The position numbers and the translations under genes are program-made. A DNA stretch of 64,000 bases from Cyanophora paradoxa CCMP329 (Eukaryota; Plantae; Glaucophyta): contig QPMI01000457.1 in the NCBI GenBank assembly GCA_004431415.1, positions 372,001 through 436,000 of the forward strand, written 5' to 3'. Below, in pieces: positions 1 through 64,000 of the stretch. Within the stretch, counting starts at the first letter, position 1; each line of letters starts with the position of its first letter. Below the pieces are notes generated by a model that saw nothing but the letters and a program-made list of their open reading frames with translations, was not told where the DNA came from and did not search any database.

Positions 1-441
1 TGTAGCTAGCAAGCAGAGCGCGAGGGGGTCTCGTCGACGTCGGCGTCGGACCCCCCGACCCGTAGGACTCGGATTTGTTGTAGCTCGGGGGGCGGGTACG
101 CCCCCAGAACCGTAAAATAAACCATCGATTACTAAGTTACTAGCTCAAGCTTAAGGGGCTAGCGCTCGGGCTGTCCGCCATTAGACCGCCAATTGCAAAC
201 TCCAGCCCAAACTTGGCAAACTTGGCGGCTAGTCGAGCCGCCGGGCCGGCTGGCGGCCAGCTTGAGGGCAGCCTCTTGCGCATGCTGCGCATGCTATAGC
301 TAAGTTGCCATATGCATGGCCAGAAGTCCTAGCTATATATAGCTATATATAGGCTTCCGGATCCGCGATTTCGCGGGGTTTCGCGCCCGGGGGGCGGCGG
401 GGGCCCGGCAGCGGCGGCGGGGGGCCGGGCCCCGGGTGGTA

Positions 442-713
442 CCGTAATGAGAATATTAAGGTCTGTACTTTATTATGTCATCCCCAAATTACGTCGCCTC
501 TGACGTGCGATAACGACATAATTCGGGACCGTCATGGTAGGGCGCCGGCACGCTCAGTGGTACCCAATCAAATTTACCGTCCATATACAGCCTAATACAG
601 GCCTGAAAATTTCATGCCGACATAATTTGGCCATGGGGGCGTCATATTTCGCATGCGCATAGAGAAAACTCGGGTTTTACAACGACATAATTATATAAAA
701 TATAATATTACGG
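442..713. mobile_element. Putative MITE (Tc1/mariner/pogo-like, TA target)
   Basis: TA|CCGTAAT at 440-448 and ATTACGG|TA at 707-715 form short inverted ends. The AT-rich interior has repeated CGACATAATT (~515, ~618, ~683) and a partial inverted copy (~470). The TIR is short, so support is modest. Confidence 0.4.
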
Positions 714-1608
714 TATGCATATGTTGCGACTTCTTGTCATTCCGTTATATGAATGACTATTCTTAAAAACAAGTGCCTTCTTTTAGGTTCTTTATATTGC
801 TGTTAACGTTGCGTTACGAATCCGAAAAAGCGAACTTCAAGTAGGGGTACCGGTGCGGCTTTAAGCCGGCTTGTTGCGTGCGGCTTGACGGCCAAGCCAA
901 GCCAATTGCAAGCCGGCCGGCCGCGGCAGTGGCCGGCCGGCCATGATAATGATCATATGCATGAATGCATTTTTACAAATGCCGGCCGGCTCATTAGCAA
1001 ATGCATTTTGCAAGCGCGCTCAAGCTTGGCCCGCCTTGAGGCAAGCTTAAGCTTCAAAGGCTTAAGCCTAACTGTGAGGGGGGGCGGGTACTTTATTATA
1101 CCTACGTATACGGTACCCTTCAGATTCAGGCTTCAGCTTCGAATTCCGGATTCCGCATGCGGCTCCGACGGCTCGTTGGCGGCTCCAAGCCCTGCAGCTG
1201 AAGCGTTAGCCGCCGTTAGGGTGTGCTCAATGAATGGACAATTGTCGCTTGTTTAAACTTTGAAATTGCATCTTTTTTTGCGTCTGAGCCGCGGGGTCGC
1301 GGGGCGCCCGCGCCGGCCCCGCGGCCGCGGGCGCCGGCCGCGGGCCGCCGCGGCCCGCCGGCCGGCGCCCCGGCCGCGGGGGCCGCGCGGCCGCGGCCAT
1401 GGCCAAGCCGGGCCAACGCGCTAGTTCTAAACCTACAGTATGAGGCATATTTTATTTCCTGTACTAAATTAACTAGTTCTACAGTACGTATGCGGCATAT
1501 AATAGTATATGATCATGATATATATATGCCGCTATATACCAGGGTACTATAAATTCTATAATATGTCTATACTGTTAGTACTCTACTACTACAGTAGTAC
1601 TAATCTAT

Positions 1609-1754
1609 CTTCTGATCGTGTCCCTTCTCGTGATCCCTCTTGATTCTGTATATATTTTGTGCTAGTTTACTGTATCTTTGATTTGTGATTGCTTTGTTGT
1701 CTTTAATATCACTACCTACGGGGGGTTCGCCCCACCGTAGTCTCTCAAAAAAAA
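1609..1754 (+). mobile_element. Short poly-A retroposon (SINE or severely 5'-truncated LINE 3' end)
   Basis: Flanked by a 13-bp direct repeat AGTACTAATCTAT (1596-1608, 1755-1767). It ends in an A-run and carries a 3' stem-loop CTACGG-GGGG-TTCG-CCCC-A-CCGTAG (1716-1740). Confidence 0.8.
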
Positions 1755-1797
1755 AGTACTAATCTATACGATTCTATAGTCCCGTAATTATTATAAA

Positions 1798-1849
1798 CGT
1801 TAACGGTAAACGTTATAAGTTAACTAATAACTTATAAATACCGTTAACG
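1798..1849. repeat. Imperfect inverted repeat (hairpin/cruciform)
   Basis: CGTTAACGGTA..TTATAAGTTA ... TAACTTATAA.TACCGTTAACG. Confidence 0.7.
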
Positions 1850-2085
1850 CCGTGACGAACTTCGCCGCCGCCGCGTTGAACTTTCGGAAGTTCGGGCCGG
1901 GAAACCGTTGAATCGAACGGGAACTTGAACAATGTAACGGCCGCACGGGAACTTATGTCGTGACGCCGACGTCACGCCGTCACGTCGCCGTAACGGCGAG
2001 TAGGCTCGGAGTAGCCGACGAGTAACCGTTGAACGAACCAATGACGGTCGCGATCGGCAATGACGGCGGAATGATTGAATGTAGA

Positions 2086-2311
2086 TTGCAATTGCATCTT
2101 GCAAGCTTGAAGACTAAAATCAAACGTTAAAGTTTGCAACTTTAATTTGCAATTGCAACTTGCATTGCAACTTGCAACTGTTGCCAAAGTTGATTCAATG
2201 AGAACACTGACAAGCTTAAAGCTTAACCTGAAGTCTTAACATTGCAACTTTTAATTTGCAACTTCAAGCTTAAAGCTTAAAGCACATTGCAACTTTTAAT
2301 TTGCAACTTCA
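2086..2311. repeat. TTGCAA/AAGCTT-rich low-complexity repeat
   Basis: 28-bp ACATTGCAACTTTTAATTTGCAACTTCA at 2239-2266 and 2284-2311; CAAGCTTAAAGCTTAA twice; many TTGCAA units. Confidence 0.75.
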
Positions 2312-2762
2312 TGCATTTTAAATATTAATTTATAGTGGATACTAGTAGTACTACTGGATAGCTATAGGGACATTGACGTCACTGTTTCTGACGTCGACAG
2401 TGATGTGACACTGATGTCGCGTCGTCGAGTCCGGGCACTGGCCGGGGCCGGCGCCGGGGGGTCTCGCTGACTCTCGCATCGGCCGGATCGGCCGGCGGCA
2501 GCCCCTCTGCAGCTGGATCCCCGGAGTGATCGGACTACCTAGCTACTACGTGTACCGTCACTACCGTGTACGGCGCCTAGCGCGGCTTTTCAAGTTTGCA
2601 TGCTTTTGCAATAATTGCCAGGCAATGCCAGCCCGCCGGGCCGGTGCAAACTTGAAAGTTGAGCAACCTCTAAGCTTTCGAACTTCGGAAGGTAGTCCGA
2701 GTCTGGTATATACTGGTATACATATAAACTGGTACTGCCAGGGCTGTAGTCTGGTACTAGTA

Positions 2763-3027
2763 CTGTAGGAATGCTTAAATTGCCGCGTAGTTAAATTGCC
2801 GAATTCGACCAAAACCGGAATTGCCGAAATTGCCGAATTCGACCAAAACCGGAATTGCCGTGGCGAGAAATTGCCGAAACTCTAGATCTGGATCTCGTCT
2901 ATGGCACCATACAAAATCGGCCGTGTAGCCCTACCCCCTGAGAATTGCCGTGGCGTAAAATTGCCGAATTCGGCCTCTCGGCAATTTACGGCAATTTAAA
3001 ACATCGGCTAGAAAAGCGATCCTACAG
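2763..3027. mobile_element. Putative MITE with AATTGCCG internal repeats
   Basis: GTACTGTAGGAATGCTT (2760-2776) matches the reverse complement of AAGCGATCCTACAGTAC (3014-3030) at 15/17, with TA flanks. There are eight forward AATTGCCG (2778-2959) and two inverted copies (2979, 2989), plus a duplicated AATTGCCGAATTCGACCAAAACCGG. Confidence 0.55.
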
Positions 3028-3242
3028 TACCGTACTACTAGGCTACTGTGCGGCGTCACGGCGTACTACGTAGTACGTCACTCACTGAGTCACGGCGTAA
3101 ACGGTACTACCGTAGTACGGTATAACCGTATAGGCTGTACATGTGCCACGGTGCCACGGTGTAGCGCAGCTCTGCACTGGCAGGCTGCAGTGCGGCATAC
3201 TCAGTGGCAGTCAGTGCACGTGTTACTACGGTGTTACTAGTT

Positions 3243-3338
3243 AGCGCTGCAGCCTGGCAGACCTAGGTTGTTCAAGAGATCAGCGCTGCAGACCTAGGTT
3301 GTTCAAGCAGATCTAGATCTGCAGACCTAGGCGCTGCA
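3243..3338. repeat. Short tandem duplications just upstream of the membrane-protein start
   Basis: GCAGACCTAGGTTGTTCAAG x2, GCAGACCTAGG x3, GCGCTGCA x3. Confidence 0.7.
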
Positions 3339-3368
3339 AACAACACAGTGGATGCGCTGCGCATGAAT

Positions 3369-6300
3369 ATGGCTCGACGGCCGCGAGCTTCTTCTAGATC
3401 TGTCGCCACACGCACCTTCGGCGTTGTGCAACTATGCATCGTGGCGGCTATCCTCGCAGTTAGTTGCGCGGGGCTCGCCGCTGCCGCGTCTCAGCCCGCC
3501 ATCGGCGACGAGCTGCTGCGCCTCGACTGCGGCGGCCGCCTCCACGTCTTCCCCAACGGCTTTCTCAACGCCACTTTTGACGCGAGCCGCTTCGTGAAAG
3601 GCTCGGGGCTCGCCGAGGTCTTCGTCAGTGCGTGCATTTCTGCAGCGATGCGCGTGTATATATGTTGAGCGTATGCGGACATAAATGCACGAACTTGCAT
3701 GAACGTTAACTTACATACCTAATCATGATCAAGATCCAACATTGACCCCACCCTACGCGTTTCCCGCGCAGAGAAGCTCAAGGATCGCTTGAAATGCGTT
3801 GTAGAGAAGGAGAAGCAGGGAGGCAGCGCGGAGATCACGGACGAGCATTGGTACACGGGGTGGAGCCTGGGCCCACAGGCCGTCGTCAACATCTTCCGCT
3901 CCGTCGGGCGTCGGACGTTCGATGGTCAGCCCGCCTTACGTATACGCTATCTGCTGAAAGCAATGATGGTTTTATCCCTGACTTTCCAATCTGCGCTGGG
4001 AAGCCCTCCCCGCCGCATTGCGGAGTGCGATGCGGAAGACGTACCTGCGCTTGCCCTTCTTCTGGAATTCGTGGTTCGACGTGCGCCCGCCGGCTCAGGC
4101 CTGGCTTCCACGTGCGTTCATTATTATAAGAGTATTGCATACAAATCCGTCTACGCATGCATATGCGGGGTGCCGACCCTTTGCCCTGCCAACGCAGGGA
4201 CCTGTCTCGGCGACGGGCCCTGCTATATGACACTTGACGCTCGCGAGGCCATCGGAGCGACTTTTAAGGTCCGTCTTCCGATGGAGCTCGAGCTCGAGTT
4301 TATATATATTCGAATTCATTACATAGACAATGAGCACAAAGTTCCGACGACCCCGACTGACGACCTGTTCGATTCGGATCCGTGCTTATATTTCAAAATT
4401 AGGTCGCGTACGACCTGTGCCCGGCCACGCACCTCCCCTTCCTGTCGGTCATGTGCGAGGGCTCCATGTGCTCCCGCTTCCTGCGCCCCTGTTCGGTGCG
4501 TTCCTAGGGCTCTCGCACGCCGCTATCAGTTCATGATCATGCGTCGAACATCTCAACTGATATCGATTGTTGTAACTACGCGAATTTCGCCTTTTTGGAT
4601 GCACAGGCGGACGCGGACTGCCAGACGAACTCGGCCGACACGGGCTCGCGGTGCCTTTCGGTCGGGCAGAACCCCACCACCCTGGAAGTCTTCACGGCGC
4701 TCAAGGTGCATATGCATATTATCACGTCCGGCGGTCGATATTCAGTAGCTTTGGCCCAGTGGGCAAGCTTAAAGTAAGCTGACACAAGATAATTTACTTG
4801 AACGCTTGCGCAGGACAAGCTGCTGTACGATGATGCCGACTCCAGTGAGCTCGCAAAAAGCGTGATGAAGGTGCAATCGTTCAAGCTTAAATGTAATTCC
4901 TACATATGCCTATAGCTAACCAAAGGGCGCTCATGAAATGACAGGACTTGGTCAATTACTACCGCTCCATCTTCGGCCTGGGTCCGGATACCTCCGACGT
5001 GCGTTATATAATTAGCTTTGAACATGTATTTGCACCTGAGTTACTCTGATCGTTCTCGCGCTCCGGCACCCCTCTCCCCTACAGACCCCGTCCTACAAAG
5101 TTTGCGCGTTCACCTCAAGTGCGCTTATAGCTATATATGCTTAAATTGTTTGCAATAGCGATCGCGATTTCGCGGGCCGTTGAATGCTCATGATCACTCA
5201 AACAGCTCAACTGAACCTCACTTCGACGGATGGAAATCTGATGCAAGCGGCGCGGCCCATCTGGCAAGCCATATGGAACACCAACGTCCTCTATCCCTAC
5301 ACCTACAGCTACACCTCAAGCCCATACGGGTATACTTCGACTAGCCAGTACAGGGGCTTGGACCTGTGCGCCGTCTCTCAGTTTCGCAATTAAGCTTCAG
5401 CATCCGAGATCTGAGTTCGAATTCGAATCTGAATTCGTACATCGCCTGCGGTCGCAGTTGGCCCTCGCTGTACCAGTGGCTATCGAAGGAGCTGGCCGGC
5501 TGCTCGACTTCGGGGGACACCACCACGTGCTCCAAGATCTCCGACTGGGACGGTGCGCATGCGCATGCGCATGCGGTTATTTACTTTTGCGTGCACGTGG
5601 GGATTTGATCGTGATCGTCCTGATTTAATCTCATCGTGTCGCGCACTCGTGATATATCGATGGCAGGCATCATAAAGCTGACGGACGGCACATCCAAGGC
5701 CGCCGACGCACCGGTTCGTTGATTAAATATTTCTTTAGCGTTTGATCTCGAAGTTCGAGCGCGCGCGCGCGAGGCTCCCGCGACCGCGGCGTCCTCTGAC
5801 TGTCGGACATTTCGCAGGAGCGCAAGCTCGGCCGCGACATCGCTTACTCCGGCCCCCGCGTCGTGCTCGACTCCGACAAGCCCGTCACGAAGATGCTTGC
5901 GTTTGACTGCGAGGGTACGCGAGCATTCGCCCTTTTCTGCAGCTCCAGGTCTGAGGTTTGAGTTCGAGGCCGACCGGCGTCCCCGGGCCCCCGCAGGCGG
6001 GCTCCACGCTGCGCTGATGAATTTCGGCCTCTCCGCGCGCCTCCCGATCGTCCGGCCCGTGGTGAACTGGCTCGGCACGTACCTCAAGCAGCTCGAGGTC
6101 CGCCGCATGCATGCGCCCAAGGAGCTCGAGGGCCGGGCGCCGGCCCGAGGATCATTGCTCATCCGCCTCTGCAGGCGGCTCGCTACCAGGCGCGCTCGGT
6201 CGCCCTTCCGGAGAACAGCAAGATCTACTACGCCCCGTGGACCGCCGCCTACCTGCTGTGCGCCGGATTCGAACGCGCCGCAGCTGCCGCGCATGTGGCC

Positions 6301-9300
6301 TGATCGAGGCCAACGCGCGCGTCGCAGGTCGACGTTCACCAACGCCCCGAACCAGCCCGCGAAGCCGGAGCTCTCCAGTTTTTACGGGGCTTCCGCCGCC
6401 CCCGTCTTCGATGTGCGCACTGCGGCAAATGCATCTTGCTGTAGACGTAAATTCCATCTAACTGAGCACGCGATGCGCAGGTGTCCAAGACGGACTGCAC
6501 GTTCGACAAGCTCGGCAGTCAGGGGTACTGCATGGGAGCCGTCGGTCAGCTGCAGATGCATCCCCGGCCCTACCTCGCATTCGCACGCGAGCGCGAGCGC
6601 GAGCGCCGGTCGCCTGATCGTTGAGCGCAGCCAAGCTCCTGCCGAACGGCCTCAAAGTTGAGGGCGCGCTCGCCCAGTGTCACGGAGAGCCTTCGGGCCT
6701 CCCCGCGTTCGAGATCGGAATATCAGGTTCGCTTCTGCCGAAGCTTCGGTCAAGCAGCTAGATCATGGACTAGAATATTGACATGCTGTACCGGTGTAGG
6801 TCCGGGTGCAAATCACTTGACGGTCCACCAGGTCTGTCTGAAGCCAGTCTAAAAATATTCTGATCTTTTCTAAATCGGATTGATCATGAATGTATGCAGG
6901 CCTGCAAAGAAAACAGCGACTGCGGCAGCTCTGCCACGTGCGAGAACGTCGAGTCGACGCTTGAGGATGGCCTTGACTTGCCCCGTGGCTTTTTCGAAAT
7001 TTACGACACCGTCTCAAACGCAGTCTGGGGGTGCGGACGCAAACTTGACTTCAGCTGCGCGGAAAGGCACCAGTTGAAAATATTTCGGCTCGCAGAAACG
7101 GCCCGCTGCCCCCACCACAGAAAGGCGACATGCAGATGAACGAGATCATGGTCCAAACCAGCGACTGCTCTAAAGATCCCGATAGCTACTCGTATTATTA
7201 CAACGACTACTATGAGTATTTCAGGACTTGCCGCATGTGAGTTCGGATCGATACGTCGATCGCGATGATCATAATCGAGCTCGGCCTTAATCTGTCTGAT
7301 TTTTTGTGCAGCGACGTGGAGTTAGCTCTGAAAGAATTGCTGGGTGATCCTTACAAGATCGTGCCTACGGATCGGACGCAACTGGATCTCCATTTCTACG
7401 ATGCGAGCAATAATCGAATTCCGGTGACAGTCTCAGAATGCGTCCTCAAAACCAACCACGCGATAAAAGGAAGTCTTAGAAACTGCGTGCCCGTTCGAAC
7501 ATACAACAACCCCAACGGCACTGCTAGTCCGGACTACGTGCTCAGTGAAAGCTCATTGCTTACAGTTCCGCTCAACAAATACACGAACTCTTACTACTAC
7601 TCCTCCGGAGAATCAATTTATCTCGACAACACAACGCGGATCGCTCTCAGGTCTATCGGAATGGTGCATCTCGGCGCTTGGTTAACGTTGTTACTTATCA
7701 CGTTGGTATTTTCGCGTTTTCAATACTTATGCCTGGCCCGCTACGCCCATGCATAGCCGCAAAACAAGACCGGTATGCAGACAGATGTGGTTTACCGCGT
7801 GGACGGAACGATAAATAAGGCATGTGCACTTGACGCGATCTTCGAACCGCGGCTTCAAAAGTGCTGCCAAAATTGATCCCGGCCATACAGGTCGAACTTG
7901 TCGCTAAACAGGGGGAGATTCTCGATTCAGTGCAGCTTCAAGTGCCCGTCGACGAACGTATGACGTGCAGTGATTACAGGTTCTAAATTCACCAAGATTG
8001 CTCATCTTCAAGCTTGCTCGCTGATTTTCAATACAGATCGAAGGACTTCAGCGGTGACTGGGTTTGGAAGACTACCGGCACAAGTCGTGCCAGCGCGAAT
8101 GCGACCTGCAATCCTTCATTAGGGAAACGGAATGAAGTGTGAGTATAGTTTTATATCATCTATATCGAATATTAATGTGCTGAATATTGATTTGAATCCA
8201 ATACGCACGTGCACAGTAAACGGCTCGTTGACGCCGTAGAGGAGGGCCTCTTCAAGATCATCACCATCAAATCACACGGACAGAACTCGTATCCTCAAGG
8301 CTATGATGATCGTGAATACTCCGAACGTCAATATCTAGATACCTACCGCGATACTTATTCTAGGGAGGGATACGTGAGTCAATAATGAACTTTCGGAATG
8401 TTACGTGTGCGCGAGATTCTGAAAGGTCACGACTTTCCGCAGTTCCTCGAGGTTGTGTACTCGCCAGAAGCGAAACTCCCTCTCCGCGTGGATCGACAGC
8501 TGCAGTTCGAATTCTACGGAAAACGCGTTGATTTCGACGACAGGGGATACTACAACGTCACGACAGGGCAATACATACAGAAAAATGAATGGACGACGAG
8601 CTCGACTGATGTTCTCATCGCGACGGGATACATGACTTCATCCGATACAGTTTATCCAGGCAGCACCATCCAGATTCGTCTTGAAGGAGGAGGATTCACG
8701 AACTACACCACGTATCCTCCTCGAACATCCTATCCTACGTACCTTGCAGGCTCTATCTACATCCGCGCCTACAATGAGCCGTGCGTTGAAGAGTCCGGGC
8801 CCCCCAAATATTAAGTCTAGCTATAGGATCTCTAGAAATGTGCAAGGGCCGTGTGTCCGAGGTGATCCTTAAAATTGTCGCATTCTCAGGCCGAGATCGT
8901 ACTCGTACAACACGCAATCATCTTTGCCAATCGCGGAGGCCAAAACCGAATTTACCTTTACAGAGCCTTCTGGCGGCTTGCACGGCTGCAGGTTCGAACT
9001 CGAGCTCGCTCGCATACTGCAGCTCAAGAATGAACCGTGCGCATGCTGACCGCGTACGCTGCTCTAGGCTTCATCGGAGCTTGAGGCAAAGCGTTCTCGG
9101 AGACTGGAAGCTTGCCTGCCCTACCTGCGATTCTCCGGCTGGCTTCTGGCCTCCTGCAAAAATCGCTCTGGAGCGGTCCGGATCCTTTCAGCAAAAGCTG
9201 CGAGCAGAGGGGAAGTTGTTTTTTGATGCTTACCCTGACCTTCTTCCAATGGACATGATTTCTATTCCGAACGGAATGGAGAAAACGCACCCCACCAACT

Positions 9301-12300
9301 AGTGCGTTTACCCTTGTATTTCGCAATCTCGTCTGCGCGCGCGACCGGGAATTGCAGTTGGTACTTCAACTACACTCGCGAAGACTACAAGGCCGGCAAA
9401 GACGTTCCCAAGACCCCGACCTGCGAAGATATCCCCAAGTTCTGCCCGGCGGGCAGCGCAGCCCACAAATACTACTCGAGCGAATGCGCGAAAATCGTGA
9501 AAGCGGATCCCTTCGTCGTACCGTCGTACTGGAAAAACGACAATAACTACGACTCATGGGGCCCCCCGCCCTTCTGGGACCCGAAAGGCCCCTTCGGCCT
9601 CCCTGGTCGAGTCAACGAGTATGTGCCCATCGTACAGTTTTTGATATCGCCAGTTCCTGCTCTGGCTGGCTTCATCTCCATGGTCTACACTACGTGCGCT
9701 TGCTTGTGTTCGAGAAAGATTTGCAGGTCTACGTGAATGATAATCTATAACGGCGCCTTCTCTCTTTTTTTTCGCAGAAACGCAAGGGTTCGCGCCAAGC
9801 CTGGGACATATATGCATTTAAGTTTGCTTGCGTGTACATGTAGGGGGATTTTCCGTGCGTGCTAACTTGCCGTCGCGATCGCTGCTAGGCGTGGAACTGG
9901 AACGATATCCGTTGGTTTGGAGCGTATTACACAAGTTGGAAACTGTTCTTCTACGACCCGACGAAGTCCCCCAATCCTGCCGAGTACACGGACGCCACGA
10001 AATTCCTCTTCGGGCCCGACGTGCACGCCCTCCTCGAGAAGACGTGCCCCGCCGACGCCCCTGCGACGCCCGCCATCCTCTTCAGGGACGTCATGAACCT
10101 CCAGGCGCGCGAGACACTCTTACCCACGATCGCGAGTGCTTTTTGTATGTAACCTGCGGGTTTCGGAGCGCAGGCGGAGCGCACGGGCCGCAAGACCGTG
10201 AGCGAGGCGAAGGTCCGGATGTGCCTCCCCGCGACGGTGGACTCGCTCCTCAAGATCAAGGGAGTCGACGCGCTGACGGAGGACCGCAAGTATGTCGCGA
10301 TGGAGGTCCGCAGTCGTCTTTGATTTGAAGGCCTAGCTGTAGGCGCGCGCGGAGGCGCCTCATGATCACCCCGTCCGGATCCACAGGCGTCGAGCATCCC
10401 GGCGGGCGTGGCGGCGATGAAGGTGACGCTGGCGCTCGGGATCAGCAAGGCGGACTTCACGGAGGCCAAGCAGCAGGCCTTCCTCCAGGACGTCTCCGCC
10501 ACCTTCAAAGTCCCCCTCGCCCGCCTCAAGATCCTCTCCGTCGACGTGCGCGCGCACACACACACGCTCGCATTTACATTCGAATTATATGCGCGAGCTG
10601 TACATGTGAACGTCGAGGGTCTTCATTGACGAGACGATCGCGCGCAGGAGGCTCGAGCTCAGCGGCGATCCCTCAGCGCCGCGGCCGGCAAGGTCAACGT
10701 GCAGCTGGAGGTCACCGGGGCCCCGGGCACGGATGCAGCCTCGGTGCGCTTAATGTTTGGATTCCGCAAACAGATTCTCAACCGGGCGCTCGTGATCATA
10801 ATCGAGATCATGATCAGGTCACGAGCTCCATCCAGTCCGCGATCAATGCGCAAGTCCTGCGCGGGGAGACCGCGAATCTGCAGTTCGGCGGCATTTCTGC
10901 GACCGGCGCAATGGCGAAGGTGCGCGTGCACACTGTCCACTTCCCCGACGCGCCGCATGCGCACAGTAAGAAGCAGTGATCGCAAGACGCACCTCTTCCG
11001 GATGCGCAGATTAATATTCCGGATCCCAAATCTGGAGCGGTCAGCACAGGCGAGGACAGTCAGGATTATCGTGCGCATGCAGTTAAACGTTGCGCCTTCG
11101 CCGCATGGATTCCGTGCAAAACTCTGTTCGGTTTCGCAGTCTATATTCCTGGAGTGCCGGCCAGCGCCAGCGATCCCGCCCAGGTCGACGCCATCTGCAA
11201 GACCATCTCTAGCTGCGGCACATGCGCCGGCTCCCTCAACGGTGCGGGATTCGGGCTTGTCATTGGATGCTTCATACGACAGCGATCGCGATCGCTGAGA
11301 GCGGCGGGCGGTGGGGGGCGCCCGTGCGCAGGCCAGTGCGGCTGGTGCGGGAGCTCGTGCGGCGCTCTCAGCACATGCACCTCTACCCTTAAAATCTCGG
11401 AACCGGCGAAGTGCTCGTTCTGGAGTGCGTTTCCCACCACAATATTCACGTCTGCGTGCTTCGGCTCGTCTCACATTCGCGCTCTGGACACGCACGCGTG
11501 CAGGCCCCTTCACCCTCGTCTTCAACCACACGGACACGGTCCCCGAGACGTTCTTCACGGCCCAGGCGACGAAGGACGAGTTCTCGTCGTGGTTCGCGGC
11601 GCTCCTCGACGTCAAAGCCGCCGACATCAAGGTAGGCTTATTCCTTAGATCCCGCCTCTATACTTAAGCTTGCTGGCCATGGTGACGCACACAATCTTCG
11701 CAGATCTCGAGCCTCGCCCGGGGGTCGGTCATCGTGAAGGGCGATGTGGCGTCTGCGGTCTCGCAGGCGGCCGCCGACGGCCGCGCCAAGAGCCTCCTCA
11801 CCCTCGTCTCGGCCGCCGGCCCGCGCACCGTCGGGGGCGTCAGCCTGCAGGCGTCGTGCGACGCCGGCGCCTGCTCGGCCCCGGGCGTGACCCCGCCCTC
11901 GAACACGGACCCGGGCTCCACCGGCTCGGGCTCCGACTCGAACCGCGACAAGATCATCGGCGGCGTCGTGGGCGGCGTCGGAGGCTTCTTCTTCCTCCTC
12001 ATCGTCGGCACCATCGTGTGCGTCCGATTCGAGAATTCGAAGTCCACGCCGCGCGCCCGGCCTCCGCGCTGCATCCGCTCGTTTAATTTGATTTGGAGCT
12101 CACTCTTTCTTCTGCGCACAGGTACTGCTGCTGCTGCAAGAACCGCCGCAGGAAGACGGACACGAAAGGGAAGAAGGAGAAGAAGGGGAAGAAGGGCGGC
12201 AAGGGCGGCGACGCCGACGGCGACGTCGAGGCGGGCAAGGCCCCGCCGCCGCCGCCGCTCGCGGTCGGCGGCCCGGCGCCCTTCCCCGGGCCGCAGAACG

Positions 12301-12320
12301 TCTCCGAAGTGCGGATGTAG
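3369..12320 (+). CDS. Large multi-exon type-I membrane / cell-surface protein, Cys- and Tyr-rich ectodomain, function unknown
   Basis: N-terminal signal-like stretch (VVQLCIVAAILAVSCAGLAAA). Dozens of short GT/GC-AG introns separate codon-biased exons. C-terminal TM IIGGVVGGVGGFFFLLIVGTIV is followed by YCCCC and a KNRRRK basic tail; stop TAG at 12318-12320. The start could be 3363, and two genes cannot be excluded. Confidence 0.7.
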
Positions 12321-13020
12321 CCGTGCACGCGTACGTGCCTGTGCGTGTCACAGCAGCCGCACTGCCGCAGCCGCAGCGCGCGCACGCGCGCGTGCACAGC
12401 TTCAGGCGCCGTTGCCTCTTGCATCGTGCAATCGCGCATGCGGACTAAAATTTATACATGGTTTAGTTATAGGTCTTTTCTTTTCGCCTTTCGTTCTATA
12501 TATATACAGTACTAGTGAATTTCTGGCCATAGAATTCGAAACAGATCTAGATTTGTTCCAATCGCCCGAATATACAGAGCTAATGCTGCTGTACATGTTT
12601 CGAGGCTGCGGCTGGTATACGTAATTCAACTTATCGAGCCTCGGAGGTTATCGAAAAACATTTAGAGCGCATTGGAAGCTATAGCGCACGTGGCTAAGTC
12701 TCTTCTACCGTGCAGTGGTAGGTACTGCATGCTGATAACCATAAAAACATCGGTTTCGAATATCGCCGAGAATTTGAACGTAGCTATATATAGCGACGAA
12801 TTCGAATTCGAATGGATTCAAATAAAGTGTGCGCGCGTGATGCATATGCGGCAACTCCGCTCCATGTCATGGATCCAACAGATGGATCCACTCCGCTAGA
12901 GCTGGCGCCCCTCCCCCCCTCCCTCCCCCCCCCCGTCCCACCCCACCCCACCCGGGCCACCCCCGGCCCGGCCCCGGTCCTCCTTTCGAATTCCCCGAAT
13001 GAACCGCTGACCATGAATGA

Positions 13021-13075
13021 ATGGCGTCGACTGGCCATGATGACGTCGACTGGCAATGATGACGTCGACTGGCAA
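13021..13075. repeat. 19-bp tandem repeat x3
   Basis: ATG(G/A)CGTCGACTGGC(C/A)ATG units at 13021, 13040, 13059. Confidence 0.85.
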
Positions 13076-13799
13076 CAGTTAGCCTAGTAGTAAGGCAGTT
13101 TAAGGCACTCAAACTTCAGAAGTCTCAGCTGCATGCGCAGACTGCAGTAGTGCCATAAGAATTTTAGAAGGCGGCGTGCAAAACATTAATTATAAGCGAT
13201 CTAGAGCAGCAGCACAAAAAAGGCTCAGAAAACAAGTAAGAGAACCAGAAGAATGCAGATGAGCTACGTATAAAACTAAATATCAAATGCGCAATTCAAT
13301 GAATCATCATGATTGCGATCACGAAACCCACCCTAAAGGATCCGGAATTCGACTTGGGAAGGCTGGACATGGCCAGAAAATCTGCCTGTAATCACGTGGA
13401 CTGCACGTACTGTGGGCCACATGCATATGGATAGGCCTCTTTTAACGGCTACAAGCTATAGATGCATAAAAACTCCAAGCTCTTTAACGGCCAACTGCAC
13501 AAAAAGGCGTATATAGTCTGTACTAGCCTGCTGAAGCTTACGTGTTCTGTACTTCCTCTGGGCCACATAACAAGGCGTCGACGTCTTGACAGCTACCGTA
13601 CCTAGCCACCTACAGAAAAAGGCGAACTCTTCTCGGTATCTACAAAAAACTTCGGAAGCGGCGCCGGCGCCGGGACAGGGCCGGGCGCTGTTTATTCCTT
13701 GGCGGCCCCTTCCCGTGCGCCGTTTATTCCTTGGCGGCCCGGCCGGGCCGGCTCCCTGGCCCCCCGGCTTTCCGGCTTTATTTTGTCACCGCCCGCGGG

Positions 13800-16700
13800 C
13801 TAGAGGACGTGCGCGGAGGGGATCCAGGTCGGCGGGGGGCGCGCCGGGGGGAGGCGGGGGCCCGGGAGGGCGGCGGCCCACGCCGGCGAGAAGGGCCCGT
13901 GCGCGTCGCCGACCTCCTCTGGGGAGGCCGAGGGCGGGCTGAAGGGCGCCGCCTCCGGGCTGCCCTTGGCCAAGGGCGCGAAGCCGAAGTCCAGGGCCGG
14001 CAGGCCGCCGGGGCTGAGGGTGAAGTACGAGTGCGCGGGGGCCAGGGGCGCGGGGTCGGCGGGGGCGGCCGCCGCCGGGGGCGGGGCGCCGGCCGCTACG
14101 CCCTGCCCCGCACCCTGCCCGGACCGCTCCCTGCACTCCGCCTCCATGCGCCGGATGTTCTCCATGCGGCCCGAGTGGGGCGGGAAGTATGCCTGAAATG
14201 GCGCGCGCGCCGCGCGTCAGCTTCGCCTTCGCCACCCCCCTCTTCCTAGCTGCGGGGGCACCGGGTAGCGGTCGTAGAGGACGGAGCGGGCGCGGGCGAG
14301 GCTGCCGAGGGCCTTGGCCCACTCGCCGCAGTGCACCTGCGCGCGCGCCAGCTGCGCATGCGGCCCGCCCGCCGGCCGTCAGCCGCGGCCCCCGCGCAGC
14401 GCCCTAGGCCGGCGCCCCTGGCCCTGGCGGACCTGGAAGATGGCGTGGCCGACGACGGCGTCTCGGAGGGCGTGGCCCCGGAACAGCACCCGCTCCGTCA
14501 GCAGCAGGCTCCACCGCATGTTCGACGCCACGTCCTCCCTGCGGGGCGGTCAGCGCGCTTGGGGAGCAGCTAGGCCCGGGCCCGGGCGGGCGGGCGCACA
14601 GCTTGGGCTCCCGCTTCATGGTGCCCGGCCTGACCTTGTGCTCCAGCACGTTCAGCTGCGCCCCCGCTCGTCAGCGCCTCCGCCGAGCCGCCGCTCTCCC
14701 TTAGGGTACCCCCGGGGCCGTCGACCGCGACTGCGGCGCCACGCACCCACCAGGGGAGCCAGTTGAAGGTGTAGTCGATCTCGGGGTAGCCGAACCCGTA
14801 CGTTTCGCTCGCCTGCGCCAGCGAGCGCCTCGCGTACTGCAGCCCCCGCGCGTGTGAGCTCATGATCAGATGTGAGCTCAGGTCAGATCCGAGCGGGGTG
14901 GGGCGGGGCGGGGCGGACGGTGTGGACGCCGGAGAGGTCGCCGACGTGGAAGCTGGCGAGGGCCGTCGTCTGGAAGATGCGCTCCAGCGGCGCCCTGCCC
15001 GCCCCGCCCCGCCACGTCAGCCGAGCCGGACGGGGAGCGGAGGAGGGCCTGGAGGGGGCACCGGTAGCCCGGGGACATGGGGGCGAGGATGCCGGCGGCG
15101 CGCTCCAGGTGCCGCCGCGAGTTGCGCCACTGCGCCGGCCCGGCACGGCCCGGTCAGGTTCCCTGGGCTCAGGGCCCGGCGGGGCCCCGGGGCCCGCACC
15201 TTGCCGTTCATGAAGGCCTCCCATCCTGCGGACGAACGAAGCGCGGCTCGCTCGGGGAGGGGCGGGGCGGCGGATCTCGAGGAGGACCAACAAACAAACA
15301 GGAAGCGGACCGAGGGTGCGGATGGCGCAGGCCTCGCCGAAGACGTCCTCCTCGTCCCCGTCGCAGAACCAGTAGAGCTACGGGAGATCAGCCGGGGGCG
15401 GCGGAGGGGGCGGGGAGGAGGGGGGTGGGGATCACCCGGGGGCAGATGTGCGAGCCGAGGTGGCTCCGGTTGGGCATCCGGACTGCGGGAGGGAGGGCGG
15501 GGGCGGGTGAGCGGGCGCGCGCGCGCGGCCCAAAGCTTTCTTCTTCTTCTTCCACTGCTTCGTCTGTGGGGCGGCGGGCGCGGGCGGGCGCACGGAGGGA
15601 GTCTGCGAGCTCGCAGAGGAGCCCCGCCTCCTGCCTGGAGGGCGTCTCCCCCGCGCGGATGAGCTCGCTCCACGCCTCGAAGTAGAGCTCCAGCGCCGCG
15701 TCGCTCTCCCGCCACTGGCCCCGCCCCCGAGTCGGCGGGGGGCGAGGCGGGGGGTGGAGGGGGAGACGGGGGAGACGGGGGGTTACCTGCTCGAGGGCCC
15801 AGGCGCGGCGGCGCATGGCCTCGCAGCGGAGGGCCGGGCGCCCCTCCCAGTGCGGCGCCGTCAGCCGGTCGGCCTGCGGGGAGGGAGCCTTAGGGGCGCC
15901 GCCGCGGCGCGGGCGGGGGCGGCCCAGGGGTACGCACGTGCTCGATGAGGGAGAAGACGTAGCTGCGGGGTACGGGGAAGAGGTCCGAGGACGCGAACCG
16001 CGCCTGCGCCCGCGGCGTCAGGGGTACAGCGGGCGCCCCTAACAGCCCTGGAGGGGGGTTACGGACCTCGCCGCAGAGGACGGATACGGCGTTCCACGCG
16101 TGCTCCGCAGCGAGCGCCGCATCCTCCCTGCGCGGGCGCGTAAAGATCGAATTCCAGCCTCGTCCTCTTGAGCTTGCACTAATTCGGCGCCGGCCGGGCG
16201 CACGGGTCCTTCAGGCCGGGAAAAGTGCCCGTCTCGGGATCCGAGCCGGCGGCCAGGATGTGCGAGCGCCAGGCGGCCGCCACCGACTCCAGCTGCGCGC
16301 CCGGCTCGCGAACGAAGAATGGGGGGGGAGGAGGGCAGGGGGGTAGGGGCGCGCCAGCTCCGAGGAGCCTGCGAGGCGGAGGTCCTCGAGGGCGCGGCGG
16401 GCGCGGAAGCGGCCCTCCCGGGAGCGGAAGAGGGGCGAGTCGAAGACCTCGGCGTTGGAGAGGGCCTGGCGGGGGGCAGGGTGAGGCGGGCGGGGGGTTG
16501 GGGAGGATGCGGGCTTGCGCACGGCGGCGAGGTCGCGGCAGGCGGTGAGGAGGCGGGGCGGCGAAGGCCGGTTCCCGCGCACCGGGTGCGCGACGCCGAC
16601 GCTGTGGGCGGGCGGGGGCAGGGCCGGGCCGGGCCGGGCCGCGTCAGCAAGGGAGCCTGGGCGGGGCGGGCGGGGCGGGGCGGGGCGGGCGGACCTCGTG

Positions 16701-18356
16701 GCGACGACGCCGACGGCGGCGTGGGAGGCGTGCACCATCGCCGCGGCGCCGTCCCGCGAGGCCGCGCTCGCGTGCCGGTACGGCGCCGCCTGCCCCCGCG
16801 AGTCAGCTCAGAGGAGAGGGGCGGGAGAGGGGGGGGTGCGTATACGCACCATGCCGTTGAGGGAGAGGGGGGAGGAGAAGGGGGCGGGGGGCGGCCAGGG
16901 CAGACTCGGGGAGAGCGGGGCGGCGAGCCCTATCGGAGCCGGGGACGTCTTGCCGGCGCTGCGCGCGAGCTCGCTCGGAGGGGGCGGGCGCTGAGGCAGG
17001 GACGGTGGGAGGAGGGCACCTGACGCCGGCGGGGAGGATGCGGAGGGGGGCGCCGGGGGGTAGGGGCTGCGGGGGCTCGGCGAGGGGGCCGGCCCCGTCC
17101 TCGGAGGCCGGGTCGGCGTCGGGGTAGAAGTGCACGGCCCGCTGGAACTGCAGCGCCAGCTCCTCCTCCTCGTTGCCGTACCCCGCCTTCTCGTCGGCGA
17201 TGTACCCCCCCTCCGTCTCCCACTCGGAGCTCGAAGAGACGACGGAGGTGAGCGACGCGCTGACGGGGCGGGGCGGGCGCCGGGCGGCGGCCCCGCCCCC
17301 GCCGCCAGCGCCGCCGGCTCCGCCGACGACCCGGGGGCGCTTTGAGGCCTCTTTGGAGGAGGGCCGGCCCTGGGCGGCGGCGGCGCCGGCCTGGCCGCGC
17401 TTGGCTGGGGCGGCGCCCCAGACGACCACCGAGTCCAGCACGCTCGCAGCGTCCTCCGCGTCGCAGATCTTGAGCCTGCGCGCGGCGGGATCGGCGGCGG
17501 TCGGCGGCGGGGGGGCGGGGGCCCGGGGGCGGCGGCAGTGGGGCACCGGAAGCGGCGGCGGCGGTGGAGGAAGCTCGAGGCGGCGACGCCGAAGCTCTGC
17601 TCGCTGTACCCGTTGCCGTTGAGGCGGAGGACGAGCTCCGCGCAGGGCTCGCCGAGGCGGGAGCCCCAGGGGAAGGCGATCAGCGGGTCCGGCAGCACTT
17701 GCGTCCCGTCGTCTGCGGCGGCGCGGTCGGCGCGGCGCCCGGCGCTCGGCCCGGCGCGGGCGGGCGGGCGGGGCGCGCGGGGCGGACCGGCGTAGACGAG
17801 GCGGAGGCGGACGGAGGCGCCCTCCCAGGACTTGTAGTCGGCCTGGAGGGGCCCCCCGGCGAGCCCACGAGGTAGCGCCGCCCGAGAGCAGCACGCAGTC
17901 CACGTTCGCGATCCCACGCTCCGCCTCCTCCGCCCCGGCGCCTCCACCCGCGTCGGCCGCCCGCTCCGCTGCCCCCGCCCGCCCCGAGTCGGCGCCGACG
18001 CCGGCGGGCGCGCAGGGGCGCGGGGGCGCGCTCAGACCTCGCGGATCATCCCGTCGTAAGCGTGGCTGCGCAGGTCCCCGCCGTGCAGAAGCTCGAAGCG
18101 CGCGCCGGCCTTCGGGACCTTCGAGCACCGTCAGCACCGAAGGCGGTTACCGCGGGCGCTCCGGCCCGCAGACCTCAGCATTCGGCAGCGGCGAGCGGGC
18201 CTCCGGGCGGGCGTTATGTGCCGGTGGGCATACTGCTCCGTTAGGTGAGTCGGGTCCGCTCCCGTCGCTGCCGGGCGTTCCGGGGCCCACGGCAGAGCCC
18301 GAACGCCGATAGGCAGCGTGAAGGGCCGCGAAGAGCGGCGTGCCCGCTTGGTCCAT
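13800..18356 (-). CDS. Multi-exon hypothetical protein (possible helical/TPR-like C-terminus)
   Basis: ATG at 18356 (MDQAGTPLFAALHAAY...AE|VPKAGARFELLHGG). Codon-biased exons such as QVLPDPLIAFPWGSRLGEPC, LQYARRSLAQASETYGFGYPEIDYTFNW and LARAQVHCGEWAKALGSLARA are separated by C-rich introns. Stop at 13800. No family recognised. Confidence 0.65.
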
Positions 18357-18674
18357 CCCGCGCCGACACGGCCGCGCCGTCAACCGCTACGCTGCACCGG
18401 CAGATGCGTTGCAACGCTGCACGCTGGAACGTAACCGCTTCCCTTCTGTGCGCCTCTATATCTGCGCGGACTCGCGGGAGGATTGCCGAGGATCGACGGG
18501 GACGACGCCTACTTGAGGGGACGGCCGCGCCGTCAACGCGGCGGCTGCAGATAGAGAGTGCAATGGCCCAGTGGCCTGGTGCAACGCTAAGTCGATCTAT
18601 CCAGATGAGATCTTGATCCCTACGCACGCCCCCTGGCTTGCAGCTGCGGACTCGGAAGGAATCAGCTCCTGACG

Positions 18675-21600
18675 ATGAGCTTCTGTTGCTTCGTGCACCG
18701 GCCAGACGCGCCGATCGCGAAGTGCTGCAGAGGAGCCCTCCCTTCTTCCCCCCGTCTAGGACTCACTCGGAAGCGATTCGATCCCACTGGTAGAGGAGAT
18801 GAGGGTTCGACTCCGGCGACGCTCCCATTTTCAAAAAGGGCGGCGAACGCGATGAAGGGCGCACGGGCGCGCGGTTCCGCGCAGCGGGCGGGATCACACA
18901 AAGCATCGGCATCGCAGAGATCCCACGCCAGCCGCAGCTCCGAAACCTCCAGCTCTGACGACGAGGTTTTGACGCCTGTGATGAATTTTTCGAAGCAGCT
19001 CCAAGCGGCGTTGCTCGGCAACATTCGGCGCATGATCGGCGAGCAGGCACCAGCTCGCGATGCATCCAAAACGACCGATCCATCCAAAACGAACGATGCG
19101 TCCAAAACGACCGAGACCGAGGACTCCAGTGTCAACATTAAGACCCCGCCGCTGCTGACTTACCGAGGACACGCCAACTTCCACTGTATGTGCACGCGCG
19201 AGAGCGTCTGCGATCCTTGCAAAGAGCTCTCGTCAAGCCTGCAGTCCTTCGCGCTCCCCAGCAATAGCGAAGCTGAGCTCCGCAAGTATGCGGCGGACTT
19301 GAAGGTCTGACTCCCGCCTTCGCGAGCTCGAGCGCCTTTTTGCCCCGATCCTCACTGCGCGCCTGCTTGCAGGCGTACGTGGAGCATCTGGGGCCGAAGC
19401 ACGCGCTGAGCGCTGCCTCCACGATTCGCCTCGCATACCTGCACTGGACCATCGCGAACTCGGACCGGATCACGGCGGGCGAGCGCCAGAAGGCCCAGTC
19501 CCTCGGCGAGGCCGTCAGGCTCTACGAGGCACGCTGATGGCCCGCCCCTCTGCGCCGCGCGTGCGCCGGGGGCTCACAGTGGCGCCGGCGCGCGTCCCGC
19601 AGGCGACGCTGGCGCGCTACGCGGAGGACGAGCGTCTGCTTGCGGGGAGCAGGCGGGAGGCGCTGGCGGACCACGCGGAGGCGCTCGCCGCGTTCCACAG
19701 CGACCGGAACGACGCTGCCGCCGTCAAGCGCGTCCTCCTCGTGTGCCATCTCGCCTCCCCGCCCCGCGCCCCGGCTGCCTCGCGCCTCGCCTCGCCTCAC
19801 GCCGCCGCGCGCGCGCTCGCGCAGTGGGCGCTCTACTGGCGGCAGGGGGCACTGGGCCCGGCGCACGAGAAGACGGTGCGGACGGAGTACCTGCTCGGGG
19901 TCTACCTGGAGGACCTGGGTGAGCCCGACAGCGCCGAGGCCTACTTCAAGGTAGGGCGCGCCGGCCGGCCCCGGCTCCCTCCCGCGCCCACAGCCCCGGC
20001 CCGCGCCCCGCAGTCCGCGTTCGCGCACGAGCGGGAGTCCGGGAACGAGGGGCGCATCGCGAAGGCGGAGTGCTGCGACGCCCGCCGGGGGCTCGCCGCC
20101 GTCGGGGCCGCGGACACGGACGCGGCCATCGGGAGGATGGTCGTGGGCTCCCTCGTCGCCATCGGAAAGACGCACGTCACCGCCGGGCGCTTCCAGCGCG
20201 CCAGCGGCGTGCTCCAGGTACCCCTTTCCGCCCCCGCGAGGCCCGCCTGCGCGGCCGAGCTCGAGCGGCCCCCGCAGATGGCGAGCGCGATCGCGGAGCG
20301 CGTGTGCGACGGGTGCGCGGAGCGGTGCGCGCTGGAGGGCCCCGCCATGGCCCTCGTCGCCCTCTGGTCCCTCCTCCACGACTTCGACGCCGCCGAGGAG
20401 GTCCTCCAGGTGCCGTACCCCCCTTTCAACTTCCCCCCCCCCTCCCCGGCCGCCCGCCGACCGTCCCCGCAGCGTCTCATCGCGGAGACGGAGCGGCGCC
20501 TGGGCGCGGGGCACTGCCGCGTGGGCTTCGCTCTCGTGAGCCTCGCGCGCTGCCAGCTCGCCGCTGGCAGGGACCCCGTGCTCATCGCCCCCTCTGCCCG
20601 CGTGCGCCGCCCCTCTGCCGCGCCCCGCTCGCCTCGCCTCGCCTCGCCGCTCATGGCTGCGGCAGCGCGGGTGGTCCGTCCTGGTGGCCGCGCTGGGGCC
20701 CACCAGCCCCGAGGTGGGGGAGGAGCTCGTGACGATGTGGGCCCTGTACGAGCAGGCCCCTAGCCTCGACCCCGGCAGGGCCGTCCACAGGGTGCGCGCG
20801 CCCCCGCCCCTCGGCCCCGCCGACACCGCTCACGAACAGCGGCGCAGCTCATCGTGGAGTGGACGCGTGCAAACGGGCAGGCCCCGCCGGGCCTGCCCGC
20901 CCAGGCCATGGTCCGCCCTCCCGCCCCCGCTCGCCCCGCGTCGAACGCTGCCCAGGGCGCCTCGCTGACCGCACCGCAGCTGCGCATCATGCGCGGGGAG
21001 GACCGCGCGGAGTCCGAGGGGGGAGCCGTCGACGCGCTCCTCGCCGGCAAGCTGGAGCAGCGCAAGCGGGAGCGCGAGGAGCGCAAGCGGGCGGAGGAGG
21101 AGCGCGAGCGGGCGCAGCGGGAGGCCGAGCGCGCCGAGCGGGTCAAGCGCGACGCCTCGGAACGGGTGCGCCGCCCGGCGCCCGCCCGGCGCCCGCCCGC
21201 CCCCGCCGAGCGGCGCGGCAGGAGGCGGCCCAGAAGCACATGAAGGGCTCTCAGTGGGCCCCCGCCCGCAAGCTCCTCGACGCCCTCCTTAAGGTCTCCC
21301 CGCCGCCGGCCCCGCCGCCCCCGTCGGCGCCCTCTGAGAGGCGTTCCCTCCCCCCCAGCGCTCCCCGGACGACTTTGAGGCTCGCCTGCTCCGCATCCGT
21401 GCGCCGCCCGGCACCCTGCTCCGACCCCGCTGACGCCGCGGCAGAGTGCACGGTGGGCGCCGGCCAGCTCGAGGCGGCCGGGAAGGAGGCCGAGAAAGCG
21501 GAGCGCGAGCTCGCCGGCTCGGGCGCAAGCGCGGACGTCCTCCGCCGGTGCGCGGAGCCCGCCGCCTACTTTCGCTTGGGCGTCGAGCGGCGCCACAGGG

Positions 21601-22826
21601 TGCAGGAGCAGCGGCGGAACATCGCGGCGGAGCTGCTGATGCGCGAGGAGGCGAAGGAGCGCGAGGTGGCGAAGCGGCGGGAGGAGGCGGCGGCGCGGCG
21701 GCGCGAGGAGGCGAAGGAGGCGAAGCGGCGCGAGGAGGCGAGGCGGCGGGAGGAGGAGGAGGCGCGGCGGCGGGCGCAGGAGGAGCAGCGCGAGCGGGAG
21801 CGGCAGGCGGAGCTGCAGCGGCAGCAGCAGCTGTGGCGGGAGGAGCAGGAGCGAAGGGAGGCGCGCCGGCGGGAGCAGGAGCAGCGGCAGGAGGAGCGGC
21901 GGCGCGAGGAGGAGGCGCGGCGGCAGGCGGCCGAGGCCGAGCGCCGCCGGGAGGAGGAGGAGGAGGAGCGACGTCGGGAGGAGCAGCAGCGGAGGCGCGA
22001 GGAGGAGCGGAGGGCGGCGCCGGCCGCTCGCAAGGGCGCCGCGCCCTGCCGCTTCTTCGCCGCCGGCTTCTGCCGCGACGGCGCGCGCTGCCGGTGCGCC
22101 CCCCGTCGTCGCCTCGCTCTCGCGGCCAGGCGCTCCGCCCACGCGCCCACCGCAGGTTCCAGCACGGAGCCCCGGCCCCCGCCGCGCCCGCCGAGGCTGG
22201 CCCCAGCTCGGGCCAGCCTGCCCAGGTCGCGGCCTGCCGCTTCTTCGCGAGGGGCTCCTGCCGCGACGGCGCGCGCTGCCGGTGCGACGCAGCGCCCGCC
22301 TCCCCTCCGCTTCCCCGCCGCCCACGCCGCGCGGCAGGTACCGGCACGAGGCGGCGGGTCCCAGCTCGGGCCCTGCGGCGGCCCCGAGGAGGCCGAGCTC
22401 GAGTGCGCCATCTGCCTCGCGCCCCTGGCCTCCGGCCCGCCCGCCGCCGCCCTCCCCTGCCGCCGTGCGCCCCGCCGCCCCGCTGCCCCCCGCCGGCCAC
22501 TTTTCCGCGGGTCTCACGGACCCCGCAGACCGCTTCCACGGCCCCTGCATCGACCAGTGGCGGACGCGGCCGCTCGCCGACGGCTGCCCCGTGTGCCGCT
22601 GCCCTTCGACGGGCCGCGCGCCGAGGCCGCCCCCGCGACGCCGGCGAGGGCCGAGCGGGGCGCGGGGCCCGGGCCCTCCTCGCCCCCGCCGCCGCTGCAG
22701 CCGGCCTCGCCCGCCACCTCCGACGAGGGCCTTGGCGCCGGCGCCCCCGCATCCCCCCTCGGCCTCTCCGCCCCGCCCGCCCGCCCCACGCGGCCCTACC
22801 GGCCCCCCGGCCTCTTCGCTGCTTGA
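18675..22826 (+). CDS. TPR-like / coiled-coil / 2x CCCH zinc finger / RING-H2 protein (putative RNA-binding E3 ubiquitin ligase)
   Basis: Spliced CRFFAAGFCRDGARC|RFQH and CRFFARGSCRDGARC|RYRH (C-x7-C-x5-C-x3-H). RING-H2 CAIC...PCRHRFHGPCIDQW...CPVC. E/R-rich coil at ~21600-22010 and TPR-like helices (LGPAHEKTVRTEYLLGVYL). Start uncertain; the stop is 22826 or 22890 depending on a homopolymer indel at ~22603. Confidence 0.8.
19059..19112 (+). repeat. Coding 18-bp tandem repeat x3 (DASKTT/DPSKTN/DASKTT)
   Basis: GAT(G/C)C(A/G)TCCAAAACGA(C/A)C units. Confidence 0.8.
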
Positions 22827-22886
22827 GCCGTCTTCCGAACGACTGCAGCATGTGTACAGGGGCAGGGACAGGGGGGCGCGCAGGGG

Positions 22887-25800
22887 CTAGGCGGGGGCGG
22901 GGATGTCGACGCGGGCGGAGGCGGAGTTGCCGCGGGCGTCGGAGGCGCGGAGAGTGACCCCCGCCGCCCGCCCCCCGGGCAGCCGCAGCAGCGAGCGCAG
23001 CAGCGGCGGCGTCAGCGTCAGCTGCACGCCGGCGTCAGGGACAAAGTGGCGGCGCAGATCGGCGGGGGCGGCAGGGGCGCGCGCCTCCTTTGGCGTCTCC
23101 ACGCTCCCGTCCTCCAGGTGGGCCACCACTGCCGTCGGGTCAAGGGTGGGAAGCGGGGCGGGGGAAGGTGGGAGGGGTACCATTGCCGTCGATCTCGAAG
23201 TCGACGACGCGGAGGCCGGCGGGGGCCCGCAGCTCCGCCCGCGTCCCCGCGAGACGGTCCACGCACTGCACCCGGCACCCGCCGTCCCCTGCCCCGGAGC
23301 CCTCGAGCTCGAAGAAGAAGAAGAAGCAGAAGGGGCGCCGGAGGGCGGCGGCGCGGGCGGCGCGGACCGATGCGGCAGGCGGCGCCCTCGCGGTCCATCT
23401 CCGCCGTGCGGAAGAAGGGGTGCTGGAACAGGTGCGCCGCGCTGCACCGGCGGTACCGGTCAGTCAGGTCCCAGCTTCAGTGTCTGCTTTTGGACGCGGT
23501 GCCCGCGCGCGCCTGGAGCGGTGCCAGGCGGTCTCGTCGTCCCAGCGGAGGGGCCGGAGCGGGGCGGGGGCCCAGGGCTCCTCCACGGCGAACGTCCGGC
23601 TGAAGCGGTCGAAGCCGCGCGCCATGATCGACTCGCCGTGCGCCGTGTGCGCGAGCCCGAAGCAGTGGCCGAGCTCGTGGAGCATGGCGCCCACGCCCGT
23701 CGAGAAGTTCGCCCCGTGCGTGCCCCGCCCGCAGCTGCCGGGCCGGGGCGTCAGGCCCTGGGCGCCGCATCGCTTGCGAGGGCTCTGAGACTGAGACTGG
23801 GGCTCGCGAGCCTGTCGTCGAAGAAGCGGGCGGTGTCGATGCGGCGCGCGTCGGCGAAGCTGCGCCGGCGGATCCCGCGTCGGTCGAAGGAGAGAAGCTC
23901 GAAGAAGAAGAGGCGGCGCGGGGCGGGGCGGGGCGGGACGGCACCGGGCGACGAGCTCGTCGAGAGAGGGCGCGAAGGTGTGCAGCGTCGAGGAGCCGAA
24001 GAGCGCGAGGCGGCCCCCGCCCAGCGCTGCCCGCCCCGCCCCGCTCCCATCAGCCCCGCAAGTCAAAGCCCGAGCGGCGCGCGGGTGCGCTCGCTCGCAC
24101 CCGTGTGCGCGGCCGGCAAGGTGCCGTACCGGGCCGGGTCGTACCTGCGGGACGCACGCGTCAGAGCGCCGCGAAGCAGAGAGACAGGCCTGCGGTCCGC
24201 GGGGCGCGGGCGGGCGCGCCAGGTGAAGGACATGACCGCGACGTCGATGGTCCGCTCGCGCTCCGGCAGCGACTCCAGCTCCCGTGCCAGCCTGCCCGAG
24301 AACGCTCAGAAACACAGCGGTACGAAGAGCGGGCCAGAACCCCGGGGGAAGGGGTCGCGCCGGGAGTGGAGGTCGTGGCCGGACATGCCGCGGGCCTCGG
24401 CGGTGCTGAGGCCGCTGCGGAAGACGTGGACGCGCTCCTGCAGCTCGAACGTACGCCGCTCGGGGCCCGTCCCCGCGATGCACTGCGTCGACGTCGGCCG
24501 CGCCGGCCGCGTCGGCTCGGCCACGACGAGGGGCGGCGCACGTGCTCAAAGATCTTCTCGGCGGTGAAGGACTGCATGAGGCGGCCGGCCAGCTGCAGAG
24601 GCCGTGAGCCGGGGAACGGGCGACGCCGGCGGCGGGCGGGGGCGCCTGGAGGCGGGCGCAGGCGGAGGCGACGTCGCAGGGCTCGCCCTCGGGCGCCTGG
24701 AAGCGCCCGTCGCCGTCGCGCGCCAGCACGTAGACGAGGCGCACGCTGCGGAGCTCGCGCCCCGGCAGGTGCCGCAGCGACAGCGCGAGCGGCGGGGCGC
24801 CCTCCAGGGGCCCCTCCTCGTCGGCGGCGGCGGCGAGGACGGCGTTGGTGCCCAGGCGGAGGGGCACAAGGGCCTTCCAGTGGCCCCCGGCCGCCGGCCA
24901 GACGCGCACGTCCGGCGGGCCCCCGCCCGCGAGCGACTCGGCCGTCACGATCACCTGCCCGCGCACGGACCGTGAGACCTGATCGGAAGCGGCGGCGGGG
25001 GGCCCGCGCCGACCTGCGTGCAGGCGGGCGGGCAGGTGCCCCGCAGCAGCGGCAGCGAGTGCCCGCAGGCGTCGCCGTCCCGCCAGTTCGTCACGGCGAA
25101 GGGCTGGGGGGTCCCGGGGGCCTCCGGCGGGGGCGCGAACGCCGGAGAGGGCGCGGGGGGCACGGGTGCGGGGGTGGGGGAGGGCGCGGGCGAAGGGGGG
25201 GTACCGGCGTCCGGGGCGACGAGGACGGAGAGGGAGCGGAGGCGGTCGTTGGCGGTGCCGCGGAAGCCGACGAGGGACGTACCCGGGGCGGCCCGCACGC
25301 TCGCGTCGGGCTCGCGCCCCGCCGGGTCGCCGGCGAGGGCCCACCGCGCGCCGCAGTGGAAGCGGAGGGCGCGCAGGCCGCCGCCGGCGCCGCCCGCCCA
25401 CACGTCAACGCCGTCGATCGCCTCGCCGGCCCCCGCGCGCAGCACCGCCCGGCTGCCCGCAGCCTTGCCCGCAGCGGCAGCGTCCGGTGCTGCCGGCCCC
25501 GCGCATTAATGGCCCGCCGCCGCGGGCGAGACATGAAGGAGAGGGTCGCACCAGGTACCCCGTGCGCGTGGAGATCTCGAGGGAGCGTACCCCTCCCTCG
25601 TCATAGTGCGCGGCCGCCTCGACGATCTGCGGGCGCGGGGCGCGCTGATCGTGAGCGGCAGGGCGGGCGGGCAGGCCGGGGCGGGCCGGGGCGCGGGCCT
25701 GGGCGCCGGGGAGGAGGATCAGCTCCGCGTCGCTGAAGGCGGTCCCGGCGGCCTGTCCGACGGGCGCACACGCCTCGAACCACTCGTCGGAGCTCGAGGC

Positions 25801-26585
25801 GGGGGCCGCGTCCGGGGCCGCGGCGGCCGCCGCCGCGTGGGGTGGCTCCGGGCCGGCGTGGCCGACGGCGCGGCGGCCGGCAGCGGGCGGAAGTGCGCGC
25901 CGAGCGCGTTGAGGAACACGTCGCTCCTGCGCGCGCGCCGCGCGCCGCGGCCTCAGCGGCGGCGGCGGCGGCGGCGGCGTGGCGAAGCGCACCGGCCGTG
26001 GAAGCCGGCGATCTCGCAGCCGGCGGGGGCCTCGATGAGGGCGCGGTGGCCGTCGGCGCGGCCGTAGGCGCCGCTCTGGCGCCGCGTCGTGACGAGGCGG
26101 AGGCCGTGGACGAACTCGCCGTACCAGACCTCCACCGCCCGCACCCGCTCGCTCGGGTCCACCTCGAATACGCCCAGCGCGCCCCCCTTGCCCCCGTGCC
26201 GCCGCAGCTCCCGCTCCCGCCCCTCCGCGTCCGCCGCCACCACAGTTATGGCGTCCACGAACCAGCCGGCGCGGATCAGCACTTGGTGGATGCGCTCGCC
26301 GGGCTGCAGCGGGCCGTCGTCGAACCGGTCGCCGTCGGGTCCGCCGTGCACCGCGCTGGAGGACGTCGCGGGCAGCGCGGCCGGCATTGGCGCTGGCGCC
26401 GGGGCGCTCGCGTGGGGAGATGCGGTCGGAGCGCTCGGGGACGGCGTCGGCGCCGGCGCCGGCTGGGAAGCGGCCTGCTCCGCCGAGCTGGCCTGATCTA
26501 GCATTGCCGCGGGCGCTGCTGATCCTGTCGGCACTGGTTGTTCTCCCGCGGGGCCATCCTCTTGCTGCATATCGCTATCATTCAT
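22887..26585 (-). CDS. Zinc metallopeptidase (yeast YIL108W / Metallopep-like) with two N-terminal jacalin-like lectin domains
   Basis: HELGHCFGLAH (HEXXHXXGXXH) with Met-turn IMARG, and family-like motifs DGRFQAP, LMQSFTAE, AALGGGRLALFGS. Jacalin signatures HGGPDGDRF...GWFVDAI...HGGKGG...IAGFHGR..LNALG, plus a second copy ending LVGFRG. ATG at 26585. Confidence 0.85.
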
Positions 26586-26788
26586 GATTGCGATGGCTCC
26601 GGGCGTCAAAGGGAGCGCCGGCGGAGTCGCTGGCGGGTGGTGAAGTGGCTCGCCCGGGTACAGCACCAAATTGAAGGCCCGAACCGGCCGAGCTCCGTTC
26701 AGGCTCGCCGGGCCTTTTCTCAGCATGCCGTAGTCGTTGAAAGCACTGCGAGCCAGCTGGCAAGCTTCCAGCAAGCTTGCAAGGCGAA

Positions 26789-29700
26789 ATGGAATCGGCG
26801 CCCTGGGCCGAGCCGCGGAGCGAGCGGAAGCTGAGGCCGCCCCCGCAGGCCCTAGCATCAGGTAAGAGCTTTGCCCTGTGTGTTGCCGAGTGCGCGGCGG
26901 GTCCTCAGTCGCAAGCGGCTCTGCGGTCACAGTGCGGGCGTGGGGACTCGCCGCTGCCCGCTCCAGAGACCTCTAAAGGATCCCGAGCTGACGCCAGCAC
27001 ACGCAGCGCTCGCGGCGAAGAACGAGCGGCCCTGGCGCGAGAACGCGAGGATCCCCGAGTCCCCCGTCAAAGCCCACCGGCTGCCCGGGCCCGCCTCGTC
27101 CTCGTGGTCGGGGCCCCGGAGCGGCGGGGCGGGCCTGCGGGCGAGCGCGTCGGAGTCGGCGCTGCTGCGGCCGGCGCCGCGGACGCCGGGGGCGCCTCGC
27201 TACGAGCGGATCGTAACGCCCGAGGAGGAGGCCGGCGCCTACCACCTCCTCGGGGCGTACCTCACCGAGTCCTCGCGCCCCGCGCCCCTCCTGTGGCTCG
27301 CCGGCGAGGGCCCCCCCTCGCCCTCCGCGCCCAGCGACGAGGGCGACGCCGACGCCGACGGGGACGGCGACGGGCCCTCCGCCTTGCACCGCTCGGCCTC
27401 CACGCCGGCCCGCCCCGCCTCCGCCGCCGCCTCCGCCGCCGCCGCCTCCCGCTCCAGCCCGCAGCCGCGCCGCAGCGCCCGGCGCCCCCGCGCCGCCCGG
27501 CCCCCGCCGAGTCCCCGTCCACGCGGGGGCGGCCCGCGTGTACGCCCCGCCGCGGGCCGCCTCGCCGCCGCCCCCGCCGGCCGCGGCGCCGCGGCGCTGG
27601 CGGTACAGGGAGGCGATCGAGGCGGGGCGGGCGGCGGGGGAGGGCACGCCGGACCCGCCCAGCAGCAGCAGCAGCGACGAGGAGGACGACGAGGACGGCG
27701 ACGACTACGGCCGCGGCTCCGCCGTCAACGCCGTCCGCCGCCTCAGCTCCGGTCCGCCCGCGTACCCCCGTGTTCTTCCCCCCTTCTAAAACCACCACTC
27801 GGCAGCGACCTTCTCGCCGCTCACCTCCCCGACGGCTCTGGCGGGGGCGGGGGCGGCGGCGGGAACGGGGGCGGCGGCGGGAACGGGGGCGGGAGCGCCC
27901 AGCCCCGGCCGGCGGCCGGCCTCGCCCTCCTCGCCCGGCGGGGCCCCCTCGTCTCGCGGGGGCGCCGCCTCCCCCTCCCGCAACGCGCAGCGCCGGGCCA
28001 CGCTCCTGCTTTTCGTCCCCTCCGCCCGCCCCGGCCTCGGCTACGGCGTGCGTCGTACCCCCCTCTTGCCCCGGCGCGCACGCCGCCGCAGCTAACATCC
28101 TCGCCCTCCGCCGGCTACCCTGCAGCCGCTCTCGTCGGGGCGGCCGGTGCCCGAGGAGAAGCCGCACCCCCTGCTCGACCGCGTCCTCCGCCGCCCCGCC
28201 TCCTCTCTCCGCCGCGGTGATCCCGTACCCCCCGCGCCCCATGCCCGCCCCTCAATCTTCGCCGCAGCGGTCAACACGAGCCTGCCCAACTTCCGCTCCT
28301 ACGCCCGAGCCGACCCCCTCCTGAAGGTGCGCGCGCCCCTCGGAGCCCCCCCGGGCGGCGCCTGACGGGCGGGCTGGGGGGCAGATCATGCGGCGGCTGC
28401 GGGCGCTGCGGACGGGCGTCTCGGGCTGCTCCTACTCCGACTACTGCCCCACGTGCGCCATCGACGCCGACCACCAGGTGCGAACGAAGTAGCAGAGCAA
28501 GAATGAAAAGTAAGATAAGCTTAAGAAGCTTAACCGCGGGGCGGGCAGCTGCGGCAGCTGGCGGCGGCGATCCTGCTGGAGGCGGCGGGGCGGCGCTTCC
28601 TGGCCCGCGGCGAGCGCGCCCGCCTCCGCCGCGAGCGTGCCCTCGAGTCCCGTGCCGTCGTCCCCCTCCGCTACAGTCCGCCCCCCGAAGCTTAAGAGTT
28701 TGGATAGGAATCTTACTCACGGGGGCGCGCAGGCCTCGTGCGGGGGGCGGCCAGCGGCGTCTTCGGCATGCTCCTCGCCTGGCGCAGGGTCCGCCCCCCG
28801 CCCGCCCACCCCCCCAGCGCCCCAGCGCCCGCCCCGCCGAGCGGCCTGCGTGCGGCAGGGGCGGGCGCGGTGCGCGACGGTGATCCAGGCGGCGGCGCGG
28901 CGGCGGGCGGTGCGGCGCGTGTACCGGATCCTCTCGCGCTACCGCTCCTTCCTCGCCGCCGTCTTCTACCTCCGCTGGCGCAACGCCTACCGCCGCCACA
29001 AGGTGCCCGTCCTTGCTCGCTCTCTTTCCTTGGACTTGCTTTTCCCGCCCGGCTGCCCCTGACGCCTCCGCCGCGCCAGCGCGCCGTGCTGGTGATCGAG
29101 CGGGCGTGGATCGCCTGGCTCTACCGGCGGAGCCTCGAGGGCCAGTTCTACGCCCACGTCGCCGCTGCCACCGCCATCCAGGCCGTCTACCGAAGGCGAG
29201 CCTTCGCCCGCGCCCGCGCGCCGCTCTGCGCCGCTGACGGCGCCGCCGCCGGCCGCGCAGGCACCTGGTCAACGCGGCGGCGCGAGCACTGCTGGGCGCG
29301 CGGCTGCTGGCGCGCTGGCGCCGGGAGATGGAGGAGGCCGTGGTGCGGATGCAGGCGGTCTGGCGGCGCCGCATGGTCGTGCGCATGCTGCAGAGCCGCA
29401 TGCTGCTGGCGCGGCATTACACGCGGCGCTGGCGCGGCTGCTCGCGGCTGCAGCAGCTCCGTAACGCCGTCACGCGGGTCGTGCAGCGCCAGAGGGAGGC
29501 GGCGTGGGTCCTCCAGGCCGCCACCCGCCGCCGCCTCGCCGCCCGCCTCCTCGCCCGCCTCCGCGCCGCCCGCGCCGCGACGCGCATCCAGGCCGTCTTC
29601 CGCCGCCGCTTCGCCGGCCGCCTCGCCGCGCTCCGCCGCTCGGCCCACGCCGCGCGGCGGGCCTTCAAGGGGCGGGCACCGTCGCGCTCGCCGCCGTCCG

Positions 29701-31687
29701 CTTCCGGCGCCTCCTCGCGGAGGCGCGCGCCCGCAAGCACGCCAAGGCCGTCGCCCTCTTCCGCCGCGCCGTCCGCCCCTGGCCCCGGCCCTGGCCCCGC
29801 CCATCGCGAGGCTGGACCCGCTGACGGGCCCGGGCAGACGCTCGTCTTCGTGGCCAAGCGGCGCTTCCGGCAGCTCAGGGAGGCCAAGGCCCGGCGGGAG
29901 GCGGCGGCGGTCATCCGCGCCGCCATCCTCCGCCGGGCCGCGCAGCGCGAGGCGGAGCGCCGCCGCCGCGCCCTCCTCCTCATCCAGCGCCGCCTCCGGC
30001 AGTGGCGCAGCCGCCGCGCCCGCTCCAACCTCAAGGCGCGCCTGGGGCCGGCCCCGCCCGCCCCTCGCCCTCGCTGACGCTGGGCTGGGGGCGGGCGCAG
30101 GCGCAGGCGCGGAAGCGGGCGGACTGGCTGGTGACGCAGGGCATGACCGAGCTCGCCGTGCGCCTTTCCCACCCGTCCCGGCCCGTCCTCGCCTCGCCCC
30201 GCCTCGCCGACGGGGCGGCAGCGGGTGGCGCGCTCGACGGCCCTCTTCGTCGACTTCGCCGAGCTCTCCCGCGTCCTCGAGGCGAGCCGCCCGCCCGCCC
30301 GGCCCTCGAGCTCCCCGCGCCCACGCCGCCCGCCCGGCCCCACTGACTGACGGCCGCGGGCAGAGCCTGTACGCGCACCGGCGCGCCCTCCGCGTCGTCT
30401 TCGTCTACTACTGCATGGCCGGCGCCTCCGACTTCGTCGCGCGAGGCCCGCCCCGCCGCCCGCCCGCCCGCCCTCGACAAGAGCCGAAGGCTGACCGGGG
30501 CTGACTGAGGCGGCGGGGCGCAGCGTTCGCGATGCGGTTCGCGCGGGCGCTGCGGATGCTCGAGGAGTGCGGCATCGTCGCCCCGAGCTCGAGCTCGAGC
30601 TCGAGCTCGAGCGCGGCGCCGGCCCGCGCCGCTTCCTTCGCTTCTGTACCCCCCGAGGCCCTCGCCCTCGCCCGCTCCGCTTCCCTCTCCAGCCTGCCCC
30701 CTCCGCCCTCGCCCCAGGGCCTCGGCGAGGGCCTGGGCGGAGACGCTGTGGCCGGCGAGGGCTGCGAGGGCGGCGTGGCGAAGCCGGCCGAGGGGCAGCA
30801 GCCGAAGGGGCGGCCGGCGGCGCGGCTGCCGGCCGGGTTCCGCGGGATCGCCCGCAACGCGGCGCAGCTCGTGATCTCGAGCGTCTCCCGGGGGCCCCTC
30901 GTCGACGCGGGCGAGGAGGTCGCCACCGGCACGCCGCCGGGGAGCCCCTTCCCGGAGGCCCCCGGGTCGCCCCTGCCCGTGCGCGCCCGCCCTCCCCGCC
31001 GCCCCGCCTCTCACGGCCCCTGCAGGCGAGCCCGGCGCGGCCCGGCGCGGGCTCCTTCCGCTCGCCCTCCTTCTCGCGGGTGGCGGGGGACCCGCCGCCG
31101 CTGGCGCTGGCGCGGGCGGCGTCGTTCCGGCGGGCGCGGGCCGCCGTGCGCTCCCTGCCCGACGTCTCGGAGACGGACGCGCCCTCGAGCTCCGAGCCCG
31201 ACGCGCCGGCCCAGCAGCGCCCGGGCTCGGCCCAGTTCGAGCGCCCGGGCTCGGCACAGTCGCAGCGGCCGGGCTCGGCCCAGTCCCAGCGGCCGGGCTC
31301 GGCGCAGTCGCAGCGCCCCGGCTCGGCCCAGCGTGTCGACCAGGAGGCGGCGGGGTCCGCCCCGACCGGCGCCAGGCGATCCTCCCGCGCCCTCGCCGCC
31401 GCCGCCTCCACCGCCGCCGCCGTCGCCGTCGGAAGCTCGTGCGCCCCGCCTCGTACCCCCCGCCATCCCCCCCCCCCCATCCTTACGCCCGGGCCCAGGG
31501 AGGACGGGAGCGGCGGGGCCCTCTCCCTCGTGCGCCTGTACCCCCCTCCCCACCTCCTTGCCCCACCCTGACGGGCCGGTACTCTCAGGCTGAGTTCACG
31601 GAGCTGCTGGTGCGCCTCGCGGTACCCGTCTTCAGCGAGCTGCCGGACCTGCGCCCGGGCCAGAGCCCCCTCGCCCTGGTCCGCTTC

Positions 31688-31720
<33 letters not shown>

Positions 31721-32439
31721 TCTCAAGCTTCGTTCGCAGCGGGTGGAGGGCCTCATGGTGGCGTTCCTCGAGCCGCTGGCGGCGCGGTGCGAGGCGGAGC
31801 TGCTGCCACCGCGGGGCGCCCCGCCCCCCGCCCTCGCCTTCGCCCCCGCCATCGCGCCCTTCGAGCCCTACCTCCGCCGCCTCTTCAAGGAGCACGCCTC
31901 GCGCCCCTCCTCCGCCGGCCACCCCGCGTGCGCTTTCCCTTTAATCTGTTCTTCTCGCCTTCCCGCCCCCGCCGGCCTCACGCGCGCGCGCGCGCGTCTC
32001 GCAGGCCGGCGCCGGCGCTGAACGCGGGCGGGGGCCCGGGGGCGCCCCGCGGTCGCGGGGCGGCGCCTCCGGCCCGACGCTGGGCCTGGGCGCCTTCGTG
32101 CAGCTGGCGCGCGCCGCCGGCGTCGTCGGCTCCTCGCTCTCCGTCTTCGCGGCGATGCGCGCCTTCGTGCGGGCCGGCGGCGAGCGCCTCGCCGCCTTCG
32201 TCGAGGAGGAGGGGAGCGGCGAGGCCCTCCCCTCGTACCTCGTCCTCGACTTCGACCGCTTCGTCGACGCCCTCGCCCGCTGCGCCGAGGCCAGCGCCGC
32301 CGCCGGCGGCTCCCGCCTCGGCCTGGGCTCCCAGGAGGCGCCCCTCGCCCCCGGGGCCGCCCCCGCCCCCGCGCCGCCCCTCACCGAGGCCTTCCTCACG
32401 CGCTTCCTCTCCCGCGCCCTCCGCGTCTCTGTACCCTGA
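26789..32439 (+). CDS. IQ-motif repeat (calmodulin/centrin-binding) protein with degenerate EF-hand-like C-terminus; possibly flagellar
   Basis: IQ-like motifs ATVIQAAARRR, ATAIQAVYR, VVRMQAVWRRR, AWVLQAATRRR, ATRIQAVFRRR, LLLIQRRLRQW. C-terminal LRVVFVYYC / EFTELLVRLA / LDFDRFVDALARCA. Stop TGA at 32437-32439. The 5' part is less certain. Confidence 0.7.
31215..31332 (+). repeat. Coding 24-bp tandem repeat x5 (xQRPGSAQ)
   Basis: QQRPGSAQFERPGSAQSQRPGSAQSQRPGSAQSQRPGSAQR. Confidence 0.85.
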
Positions 32440-32736
32440 GAGGAGAGGGGCGGGCCCCTGCGCCGGCCCGGCCCCTCCAGTTTTCGCGTATCCATCCATC
32501 TCGATGCGCTTAGCCAGTGAGATTACGAGTGTATTGGCAGTTGCCGCAGCTTTCATCATTTGTATGCGTATTTATGCAATGTAGGGATCAGCTGCAGGTA
32601 AGTCTCAGGTTAAGCTGCGGCTGCAGTCGGGTTCATCGTTAGTCGCTTTATATTTTGTAGCCAGCGCATTCGAATGCATATGTAAAGGTACGGCTAGCTA
32701 TAGCGCATTTTTTGAAGTACCAGTGCAAGAATCTCA

Positions 32737-34715
32737 TCATTCGCGATCAAATTCTAATCGGACGCTGGCGCCGGGGAGCCAGCTCCTGAGGAGGCTCTCG
32801 GCGATCTCGCCTTGGATGGCGCAGGGGATGTAAGGGCCGGGCCGCGGGACGAGGGAGACCTCCAGCTCGAGGCTGGCCCCGGGGCGCAGCGGCGCCAGGC
32901 CCTGCACATGCTTTTCGAAGACGATAAATCAAATCATGAAAGCGGAAATCACGCTCGCCTTGAGGAGGAGCAGGTTGGGGAGGGCGCCCATGAGGGAGCA
33001 GGCGACGGTGGCCTTGGTGAGGCGGGGGCGGGCGGCGACGAGGGCGGCCACCTCGCGGCGCGCGAGGGCCCGCCGGGGGCACGCGAGGTCGAGCGAGGCC
33101 AGGCGTCCCGCGAAGGCCTCCAGGATCTCCACGCCCGCCGCCTCGGGCACGCCTGCGGGGGCCGGGGCCGGAGGTTAAGCGAAGGGCGCTGGGGGCGGGG
33201 CGTGGCGGGGCGGGCCGGATAGGGTGAGGCGGAAGGCGAGGTCGGGGTGGGCGGCGGCGCGGAGGGCGAGGAGGGCCCGCGCCCCCTCGCCGCCGCCCTC
33301 GCCGCCGCCCTCGCCCTCGCCGCTCAGGTCGAGGATCACGTCGAGTGAGCGGAGGGAGGGGATGCGCCCGAGCGCCGCCAGCTCGTCCACCGCGAGCGCC
33401 GCGCCCTCCTTCCCGATCTGAGGAGCGACGCTTCAGAGGAAGTATGGGCGCGCGGCGGGGCGGGGCGGGGCGGGGCGGAGGAAGTTGCCTTGATGCCACG
33501 AAGGGTCTCGAGGGCCGGGAAGCGGGTCAGCGCCCGCAGGACGGCCCCGTCGCTGCGCGGAGGAAGCGGCGGCGGGTCAGCCGCGGCGCGCCACGGTGCC
33601 GGCTGCAATCTAAGCGGCACGCGCCAGGTGGGCTTGAGGATGAGGCGGCGGAGCGAGCGGCCGGCGGGAGAGGCGGCCAGCTCCTCGAGCCCCTCGAGGG
33701 CCTTCTCACCCGCTTCGAACAGGTTGAGGTCCTCGAGGCCGCTGATGGCCCCCATGGCCGCCACGGCGGCCGGCGAGGAGAGCGGGAGGTCGGCGCTGCG
33801 GAGGGAGGGCGCGAGGTACTCGGCGATGGTCTTGGCGGCGCGCTCGTCGATGGCGTACGCCGGGGAGTCGAGGGAGGCGAGGTTGAGGCTTCGGAGGGCG
33901 CCCCCGAGGGGCTCCAGCAGCGCCCGCAGGTCGGGGGCGCTCGGCGTGTACGGGCGCGGCGGGAGGACGGGCGCGTCGTCGCGGTCGGCGTCGAGCTCGG
34001 GCGGGAGGGAGAGGTGGATGGCGATCGTGGCCGCGCCGCCGCTGGCGGGCTTGCCCGCGGCGAGCTCCAGCGGCTGCACGGCGCCGAGGACGGCGAGCAG
34101 CAGCGAGGCGGCCACGTCGCGCGCGTAGTTCGAGATGGGGAAGGTCCCGTAGCACTCGCCGGCGAGCTTCACGCTGACGAACACGTCGCCCAGGCGGCCG
34201 GCGGGGCCGTCGCGGCAGGCGGAGGCGTGGACCTCGGCGAGGAGCGAGGCCGCCGCGGCGAAGGTGCCGGCGACGTGCTCGCTCACCACCGTCGTCATGG
34301 CGCTCATCTCGTCCAAGTAGCCAGAGCGGTACGGGTCGTCCGGATCCTCTGGCGCTCGAAAGCGCTCACGCTCCTCGTCGGTCAAGTCCCAGCGGTCGTC
34401 GTCGGCGCCGTTCCACGGCTGAAGGAACAGATCCACGTCCGCCCCGCCGCGGACGCGCAGCCGGCCGTCCCGCACGAGCGCCGCGGCGCCGCGGAGGAGC
34501 TCCGGCCCCCGCGCCAGCGGCAGGGAGACCCGAGGCCAGCGGTGCGCGCGGATCGCTGCGCGCCAGCGGCCGCACACGCCGCGCAGGCGCCACACGTCGT
34601 CGATGTCGAGCTGCTCGAAGACGCGGCACAGGACAGCGTCCGGAAGCGCGCCGATGGGGCTCACGCCGTCTTTTTCGTCGCCGCTGGTGCGGGCGCGCTT
34701 CGCCGGGCGCTCCAT
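32737..34715 (-). CDS. F-box protein with degenerate LRR/RNI-like C-terminus (paralog A)
   Basis: MERPAKRAR (NLS-like) followed by the F-box IGALPDAVLCRVFEQLDIDDVWRLRGVCGRWR; LxxLxL repeats (LRSLNLA, LEDLNL, LRRLIL); spliced end ...RLEFDRE* at 32737. Confidence 0.85.
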
Positions 34716-35073
34716 GTCGGACTGGGACGATATTCGCGGCCGCGGATCGGTCCTCTTCGCTTCTCGAGCGAGCCCCGGAGTACTAGTGCCAGCCTGCCGC
34801 TGGGCTCGGCTGCAGCTACGAGTCGCGGAGCTGAGAGCCCGTATGCGCAGCGGCCTCAGCTGCAACCTGCGGTTCGCGTGAGCTATGTCACACGGTGTGA
34901 GCGGATCAAGCGTTAGCGGACCGCGGCCGCGGCAGTTACTCGCCCGTGGTAGTTACTAAGCCGCCAGTTACACTTAGTCTCTCCAGATACGATCGCGACC
35001 GATCGCACCGGTGAGGGCCGCGAGGCTGAAGCCGCTAGCACAGGGCTGCTTCACAGTTACTAAGCCGGCAGTT

Positions 35074-36038
35074 TTTTTTGCCAAAGCCCATATCAAGGGC
35101 AGGACGATTGTATTAGTTCAGTAACTTTATCGTACGCACTACCGGTTCGGAATGGGCCGAACTCTGGGTCAGAGCATAACCTGAGGCCGGGACACAGGGA
35201 TAGGCGCTTCGACGCTACGGCTGAGCGTTTCTCTTGTAGGGGGGGAGCGTGGTAGGGGACCGTTGTTGAGAGATGTAGATGCGGAAGCCGTAGCCCCTAG
35301 GGGGCCTTTGTTGAGAGTGTAGAGGCGGGAGTCGCGGCTCCAAGGGGGCCCTTCTGGGGAGGCGGGGGTAGGGAGGGGGGGGAAGGGGTGGGGCGGCGCG
35401 GGCGAGGGTAGCGGGCGCGCCCCTTATTTTTATTGTGCGTGGGGCGCGGGGGTGTTTATGAGCCCGAGGGGCGGGCGGTGGCGGGCGGGGTGGCCGCCCT
35501 GGTGGGGTCGTGGGAAGGAGGGGCGTGGTGGAGGCGGAGGCCGCGGGGCTAGGCTGTCGCTAGCGTTCGGGCCAGGGGAGTGCTTAGGAGGGTGGGGCGG
35601 CCCGCGGGCGGGCAGGGCTTTTCGCGAGGGGGGGGTGAGGGGGTGTCATTGCTTCATAGAGCTATCTAACTCAGAAAGGGAGGGCGGTGGGCGTTCATAG
35701 CGCCCCCTCCGTCGGCAGTCTGGCTACCGTAAATCGTGGAAAAGAGAATAAAGAAAGCGGAGGCCGAGGCGGCGAGGGAAGCGGGGCCGCGGGGGCCTAC
35801 AGAAAAGAGAAAATCTACGCTGCCGCGTTGTCGGCGGCGGCCGCCCGGCGGCCTGCCAGGAAGGCCTCGACCGCGGCGGGGCCCCCGAGGGCCGAGGTGA
35901 GCTCGGCGAGCACGCGCTGGGCCGCCTGGTAATTGGTGAGCGAGATGGTAGCCGGCCCGGGCCGGGGGCGGGGGCCGGGCCCGGGCAGGCGCGGGCACGG
36001 GGGCGGCGGCCGCGGCCGGCGCCGGGGCGGCGGCGGCA

Positions 36039-36069
<31 letters not shown>

Positions 36070-39000
36070 CGGCGGCGTCGGCGGCGGCGATGGGGGCGGC
36101 GGCGGCGGCGGGGGCGGCGGCGCCACCCTTGCGCTTCTTGAGGGCGTCGGGGCCGAAGCGCTCGATGGCGCGCTTGCGCGACTGGGCGGCGATGTCCGCC
36201 GCGATCTGGGCAGCCTCCTGGGGGGTCTTGTACCGGGTTGAGCCAGAGCGGTTCTGCCCGGAAGCGGTCTCGCGTGAGCGGCAGGGATGTAACTGCGCGG
36301 TGCGGTGGGCAACGCAGAGGGAGCGGGCCGGACTCCGGCGGTCGGAGGAGCGTGAGGGCGCGCACCGCTGGCGCTAGGGGGCCCTGCATGGGGAGGAGAG
36401 AGGCGTACGAGCGGAAACGGAGCTCGGCGCCCAGTGCATTGAGGCCGAGCGCTCGTGCTGCTGCCGCGTACTTCTTCGGGACTAGCTCCGGCATCTCCTC
36501 TGCGGCGAAGAGTTTCCATAGCGCGAAGGAGGGATCGCAGAGCGCGCGGATGTACGTGCCTGCTTGGGCGAGGAGACGGCTCTCCACGTCAAGCGCGCCG
36601 AGGCCACCGTGTGACGGCGGGAGGACGGCCTTGGCACGCGAGATCCGGCCGCGGGCTGTGCGTTTGCTGGGGGACGCCTCTGCCGAGGGTGGCCAGATGG
36701 CCGCCCAGTATTCATCCTTGATGGCCCGGAGCGCCGCAGGGGGGCAGGGGAGGAAAGCAGCCGCGTACATGTTAACTGATGCGACGATGGCCGTGGCTAC
36801 GTAGACCCGCTGGTGAGCACGCATCGCTCGTAGATTCCAGCGTGCCCTGCGGCTGCGCATCCCGTCTACACGCTTGGCCCAGTAAGGGTTGGCATCGAAA
36901 TCGCCGCGCGGGCCTAACGGGATACTTAGCGTGGACGTGGTCTTGACCCAGCGGATCGGGATCGTTTGGGTCCATTCGGGAAGAGTCGTTGGCTTGCCTG
37001 GTTGTTTGGGAGGTGCTGCTGCACCGGCGAGCATGCCTTCGGTTTTGCTGAGATTGAGCGAGGATCCGTTGTAGCGGCCCGCCTTCTGATACTTAGCTAT
37101 GGTTTTCTTCACCGGGAGACCTGGGTCGGGGCTGCGGGGGTTGATCTTGAGCGAGTGCGCTGCGTCGTCCGCGTATTGGACCAGCTTGGATTCGAGCCGG
37201 GGCTCTTTGGGGGTGGGTACGCCGGTAATTTCCGGGTCCGCGAGGATGTCGCGCGTGGTGGGTTCTTGCTGAGTGTTAAAGAACATACATGCGAAAGGAT
37301 CGCCCTGGAGCGCGCTGCGCGTGACAGGAATAATGATGGGGTAGATGGTACCGTTGATCATAACTTTTGATCGTGCGCCCTTCGTGATGGCGCGGACATC
37401 CGCCAGGAATTCAGGCGGGAAGCCTTGAACGGCGAGGACCCGGAGTGCGTACAGGTGCTCTACGCGGTCATAAGCTTTCTCGAAGTCAGTATTCAGGATT
37501 ACTACATGTTGATCCGTGCGGTTCGCGTGTCGGATAACCGCCTGCATCTGCCAAACATTATCTGAGCCGTTGCGGTCTTGCATGAACCCCGTTTGGACGG
37601 AGCTGATCGTGTGCTGGCAAGCGGGCGCGATGCGCTTTGCCAAGACCGCCCCGAGGAGGCGGCGGTCTATCTGCAGGAGTGTGATAGGCCTCCAGTTCTG
37701 GATCTTATCGCGGTCGCCCTTTTTGTAGAGGAGCTGGATAAGCCCCGTCCGCTGGCGCTCAGACAGGATTCCAAGTGCGCGCGCGCAGTTGTAGCTTTCC
37801 GTGACTAGGGGGCCGAGGACGTCCCAGAACTCTAGATAGAATTTGACTGTGAGGCCGTCCTCGCCCGGCGCTGTCGCTTTGTTCATGTCTCTTAGGCACG
37901 CCTCGACTTCGCCGACCGTATAGGGGGCGCGCATCGGGGGGTGCAGGGGCGGGGGCGCTGTATCTAGGCAGCGGGAGAGGAGCTCCGCCTCTTCGTGGGA
38001 GAGGGGGTCGGCTGGCGTGAGGAGATGGGCGGCTCGCAGCTTGGCGACGACTGCCGGGAAGGCGTCGGCTGCCGCCGGCGTCACGTCCACGGGGCTCGAG
38101 GCTCCGGGATCCGGATTCGGGCGAGCGCCATCTGGCTCAGACCCCGGTGCTTGCGGGTTCGGCCAAGCCGTTCCCGGGAGCGGGCGAGCGCCATCTGGCT
38201 CGGACCCCGCGGGGGCGTCTGGGCGAGCAGGTGAATGCTCATGCGCCCGCGCAGGAGGAAGCCGCGGCGGTGCCGGCGGGTCTTGGCCGGGGGGGTCGGG
38301 GGGGAGCGGGCGCTGGGCGGCGAGAAGCTCCGTGTAGTACGCGCAGGCGATCTCCGCGATGTCCGCCTCCGACGTAGCCGCGGGGGTACCCTCGCTCGGG
38401 GGGTACGGCTGCAGCGAGCGCATGTGGTTATCAGCCGAGGAGTACTTGATGTGGCGCGCTAGGTCCGGGGGGACGGCGTGCGCATGAGCGAGAGAGCGTT
38501 CTAGGTGTTTGCGTGAGCTTAGGGCGGCGTCCGCGGCGTCGAGCGCTGCTTCCTGGACGGCTAGGTAGCCCATGTCGGCGACGGCATAGTCTTCTTCGGT
38601 AGTGTCCACTTCCGCGTCCTGGAGCGCTTGCTCTGCGTCGCGCCATAGGCCTGCGATCGACTCGCGCGCATCGCGGATTGCGGAGTCAGCCTGAGGGCGG
38701 GTCCGGCGGGCTATCTCCCTGTACTCGGCGAAGAGGTCGTCTAGCCAGGCTTGCCAGGCTGCGGTGCGGAGGGGCGGCTGCTGCGGCAACGCGACTGCCG
38801 TGCGCGCCCGTACCGCCTGCTGGAATTGGGGTGTTGGAGGACGCGGTCGAGAAGCCGGAAGCGCGCAGCGCGGGGCTTGATGACGGCGTCGGTGTGGAGA
38901 CGCGCGTACACTGCGTCATGGTCCGGGCGCGGGGCCGCGCCCGCTGTGCGGAGGACGCCGACGCGTTCCGCCGCGACGCAGAGGTCGGCGGACAGGAAGA

Positions 39001-39942
39001 CGTGGTCGAGGCGCGCCGCGTTCTGGTCGAAGCGGTTTGTCTTGCGGTGCCAGCGCGTGTAGATGCGGTCGCGCGGACGCCTGCGGCGATGCTCATCAAA
39101 CAGGTCGAGGTCGGCCATGAGCGCGGCCCAGTGCCCGAACGGGGCGGGGCGCCGGCGCGGCGTCTGCTCTCGAGGTGCGGGGTCGCGTATGCGTTCAGGT
39201 CTCCTCCGAGGATGAGGGCGTCGCTCGGGGGGAGGTTGAGTGATTCGATCGCTTGGGTGACACCTGCCGCCGTGCGCTTCTGCGACGCCGCATCGTTCGG
39301 CGCGTAGATACAGGCTATAGTGTACGAGTTAACGTCGCTGGCGAGGCGCAGGACCGTGGCGTCATGCGGCTTTAGACCGGGCGTGGGTGGGAGGGGCACG
39401 AGGTCTGCGGTGGCGCCCGGCAGGGCCGGGATGGTCTTGCGAACAAGGAATCCGGTTCCTCTGCTCCAGACATTCGGTTTGAGCTCTGCGGCGGGCGGAA
39501 TGAGCACCCGCCAAGTAGATTCGATGCGCTGTGTAAGAGAGGCGATCTGCTTCGGGCGGAGCCGGTGGTCTATGATGCCCAGAACGTCTACTTTGGTGCG
39601 CTTGAGCCACCCGGTGAGCCGGATGCGGCGCGGTATGCCTGCGAGGCTTTCAACATTCAAAAAGGCGACCGTAAGCAGCGGGCGGGGCGTCGGGGCGCCC
39701 GGGGGCGCGTCCGACGGGGCCGCCGTCGTGTGAGCTGGTCTATCTGGCATGAGACCGCGTCGGGGCTGCTGGGGTGTGCTGGTTGTCGAGTTTGGTAATG
39801 CTGGGCTACTGGGCGTCGGCCGCGCGAGTTTTGGGACCAGCCACGTGCAGTGCTAGCGGGCACCCGCGTTAGGGAAGCCCCACTGCGCCGGCTTACTCGC
39901 TCGCGGGCCTTCGCTCAATTTTCCGGGGTACCGGAATCCTTC
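35074..39942 (-). mobile_element. Non-LTR retrotransposon, L1/Tx1 clade (APE endonuclease + RT; no ORF1 present)
   Basis: 16-bp TSD TACTAAGCCGGCAGTT (35058-35073, 39943-39958) and a poly-A tail (T-run 35072-35079). EN motifs NVESL, IYAPN, GGDLN, RLDHVF, PDHDAV. RT motifs APGEDG, NWRPITLL, DFEKAYDRV, QGDP, QYADD. Confidence 0.97.
35815..39750 (-). CDS. LINE ORF2 (endonuclease-reverse transcriptase), split by about 4 single-base frameshifts
   Basis: Frames 38686..39750, 38741..39118 and 35724..38789 join into one EN-RT protein. The shifts lie at or near G/C homopolymers (~39145, ~38828, ~36235, ~35970). Ala-rich tail with the stop probably at 35815. Confidence 0.85.
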
Positions 39943-40301
39943 TACTAAGCCGGCAGTTATACTTAGTCGCTGCAGACACTTAGTCGCTACTCGGCGGCGG
40001 TGAGCTAGGGCCGCGGCCCCGCTGAGCTGCTACTTAGCGCGAACGAAGGAAAGCTCTACCCTCACAGCTGTCAAGTGACTCGAGTCACTAGTACGCCCCG
40101 GCCGGCGGCCACGACTCAAGCAGCTTACGCCCCGACCCCTAGCGACCGTGCTGCAGATAGAGCAGCATCCGCTAGCTAGGCCCTTGCAGTCGCTGTAGTC
40201 GAGCTGTCTTTGTGCGCGTTCGCCTAGGTGCGACACAGCCAGGTGAGCTCTCGCTTCACGCCCCATCGGCTTCGGATCCTGCAAGACGCGACGCCGCAGG
40301 C

Positions 40302-41249
40302 ATGGAGAGACCGGAGACGGAGCAGCGTGCGGGGAAGCGGGCCCGGGTCGAGGATCCAGCGCCGACTGTTGACGCCACCGCGGCCGCGTCTCCACAAGCA
40401 GTCGAGCAGGCGGCAGCGGCGCCTTCGCAAACAGCGGCGCAGCCGCCGATGGCGCCGGCGCAAACGCTCCCTGACCTCGTCATGTCCGAACTCTTCAAGA
40501 AGCTCGGGGTGCAGGAGAGCTGGCGCTTGCGCCGCGTCTGCAAGTTCGTCGCCCCGAGCTCGCCTGTCGCGCTGCTCTTCCTGACTGCGAATGCGCGCCG
40601 TGCAGACGGTGGAAGGAGTCGATCGAGAAGGGGACGCTGTGGGGGGACTTCGAGCTGAGGCTCGACGGCTCCACGGTGGGCGAGACGTGCGGCGCGTTCT
40701 CGGCCAGCTTCGCGGACGGGCAGCTGCGGCTGGGCAAAGGGGCCAGCGTCACGGTCCGCTGGAGGCTCCCGGACGACAACGACGGGACCGGGGGGACGAC
40801 GGGCTCCAACTACAGGGGCGCCGTGGCGGCCGTCTGGGGGCTCCTGAGAGCGATCACGGCGAGCCACGCGGGCGACGCGCAGCCGGGGTCGGTGACGGTG
40901 GAGTTCTGCGGGAGCGGCCTGCGCCTGTTCAACGAGGAGTACGCGGACGCCCTCCTGCTCGGAGTCCTGCGGGCGCTGCGGCCGCCGGGCGGGGCGCCCA
41001 GCGGACTGCGCGGCCTCCACGTCGGCCTCACGAGCGCCGAGGGGCGCGGCGAGCGGCCGCCGTCGCCGGACTCGCCCCCGCGCCGGCTGCCCTTCGGCGG
41101 CTACCCGCCGTCGCCCGGCTACGCGTACATGCCGACCTCCCCTCCTACAGCCCCGTGTCGCCTTCATACAGCCCAACGTCTCCTTCCTACACCCCGACCT
41201 CACCGTCCTACGTCCCGTACTACAACCCGTACTCGCCCTCCTACAGCCC

Positions 41250-41284
<35 letters not shown>

Positions 41285-42679
41285 ACGGCCCGGCGGCGCC
41301 TCCCGGCGACGACCCGCTGCGGCCGGGCGGCGAGCTGCGGGCCGCGTTCGCGCCGTTCGGCCAGCTCCGCTCGCTCACCCTCTTCTTCTCCCACCGCTAC
41401 TCCGCCGTCGACCCGGAGTGCGCGGGCGTCGTCGCCGCCGCGTGCCCCCTCTTGGACTCCGTCGCCATCCGCCCGCGCCCCGGCTCGGCCCGCGAGGTCC
41501 TGGCGGCCCTGGCGCGCCTGGCGCGCCTGCGGCGGCTGGCCGTCATCACGGGCGAGCTCCAGCTGCCCCTCGCCGGCGTCGCGGGGCCCCTCGCGGAGGG
41601 CCCCGCCGGCCGCAGCCTTCAGTGCCTCTCCTTCCTCGACGAGGACTCCCTGTTCGGGTGCGCCCCCGCAGGCTCCGCCGCCGCCCCCGCCCCCGCCGCC
41701 TCGCTGACAGCTCTCGCTTCGCTTCGCAGGGAGGGCGAGTTCCCTGGGAGGCTCGCCCCGCCCGCCGGAGACGCGCCGGCGCTGCAGAGCGAGTGCTTCC
41801 GCCGCGCGCGCCCCGCCTGCGTCACGGCCTGCAAGGACGGCCTCGCCGCGCTCGCCCGCATGCCCAACCTGAAGAGCGTCGAGCCGCTCGAGGCGCGCCG
41901 GCCCCGCCCGCCCGCCCGCCCGCCCGCCTGCCCGCGCCGACACCGCCGGCCCGCGCAGTTCGAGGCGGACCAGGCGGACCCGGGAACCGTGGCGGCCCTC
42001 GGGGGCCTCCCGGGCCTGCGGGCGGCCCACGTGCGGGTCTCCGACTGGGCGGGCGGGGAAGAGGCGACCGAGGGCCTCCTGCACGTCCTCAAGCAGGCCC
42101 TCTCCGGCCTCCCCGACCTCGCCACGCTCAAGCTCGACCTCCGGAGTGCGCCGCGCGCCCCCCGCGACCCGGCCGGCCGGCCCGCCCGCCCGCTCACAGG
42201 CGCCGGGGCAGGCACGAGCGCGCGGCCGGTGGCGGTGGTGTCGCTGCTGAGCGCCAAGGCGGTGCGGCGGGCGCTGGCGGGCCTCGAGCTGCGCCTCTCG
42301 CGGCCCCTGGCGGAGGCGGAGGCGGAGATGGTCGCCGCCCTCCCCGCCCTGGGGCGCCTCCGCGTCGCCGCCCGCCTCCCCTTCTCCCTCTCCGTCCGGC
42401 CCTACGAGGTCCGCCCCCCCGCCCCGCCCTGCTCCGCCCCGCCCCGCCCCGCCCCGGCCGAGGCGCGCGGCCGGCCAGATCCTGCTACGGGGCCTGCGCC
42501 CGGCGGTCGCGGTGGAGATCCGCCTGAGGCGGAGCCTGGCGGGGCCCCGGGAGACGCTGGACGCAGACCCGCCGGGGGGGCCCGCGGGCGCCCCGGACCC
42601 CATCGAGGGCCTCTTCGCGGGGCGACGCAACTGGAGCCTGACCGTCGCCCCCGCGCCCGGGCACGACCTCGACCCCTGA
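40302..42679 (+). CDS. F-box protein with LRR/RNI-like C-terminus and Pol II CTD-like heptads (paralog B)
   Basis: MERPETEQRAGKRAR, F-box TLPDLVMSELFKKLGVQESWRLRRVCK|RWK. Blocks shared with paralog A: DGQLRLGKGASV vs DGRLRVRGGADV, LLLGVLRALRP vs LLLAVLGAVQP, PAGRSL in both. Stop TGA at 42677-42679. Confidence 0.85.
41102..41250 (+). repeat. YSPTSPS-type heptapeptide repeats
   Basis: [50 protein letters not shown]. One C must be restored in the run at 41139-41142 for frame continuity. Confidence 0.85.
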
Positions 42680-43853
42680 CGGCAGGTTTCCTGCTCCGAT
42701 ACCCCATCCACGCCCCTTCTCTCGTGTACCCCTGGCCCACAATCTACGCCCCGACCTTCCCCCTTTTTGCCAAGCTGAGCTCAGCCCCAACCAATTTCGT
42801 TCGCACGTTCCGGTTCGCCCAGCGCGAGAATGTGGTTTGACGTTTATACAATCGGTTGATTTGAATGCAGTCTATATTGTTCTTGAACTTTAGAGCTGCG
42901 TAATGTATCGCAATTTCTATACGAATGTATGTACGAGCTCGTGGGCCGGGCGCGCGCGCGCGCGTTGACCGGGGAATTCGCGCCGCCTCAATTAAGCTCC
43001 GGATCCCCGTGCTCCCGGCGCCTGTAGCTAGCACTGCGCATGCATATGCGCATGCGCGCGAGCTCCAATCTTCGCGATCGCCCGCTTGCGCTCCGGATCG
43101 CTGATGTTCTGCGCGCGCTACATAGCTATAGGCCTTGCCTCGCACTATAGCTAGAATTCGAAGCGCTAGCTGAAGTTGCACTGTTGCGGCGAATTCGAAT
43201 GTAGCCGATAACGCGTAGCCCGGTTCTAGGCCCCCTCCTCGATTCGACCCCCCTTAGTTCTGTACCCCGCCTCAGGAACTTGACTCGGAGTGTCTGCTGC
43301 ATGCAGCCCGCGCGCTGTTGTTGGCCTGCGGGCTGCGCTGAGCCTGCGCGAACCGAAGCTCTGGCCTCAGCTGCTGCGATCATCGAGTTGCACATCCATA
43401 CAGCTGCCCGCCCGCCAGCCACCCGCACTCGGAGCTGATTGTTGACGACGAGTCGGCAACCTGCGAAGCTACGCGAAACGAACTTCGGAAGGTTCAAACG
43501 CGGAACGCAGCCTGCGCAACGTCTATCGATATCGCAGCTGCGCAACGTCACAGAGTCGTAACGCACGGCACGCACGCGGGGCGGGGCCGATCGTCGTGCC
43601 TCGGGAGCGGGATCGTCAGATCGTAGCTTGCCGTTACACCGTAGCTCCAAGGGACTTCGAAGTCAGTTGGATTGCCCTCGTTCGAGCCCAGCAGGCCTAC
43701 GGGGCGCGCCGCACGCGCGCGCGCCCCCCGATCTCGCTGCGGCGGTGACGGTTCCAGGATCGTAGCAACAGCTGCAACTCGCTCAGCTAAGCAGCCTATT
43801 TGTCGGGCTTAGCAGCTGAAGCAGCGCCAAGAAGTGAACCGCACTGCTCGCCG

Positions 43854-46800
43854 ATGGCGACGGTCACTTCCGCCACGCAGCTGTCCTTTGACAGCCTCCA
43901 GGATCTGAGAGGCACGAAGCTCATAAGCCGTGTGTTTTCTGCGCTCTACGCGACAATCGGTGCGCGCGCGCAATCGACTGCTTCATATGCATGATGGCGC
44001 GCGGGCAACCGGCTGCTTCTCTCTCTGACGCCCGCGCAGGATGGCGCGCTGAGGAGACGCTTAACATCGCCGATAGGATCCAACCGCTGGCGAAGCTCAT
44101 GTGCGCACGCTGAGCCCCCGCCTCAGCGTGACGCAGCCGGCTCAACTGTTGAATGCAGATTACGGGCCCACTTCCTTGTCCTGGCGGCGGCTTACGAGTG
44201 CGCCGCGCCGCGCCCCCGCGTGTGCGCTGCCCACTGCACTAACTGCATGCGCACGCAGCGCATGCTTTGGCGTGGCGGCGGGGGCGGCGCCGGCGCCGGC
44301 CGACGGCGCGGCTCTGGACGCGTTCTGCTCGGGCCGGGCCAACGCGTTCAGGTGCGAACGCAGGATCGAATACAAACTCGTCGCTCCTAACCAGCGCCCG
44401 CGCAGGTTCCTGACGCTGGGGCGGCAGTACGGGCTGCGGTTCGACCGGGACGCCTTCGTGTGGCTCTGCGCCGTCCTCGTCGGCTTCATCGCCGCCTCGC
44501 TCGTCGGCCTGAGCGCCTGGGAGGTCCCCTCCAGGCGCGTCCTCCGCCTCCAGCGCTGGCTCCGCGCGATCCTCTCCGTGCGCGCGTACCCCCCCCCGGC
44601 CGCCCGCTCCGCCCCGCCCCAGCTCTAAGCGCTGAGCCCCGGCGCCGGCGGCAGCTCTCCTTCTCGGTGTGCCTGGTACCCCTCGTGCTGGACACGCTGC
44701 CGTACCTCTCCTGCCGAGGCGACCGGCCGGCGGGGTACCCCTGCTTCTGGAGCGCCCCGAACGCCGCCGGCGTCGCGGCCATCATCAGTGCGCGCCCCGC
44801 GGCCCCCCCGCGTCCCGGTCGCTGGTTCCGGAGTCCGGACCCGATTTCCCGACCGTGCGCCGGCAGCGGCGGCGCTGGGCGTGGTGCTGATCGGGCTGCT
44901 GGCGCTGGCGCGGGTGGATCTGCGCCGCGCCTCGCCCGACGCCAGCGCCGTCCACTCGGGCACCCCGGAGGCCCTCCTCGCGCCCGCCGTCCGCCCCGCC
45001 CCGCCCCCGCCCCCTCCGTCCCGCCCCGCCCCGCCCCCGCCGCTTTCTCAGGCGCGCTCCTCGCAGGCGGTGCTCTTCGTGGGGGCGGACCAGTACCTGG
45101 CCCTCGTATCGCCCTCGGCGCGCGCGGCCGTCCAGGTCGCCGCGGCGGCGCTGCTGCTCGTGCTCCCGACCCTCTACTACCTCCCCTTCCACCGAACCGA
45201 CGCCAACCTCCTCAACGCCGCCTGGGGAGGCGCCGTCCTCGCGTGCGCCCCGGCCCGGCCCGGCCCTCCGCGGGGACGCCCTGCCCAGGCTTAGCGTGCG
45301 CGCGCGGCAGGCTGTACGCGGCGACGGCCGGCCTGCGGGACTCGTACGGGGAGACGATGGGCGCGGCGCCGCCCGGCACGGCCCTCGGCGCCCTCGTCGG
45401 GGCCGGCCTCCTCGGCGGCCTCGCGGGCGCCGCCGCCTGCGCCGCGCGCTACTGGCTGATCGCCCGCGCGTACGCGGCGGCGGTGGCGGCCGGGGGCGAG
45501 GCGCCGGCCTTCGCGCGCGACGTCGACGCGATCGCGGCGGCGCGCCTCATGGAGGCCCGCGCCCTCGCCAGCCGCCGGCGGCGCGCGGGGGCCGCCGAGG
45601 GCGCCAGCGACTCGTCCCGCTCGGACGAGGGCGCCGGCGCCGCCGCGGGGCCGGGCGGCTGCAGCATCGTCTTCCCCATCGGGACGGGCCCGCGCCGGGG
45701 GCCCTGGCACGACCCCACGGACGAGAGCGTCGAGGAGCTCTACCTCAGGTGAGCCCGGGCGAACGGTCTCCCCGCCGGGCGCGCCCGTCGACGTCCCCCC
45801 TGAGCGCCACGCAGGGCGGCGCGGGAGCTGGCGACCTCGCCGCGGGTGCTGGTCGCGGCAGGGGCGTGGGCCCTCTTCAGCGAGAACGCGCCGCTCTCGG
45901 CGCAGTACCTGCGGCGCCTGCGCGAGTGCGAGGGGGGCGTCTCCGGCGAGACCCGCTTCCTCGCCTACGCCCTCGACCGCTTCCGCAAGGAGGAGGTGCC
46001 CCTTTCGCTTTGGCCTCGTCCCGCCCCGCCTCGCCATCTGACCGGCCCCGCGCGCGCCGCCCCGCAGGCCGCCCACCGCGGCGAGGTCCGTCCCGTCCCG
46101 CCCGCCCTTGCCTTTGGCCTCGCCGTCCTTAGCGCGGGCCCCGGGGCCCCGGCTCGCAGGAGACGGCAGACATGCACTCGGCGCTGCTGGCGGCCCGCCT
46201 GCACGAGCGCCGCGCGCGCATCCGCATGCGCGCCTTCTGGAATCTGCTCCTCAAGGGTGACCCCGCCCCGCCCCGCCCCGCCCCCCGCCCCGCCCCTCCC
46301 AGGCCGGCCGCCCCTCTCATCCCGCGGCTCGTTCGCAGACGACCTGGAGCTCGAGGTGGGCGGGGGCGGGGCGGGGGGAGGGCTCTGCTGCAGGCTCTGC
46401 CGTGCCGTACTGACGCGCCTCGCGCTGCAGAAACTACCCGACGCCGTGACGCTGATCCAGGTGCCGCCGCGCCCCCTCCCCTCCCCTCCCCGCTTCTTCT
46501 CCGCCCCTGACGCCCCGCCGCTGGCAGGCCTCCAAGGACGCGGCGGGAATGGTCCGCGCTGCCCGCACGCCCGGCCGGCCCCGCCCCGCTCCCCCGACGG
46601 GGCCCGCGCAGATCTACGAGCGGCTCGAGCGGCGCTTCCCCAACTCGGCCCGCGTCGCCCGCGCCCGCGCCGGCTACCTCCAGGCCCGCCCAAACCCACG
46701 CCCGCTCGCCGGCCCCGCCCCGCCCCAGCTGCGCGTCTGAGCGGGGCGGGGCGGGGCGGGCGCAGGAGTTCCACCTGGAGCTCGAGGGCGCCGCCCGCCT

Positions 46801-49800
46801 CCTGGCCAGGGCCCAGAACATCGAGGGTGCGCGCCAGGCCCCGCCTGGCGGCGTGGCGGCGGCCGCGGTGGCGGAGCCGGGGATCGACCCCGACCCGCCC
46901 CGCCCCGCGTGCAGACCAGCAGGCGGCGGCGGCGAAGCACGCGGCGCGGCAGGAGCGGCGGCGCGCGCGGGGCCGGCGGCGCTCGGCGAGCCGCGCCCGC
47001 CGCGAGCACGGCGACCCGATCACGACGCCGCCTGAGCACGAGGAGACGCCGCCGCCCGACGAGGAGGAGGGCGGGGGCAAGGGGCCCCGGGCCGCGCCCG
47101 CCAAGGAGGCGGACGGGGAGCAGCCAGCGGAGGAGGGGCGCGCCGCGGCTCGCGCGGGCGCCCCGGCGGCGTCCGGCGAGGAGGAGGGGCAGGGGCAGGG
47201 GCAGGGGCAGGGGAGCCCGCAGCCGATGGACCCGGCGCTGGTGAGGCGCCTGAAGCAGCGGCGGCTGACGCTGGAGGCTCTGCAGGCGCTCGCCGTCGCC
47301 GAGCCGTACCCCTCCGACACGCCCCGCCGCACCGCCCGCGTCGAGCCGCCGGCGGCCGACGGCCCGCGGCGCGGGAGCGTCGTGACAGCGTTTGAGGGCC
47401 CGCGGCGGGGGAGCGTGGCCACGTCGGCGGCGCTCACCGTCCACGGGGCGGACGCCTCGCCGGGCCTCGGCGGCATCGCTATGGCGCGGTGGGAGCCCCT
47501 CACGGCGGGGGACGGCACGCTCCTCCCGCCCGCGGCGCAGCCGCAGCCGCAGCCGCCGGCGGGGGGCGGCTTCGAGGGCATCGCTGCTGCCTCACGGCGG
47601 GCCTCGACGATCCTCGCCACGCGCTCGCCCCGCGCCAGCGTCCGCCTGATGGAGTTCCGCACCCTCGTCGCCCCCGCCCCGCGCGCCTCGGTACCGGTGC
47701 TCCCACCCCGCTCCGCCCGCCCGCCTCGCCGCGCCCCGCTCACTGCCTTCAGACGACGGCGGCGCCCTCGGCGCAGGGCGCGGGGGAGTCGGGCCCGCCC
47801 TCGCCGCAGGGCTCGCGCCCGGGGAGCCCGCCCGACCGCAAGTCCCCCCGGCCCGCCCCCTGCCGGCCCCGGCCCTCGAGCGCGTCCCTGAGCAGCTCTC
47901 CGGGGCGAGACCGGCCCCGCCGGGTCGCCTGCGCCGGCCCCGGAGGCGGCGGCGCCGGGCCCGCCGGGGCGCCCTCCCTGACCCTCGACGACGGCGACGA
48001 CTCGAACCTCTCCGAGCTCGTGCGCCCCGCCCCGGCCCGCCCCGCCCCGGCCTGGCCCACGCCGCTCACCCGAGCCCGCGCTCCCCAGGTCGCCCGCCGC
48101 TTCTACCGGTGCCCCGCCCCCGCCCCCGCGCCCCGCCCCGCCGCTGCGCGCCCGGCCTCACGCCCCGGGTAGGATGCAGCTGAGCAACAAGAGCGGGATG
48201 GTCGCCGGGCGCGTCGCCCGGTCCCTCCTGGTGCGGCGACAGAGGCGGCGCCCTCCCCATCCCCTCCCCCCTTCCCCTCCGCCCCGCCTCGCCGCGAGCG
48301 CGCGGGGGCGCATGCGCAGGTGACGGTGCTCCTCTCCGCCGTCTTCCTCGCGGCCTTCTACGGGGCGGCGCGGGCGCTGGGGAAGAACCAGAACGCCTAC
48401 CTCGACGACATCGCCCGCGCCGCCGGCCTCGCCGGTCCGCTCCGCTCCGGCCCGCCCGGCCCGCCCCGCCCCGGCCCGGCCCGAGCTCCGGCGCCGCCGC
48501 CGCCGCAGAGAGCGTGGCGCGCATCTCCCTCGCCGCCCGCTCCGTCGTCTACGCCGCCGCCTCCACCCCGGTACCCCCTCCTCCTCCTCCCCCGCCCCTT
48601 TCTCTTCCTGAGGGCCGGCAGCCGTACACGGCGGAGGCGGCGGCGCGGGAGCTGCTGGGGGAGCTCGACGACCTCTTCGCCATCCGGGGCATCCTGACCG
48701 CCCACTTCGCCGCCGGGGACGCCCAGGCCGTCCGCGCCTGGTGCGAAGCGCGAAGCCAGAGCTTCAGGTTCCGAAGCACCGCCGGCCAACGCGACGCGGA
48801 TCCGCGCAGGTACGACTCGTACGTGAACGTGAGCGTGTACGACGCGGACGCGCGGGCCGCCCTCTCCGCGGAGCGCCTGCACCCCGCCGACGCCCTCGCC
48901 GCCTTCCTCCGCCGCTCCGCCGAGGTCGCATCGGCCGCCGCCGCCACGTGGGCGCCGGGGCTCCTCCCGCCGGGCGCCGCCGCCGCCGCAGCCGCGCCGA
49001 CGACCGCCGCCGCCCTCCTCAAGAGCACCGCCTTCCGCTTTCTGGTGGGTCCCTTCCTTGCCGGCGGGCGCCGCCCCCGCTCAGAGCGCCGGCCCTCGAA
49101 GGTGGACAACGCGCGGGCGCTGCGGGAGAGCTCGGAGGCGCTGCAGGAGGCGGTGCTGCGGGACACCGAGGCCTTCATGGCCCGCGTCTCCACGATCCTG
49201 GGGGCGACCTTCGGCGGCCTCTTCGGCGGTCCGAGCTCGAACTTCGCTCGCGGGAAGAGGAGCAAGCTGACCGCCCGCCCCCCCGCAGGCCTCGTCGCCG
49301 CCTCGGTCGCCGCCTTCGGATTCGCCGTCCGCGCCGTCTCCAACGAGCGCCGCGCCGCGGTGCGCGCCCGGCCGGCCCCCGAGCGCTTCTCCGCGGTCGG
49401 AGCTGACCTCCGCGGCAGCTGGACCTGTTCCTGGAGCTGCCGCGCGGCACCGTGAAAGAGATCCGCAACATGGCGCGCCCGCCCCGCGCGCCAGCCCGTG
49501 TTCGCGCCCCGCGGCTGACCGCGCCGTGGGCGGCGCAGATTGGGGCGGGGCTCGGCGTGCACGGCTCGGACACGGGCGTGCCCCTCATGGCCGGCCGCGC
49601 CGCCGTCGGCGAGGGCGGCGCCGGCGACGGCGCCTCGGTGGCGAGCCCCGCGCGGGCCCTGCTGCCCCGCCCGGGCCTCGGCCTCGCGCTGGGGGCCGGC
49701 GGGGGGGCCGGGGCGGCGGACACGAGGTCGGTGGGGAAGGGGGACAACGCGTCGGAGGGCCCGCAGTCGACGGCAATGCTGAGCGGGCACGCCGCCGGCT

Positions 49801-52800
49801 CCATCTTCGCGGAGGAGGTGCGGCACCCCGGCAGGCCCGGCCTTCCCTTCTCCGCCCTTCTCCGACGCGCCGGGCCGGGCCCGCAGGTGCTCTCGGTGGA
49901 CTTTATCGAGCAGGACTTCATCCGCACCGTCCAGTGCGCCCCGCCCCGCCCCGGCCCGCCCCGAAGCCGGCCTCGAGCCGCTCTCGCAGGTCGCGGAGGC
50001 GGGGGAGCACGATGCGGCGGCTCGTGACGCGGGCCCTCCTCGCCCTCGCCCTCGGCCTCGCCTTCCCCGCCGCCATCATGATCGCCGTGCGCGGGCCCTC
50101 GCCCTCGCCTCCTCCTCCTCCTGAGGCGCGCGCGCGCGCGCGGGCAGGTGCGGGTGCTCTTCGACGAGAACAGCCGCGCGATGGGGCCCGCCTCCGCCCT
50201 CGCCCGCCTCCAGGCCACCTTTCCCGGCCCGCCCCCGCCCCGCCCCGCCCCGCCCGCGCCCCGCCCGCGCCCCACCCTCGCCCCTCTGACGCCGCGGGGC
50301 AGAGATGGCGTACTGGAGCCAGGAGCGGGTGGGCCTGGTGGCGGCCCCCGCGCTCGCCCTCGACTCCTCCCGCGACGTCTCCGGCGCCCTCGCCCAGGTC
50401 CGGGCGGGCCGGGCCCAGTGGGAAGACGTCCCTCCGGCTGCGGCTCACGCTCGCTCGCCCCGCAGGACGCGCTCGCCCGCTTCGAGGGCGCGATCGAGAA
50501 GATGGTAGCGAGCCCCCACGCCCCGCCCGCCGAACCATGCCGCATTCCTCGCTTCACGCGGCACCCCGCCCCGCCCTTTCCTCTGACGTGCAGCAACAGG
50601 GCACCGCGCTCGACGGCTTCGTCAACGACGGCTGCGCCTCCTGGGACGGCCTCCTCGCCGGCGGCCTCGCCGCCGCCGCCCCCTCCTCCAGCGGATCCGA
50701 CGGCACCGCAGGCGCCGCCTCCTGCGCCGCCATCCGGCAGGAGGTCGGCGCCCCCCGCCCCGTCCCGCCCCGCCCCGCCCCGCGCCACGCAACGGGGCGG
50801 GGGCGGCAGATGATCGAGGTGGCGTCGGACGTGCGGCGGCTGGCGGCGGCGCGGGACGAGGCCCTCTCCTGGTCCTACGCGCCCCTCCGGCACCTCCTCG
50901 CCTCGGCCTCCCGCCTCTCCCCGGCCTCCGCCCGCCTCGCCGCCCTCTTTCGCTCCCTCGTCGACTCCGCCAACGCCGTGCCTGCTTGCCCCTCTTGGAA
51001 CCCTTCCCCCCCCGCCCTCCCCGACCCCACTCCCCGCAGGCGGTGGGGGCGGTGGTGCGGGCGATGGACGCCGTCTTCGCGTGCGGCATCGCGGCGATGC
51101 TCCTCGCCTGGTTCCTCGTCCTCCGCCCCGCCATCCGCGGCATCGCCGTCGAGCACGAGACCACCGTCCGCCCCGCCCCGCCCCGCCCCGCCCCGCTCGG
51201 CTTGCTCCCGCCCTCCTCTGACACCGCGCAGCTCTCGATGCTGCTGATGATCCCGCCCTCGGTGATCGAGAAGATCCCGGCGGTGCGGGACTACATCTCG
51301 ACGGGCGAGAGCCGCAGCGTGCAGTCCATGCTCGACGACAACCGCGCCAAGACCAAGTCCATCCTCGTGCGCTCCCGATCATCTACGACGATCTTTAACC
51401 GCCGCCTCACGCGCCTCGCGCCGCAGGAGGCGGCGAGCGACGCGATCATCGTCTGCGACATCCAGGGCTCCATCCAGGCCCGCCCGCCCCCCGGCCGACA
51501 CCGCGCCGGCGCCGCCTGACACGCGCGCGGGGGCAGGTGTACAACCGGGCGGCGGAGCGGCTCTTCGGGTGGAGCGCGGACGAGGCGCTCGCGATGCCCC
51601 TCGCCGACATCGTCCCGGGCCTCCTCCCCGCCCGCTCCACCCCCGCCGCCCCGGGCGCCGGGGCGGGCGCCGGGGCGGGCGGCGAGGGCGACGCGCCCGA
51701 CGCTTCGGCGAGCCTCGAGTCCCAGCGCGACGTCGACGCCCGCCGCAAGGCCCGCCCCGCCCCCGCATTGGCTCCAGCCTCCGGGATCCGCCCTGGCTCT
51801 CGCCCTCCTTCGCGCAGGACGGCACCACCTTCCCCGCCCGTGAGCGCCGCCCCGCCGCCGCGCCGTCCTACCGCCCCCTCCCGGCGCCGACGCAGCGCGT
51901 GCGCGGCAGACGTGTCGATCGGGCGGGGCCGCTCGGACCGCAGGCCCTACTTCGTCCTCTTCATCCGTGCGCGCGCCCCGCCCCTCGACGCCGCCGGCGC
52001 CTGCGGAGACGGGCGGGGGCGGGCGTGCAGGGGACATGACGCTGCAGAACGCGGCGGAGGCGGCGCTCCAGGCCGAGAAGACCCGCTCCGAGCGCCTCCT
52101 GTGCGCCCCCGCCCCGCCCCGCCCCGCCCCGCCCTCGCCCGGCCGCGCCGCGCCGCCCTGACGCCGGCGCGCTTCGCGCAGGCGCAACATCCTCCCGGAC
52201 CGTGCGCGCCGGGCTGCGCCGGGCGCGGGGCCGAACCAGGCCTGACCGTGCGGGGCGGGGCGCAGCGATCATCGAGCGGCTGAAGGCGGGGAGCGAGGAG
52301 GTCATCGCCGACGCCGTCGACGAGGCCCGCCCCGCCCCGTCTCCGCCTCGCCCCGCCCCGCCTGACGCGGCCTGACGCGCGCGGGCGCAGGCGACGATCC
52401 TCTTCAGCGACCTCGTCGGCTTCACATCCATGAGCTCCGAGGTGGGCGGCGGCCGCGGGGCCCGGGCCTCCGGCCCGTTCTTTCCTTCGTCCGTTGACGC
52501 CGGTCAGATCACGGCGGAGGAGACGGTGTCGCTGCTCTCGGACCTCTTCAACCGCTTCGACGAGCTGCTGGACAGCTACGGCGTCGACAAGGTCAAGACC
52601 ATCGGCGACGCCTAGTGCGCCCCGCGCCCCCGCCCGCCCCGCGGTGTCCCGCCCCCGCCTGACGCCTGGGCGCGCAGCATGGCGTACACGACGATGCACC
52701 CGGAGGTCATGATCGACTTCGCCTTTGACATGCAGGAGGCCCGCCCGCCCGCCCCGCCCCAGCTCGCCCGGCAGTCTGGAGGCTGACGCGGCGCCGGCGC

Positions 52801-53507
52801 CGGCGCCCCGCGCGCAGGCGGTGCGCTCGATGAACCGGGAGCGCGGCACGGGCCTCTCCGTCCGCATCGGCGTCCACACCGGTGCGCTCCGCCCTGCCCC
52901 GCCCGCCGCCCCCGGCCCCGCCCTGAAACAAGCGCCCCGCAGGCCCCATCGTCGCGTGCGTCGACGGGCTCGGCCCCGAGCCCGCGCCCCGCCCCGCCGC
53001 GCGGCGAGCTGACCCCGGCCGCGTCGCTCGCTCGCTTGCTCACGCAGGGGCGTCATCGGCACCAAGCGCCTCGCGTACGACATGTGCGGCGCCCCGGCCC
53101 CGGCCCCCGCCCCCGCCCCGGCCCTCGCCTGAGGGCGGCGTGCAGATGGGGGGACACGGTGAACATCGCGTCGCGCATGGAGAGCAACGGCGTCGCGGGG
53201 CGCGTCAACATCTCCTCGGGCACCTTCGAGCGCGTCCGCCACAAGTTCACCATGAGGTCTCCCCCCCCCCCCCCCCCCCCCCCCCCGCCCCGCCCCACTC
53301 CGCCCCGCGGTCCGACGTTGACGGCGCCGCGCGCGCAGCGAGTCGCGGGAGGTGGAGGTGAAGGGCAAGGGCCTGATGACGACGTACCTGGTGGAGGCGC
53401 GCAAGGCCGGCGGCTCGCAGGGCCTCGCCAGCGCCTCCTTCCGCCTCGCCCACCGCCACCCCGCCAGCCTCGTCCGCCCCGCCGGCCCCGGGCCCGAGGA
53501 GGCCTGA
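43854..53507 (+). CDS. Multi-pass membrane TmcB-like PAS-domain class III adenylate cyclase
   Basis: Spliced cyclase SERLLRNILP...ATILFSDLVGFT...DKVKTIGDAYMA...[37 protein letters not shown]...VKGKGLMTTYLV. PAS EAASDAIIVCDIQGSIQVYNRAAERLFGW...RRKDGTTFP. TmcB-like helical segment IYERLERRFPNSARVARARAGYL and many TM helices. Confidence 0.92.
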
Positions 53508-53951
53508 GCCGCCCTCCGGACCCCCGCCGGCTTCGAATCCGAGTGGCGGCATTCTAGCTTCCATCCATATCGATGTCGCGACTGCGACTCTCTTCGAAAT
53601 TCTCTAGACCTTGCTCCCATTTTGAATCGGGATTTGCAATTTGACGAGCAACCGCGATATCATGATCATGATATGATCATGAGTCTATTTATATTATATT
53701 CAGCCTGGCAGGCTAACTTGTTAATGTATTGTTTTGCGCGCTTTCGCTTGTAGCTACATTGTACAATGCCCCTTCGATTCGAGCCGATGTCTCAAAAAGA
53801 GGGCAGGTGATTGCAGCAGTGTGTAGCTCCCGTGTAATTACATAATTACACGCATATAAGTGATTTTGATTAGGTAGTATTGTTGTCGATTACCCGGTGA
53901 CGGTATATGTAATAGTCGCGTGTCCCTAGCTGGGGTTCGCGTTCGACTCGG

Positions 53952-54045
53952 CGAAACCGCGAAACTGCGCAAATCTTCGCAAAACCGCGAAACCGTGCAA
54001 ATCTTCGCGAAACTGCGGCGCCGGAGCAAAACTTCGCGAAAACTC
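53952..54045. repeat. CGCGAAA-based tandem repeat, possible DNA transposon subterminal relic
   Basis: 27-bp AAACCGCGAAAC(TGC/CGT)GCAAATCTTCGC at 53954 and 53982, plus further CTTCGCGAAA copies. Confidence 0.6.
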
Positions 54046-54509
54046 GGCTTTGGAGATCTGCTTTGCAAACAAGTGATCTAGCTAGTCGCAATTAAATTAA
54101 CTGCAGCTGACACCGCAAAATTGACAACTAGCTAATTCTCCTCTAGCGCTAGCTTTTCTTCGATCTTATATATAATTAATGATTCGTCGCGACTGATATC
54201 GATCGAATTAATTAGGAGGCCGGATCCGGCCGGCCGCGGCCGCGGACCGGTTCTCGAGTATGCGTGCGGCTGGCCCTGGCGCGTTGTGAATACTTGAGTG
54301 CACATATATGCATCTCATATAGCTATCTAGATATCTCAATCTCTCAGCTGCAGAGGGGCCCGCCCGGCATGCATGCGCGCGTTACGTATACGTCGTTAGC
54401 TAGATATCGATCTAGAGGGATATCGATCTCGAGGGAAATTGCCGCAAAATTAGGGTATCCGCGTACGGAGAGCCTGGAGCCGGATTCCACGCTTCGCCCG
54501 CGATTATTC

Positions 54510-57500
54510 ATGGCCATGGATTCCGAGCATGCTCCACTCACGGACCTGCCGCGTACGCGCGTATACGCGCGTTCTAGATCTGCCGCTCGCCGCATTCACC
54601 GCATTCACCGCATAAGCTCATTAATATTGATCGATTTCCGGGAGCCGCAGGCGACGTGCTGGCAAAGATCCTGACTCTGGCGGCCGACAAGTCGACGCTC
54701 GATGTCGAAGGCGCACGCGCGACGTGCCGCGCGCTCCGGTCCGCAGGCTCGTTTCTTCGCTGAAGCTTGCCGAGCGGCCGATCTTCGGGGTGCACTGCGA
54801 GATATTCATTGATATTTCTCGCTTTGCGTTGCGGCCCATGGCCACGGCTGATCAACGATTTCGCGCGCTCGCAAGGCAGCCGCTCGACAAGCGGGCGCAG
54901 ATCCTCGCCTATGTGAAGCGCAACGGTTCCTTGATCAAGGATCTCAGCCTCTGCGGCGTGCGTATGCACATGCGTGATTCCACGCTTCAATTCGAATACG
55001 AATTTCTCGAGCTCGAAACTGCAATATTGATCGAGCTCTTGATCTGATTGAAGGCCTTGCTTTCGCAGATCCTCACTCTGGTTGCGCATGCGCCGATTTT
55101 ATAGGATTGATTATAATATTGAGCAGCAAGAGCCTGCAGCTGAAGCCGTGCACAGGGGAAGACGGACGTCGCGGATCTGCTGCGGGCGTGCAGCAAGGGC
55201 TCCCTCGAGCGCCTCAGCCTCGCGCACGTCCGCTCGCGCGGCTCCGCCGACGTCGCGACTTCCCCCACCGACCGCAACTGGTTCGAGGGGTCCGTTCGCA
55301 CTTGCTGTCTCGCACCCGCGCGCGGCCGCCTGTGCTCGCGCGCGCGGTGCCGCTCTTATTCTGCCCGCAGGCAGGGCGCGCTGAACTCATGGCCGCCACA
55401 CGTGAAGGGCCTGCGGGTTGTGAACCTCTCGAACGCGTGCGTCCGCATGAAAGCCCTTCGCTCCCTCCTCCAGGCGAACAAGGACACCCTCGAGGTTCTC
55501 CTCCTCGCGTGCGCGTGCTCGTTGCAATCACGCTTCCTCTTGGCCTCGCCGACGCTCTAGGCAGGGGCACGACGCCGTACGCGCCCGCGGTCCTCGGGAA
55601 GCAGACGGACGCGATGAAGGCCAAGGGTAAGGCCACGCGGGAGGCGAATGCCGCCAAGAAGGCCGCCGAGGCCGGCAGCAGCAAGGGCGCGCGCAAGCCC
55701 AAGGCCAGCGACGAGGAGGACGAGGACGAGCTCGAGAACGTCGACGAAAACGAGGATCCGGATCCGGAGCGGGAGGAGGCCGAGGATCCGGACGAGCCAC
55801 CGAAGAAGAAGGCAAAGGGGAAGGCGCCGGCGAAGGGCAAGGCAAAGGCCGCGGGCAAGGGCAAAGGCGCGGGCGGGGGCGGGGGCGGGCGGGGCCTGAG
55901 CGCGGCCCCGGGCGACGTGCTCGACTCGGTGACCTCGGCCATCCGCGGCCTCAAGTGCGATCCCTGGCCATCCCGTTTTCCGGTCCCGGCCGACACAGGG
56001 CGCAGGCTGCCGCGGCTGCGGGTGCTGGACGTGAGCGGGACGGTGCTGCGGCGGGAGGTCCTCGTCGACTTTCTCGCGCTCAATCCCGGCCTCCGCACCC
56101 TCTACGCCGTCCGCCCTAGCCTGCGCCTCGGCCGCTTGTTGCCGGCTGCAGACTTCACGCGCCGCGCAGCACGGGGACGCGGTGCAGGTAGTGCAGGTGC
56201 CCGTGGAGGTCGACCCCTTCTGGGGCCCCGACGAGGACTGGGAGGAGGGGCAGGAGAAGACCGCCCTCAGCAATCGACCCTGGTCTTTGCTGTAGATCTT
56301 GATCTAGATCCCCCGTCCTCTTAGCTCCCGGCTCACGCCGTCGCGGCAGGAGCAAGGAAGATCTGGAAGCAATGCAGGCTTCGAACCCGTCGCTGCAGAT
56401 CGTCTCCGAGGGCATCGCCGCCGTCGTCCGCGAAGCCTGCGCACGACTGCGAAACATGCCTCTGACGCTGAACCTGCGCAGATCAAGGAGATCCCCGAGG
56501 TGCTCTGGGACCACAACGGGTTGGCGGCGGACGCCTTCGTGCGCGCGCGCCTTCCCCTCGCGCCGATGGCACCGTCGCCGATCGCGATGGCGTGCAGATG
56601 GAGAAGGTGAAGGGGCTGCTCGCGGCGGGCGGGACGGCCCACACGCGGGACTCCTTCGGCATGACGCTGCTGGCGGCGGCCGTGTGGTTTGCCTGCACGA
56701 AGCTCTCCAGGGCGGGCGACGAGGAGCATGAGTTCGCCGCCAGCCTCGTCCAGCGCCTCATCCGCGAGGTCCGACCCGGCCCAAGACCCTGGCCTCCCGC
56801 TGCGCCGCCCCTCGACCCGGCCCGCGAAACCGCAGCACGGCCTCGACGCCCGGGTCCCCGTTCTGCGCCCAGGTCCCTGGATGGCCGCCGCAGACCCCGC
56901 CTTCGAGCCCTTCGTGCGCGCCGCGCCCCCTAATCTTATGTGTTGAGTCTGATCACGACTTCCGCGCCGCAGGCGCCCGTGCACCCTGGCGAGCTCTTCA
57001 TGGAGCACCCACAGCTCGAGCGGCGCCCCTACTACGGCATCGGCTACACCACCCCGGGTCCGTGCGAGTGCTGTGCGAGAGAACCGGCGCACTTGCCATG
57101 CCTGAATCCGGCTCTGCAGGCACCGGCTGCAACGTGCTTCACATCTGCGCGCAGCTGAACGCGTCCAAGGAGCTCCTTGAGGTGCACGTGCGCCCGCCGC
57201 CGCGAAATCGGCGCGAAATCGATCCTGTACATGCTTCAGCCGCTGCTCCGCGAACGGGCCGGCGAGCTAACGTCGGCGCGGGACATCGTGCACGGCGCGG
57301 TGCCCATCGCGGAGGCAGTCATCGGCCGACTCAACCTGCCCGCCTTCCGCGTCCTCCTCGGCAAGCCCCGCCCCGCGAAATTAAACCCCCTCCCTCCGCT
57401 GACCAGACGGCAGACGTGACTCCCACGGAGGCCCTTACAAAGGTCCGCTAGCGCTGTCATTCGCGAGCATCTGATCTCAGCCAAGCGACCCCGCATGCGC

Positions 57501-60500
57501 ACGCAGTACGTGGACCGCATTCAGATCGCCCCCGCCAGTGCCGAGGCGCCGGCGTCGCGCCGTGCGGGCCCAAGACCGCAGCGGGACGGGGACCCGGCCT
57601 ACCTCTCCCGCCGCACCACGGCTCTGCATGAAGCAGCGCGCGGGGCGGGGGACCCCAGGGCCCTCGCCGGTGTCGCATCCGACATTATAGCGGATGCTCA
57701 TTTATATGTGAGCCGCTAGGGCTCTAGATCACGTCAGCCTTCGAGCTGCTGGACCGACGGCGCCTAGGCTAGTTAGAGCGCCGCGGTCACTTGTATTCGT
57801 GTCGGGGTACGCCGTATCTGGACGGGTACACCCAGTGAGTTGGATCTTAGCGACGACAGCAGTGACACTCGCCATTCCCCGCCCTGCCGAGCTTGCACTC
57901 CGCACGGGCTTCCCGCGCGCACGATTAGGCACACTAATCTCGCACGCGACAGGCGCCATTCTGCCGGAATCGAACCTTCAAGGGTCGCTGGACTTCCAGG
58001 CTCTGCCCGCGCCGCGCGCCTCGCCGCGCCGCCCCGCATAAGCTTAGAGAGATCTGGGACGAGCTTTCCGGGCGACCGCCACTTGTGGCGTGCTACGCTG
58101 CACACTTCGGCCGCGTCGCCTCTGGGCGGGCTGATTGTGCTTCGGAAGTGACTCTAGTGTCCCTCGCGGGCTTCGGTGCATCCCCAGACCGAAGCGCACG
58201 CACGAGCTCTCGCGAGAGTCTCAATCATTGTCTGTGTCCCTTCGCCGGTTGCACGCTTCGCGTCGCAAACTGTGCCCCGGAGTCTGCCAGCGGCAGTTCT
58301 CTGAGTGTCCCTGAGTCGGTTCTCGCACGCCACGAGAAGACCGTGTCCCGGATCTGCAGTGCGCTGCAGATCAAATCTTGCGCCCTGGCATTCTGTTCTC
58401 GTGGCTATACGCTGCAAAGAGAGCAATATGTCGAACACTTCTGAACTGATCAGTTCTGAAGTCCGTAGCCGGCTGTCTGCCCTCGCGCACATCGAGCCCG
58501 CCCAGGGCTATGCTGCTGTGCATGTGCAGCAACTCGCTGCTGGCTCCGCTGCGGCGGATGATGATCCCGTGCGGATCGCATTCCTGCCTGCAAATCCGCG
58601 CCTCGCCGATGGCGACCGGTTCCGGAAGGACGTGCGGAACTTCCAGTCGTCCCTGCCGACGAAGTACTTGTTTGGCCCGGATTCTGCCGGTAGCCAGGAG
58701 TACTCAAAGTCAGAGGCGCTAGCCGGAGTGATTGTCGGGCGGATCCGCCCCGGACCTCTCCGCGCTGAGATTGAGCGCAAGCGCGACCTCTATGAGGCCT
58801 CTGTCACTGCCCTCGAGCATGACCGCGCCAGGCTCGCTCGTCTCGAAGCTGTCCCGGCAGACCTGCGGTCCGCCGAGGATGATGCTGCTATCCTCGCGCT
58901 GCAGCAGAGCTGCGTGCGTGATCAGGCCTCAATCGTGGCCGTGCGCGACTCGTACTTGCGTGCCCCCGGGCTGCTTGACACGATCACTGCGTGGATTCAC
59001 GAGACCCGCCCGCACGCGGCCCGCCGGGCTCTCACTGAGCCGTACACGGGCGAGGACCCCCGCTCGTGGCATGACTGGTTCTTGCCCCTCGTACGGCACA
59101 CGCTGCCGCGGGGCCAGCAGTTTGCTGCGTACTACGCGGACTGCCTGCGCACCGCGCTCGAGGCCCGCTCGACGAGCGAGGACCCTGAATATCAGAACCT
59201 TGATGTTCGGATGGCCGGGTTCGCCCAGGCGAACGAGCGCACGCTGCGCGAGTTCCTCACGGCGCTGCGGCAGCGCCTCCTCGCCAATAACGGCGCTATC
59301 TCGCCGCTTGAGCTTGACAATATTTTCGTCGAGCAGTGCAAGCGCCACGGCTGCCGCGCCGTGTTCCCGCCTGCGCTGGCAGCTGCCGATCGCGAGCTGC
59401 CCGAGGCAAAACGGACCCGTATCCTGCAGGCACAGTTTGCCGAGGATGAGTCCTCGTCCGCCGGCACCCCTGCCGCTGCACGAGCCTCGAGCTCCCTTGG
59501 CCCTGCTGAGCCTCGGGATGCAAATTCCACGGCCCAGCCCTCGATTTCTGCACGTGGGTCCTCTTGGGCCGTGCAGTCCCGCTCGCCTGCCGCTGTTGCG
59601 GAGGTGCTGCGGCGCATGTCCGAGCTCGGGTACCCGGAGTACCCCCCCTCAGACTGCTACGGGTGCTCGGATGACCCAGCGTCCCCGTTGAGGCGCGACG
59701 TCATTGGGCAAATGTGTGCCCCAAGCGCACCCCGTTCGCCCCAGTACGCCCCTGGGTCCGCCGCGGCCAGTACTATCGGCAAAAGCGATCCCAAGAGGAT
59801 GCTGCCAACAAGCACGAGTACTGGTCCGACGAGGGAAACCAGGACCCAGACGAAGTCTGCGGTCGCTGCGGCGAGGCAGGGCACCACCACAGTGCCTGCC
59901 CCGACCCCCCCACACGGGCTGCTCGCTCGAGCTCTGCGCTTCCCGCGCCCTCTAGCTCAGCGGCTCCACCCGCGCGCCCTGCGGCGGAGCGTGAGTGAGC
60001 AAGTGCACCAGCTGCACTAGGGTCTGGCTGGCTTGGGCAGCCGCCAGAAAAGCCCTGCTCGTAACCGCGATCCGATTTTTCGCGGAGCCTGGGCCTCCCC
60101 TGCGAGAGCCCCATGTGTCGCTGTAATAAGCGGCCCATATACCTGCCTCTGAGCAGGGTGTATATTTGTACATTTGTACATAATTTCAGACGTCGGGGAC
60201 GACGTCTTCCGAGAGGAGGAGTGAGCACGGGCATGCTGCACGAGCAGTGCAAGCGCTGCCGCTCGCCCTCCCGCCCCGAGGCTTGCTTGAATCTGTGGCC
60301 GCTGGCCAAGATCGAATAGCACTCGCGAAAGAAGAGCCCCAATCGCGTGCTTTCGAGCACCCTGAGCGGCCACGGGTGCCCCTCTTTCCGAGAGGAGGAG
60401 TACCTCTTTCGCTGAAGCCTGCGAAGAGGCGCCACGGCCGGTGCCGCAATTGCGAGCCCTCCTGCTTCCCTCAATTTAGATCCGTGGCCGGTGGCCGAGA

Positions 60501-63500
60501 TCTGATCTCAAACCCCAAGCGGGTACCAGTCTTTCCGAGAGGAGGAGTCCCTCCGAGACTCTCTCGTCGAAAGCCTGCGATTTCGCGCGGCGCACTGCAG
60601 TTGCTGAGTGCGGCCATGGGCCTTGCGAAATCCAGAAATTAAAAGTGGCCTCAGGCCTTGCGGTCAGAGCTTCAAAGGCTTGAGCCTGATCATGAGCCGA
60701 GCCGCCAAGCTGCAGCTGCAGCTGGCCCTCGCGGGAGGCTTTGAGCTCGAACCCCCACACTTGAGCGAGCAAGCGGCCTTGCTGCCGTTGCGAGATGAGA
60801 CGTGATCCACGGAGCCTTGAGCTCGGGATGCACCCTCAAGAGAAGCTTGATGCATATATGCCTGAGGCACGATGCCCAGCCGGCGAGCGCCTGATGGCAT
60901 GCCGTGAGCTTGACAGGCGGCCCGTGAGCCCCTGCAAAAATCGTGAGCCTCCGAGCTTGAGCACAAGGTGCCCTCGAGAGCTCGAGCCCTGAAATAAAGT
61001 CCTGGCGCGCCCCGAGGCGGCCAGGCAATAGCAGGCTCTGCCATGAGCTTTGCAGTTCTTTGAACTCAAGTCCTGGTGACGCCCGCCAAGTTGGCGCCCA
61101 GGCCGCGCGGGTCTGTTCCGGGATCATCGGATCCGGACTGAACGTTAGCGGGGCGAGGGGCCCAGTGCCCCGCCCAAAGACCTGGTGAACTGCCCGACGA
61201 GTTGGCATCCAGGCGGCACACTGTGGCTGCAGGCCGAGTGGTGCGACGGGCTGCGAGCCCTGCTCACAAGCTAAGAGCTTTGAGACCCGGCGGCCAGCCT
61301 GTTGAGGCGGCGCCAGAAGGACCCCCACGATCGTGAGTCTCGTCTCGCATGTGGCCGGCCCGGCCCCAGGGCGCGGTCGTGACGGCGGGTGGTCCTGGCC
61401 AGGAGCGGCTTGAGAAAGCCGGCTCCAAGCCGCGTCCCGGCCCCACACGAGGGCGAGGACAAGAAGCGGCGATGCCTGCCTCCGAGCAGAGCGAGCACAA
61501 GAGGCCACCCGTGAAGGGTTGGGCTGAGAAGGGCCAAGCGCCCGCGAAATATCGCGAAAGTCCCGAGCAGAAGTGGTGCGCTGCGGGCGGCCGTTGTCCT
61601 TGAGCACAGCTCGGCACGGTGACAGGGCGGAAGACCCTTGCAAAGACCTAGCCGAGCCCTAGGACGCGCCTTGCGTCTGCAGAAGGGTCGGTGGGCGGCT
61701 GTGACGCCGGGTTCTGCCCCGGGTACAGCGACAGGGGATGACAAATTCCCCCTCCGTGTAAGACCTGGTGTGGTACCAGGGCGCGCCTTGCGCCGGCAGG
61801 GGTACACGCAGGCGGTCGTGACGCCGGGTTCCTGCCCCGGGTACGACGACGGGGAAGCAAAAATACCCCCAGCAGGGCTCCGCACCAGGGACGCTTGGTG
61901 GCGGACCGCCTGAGAGGGCCACGTCCCCTTTTAATAGATGTGCACCCGCGGGTCGGGCAGGGTACCTCCCGTCGCGCAATGGCGTGGAAGGGCACCTTGT
62001 GGGCGGCGTCTAGCCTCGCCCTGGAGATTCTAGCTCCACCGCCGTCGGGGGATTCCCGATCCGACGCCGTGATAATGCAGTGAAGGCACGGTGTTTGCCT
62101 GAGCAGCGGCGCTAGTCGAGCTGCTTAGCCCTAAGTTTTGGGACGGGCATTTCGCTGTGGGCTGCTGAGCGCTGTCGCGAGCGCTGCGCCCCGCGTTGCT
62201 GTTGCAGCGTGTGCCTTTGCAGCTAACGTGCTGCACAATCGCGATGAGGGCAGGGCCCCCTCGGCTTCCGTCCCCTTCCGCTCGCCTCGTGCGGGTTGCC
62301 TGGGCCGCCGGCCCGAAGTTGGACCTCGCCCCCTGGGCACTACACGCTGGAGTCGTGCCGGCACTTGCCGGGCATCAGTCTTTTCTATTCCCGGCAGTCG
62401 ACGCCGGGCATGGACATGTACATAGCCGGACTTGGTGTCTTTTCTATTCCCGGCAGTTGCCGGCCACGGACGGACGTTGAGCCTTTTTCGATTCCGGCAG
62501 TAGCCGGTTGATATGTATTTATTTAGACCCGCGCGGACGCGGGATCCGAGAGGAGGAGTTGTCGCATCCGACATTATAGCGGATGCTCATTTATATGTGA
62601 GCCGCTAGGGCTCTAGATCACGTCAGCCTTCGAGCTGCTGGACCGACGGCGCCTAGGCTAGTTAGAGCGCCGCGGTCACTTGTATTCGTGTCGGGGTACG
62701 CCGTATCTGGACGGGTACACCCAGTGAGTTGGATCTTAGCGACGACAGCAGTGACACTCGCCATTCCCCGCCCTGCCGAGCTTGCACTCCGCACGGGCTT
62801 CCCGCGCGCACGATTAGGCACACTAATCTCGCACGCGACAGCCGGCTTCGAGGCCGGCGCGGTGCTGCGGAACGCACTGGAGGGCACGTACGACTCCGGC
62901 TTGACGGACGAGTGGCGCTTCCGCAAACGCCTCGTCAACCTCAATTTCGCTGCCCGCGACCCGCTCTCCACCGACGCCCTGATCGCCCTCGCCGAGCGCT
63001 GGCCCCCCGGACTCGTCACCTACGGTGGGAGGGGCCGTTCACGATCGCCAGCGCGGCTGGGGCCGGGCTCACGCCGCTGCAGACATGCTTGGACATGTGC
63101 GCTCGATAGACAACGGGCAGACGCCGCTTGAGATTGCGCTGGGCCGGCGGGACCTTCCGAGCAGCGTCCTCGCGCGCCTCCTCGTCATCGCTGCTCCGCC
63201 CCTCAGCGACCCGCTCGCCTGCGGCGCCCAGGCCCTTCAACAATTTTCCTCTTCTCCTTGCCCTCTTCGCTTTCTTATCCCCCTGCAGCTCGCATACGCG
63301 AAGGCGCATGCGGGGTGGGGGGCCCGCCGGCCGCCCTTCTCGCCCGAGGCGGAGCCGGCGGCCATCGAGGCCCGCGCTGCCTTCGAGCACCACGCCCGCC
63401 TCCTTGTACGCGTGCCCGTGTACTCTAGATCTCCCTCCCGCGGCCGGGCCCGAGGCTTTCTGCATGCAGGACAAACTCGCGCGCGCTGCGGCCGCCCGCG

Positions 63501-63540
63501 CGGGGGCCACGGTCAGAGTCGAGGCTGCTGCGGGTGAGGT
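54510..63540 (+). CDS. F-box / LRR / ankyrin-repeat protein gene interrupted by an LTR element
   Basis: Spliced F-box LTDLP|RDVLAKIL...ARATCRALR; LRRs (LPRLRVLDVSGT); ankyrin-like RDSFGMTLLAAA, GCNVLHICA, TALHEAAR, DNGQTPLEIA. Removing 57671-62845 restores the frame RALAGFEAGAVL. The 3' end is uncertain and may run off the window. Confidence 0.7.
57671..57951 (+). repeat. 5' LTR
   Basis: TGTCGC...GCGACA terminal inverted repeat; TATA-like TTTATAT at ~57701. Confidence 0.97.
57952..57976 (+). promoter_or_regulatory. Primer-binding site (complement of a tRNA 3' end including the T-loop)
   Basis: GGCGCCATTCTGCCGGAATCGAACC; its reverse complement is GG-TTCGATT-CCGG-CAGAATGGC-G-CC. Confidence 0.75.
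58428..59998 (+). CDS. gag: Gag-like protein with two zinc knuckles
   Basis: Intronless ORF from MSNTSELISS. Restoring one C at ~59683-59686 gives CYGC-x12-HWANVC followed by CGRCGEAGHHHSAC (CX2CX4HX4C); stop at 59998. Confidence 0.75.
61661..61870. repeat. ~117-bp diverged tandem duplication in the LTR element internal region
   Basis: CGCGCCTTGCG...GTGACGCCGGGTT(C)CTGCCCCGGGTAC..CGAC.GGGG occurs twice, each followed by a GGGG...CCCC hairpin. Confidence 0.75.
62545..62559 (+). promoter_or_regulatory. Polypurine tract
   Basis: TCCGAGAGGAGGAGT immediately before the 3' LTR. Confidence 0.9.
62560..62840 (+). repeat. 3' LTR
   Basis: Copy of 57671-57951. Confidence 0.97.
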
Positions 63541-64000
63541 CGGGTACCCCGGGGCGGCGCTCGCCGGGCCGCCCCCGTTGCCTGCAGCGGTTGCGCGGCC
63601 AGCGGCGCCAGCGACGGGCTCCGACGCGGCGCCGGTGCGGGCGAAGCAGCAGGTTACGGCTCAGCGCGGGTCCGACATCCGCCGCTTCGCTGCCCGCACG
63701 GCCACCGGTGGCTCCTCCGGATCCCCACCTGGCTCCTCCGCGGCCACCGCCACCCAGCCCGCCGCCCCCTCCTCGAGTTCCGCGGGCGGCCGCGGCCTCG
63801 GCGGCTCTCTGGTCGCAGTGGCAGGGGCGGCCGCGGCCGCGGCGCCGATGCGGTGCTGCGGTGGAGCTTCGGAGAGGCGGCGGCGGGCACGGGGGCGGAT
63901 GCGGCCGAGGCGCTCGCTGCGGCGGCGGCGGCCCTCGAGGCCGCCGCCCGCGCCGCGGTCGCTGCCTGGCCCGCCGCCTCCGCGAAAGAGGCGTAGGCCT

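Follow-up and report, generated by a model that had tools for sequence, protein, structure and literature searches.

A young gag-only LTR retrotransposon of Cyanophora paradoxa whose primer-binding site shows the 13-nt spacing of selenocysteine tRNA

The 64-kb stretch of Cyanophora paradoxa DNA analysed here (referred to as the window) contains a single pair of long direct repeats, located at 57671-57951 and 62560-62840. The repeats carry TG..CA ends and are bordered by a target-site duplication (TSD), with a primer-binding site (PBS) beside the 5' copy and a polypurine tract (PPT) beside the 3' copy, which is the arrangement of an LTR retrotransposon. The preliminary description of this DNA had proposed an LTR element with a PBS at 57952-57976, and this proposal was confirmed, as both LTRs, the TSD and the PPT are present and the block directly abuts the 5' LTR. 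The identity of the two LTRs at 281/281 positions points to a very recent insertion. The results thus show that 57671-62840 is a young, multi-copy, gag-only LTR retrotransposon of C. paradoxa. Its features are as follows:

57671-62840, + strand: LTR retrotransposon, whole element of 5,170 bp, recognised by paired LTRs, TSD, PBS and PPT
57666-57670, no strand: 5' copy of the 5-bp target-site duplication GCCGG, adjoining the 5' LTR
57671-57951, + strand: 5' LTR of 281 bp, TGTCGC...GCGACA, 281/281 identical to the 3' LTR
57952-57976, + strand: primer-binding site of 25 nt, abutting the 5' LTR with a spacer of 0
58428-59741, + strand: gag-like ORF with its ATG at 58428, belonging to no Pfam family
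59858-59899, + strand: CCHC zinc knuckle of the nucleocapsid type, within the ORF 59714-59998
60020-62377, + strand: internal region with no recognisable pol and with three additional copies of the PPT block
62378-62506, + strand: three repeat units, each a T-rich tract plus TTCNATTCC(C)GGCAG, followed by a short hairpin
62487-62500, + strand: "anti-PBS", an exact 14-nt complement of PBS positions 57961-57974
62548-62558, + strand: polypurine tract GAGAGGAGGAG, ending one base upstream of the 3' LTR
62560-62840, + strand: 3' LTR, 281/281 identical to the 5' LTR
62841-62845, no strand: 3' copy of the target-site duplication GCCGG, adjoining the 3' LTR

The surroundings of the element were also inspected. 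When the empty site was rebuilt from 57370-57670 and 62846-63146 with one TSD copy, one frame stayed open over about 180 codons, and hence the insertion may interrupt a host ORF. The window itself shows a strong compositional break, with a G+C content of about 52% at 1-10000 versus 75-81% at 14000-53000.

In terms of coding capacity, the element offers a gag-like ORF and a CCHC knuckle, while an autonomous element would have both gag and pol. Searches with the Pfam families of reverse transcriptase, RNase H, integrase and protease gave no match in any of the element ORFs tried. As no pol family was found in these ORFs, the element is considered non-autonomous. The gag-like protein has nine relatives at 70-95% identity, and the closest of them (95%) represents a 9-member cluster built at 90% identity. 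Ten listed cluster members of the gag relatives are EukProt entries of C. paradoxa, and the remaining relatives bear gene names of the same style; relatives from outside C. paradoxa are not known. A zinc knuckle (PF00098) was matched in three of the relatives, P0006-P0008. It should also be pointed out that the gag and knuckle frames are out of register with each other in this copy (59675-59741), while they are united in the 95% identical protein P0001; this break could reflect a frameshift, an intron in the gene model of P0001 or an assembly indel. No homologues were found for pseudo-ORFs that span the PBS or lie in the leader.

The 3' part of the element is rich in repeated motifs. The three repeat units of 62378-62506 sit just upstream of the PPT, and their hairpins have the form CCGGC..GCCGG. 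The anti-PBS is part of the third unit. The PPT block TCCGAGAGGAGGAGT occurs four times, at 60208-60222, 60387-60401, 60534-60548 and 62545-62559. The last of these is the real PPT, while the three internal copies follow one another at intervals of about 150-180 nt and may represent central PPTs or be left over from tandem 3' ends. Folding of the leader gave nothing beyond shuffled sequences (z 0.41).

The plus strand at 57952-57976 reads GGCGCCATTCTGCCGGAATCGAACC, and its reverse complement is GG-TTCGATT-CCGG-CAGAATGGC-G-CC. Within the window this 25-mer occurs once, even when 3 mismatches are allowed, and it was recovered in 0 of 100 shuffles. When the complement is read as the 3' part of a tRNA, it provides G52-G53, the 7-nt T-loop TTCGATT, 13 nt, the discriminator G73 and C74-C75, whereas the T-loop and the discriminator of a canonical tRNA are separated by 12 nt. 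The canonical 5+7 parse places a C at position 73 followed by GCC, and since no CCA end is possible in this way, the canonical parse fails. Two parses close properly on G73 and C74-C75, namely 4+9 and 5+8. The former is the layout of eukaryotic and archaeal tRNA-Sec, and the latter that of bacterial tRNA-Sec. Therefore, the 13-nt distance between T-loop and G that had been proposed for this site is indeed seen in the reverse complement, and the 4+9 parse likewise bears out the proposed G73 discriminator and GCC...G acceptor. Judged from this organization, the block at 57952-57976 is very probably a PBS of the tRNA type, and there is a correspondingly high likelihood that the primer is a tRNA-type RNA.

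A peculiarity of the site is found at its border with the LTR. The junction reads CA/GGCGCC... (the slash marks the LTR end), so that A76 of a primer would face the terminal A of the LTR, just as the preliminary description had cautioned. The site thus reads CA/GG and offers no partner for the 3'-terminal A76 of a full CCA end. As the LTR ends in A, an A·A mismatch would result and block the extension of a normal CCA end; the primer would accordingly have to end in ..GCC. The lacking partner for A76 applies to any tRNA primer, which shows that the simple picture of priming at this site is incomplete.

Logan contigs from four runs of the same organism were aligned to the element (5,501 nt). A contig of run X15 (57856-58494) spans the PBS with 2 substitutions and no gaps. 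Because a short-read contig is gap-free here, the 13-nt spacing is not an error of the assembly or of long-read homopolymers. The summed word depth inside the element ranged from 950 to 6,500, compared with 120-257 in the single-copy flanks of run X1, and the highest value of 12,169 was reached in the bin 57868-58051, which comprises the LTR end, the PBS and the leader start. Among the best-supported variants listed, no substitution or indel falls inside the PBS, while an indel elsewhere has 1,900 of 3,575 depth among the same variants and weaker indels were listed elsewhere too. PBS variants at a low share may nevertheless occur. The top depth and the lack of listed PBS variants together suggest that the 13-nt form predominates within a family that is large and recently active.

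Some contigs join the PBS segment to other upstream sequence: one of run X15 has a loose end before 57930, and a further one of run X5 starts at 57957. As the upstream sequences differ, several families seem to share the block. The LTRs, PBS and leader are also covered by contigs from runs guessed to be RNA, which hints at transcription of the element. At position 57863 (and 62752), both LTRs of this copy carry a T where the listed contigs from the four runs have a C. A private T common to both LTRs is as expected if the substitution predates the insertion. Contig L002 (42% GC), picked up in a representative search as a possible sister copy, proved unrelated, with only low-complexity matches.

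Candidate host primers were searched for at several levels. Neither ARAGORN nor Rfam at gathering scores called a tRNA or tRNA-Sec in the window. With Rfam at E<=10, the 27-nt block gave an 11-nt T-loop match to tmRNA, and another match was masked by clan competition; the leader gave chance matches only. The 21-nt tRNA-sense end was further used in exact-pattern scans of metagenomes, viral contigs and prokaryotic genomes, which are collections without Cyanophora DNA. One metagenome match and two prokaryotic matches were considered as tRNAs and discarded as chance, since they lie in AT-rich sequence of the Bacteroidota type with no tRNA nearby. When the frame was read, the match in L004 was found within coding sequence, at the end of a bacterial gene (..FFDSGRMAQQYY..). 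No viral contig matched the 21-nt end. A full-text literature search with the sequence itself gave no match, and a tRNA-Sec sequence of Cyanophora is not printed in PMC6627142, PMC7678280, PMC5330540, PMC3531208, PMC13578239, the PlantRNA 2.0 preprint or the supplements. Elsewhere in the window, 18804-18835 reads GGTTCGACTCC, then CCGGCGACGCTCCC and ATTTT, which is a T-loop-like motif with a T run. It was not called as a tRNA by ARAGORN or Rfam, and about one motif like it (1 mismatch) is expected by chance.

The implied primer was then compared with tRNA-Sec. The acceptor-plus-T stem of tRNA-Sec amounts to 13 bp according to the Secmarker paper (PMC5330540), and the complement of the PBS shows this same 13-nt acceptor-plus-T strand. 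In 553 eukaryotic tRNA-Sec, the invariant positions are only the anticodon, G73, G18, G19, U33, U55, C61 and C66 (PMC5330540). Those that fall within the block, i.e. U55, C61, C66 and G73, are all present (4/4). The implied acceptor GCCATTCTG pairs with CAGAATGGC through G1-C72, C2-G71, C3-G70 ... G7-C66. Of the known RNA classes, only tRNA-Sec would pair gap-free over all 25 nt of the site in its present form. The preliminary description had made its reading depend on a tRNA-Sec in the host, and C. paradoxa is reported to retain this gene (PMC3531208, PMC13578239), as well as SecS, eEFSec and the remaining Sec machinery except SBP2 (PMC6627142).

In the mechanism proposed on this basis, minus-strand synthesis would start on a host tRNA-type RNA whose 3' end is paired with GGCGCCATTCTG... 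beside U5, and the pairing between primer and PBS could extend over 25 nt into the T-loop. A tRNA-Sec, with its 4-bp T stem and 9-bp acceptor, would serve with A76 absent or unpaired, and would end in ...CCGGCAGAATGGCG / ...GGTTCGATTCCGGCAGAATGGCG. The literature searched contained no retroelement with a tRNA-Sec primer, and the prior for such a primer is therefore low. Given these points, selenocysteine tRNA is put forward only tentatively as the primer of this C. paradoxa element. It is similarly possible, though doubtful, that a large active group of Cyanophora LTR elements, comprising gag-only members and a Ty3/gypsy partner, is primed by a tRNA-Sec lacking A76.

A primer of the ordinary 7/5 type carries about the same weight as tRNA-Sec, and neither of the two readings reaches even odds in our judgement. 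Here the primer would be a Lys- or Asp-like tRNA with G73 and an acceptor starting with GCCATTC, and the site would have gained one base, for which the CC/GG run of CCGG is the simplest place. Such a tRNA would end in GAATGGCG; its 3'-terminal 10-15 nt would be paired, a single base would bulge out, and pairing would resume at the T-loop block. GGCG-CCA ends are common among ordinary tRNAs. The behaviour of the run itself is in favour of this reading, as the motif near the 3' end of the element differs by one C in the same run (CC here, CCC elsewhere), and this difference between copies indicates that the run slips. In Ty1 and Ty3, moreover, the PBS does not take over the sequence of a mutant primer, and Ty3 gets by with 8 nt at its 5' PBS (PMC5371799). 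The distal spacing therefore need not mirror the primer and indels in the site can persist, so that the argument that the PBS of an active family must mirror a copied-in primer fails for such elements. On the other hand, an ordinary tRNA requires a coincidence, in that the site, once the base was inserted, happened to have G73 and C66 in the Sec register as well, and the well-supported indels listed include no deletion inside the block. The unpaired A76 is equally awkward for an ordinary tRNA.

The primer could also be a non-canonical tRNA-like RNA that ends in CC instead of CCA (...CAGAAUGGCGCC) and is supplied by the host or by the autonomous partner; a ..GCC end would explain the GG directly after the CA of the LTR. 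ARAGORN and Rfam found no such gene in the window, however, and we regard this source as unlikely. Some other source of priming is rated lower still and appears quite improbable. A further reading would dispense with a host tRNA and rely on self-priming or cyclisation via the anti-PBS at 62487-62500, in the manner of Tf1. Although the same transcript does hold an exact 14-nt complement of the PBS, all X1, X5 and X15 contigs over 62493 have one more C (CCC instead of CC). The exact match is thus private to this copy, or an assembly slip, and the extra C disrupts it in all other copies. Furthermore, the anti-PBS lies near the 3' end of the RNA and not at its 5' end, and it does not extend over the nine LTR-proximal bases of the PBS, from which synthesis has to begin. 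We therefore hold self-priming to be very improbable.

Comparison with known systems places the element among the tRNA-primed LTR elements and retroviruses, with which it shares a PBS beside U5, a PPT before the 3' LTR, TG..CA ends and a 5-bp TSD. It departs from them in that no T stands opposite A76, the spacing is 13 instead of 12 nt, and the complementarity of the Cyanophora site reaches 25 nt, into the T-loop. In HIV-1 and Drosophila gypsy the PBS is that for tRNA-Lys, and in Ty1 and Ty3 that for tRNA-iMet; like the tRNA-Lys sites, the Cyanophora PBS begins with (T)GGCGCC. Gag-only non-autonomous LTR elements of the TR-GAG type are known from plants. The present element resembles them in its LTRs, PBS, PPT, gag ORF with CCHC knuckle, absence of pol and multiple copies, and differs in its glaucophyte host and in a gag that belongs to no Pfam family. 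No autonomous partner of it was seen in the window. With eukaryotic tRNA-Sec (PMC5330540), the site has in common the 13-nt strand, G73, C66, C61 and U55, together with an acceptor that starts with GCC and ends with G. This likeness covers only the 3' 24 nt, seen as a complement, and of the T stem only 2 of the 4 pairs are reached by the complement. As in the bipartite PBS of Ty3 (PMC5371799), a sequence immediately before the 3' LTR is related to the interaction of PBS and tRNA. However, the 3' segment of Ty3 is complementary to the tRNA, i.e. antisense to its T/D arm, while the Cyanophora motif is in tRNA sense and would pair with the PBS itself; hence the bipartite arrangement of the Ty3 type was not found here.

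Which tRNA a retroelement lineage uses as its primer is one of its basic characters and is fairly conserved. If the primer is an ordinary tRNA, single-base drift in the distal PBS is compatible with continued activity of the family, and such drift would fit the finding that Ty1 and Ty3 do not inherit their primer sequence (PMC5371799). If tRNA-Sec is the primer, the element would be the first retroelement known to use it and would thereby represent a new primer class, and the 13-nt-spaced PBS would be a simple genomic marker for the family. A mobile element would then be linked to the selenocysteine system in an early-branching alga, and its replication would depend on a single-copy tRNA of low abundance, and specifically on the part of its pool that is uncharged and 3'-trimmed. 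A coupling of transposition to selenium status, as suggested in the preliminary description, is pure speculation.
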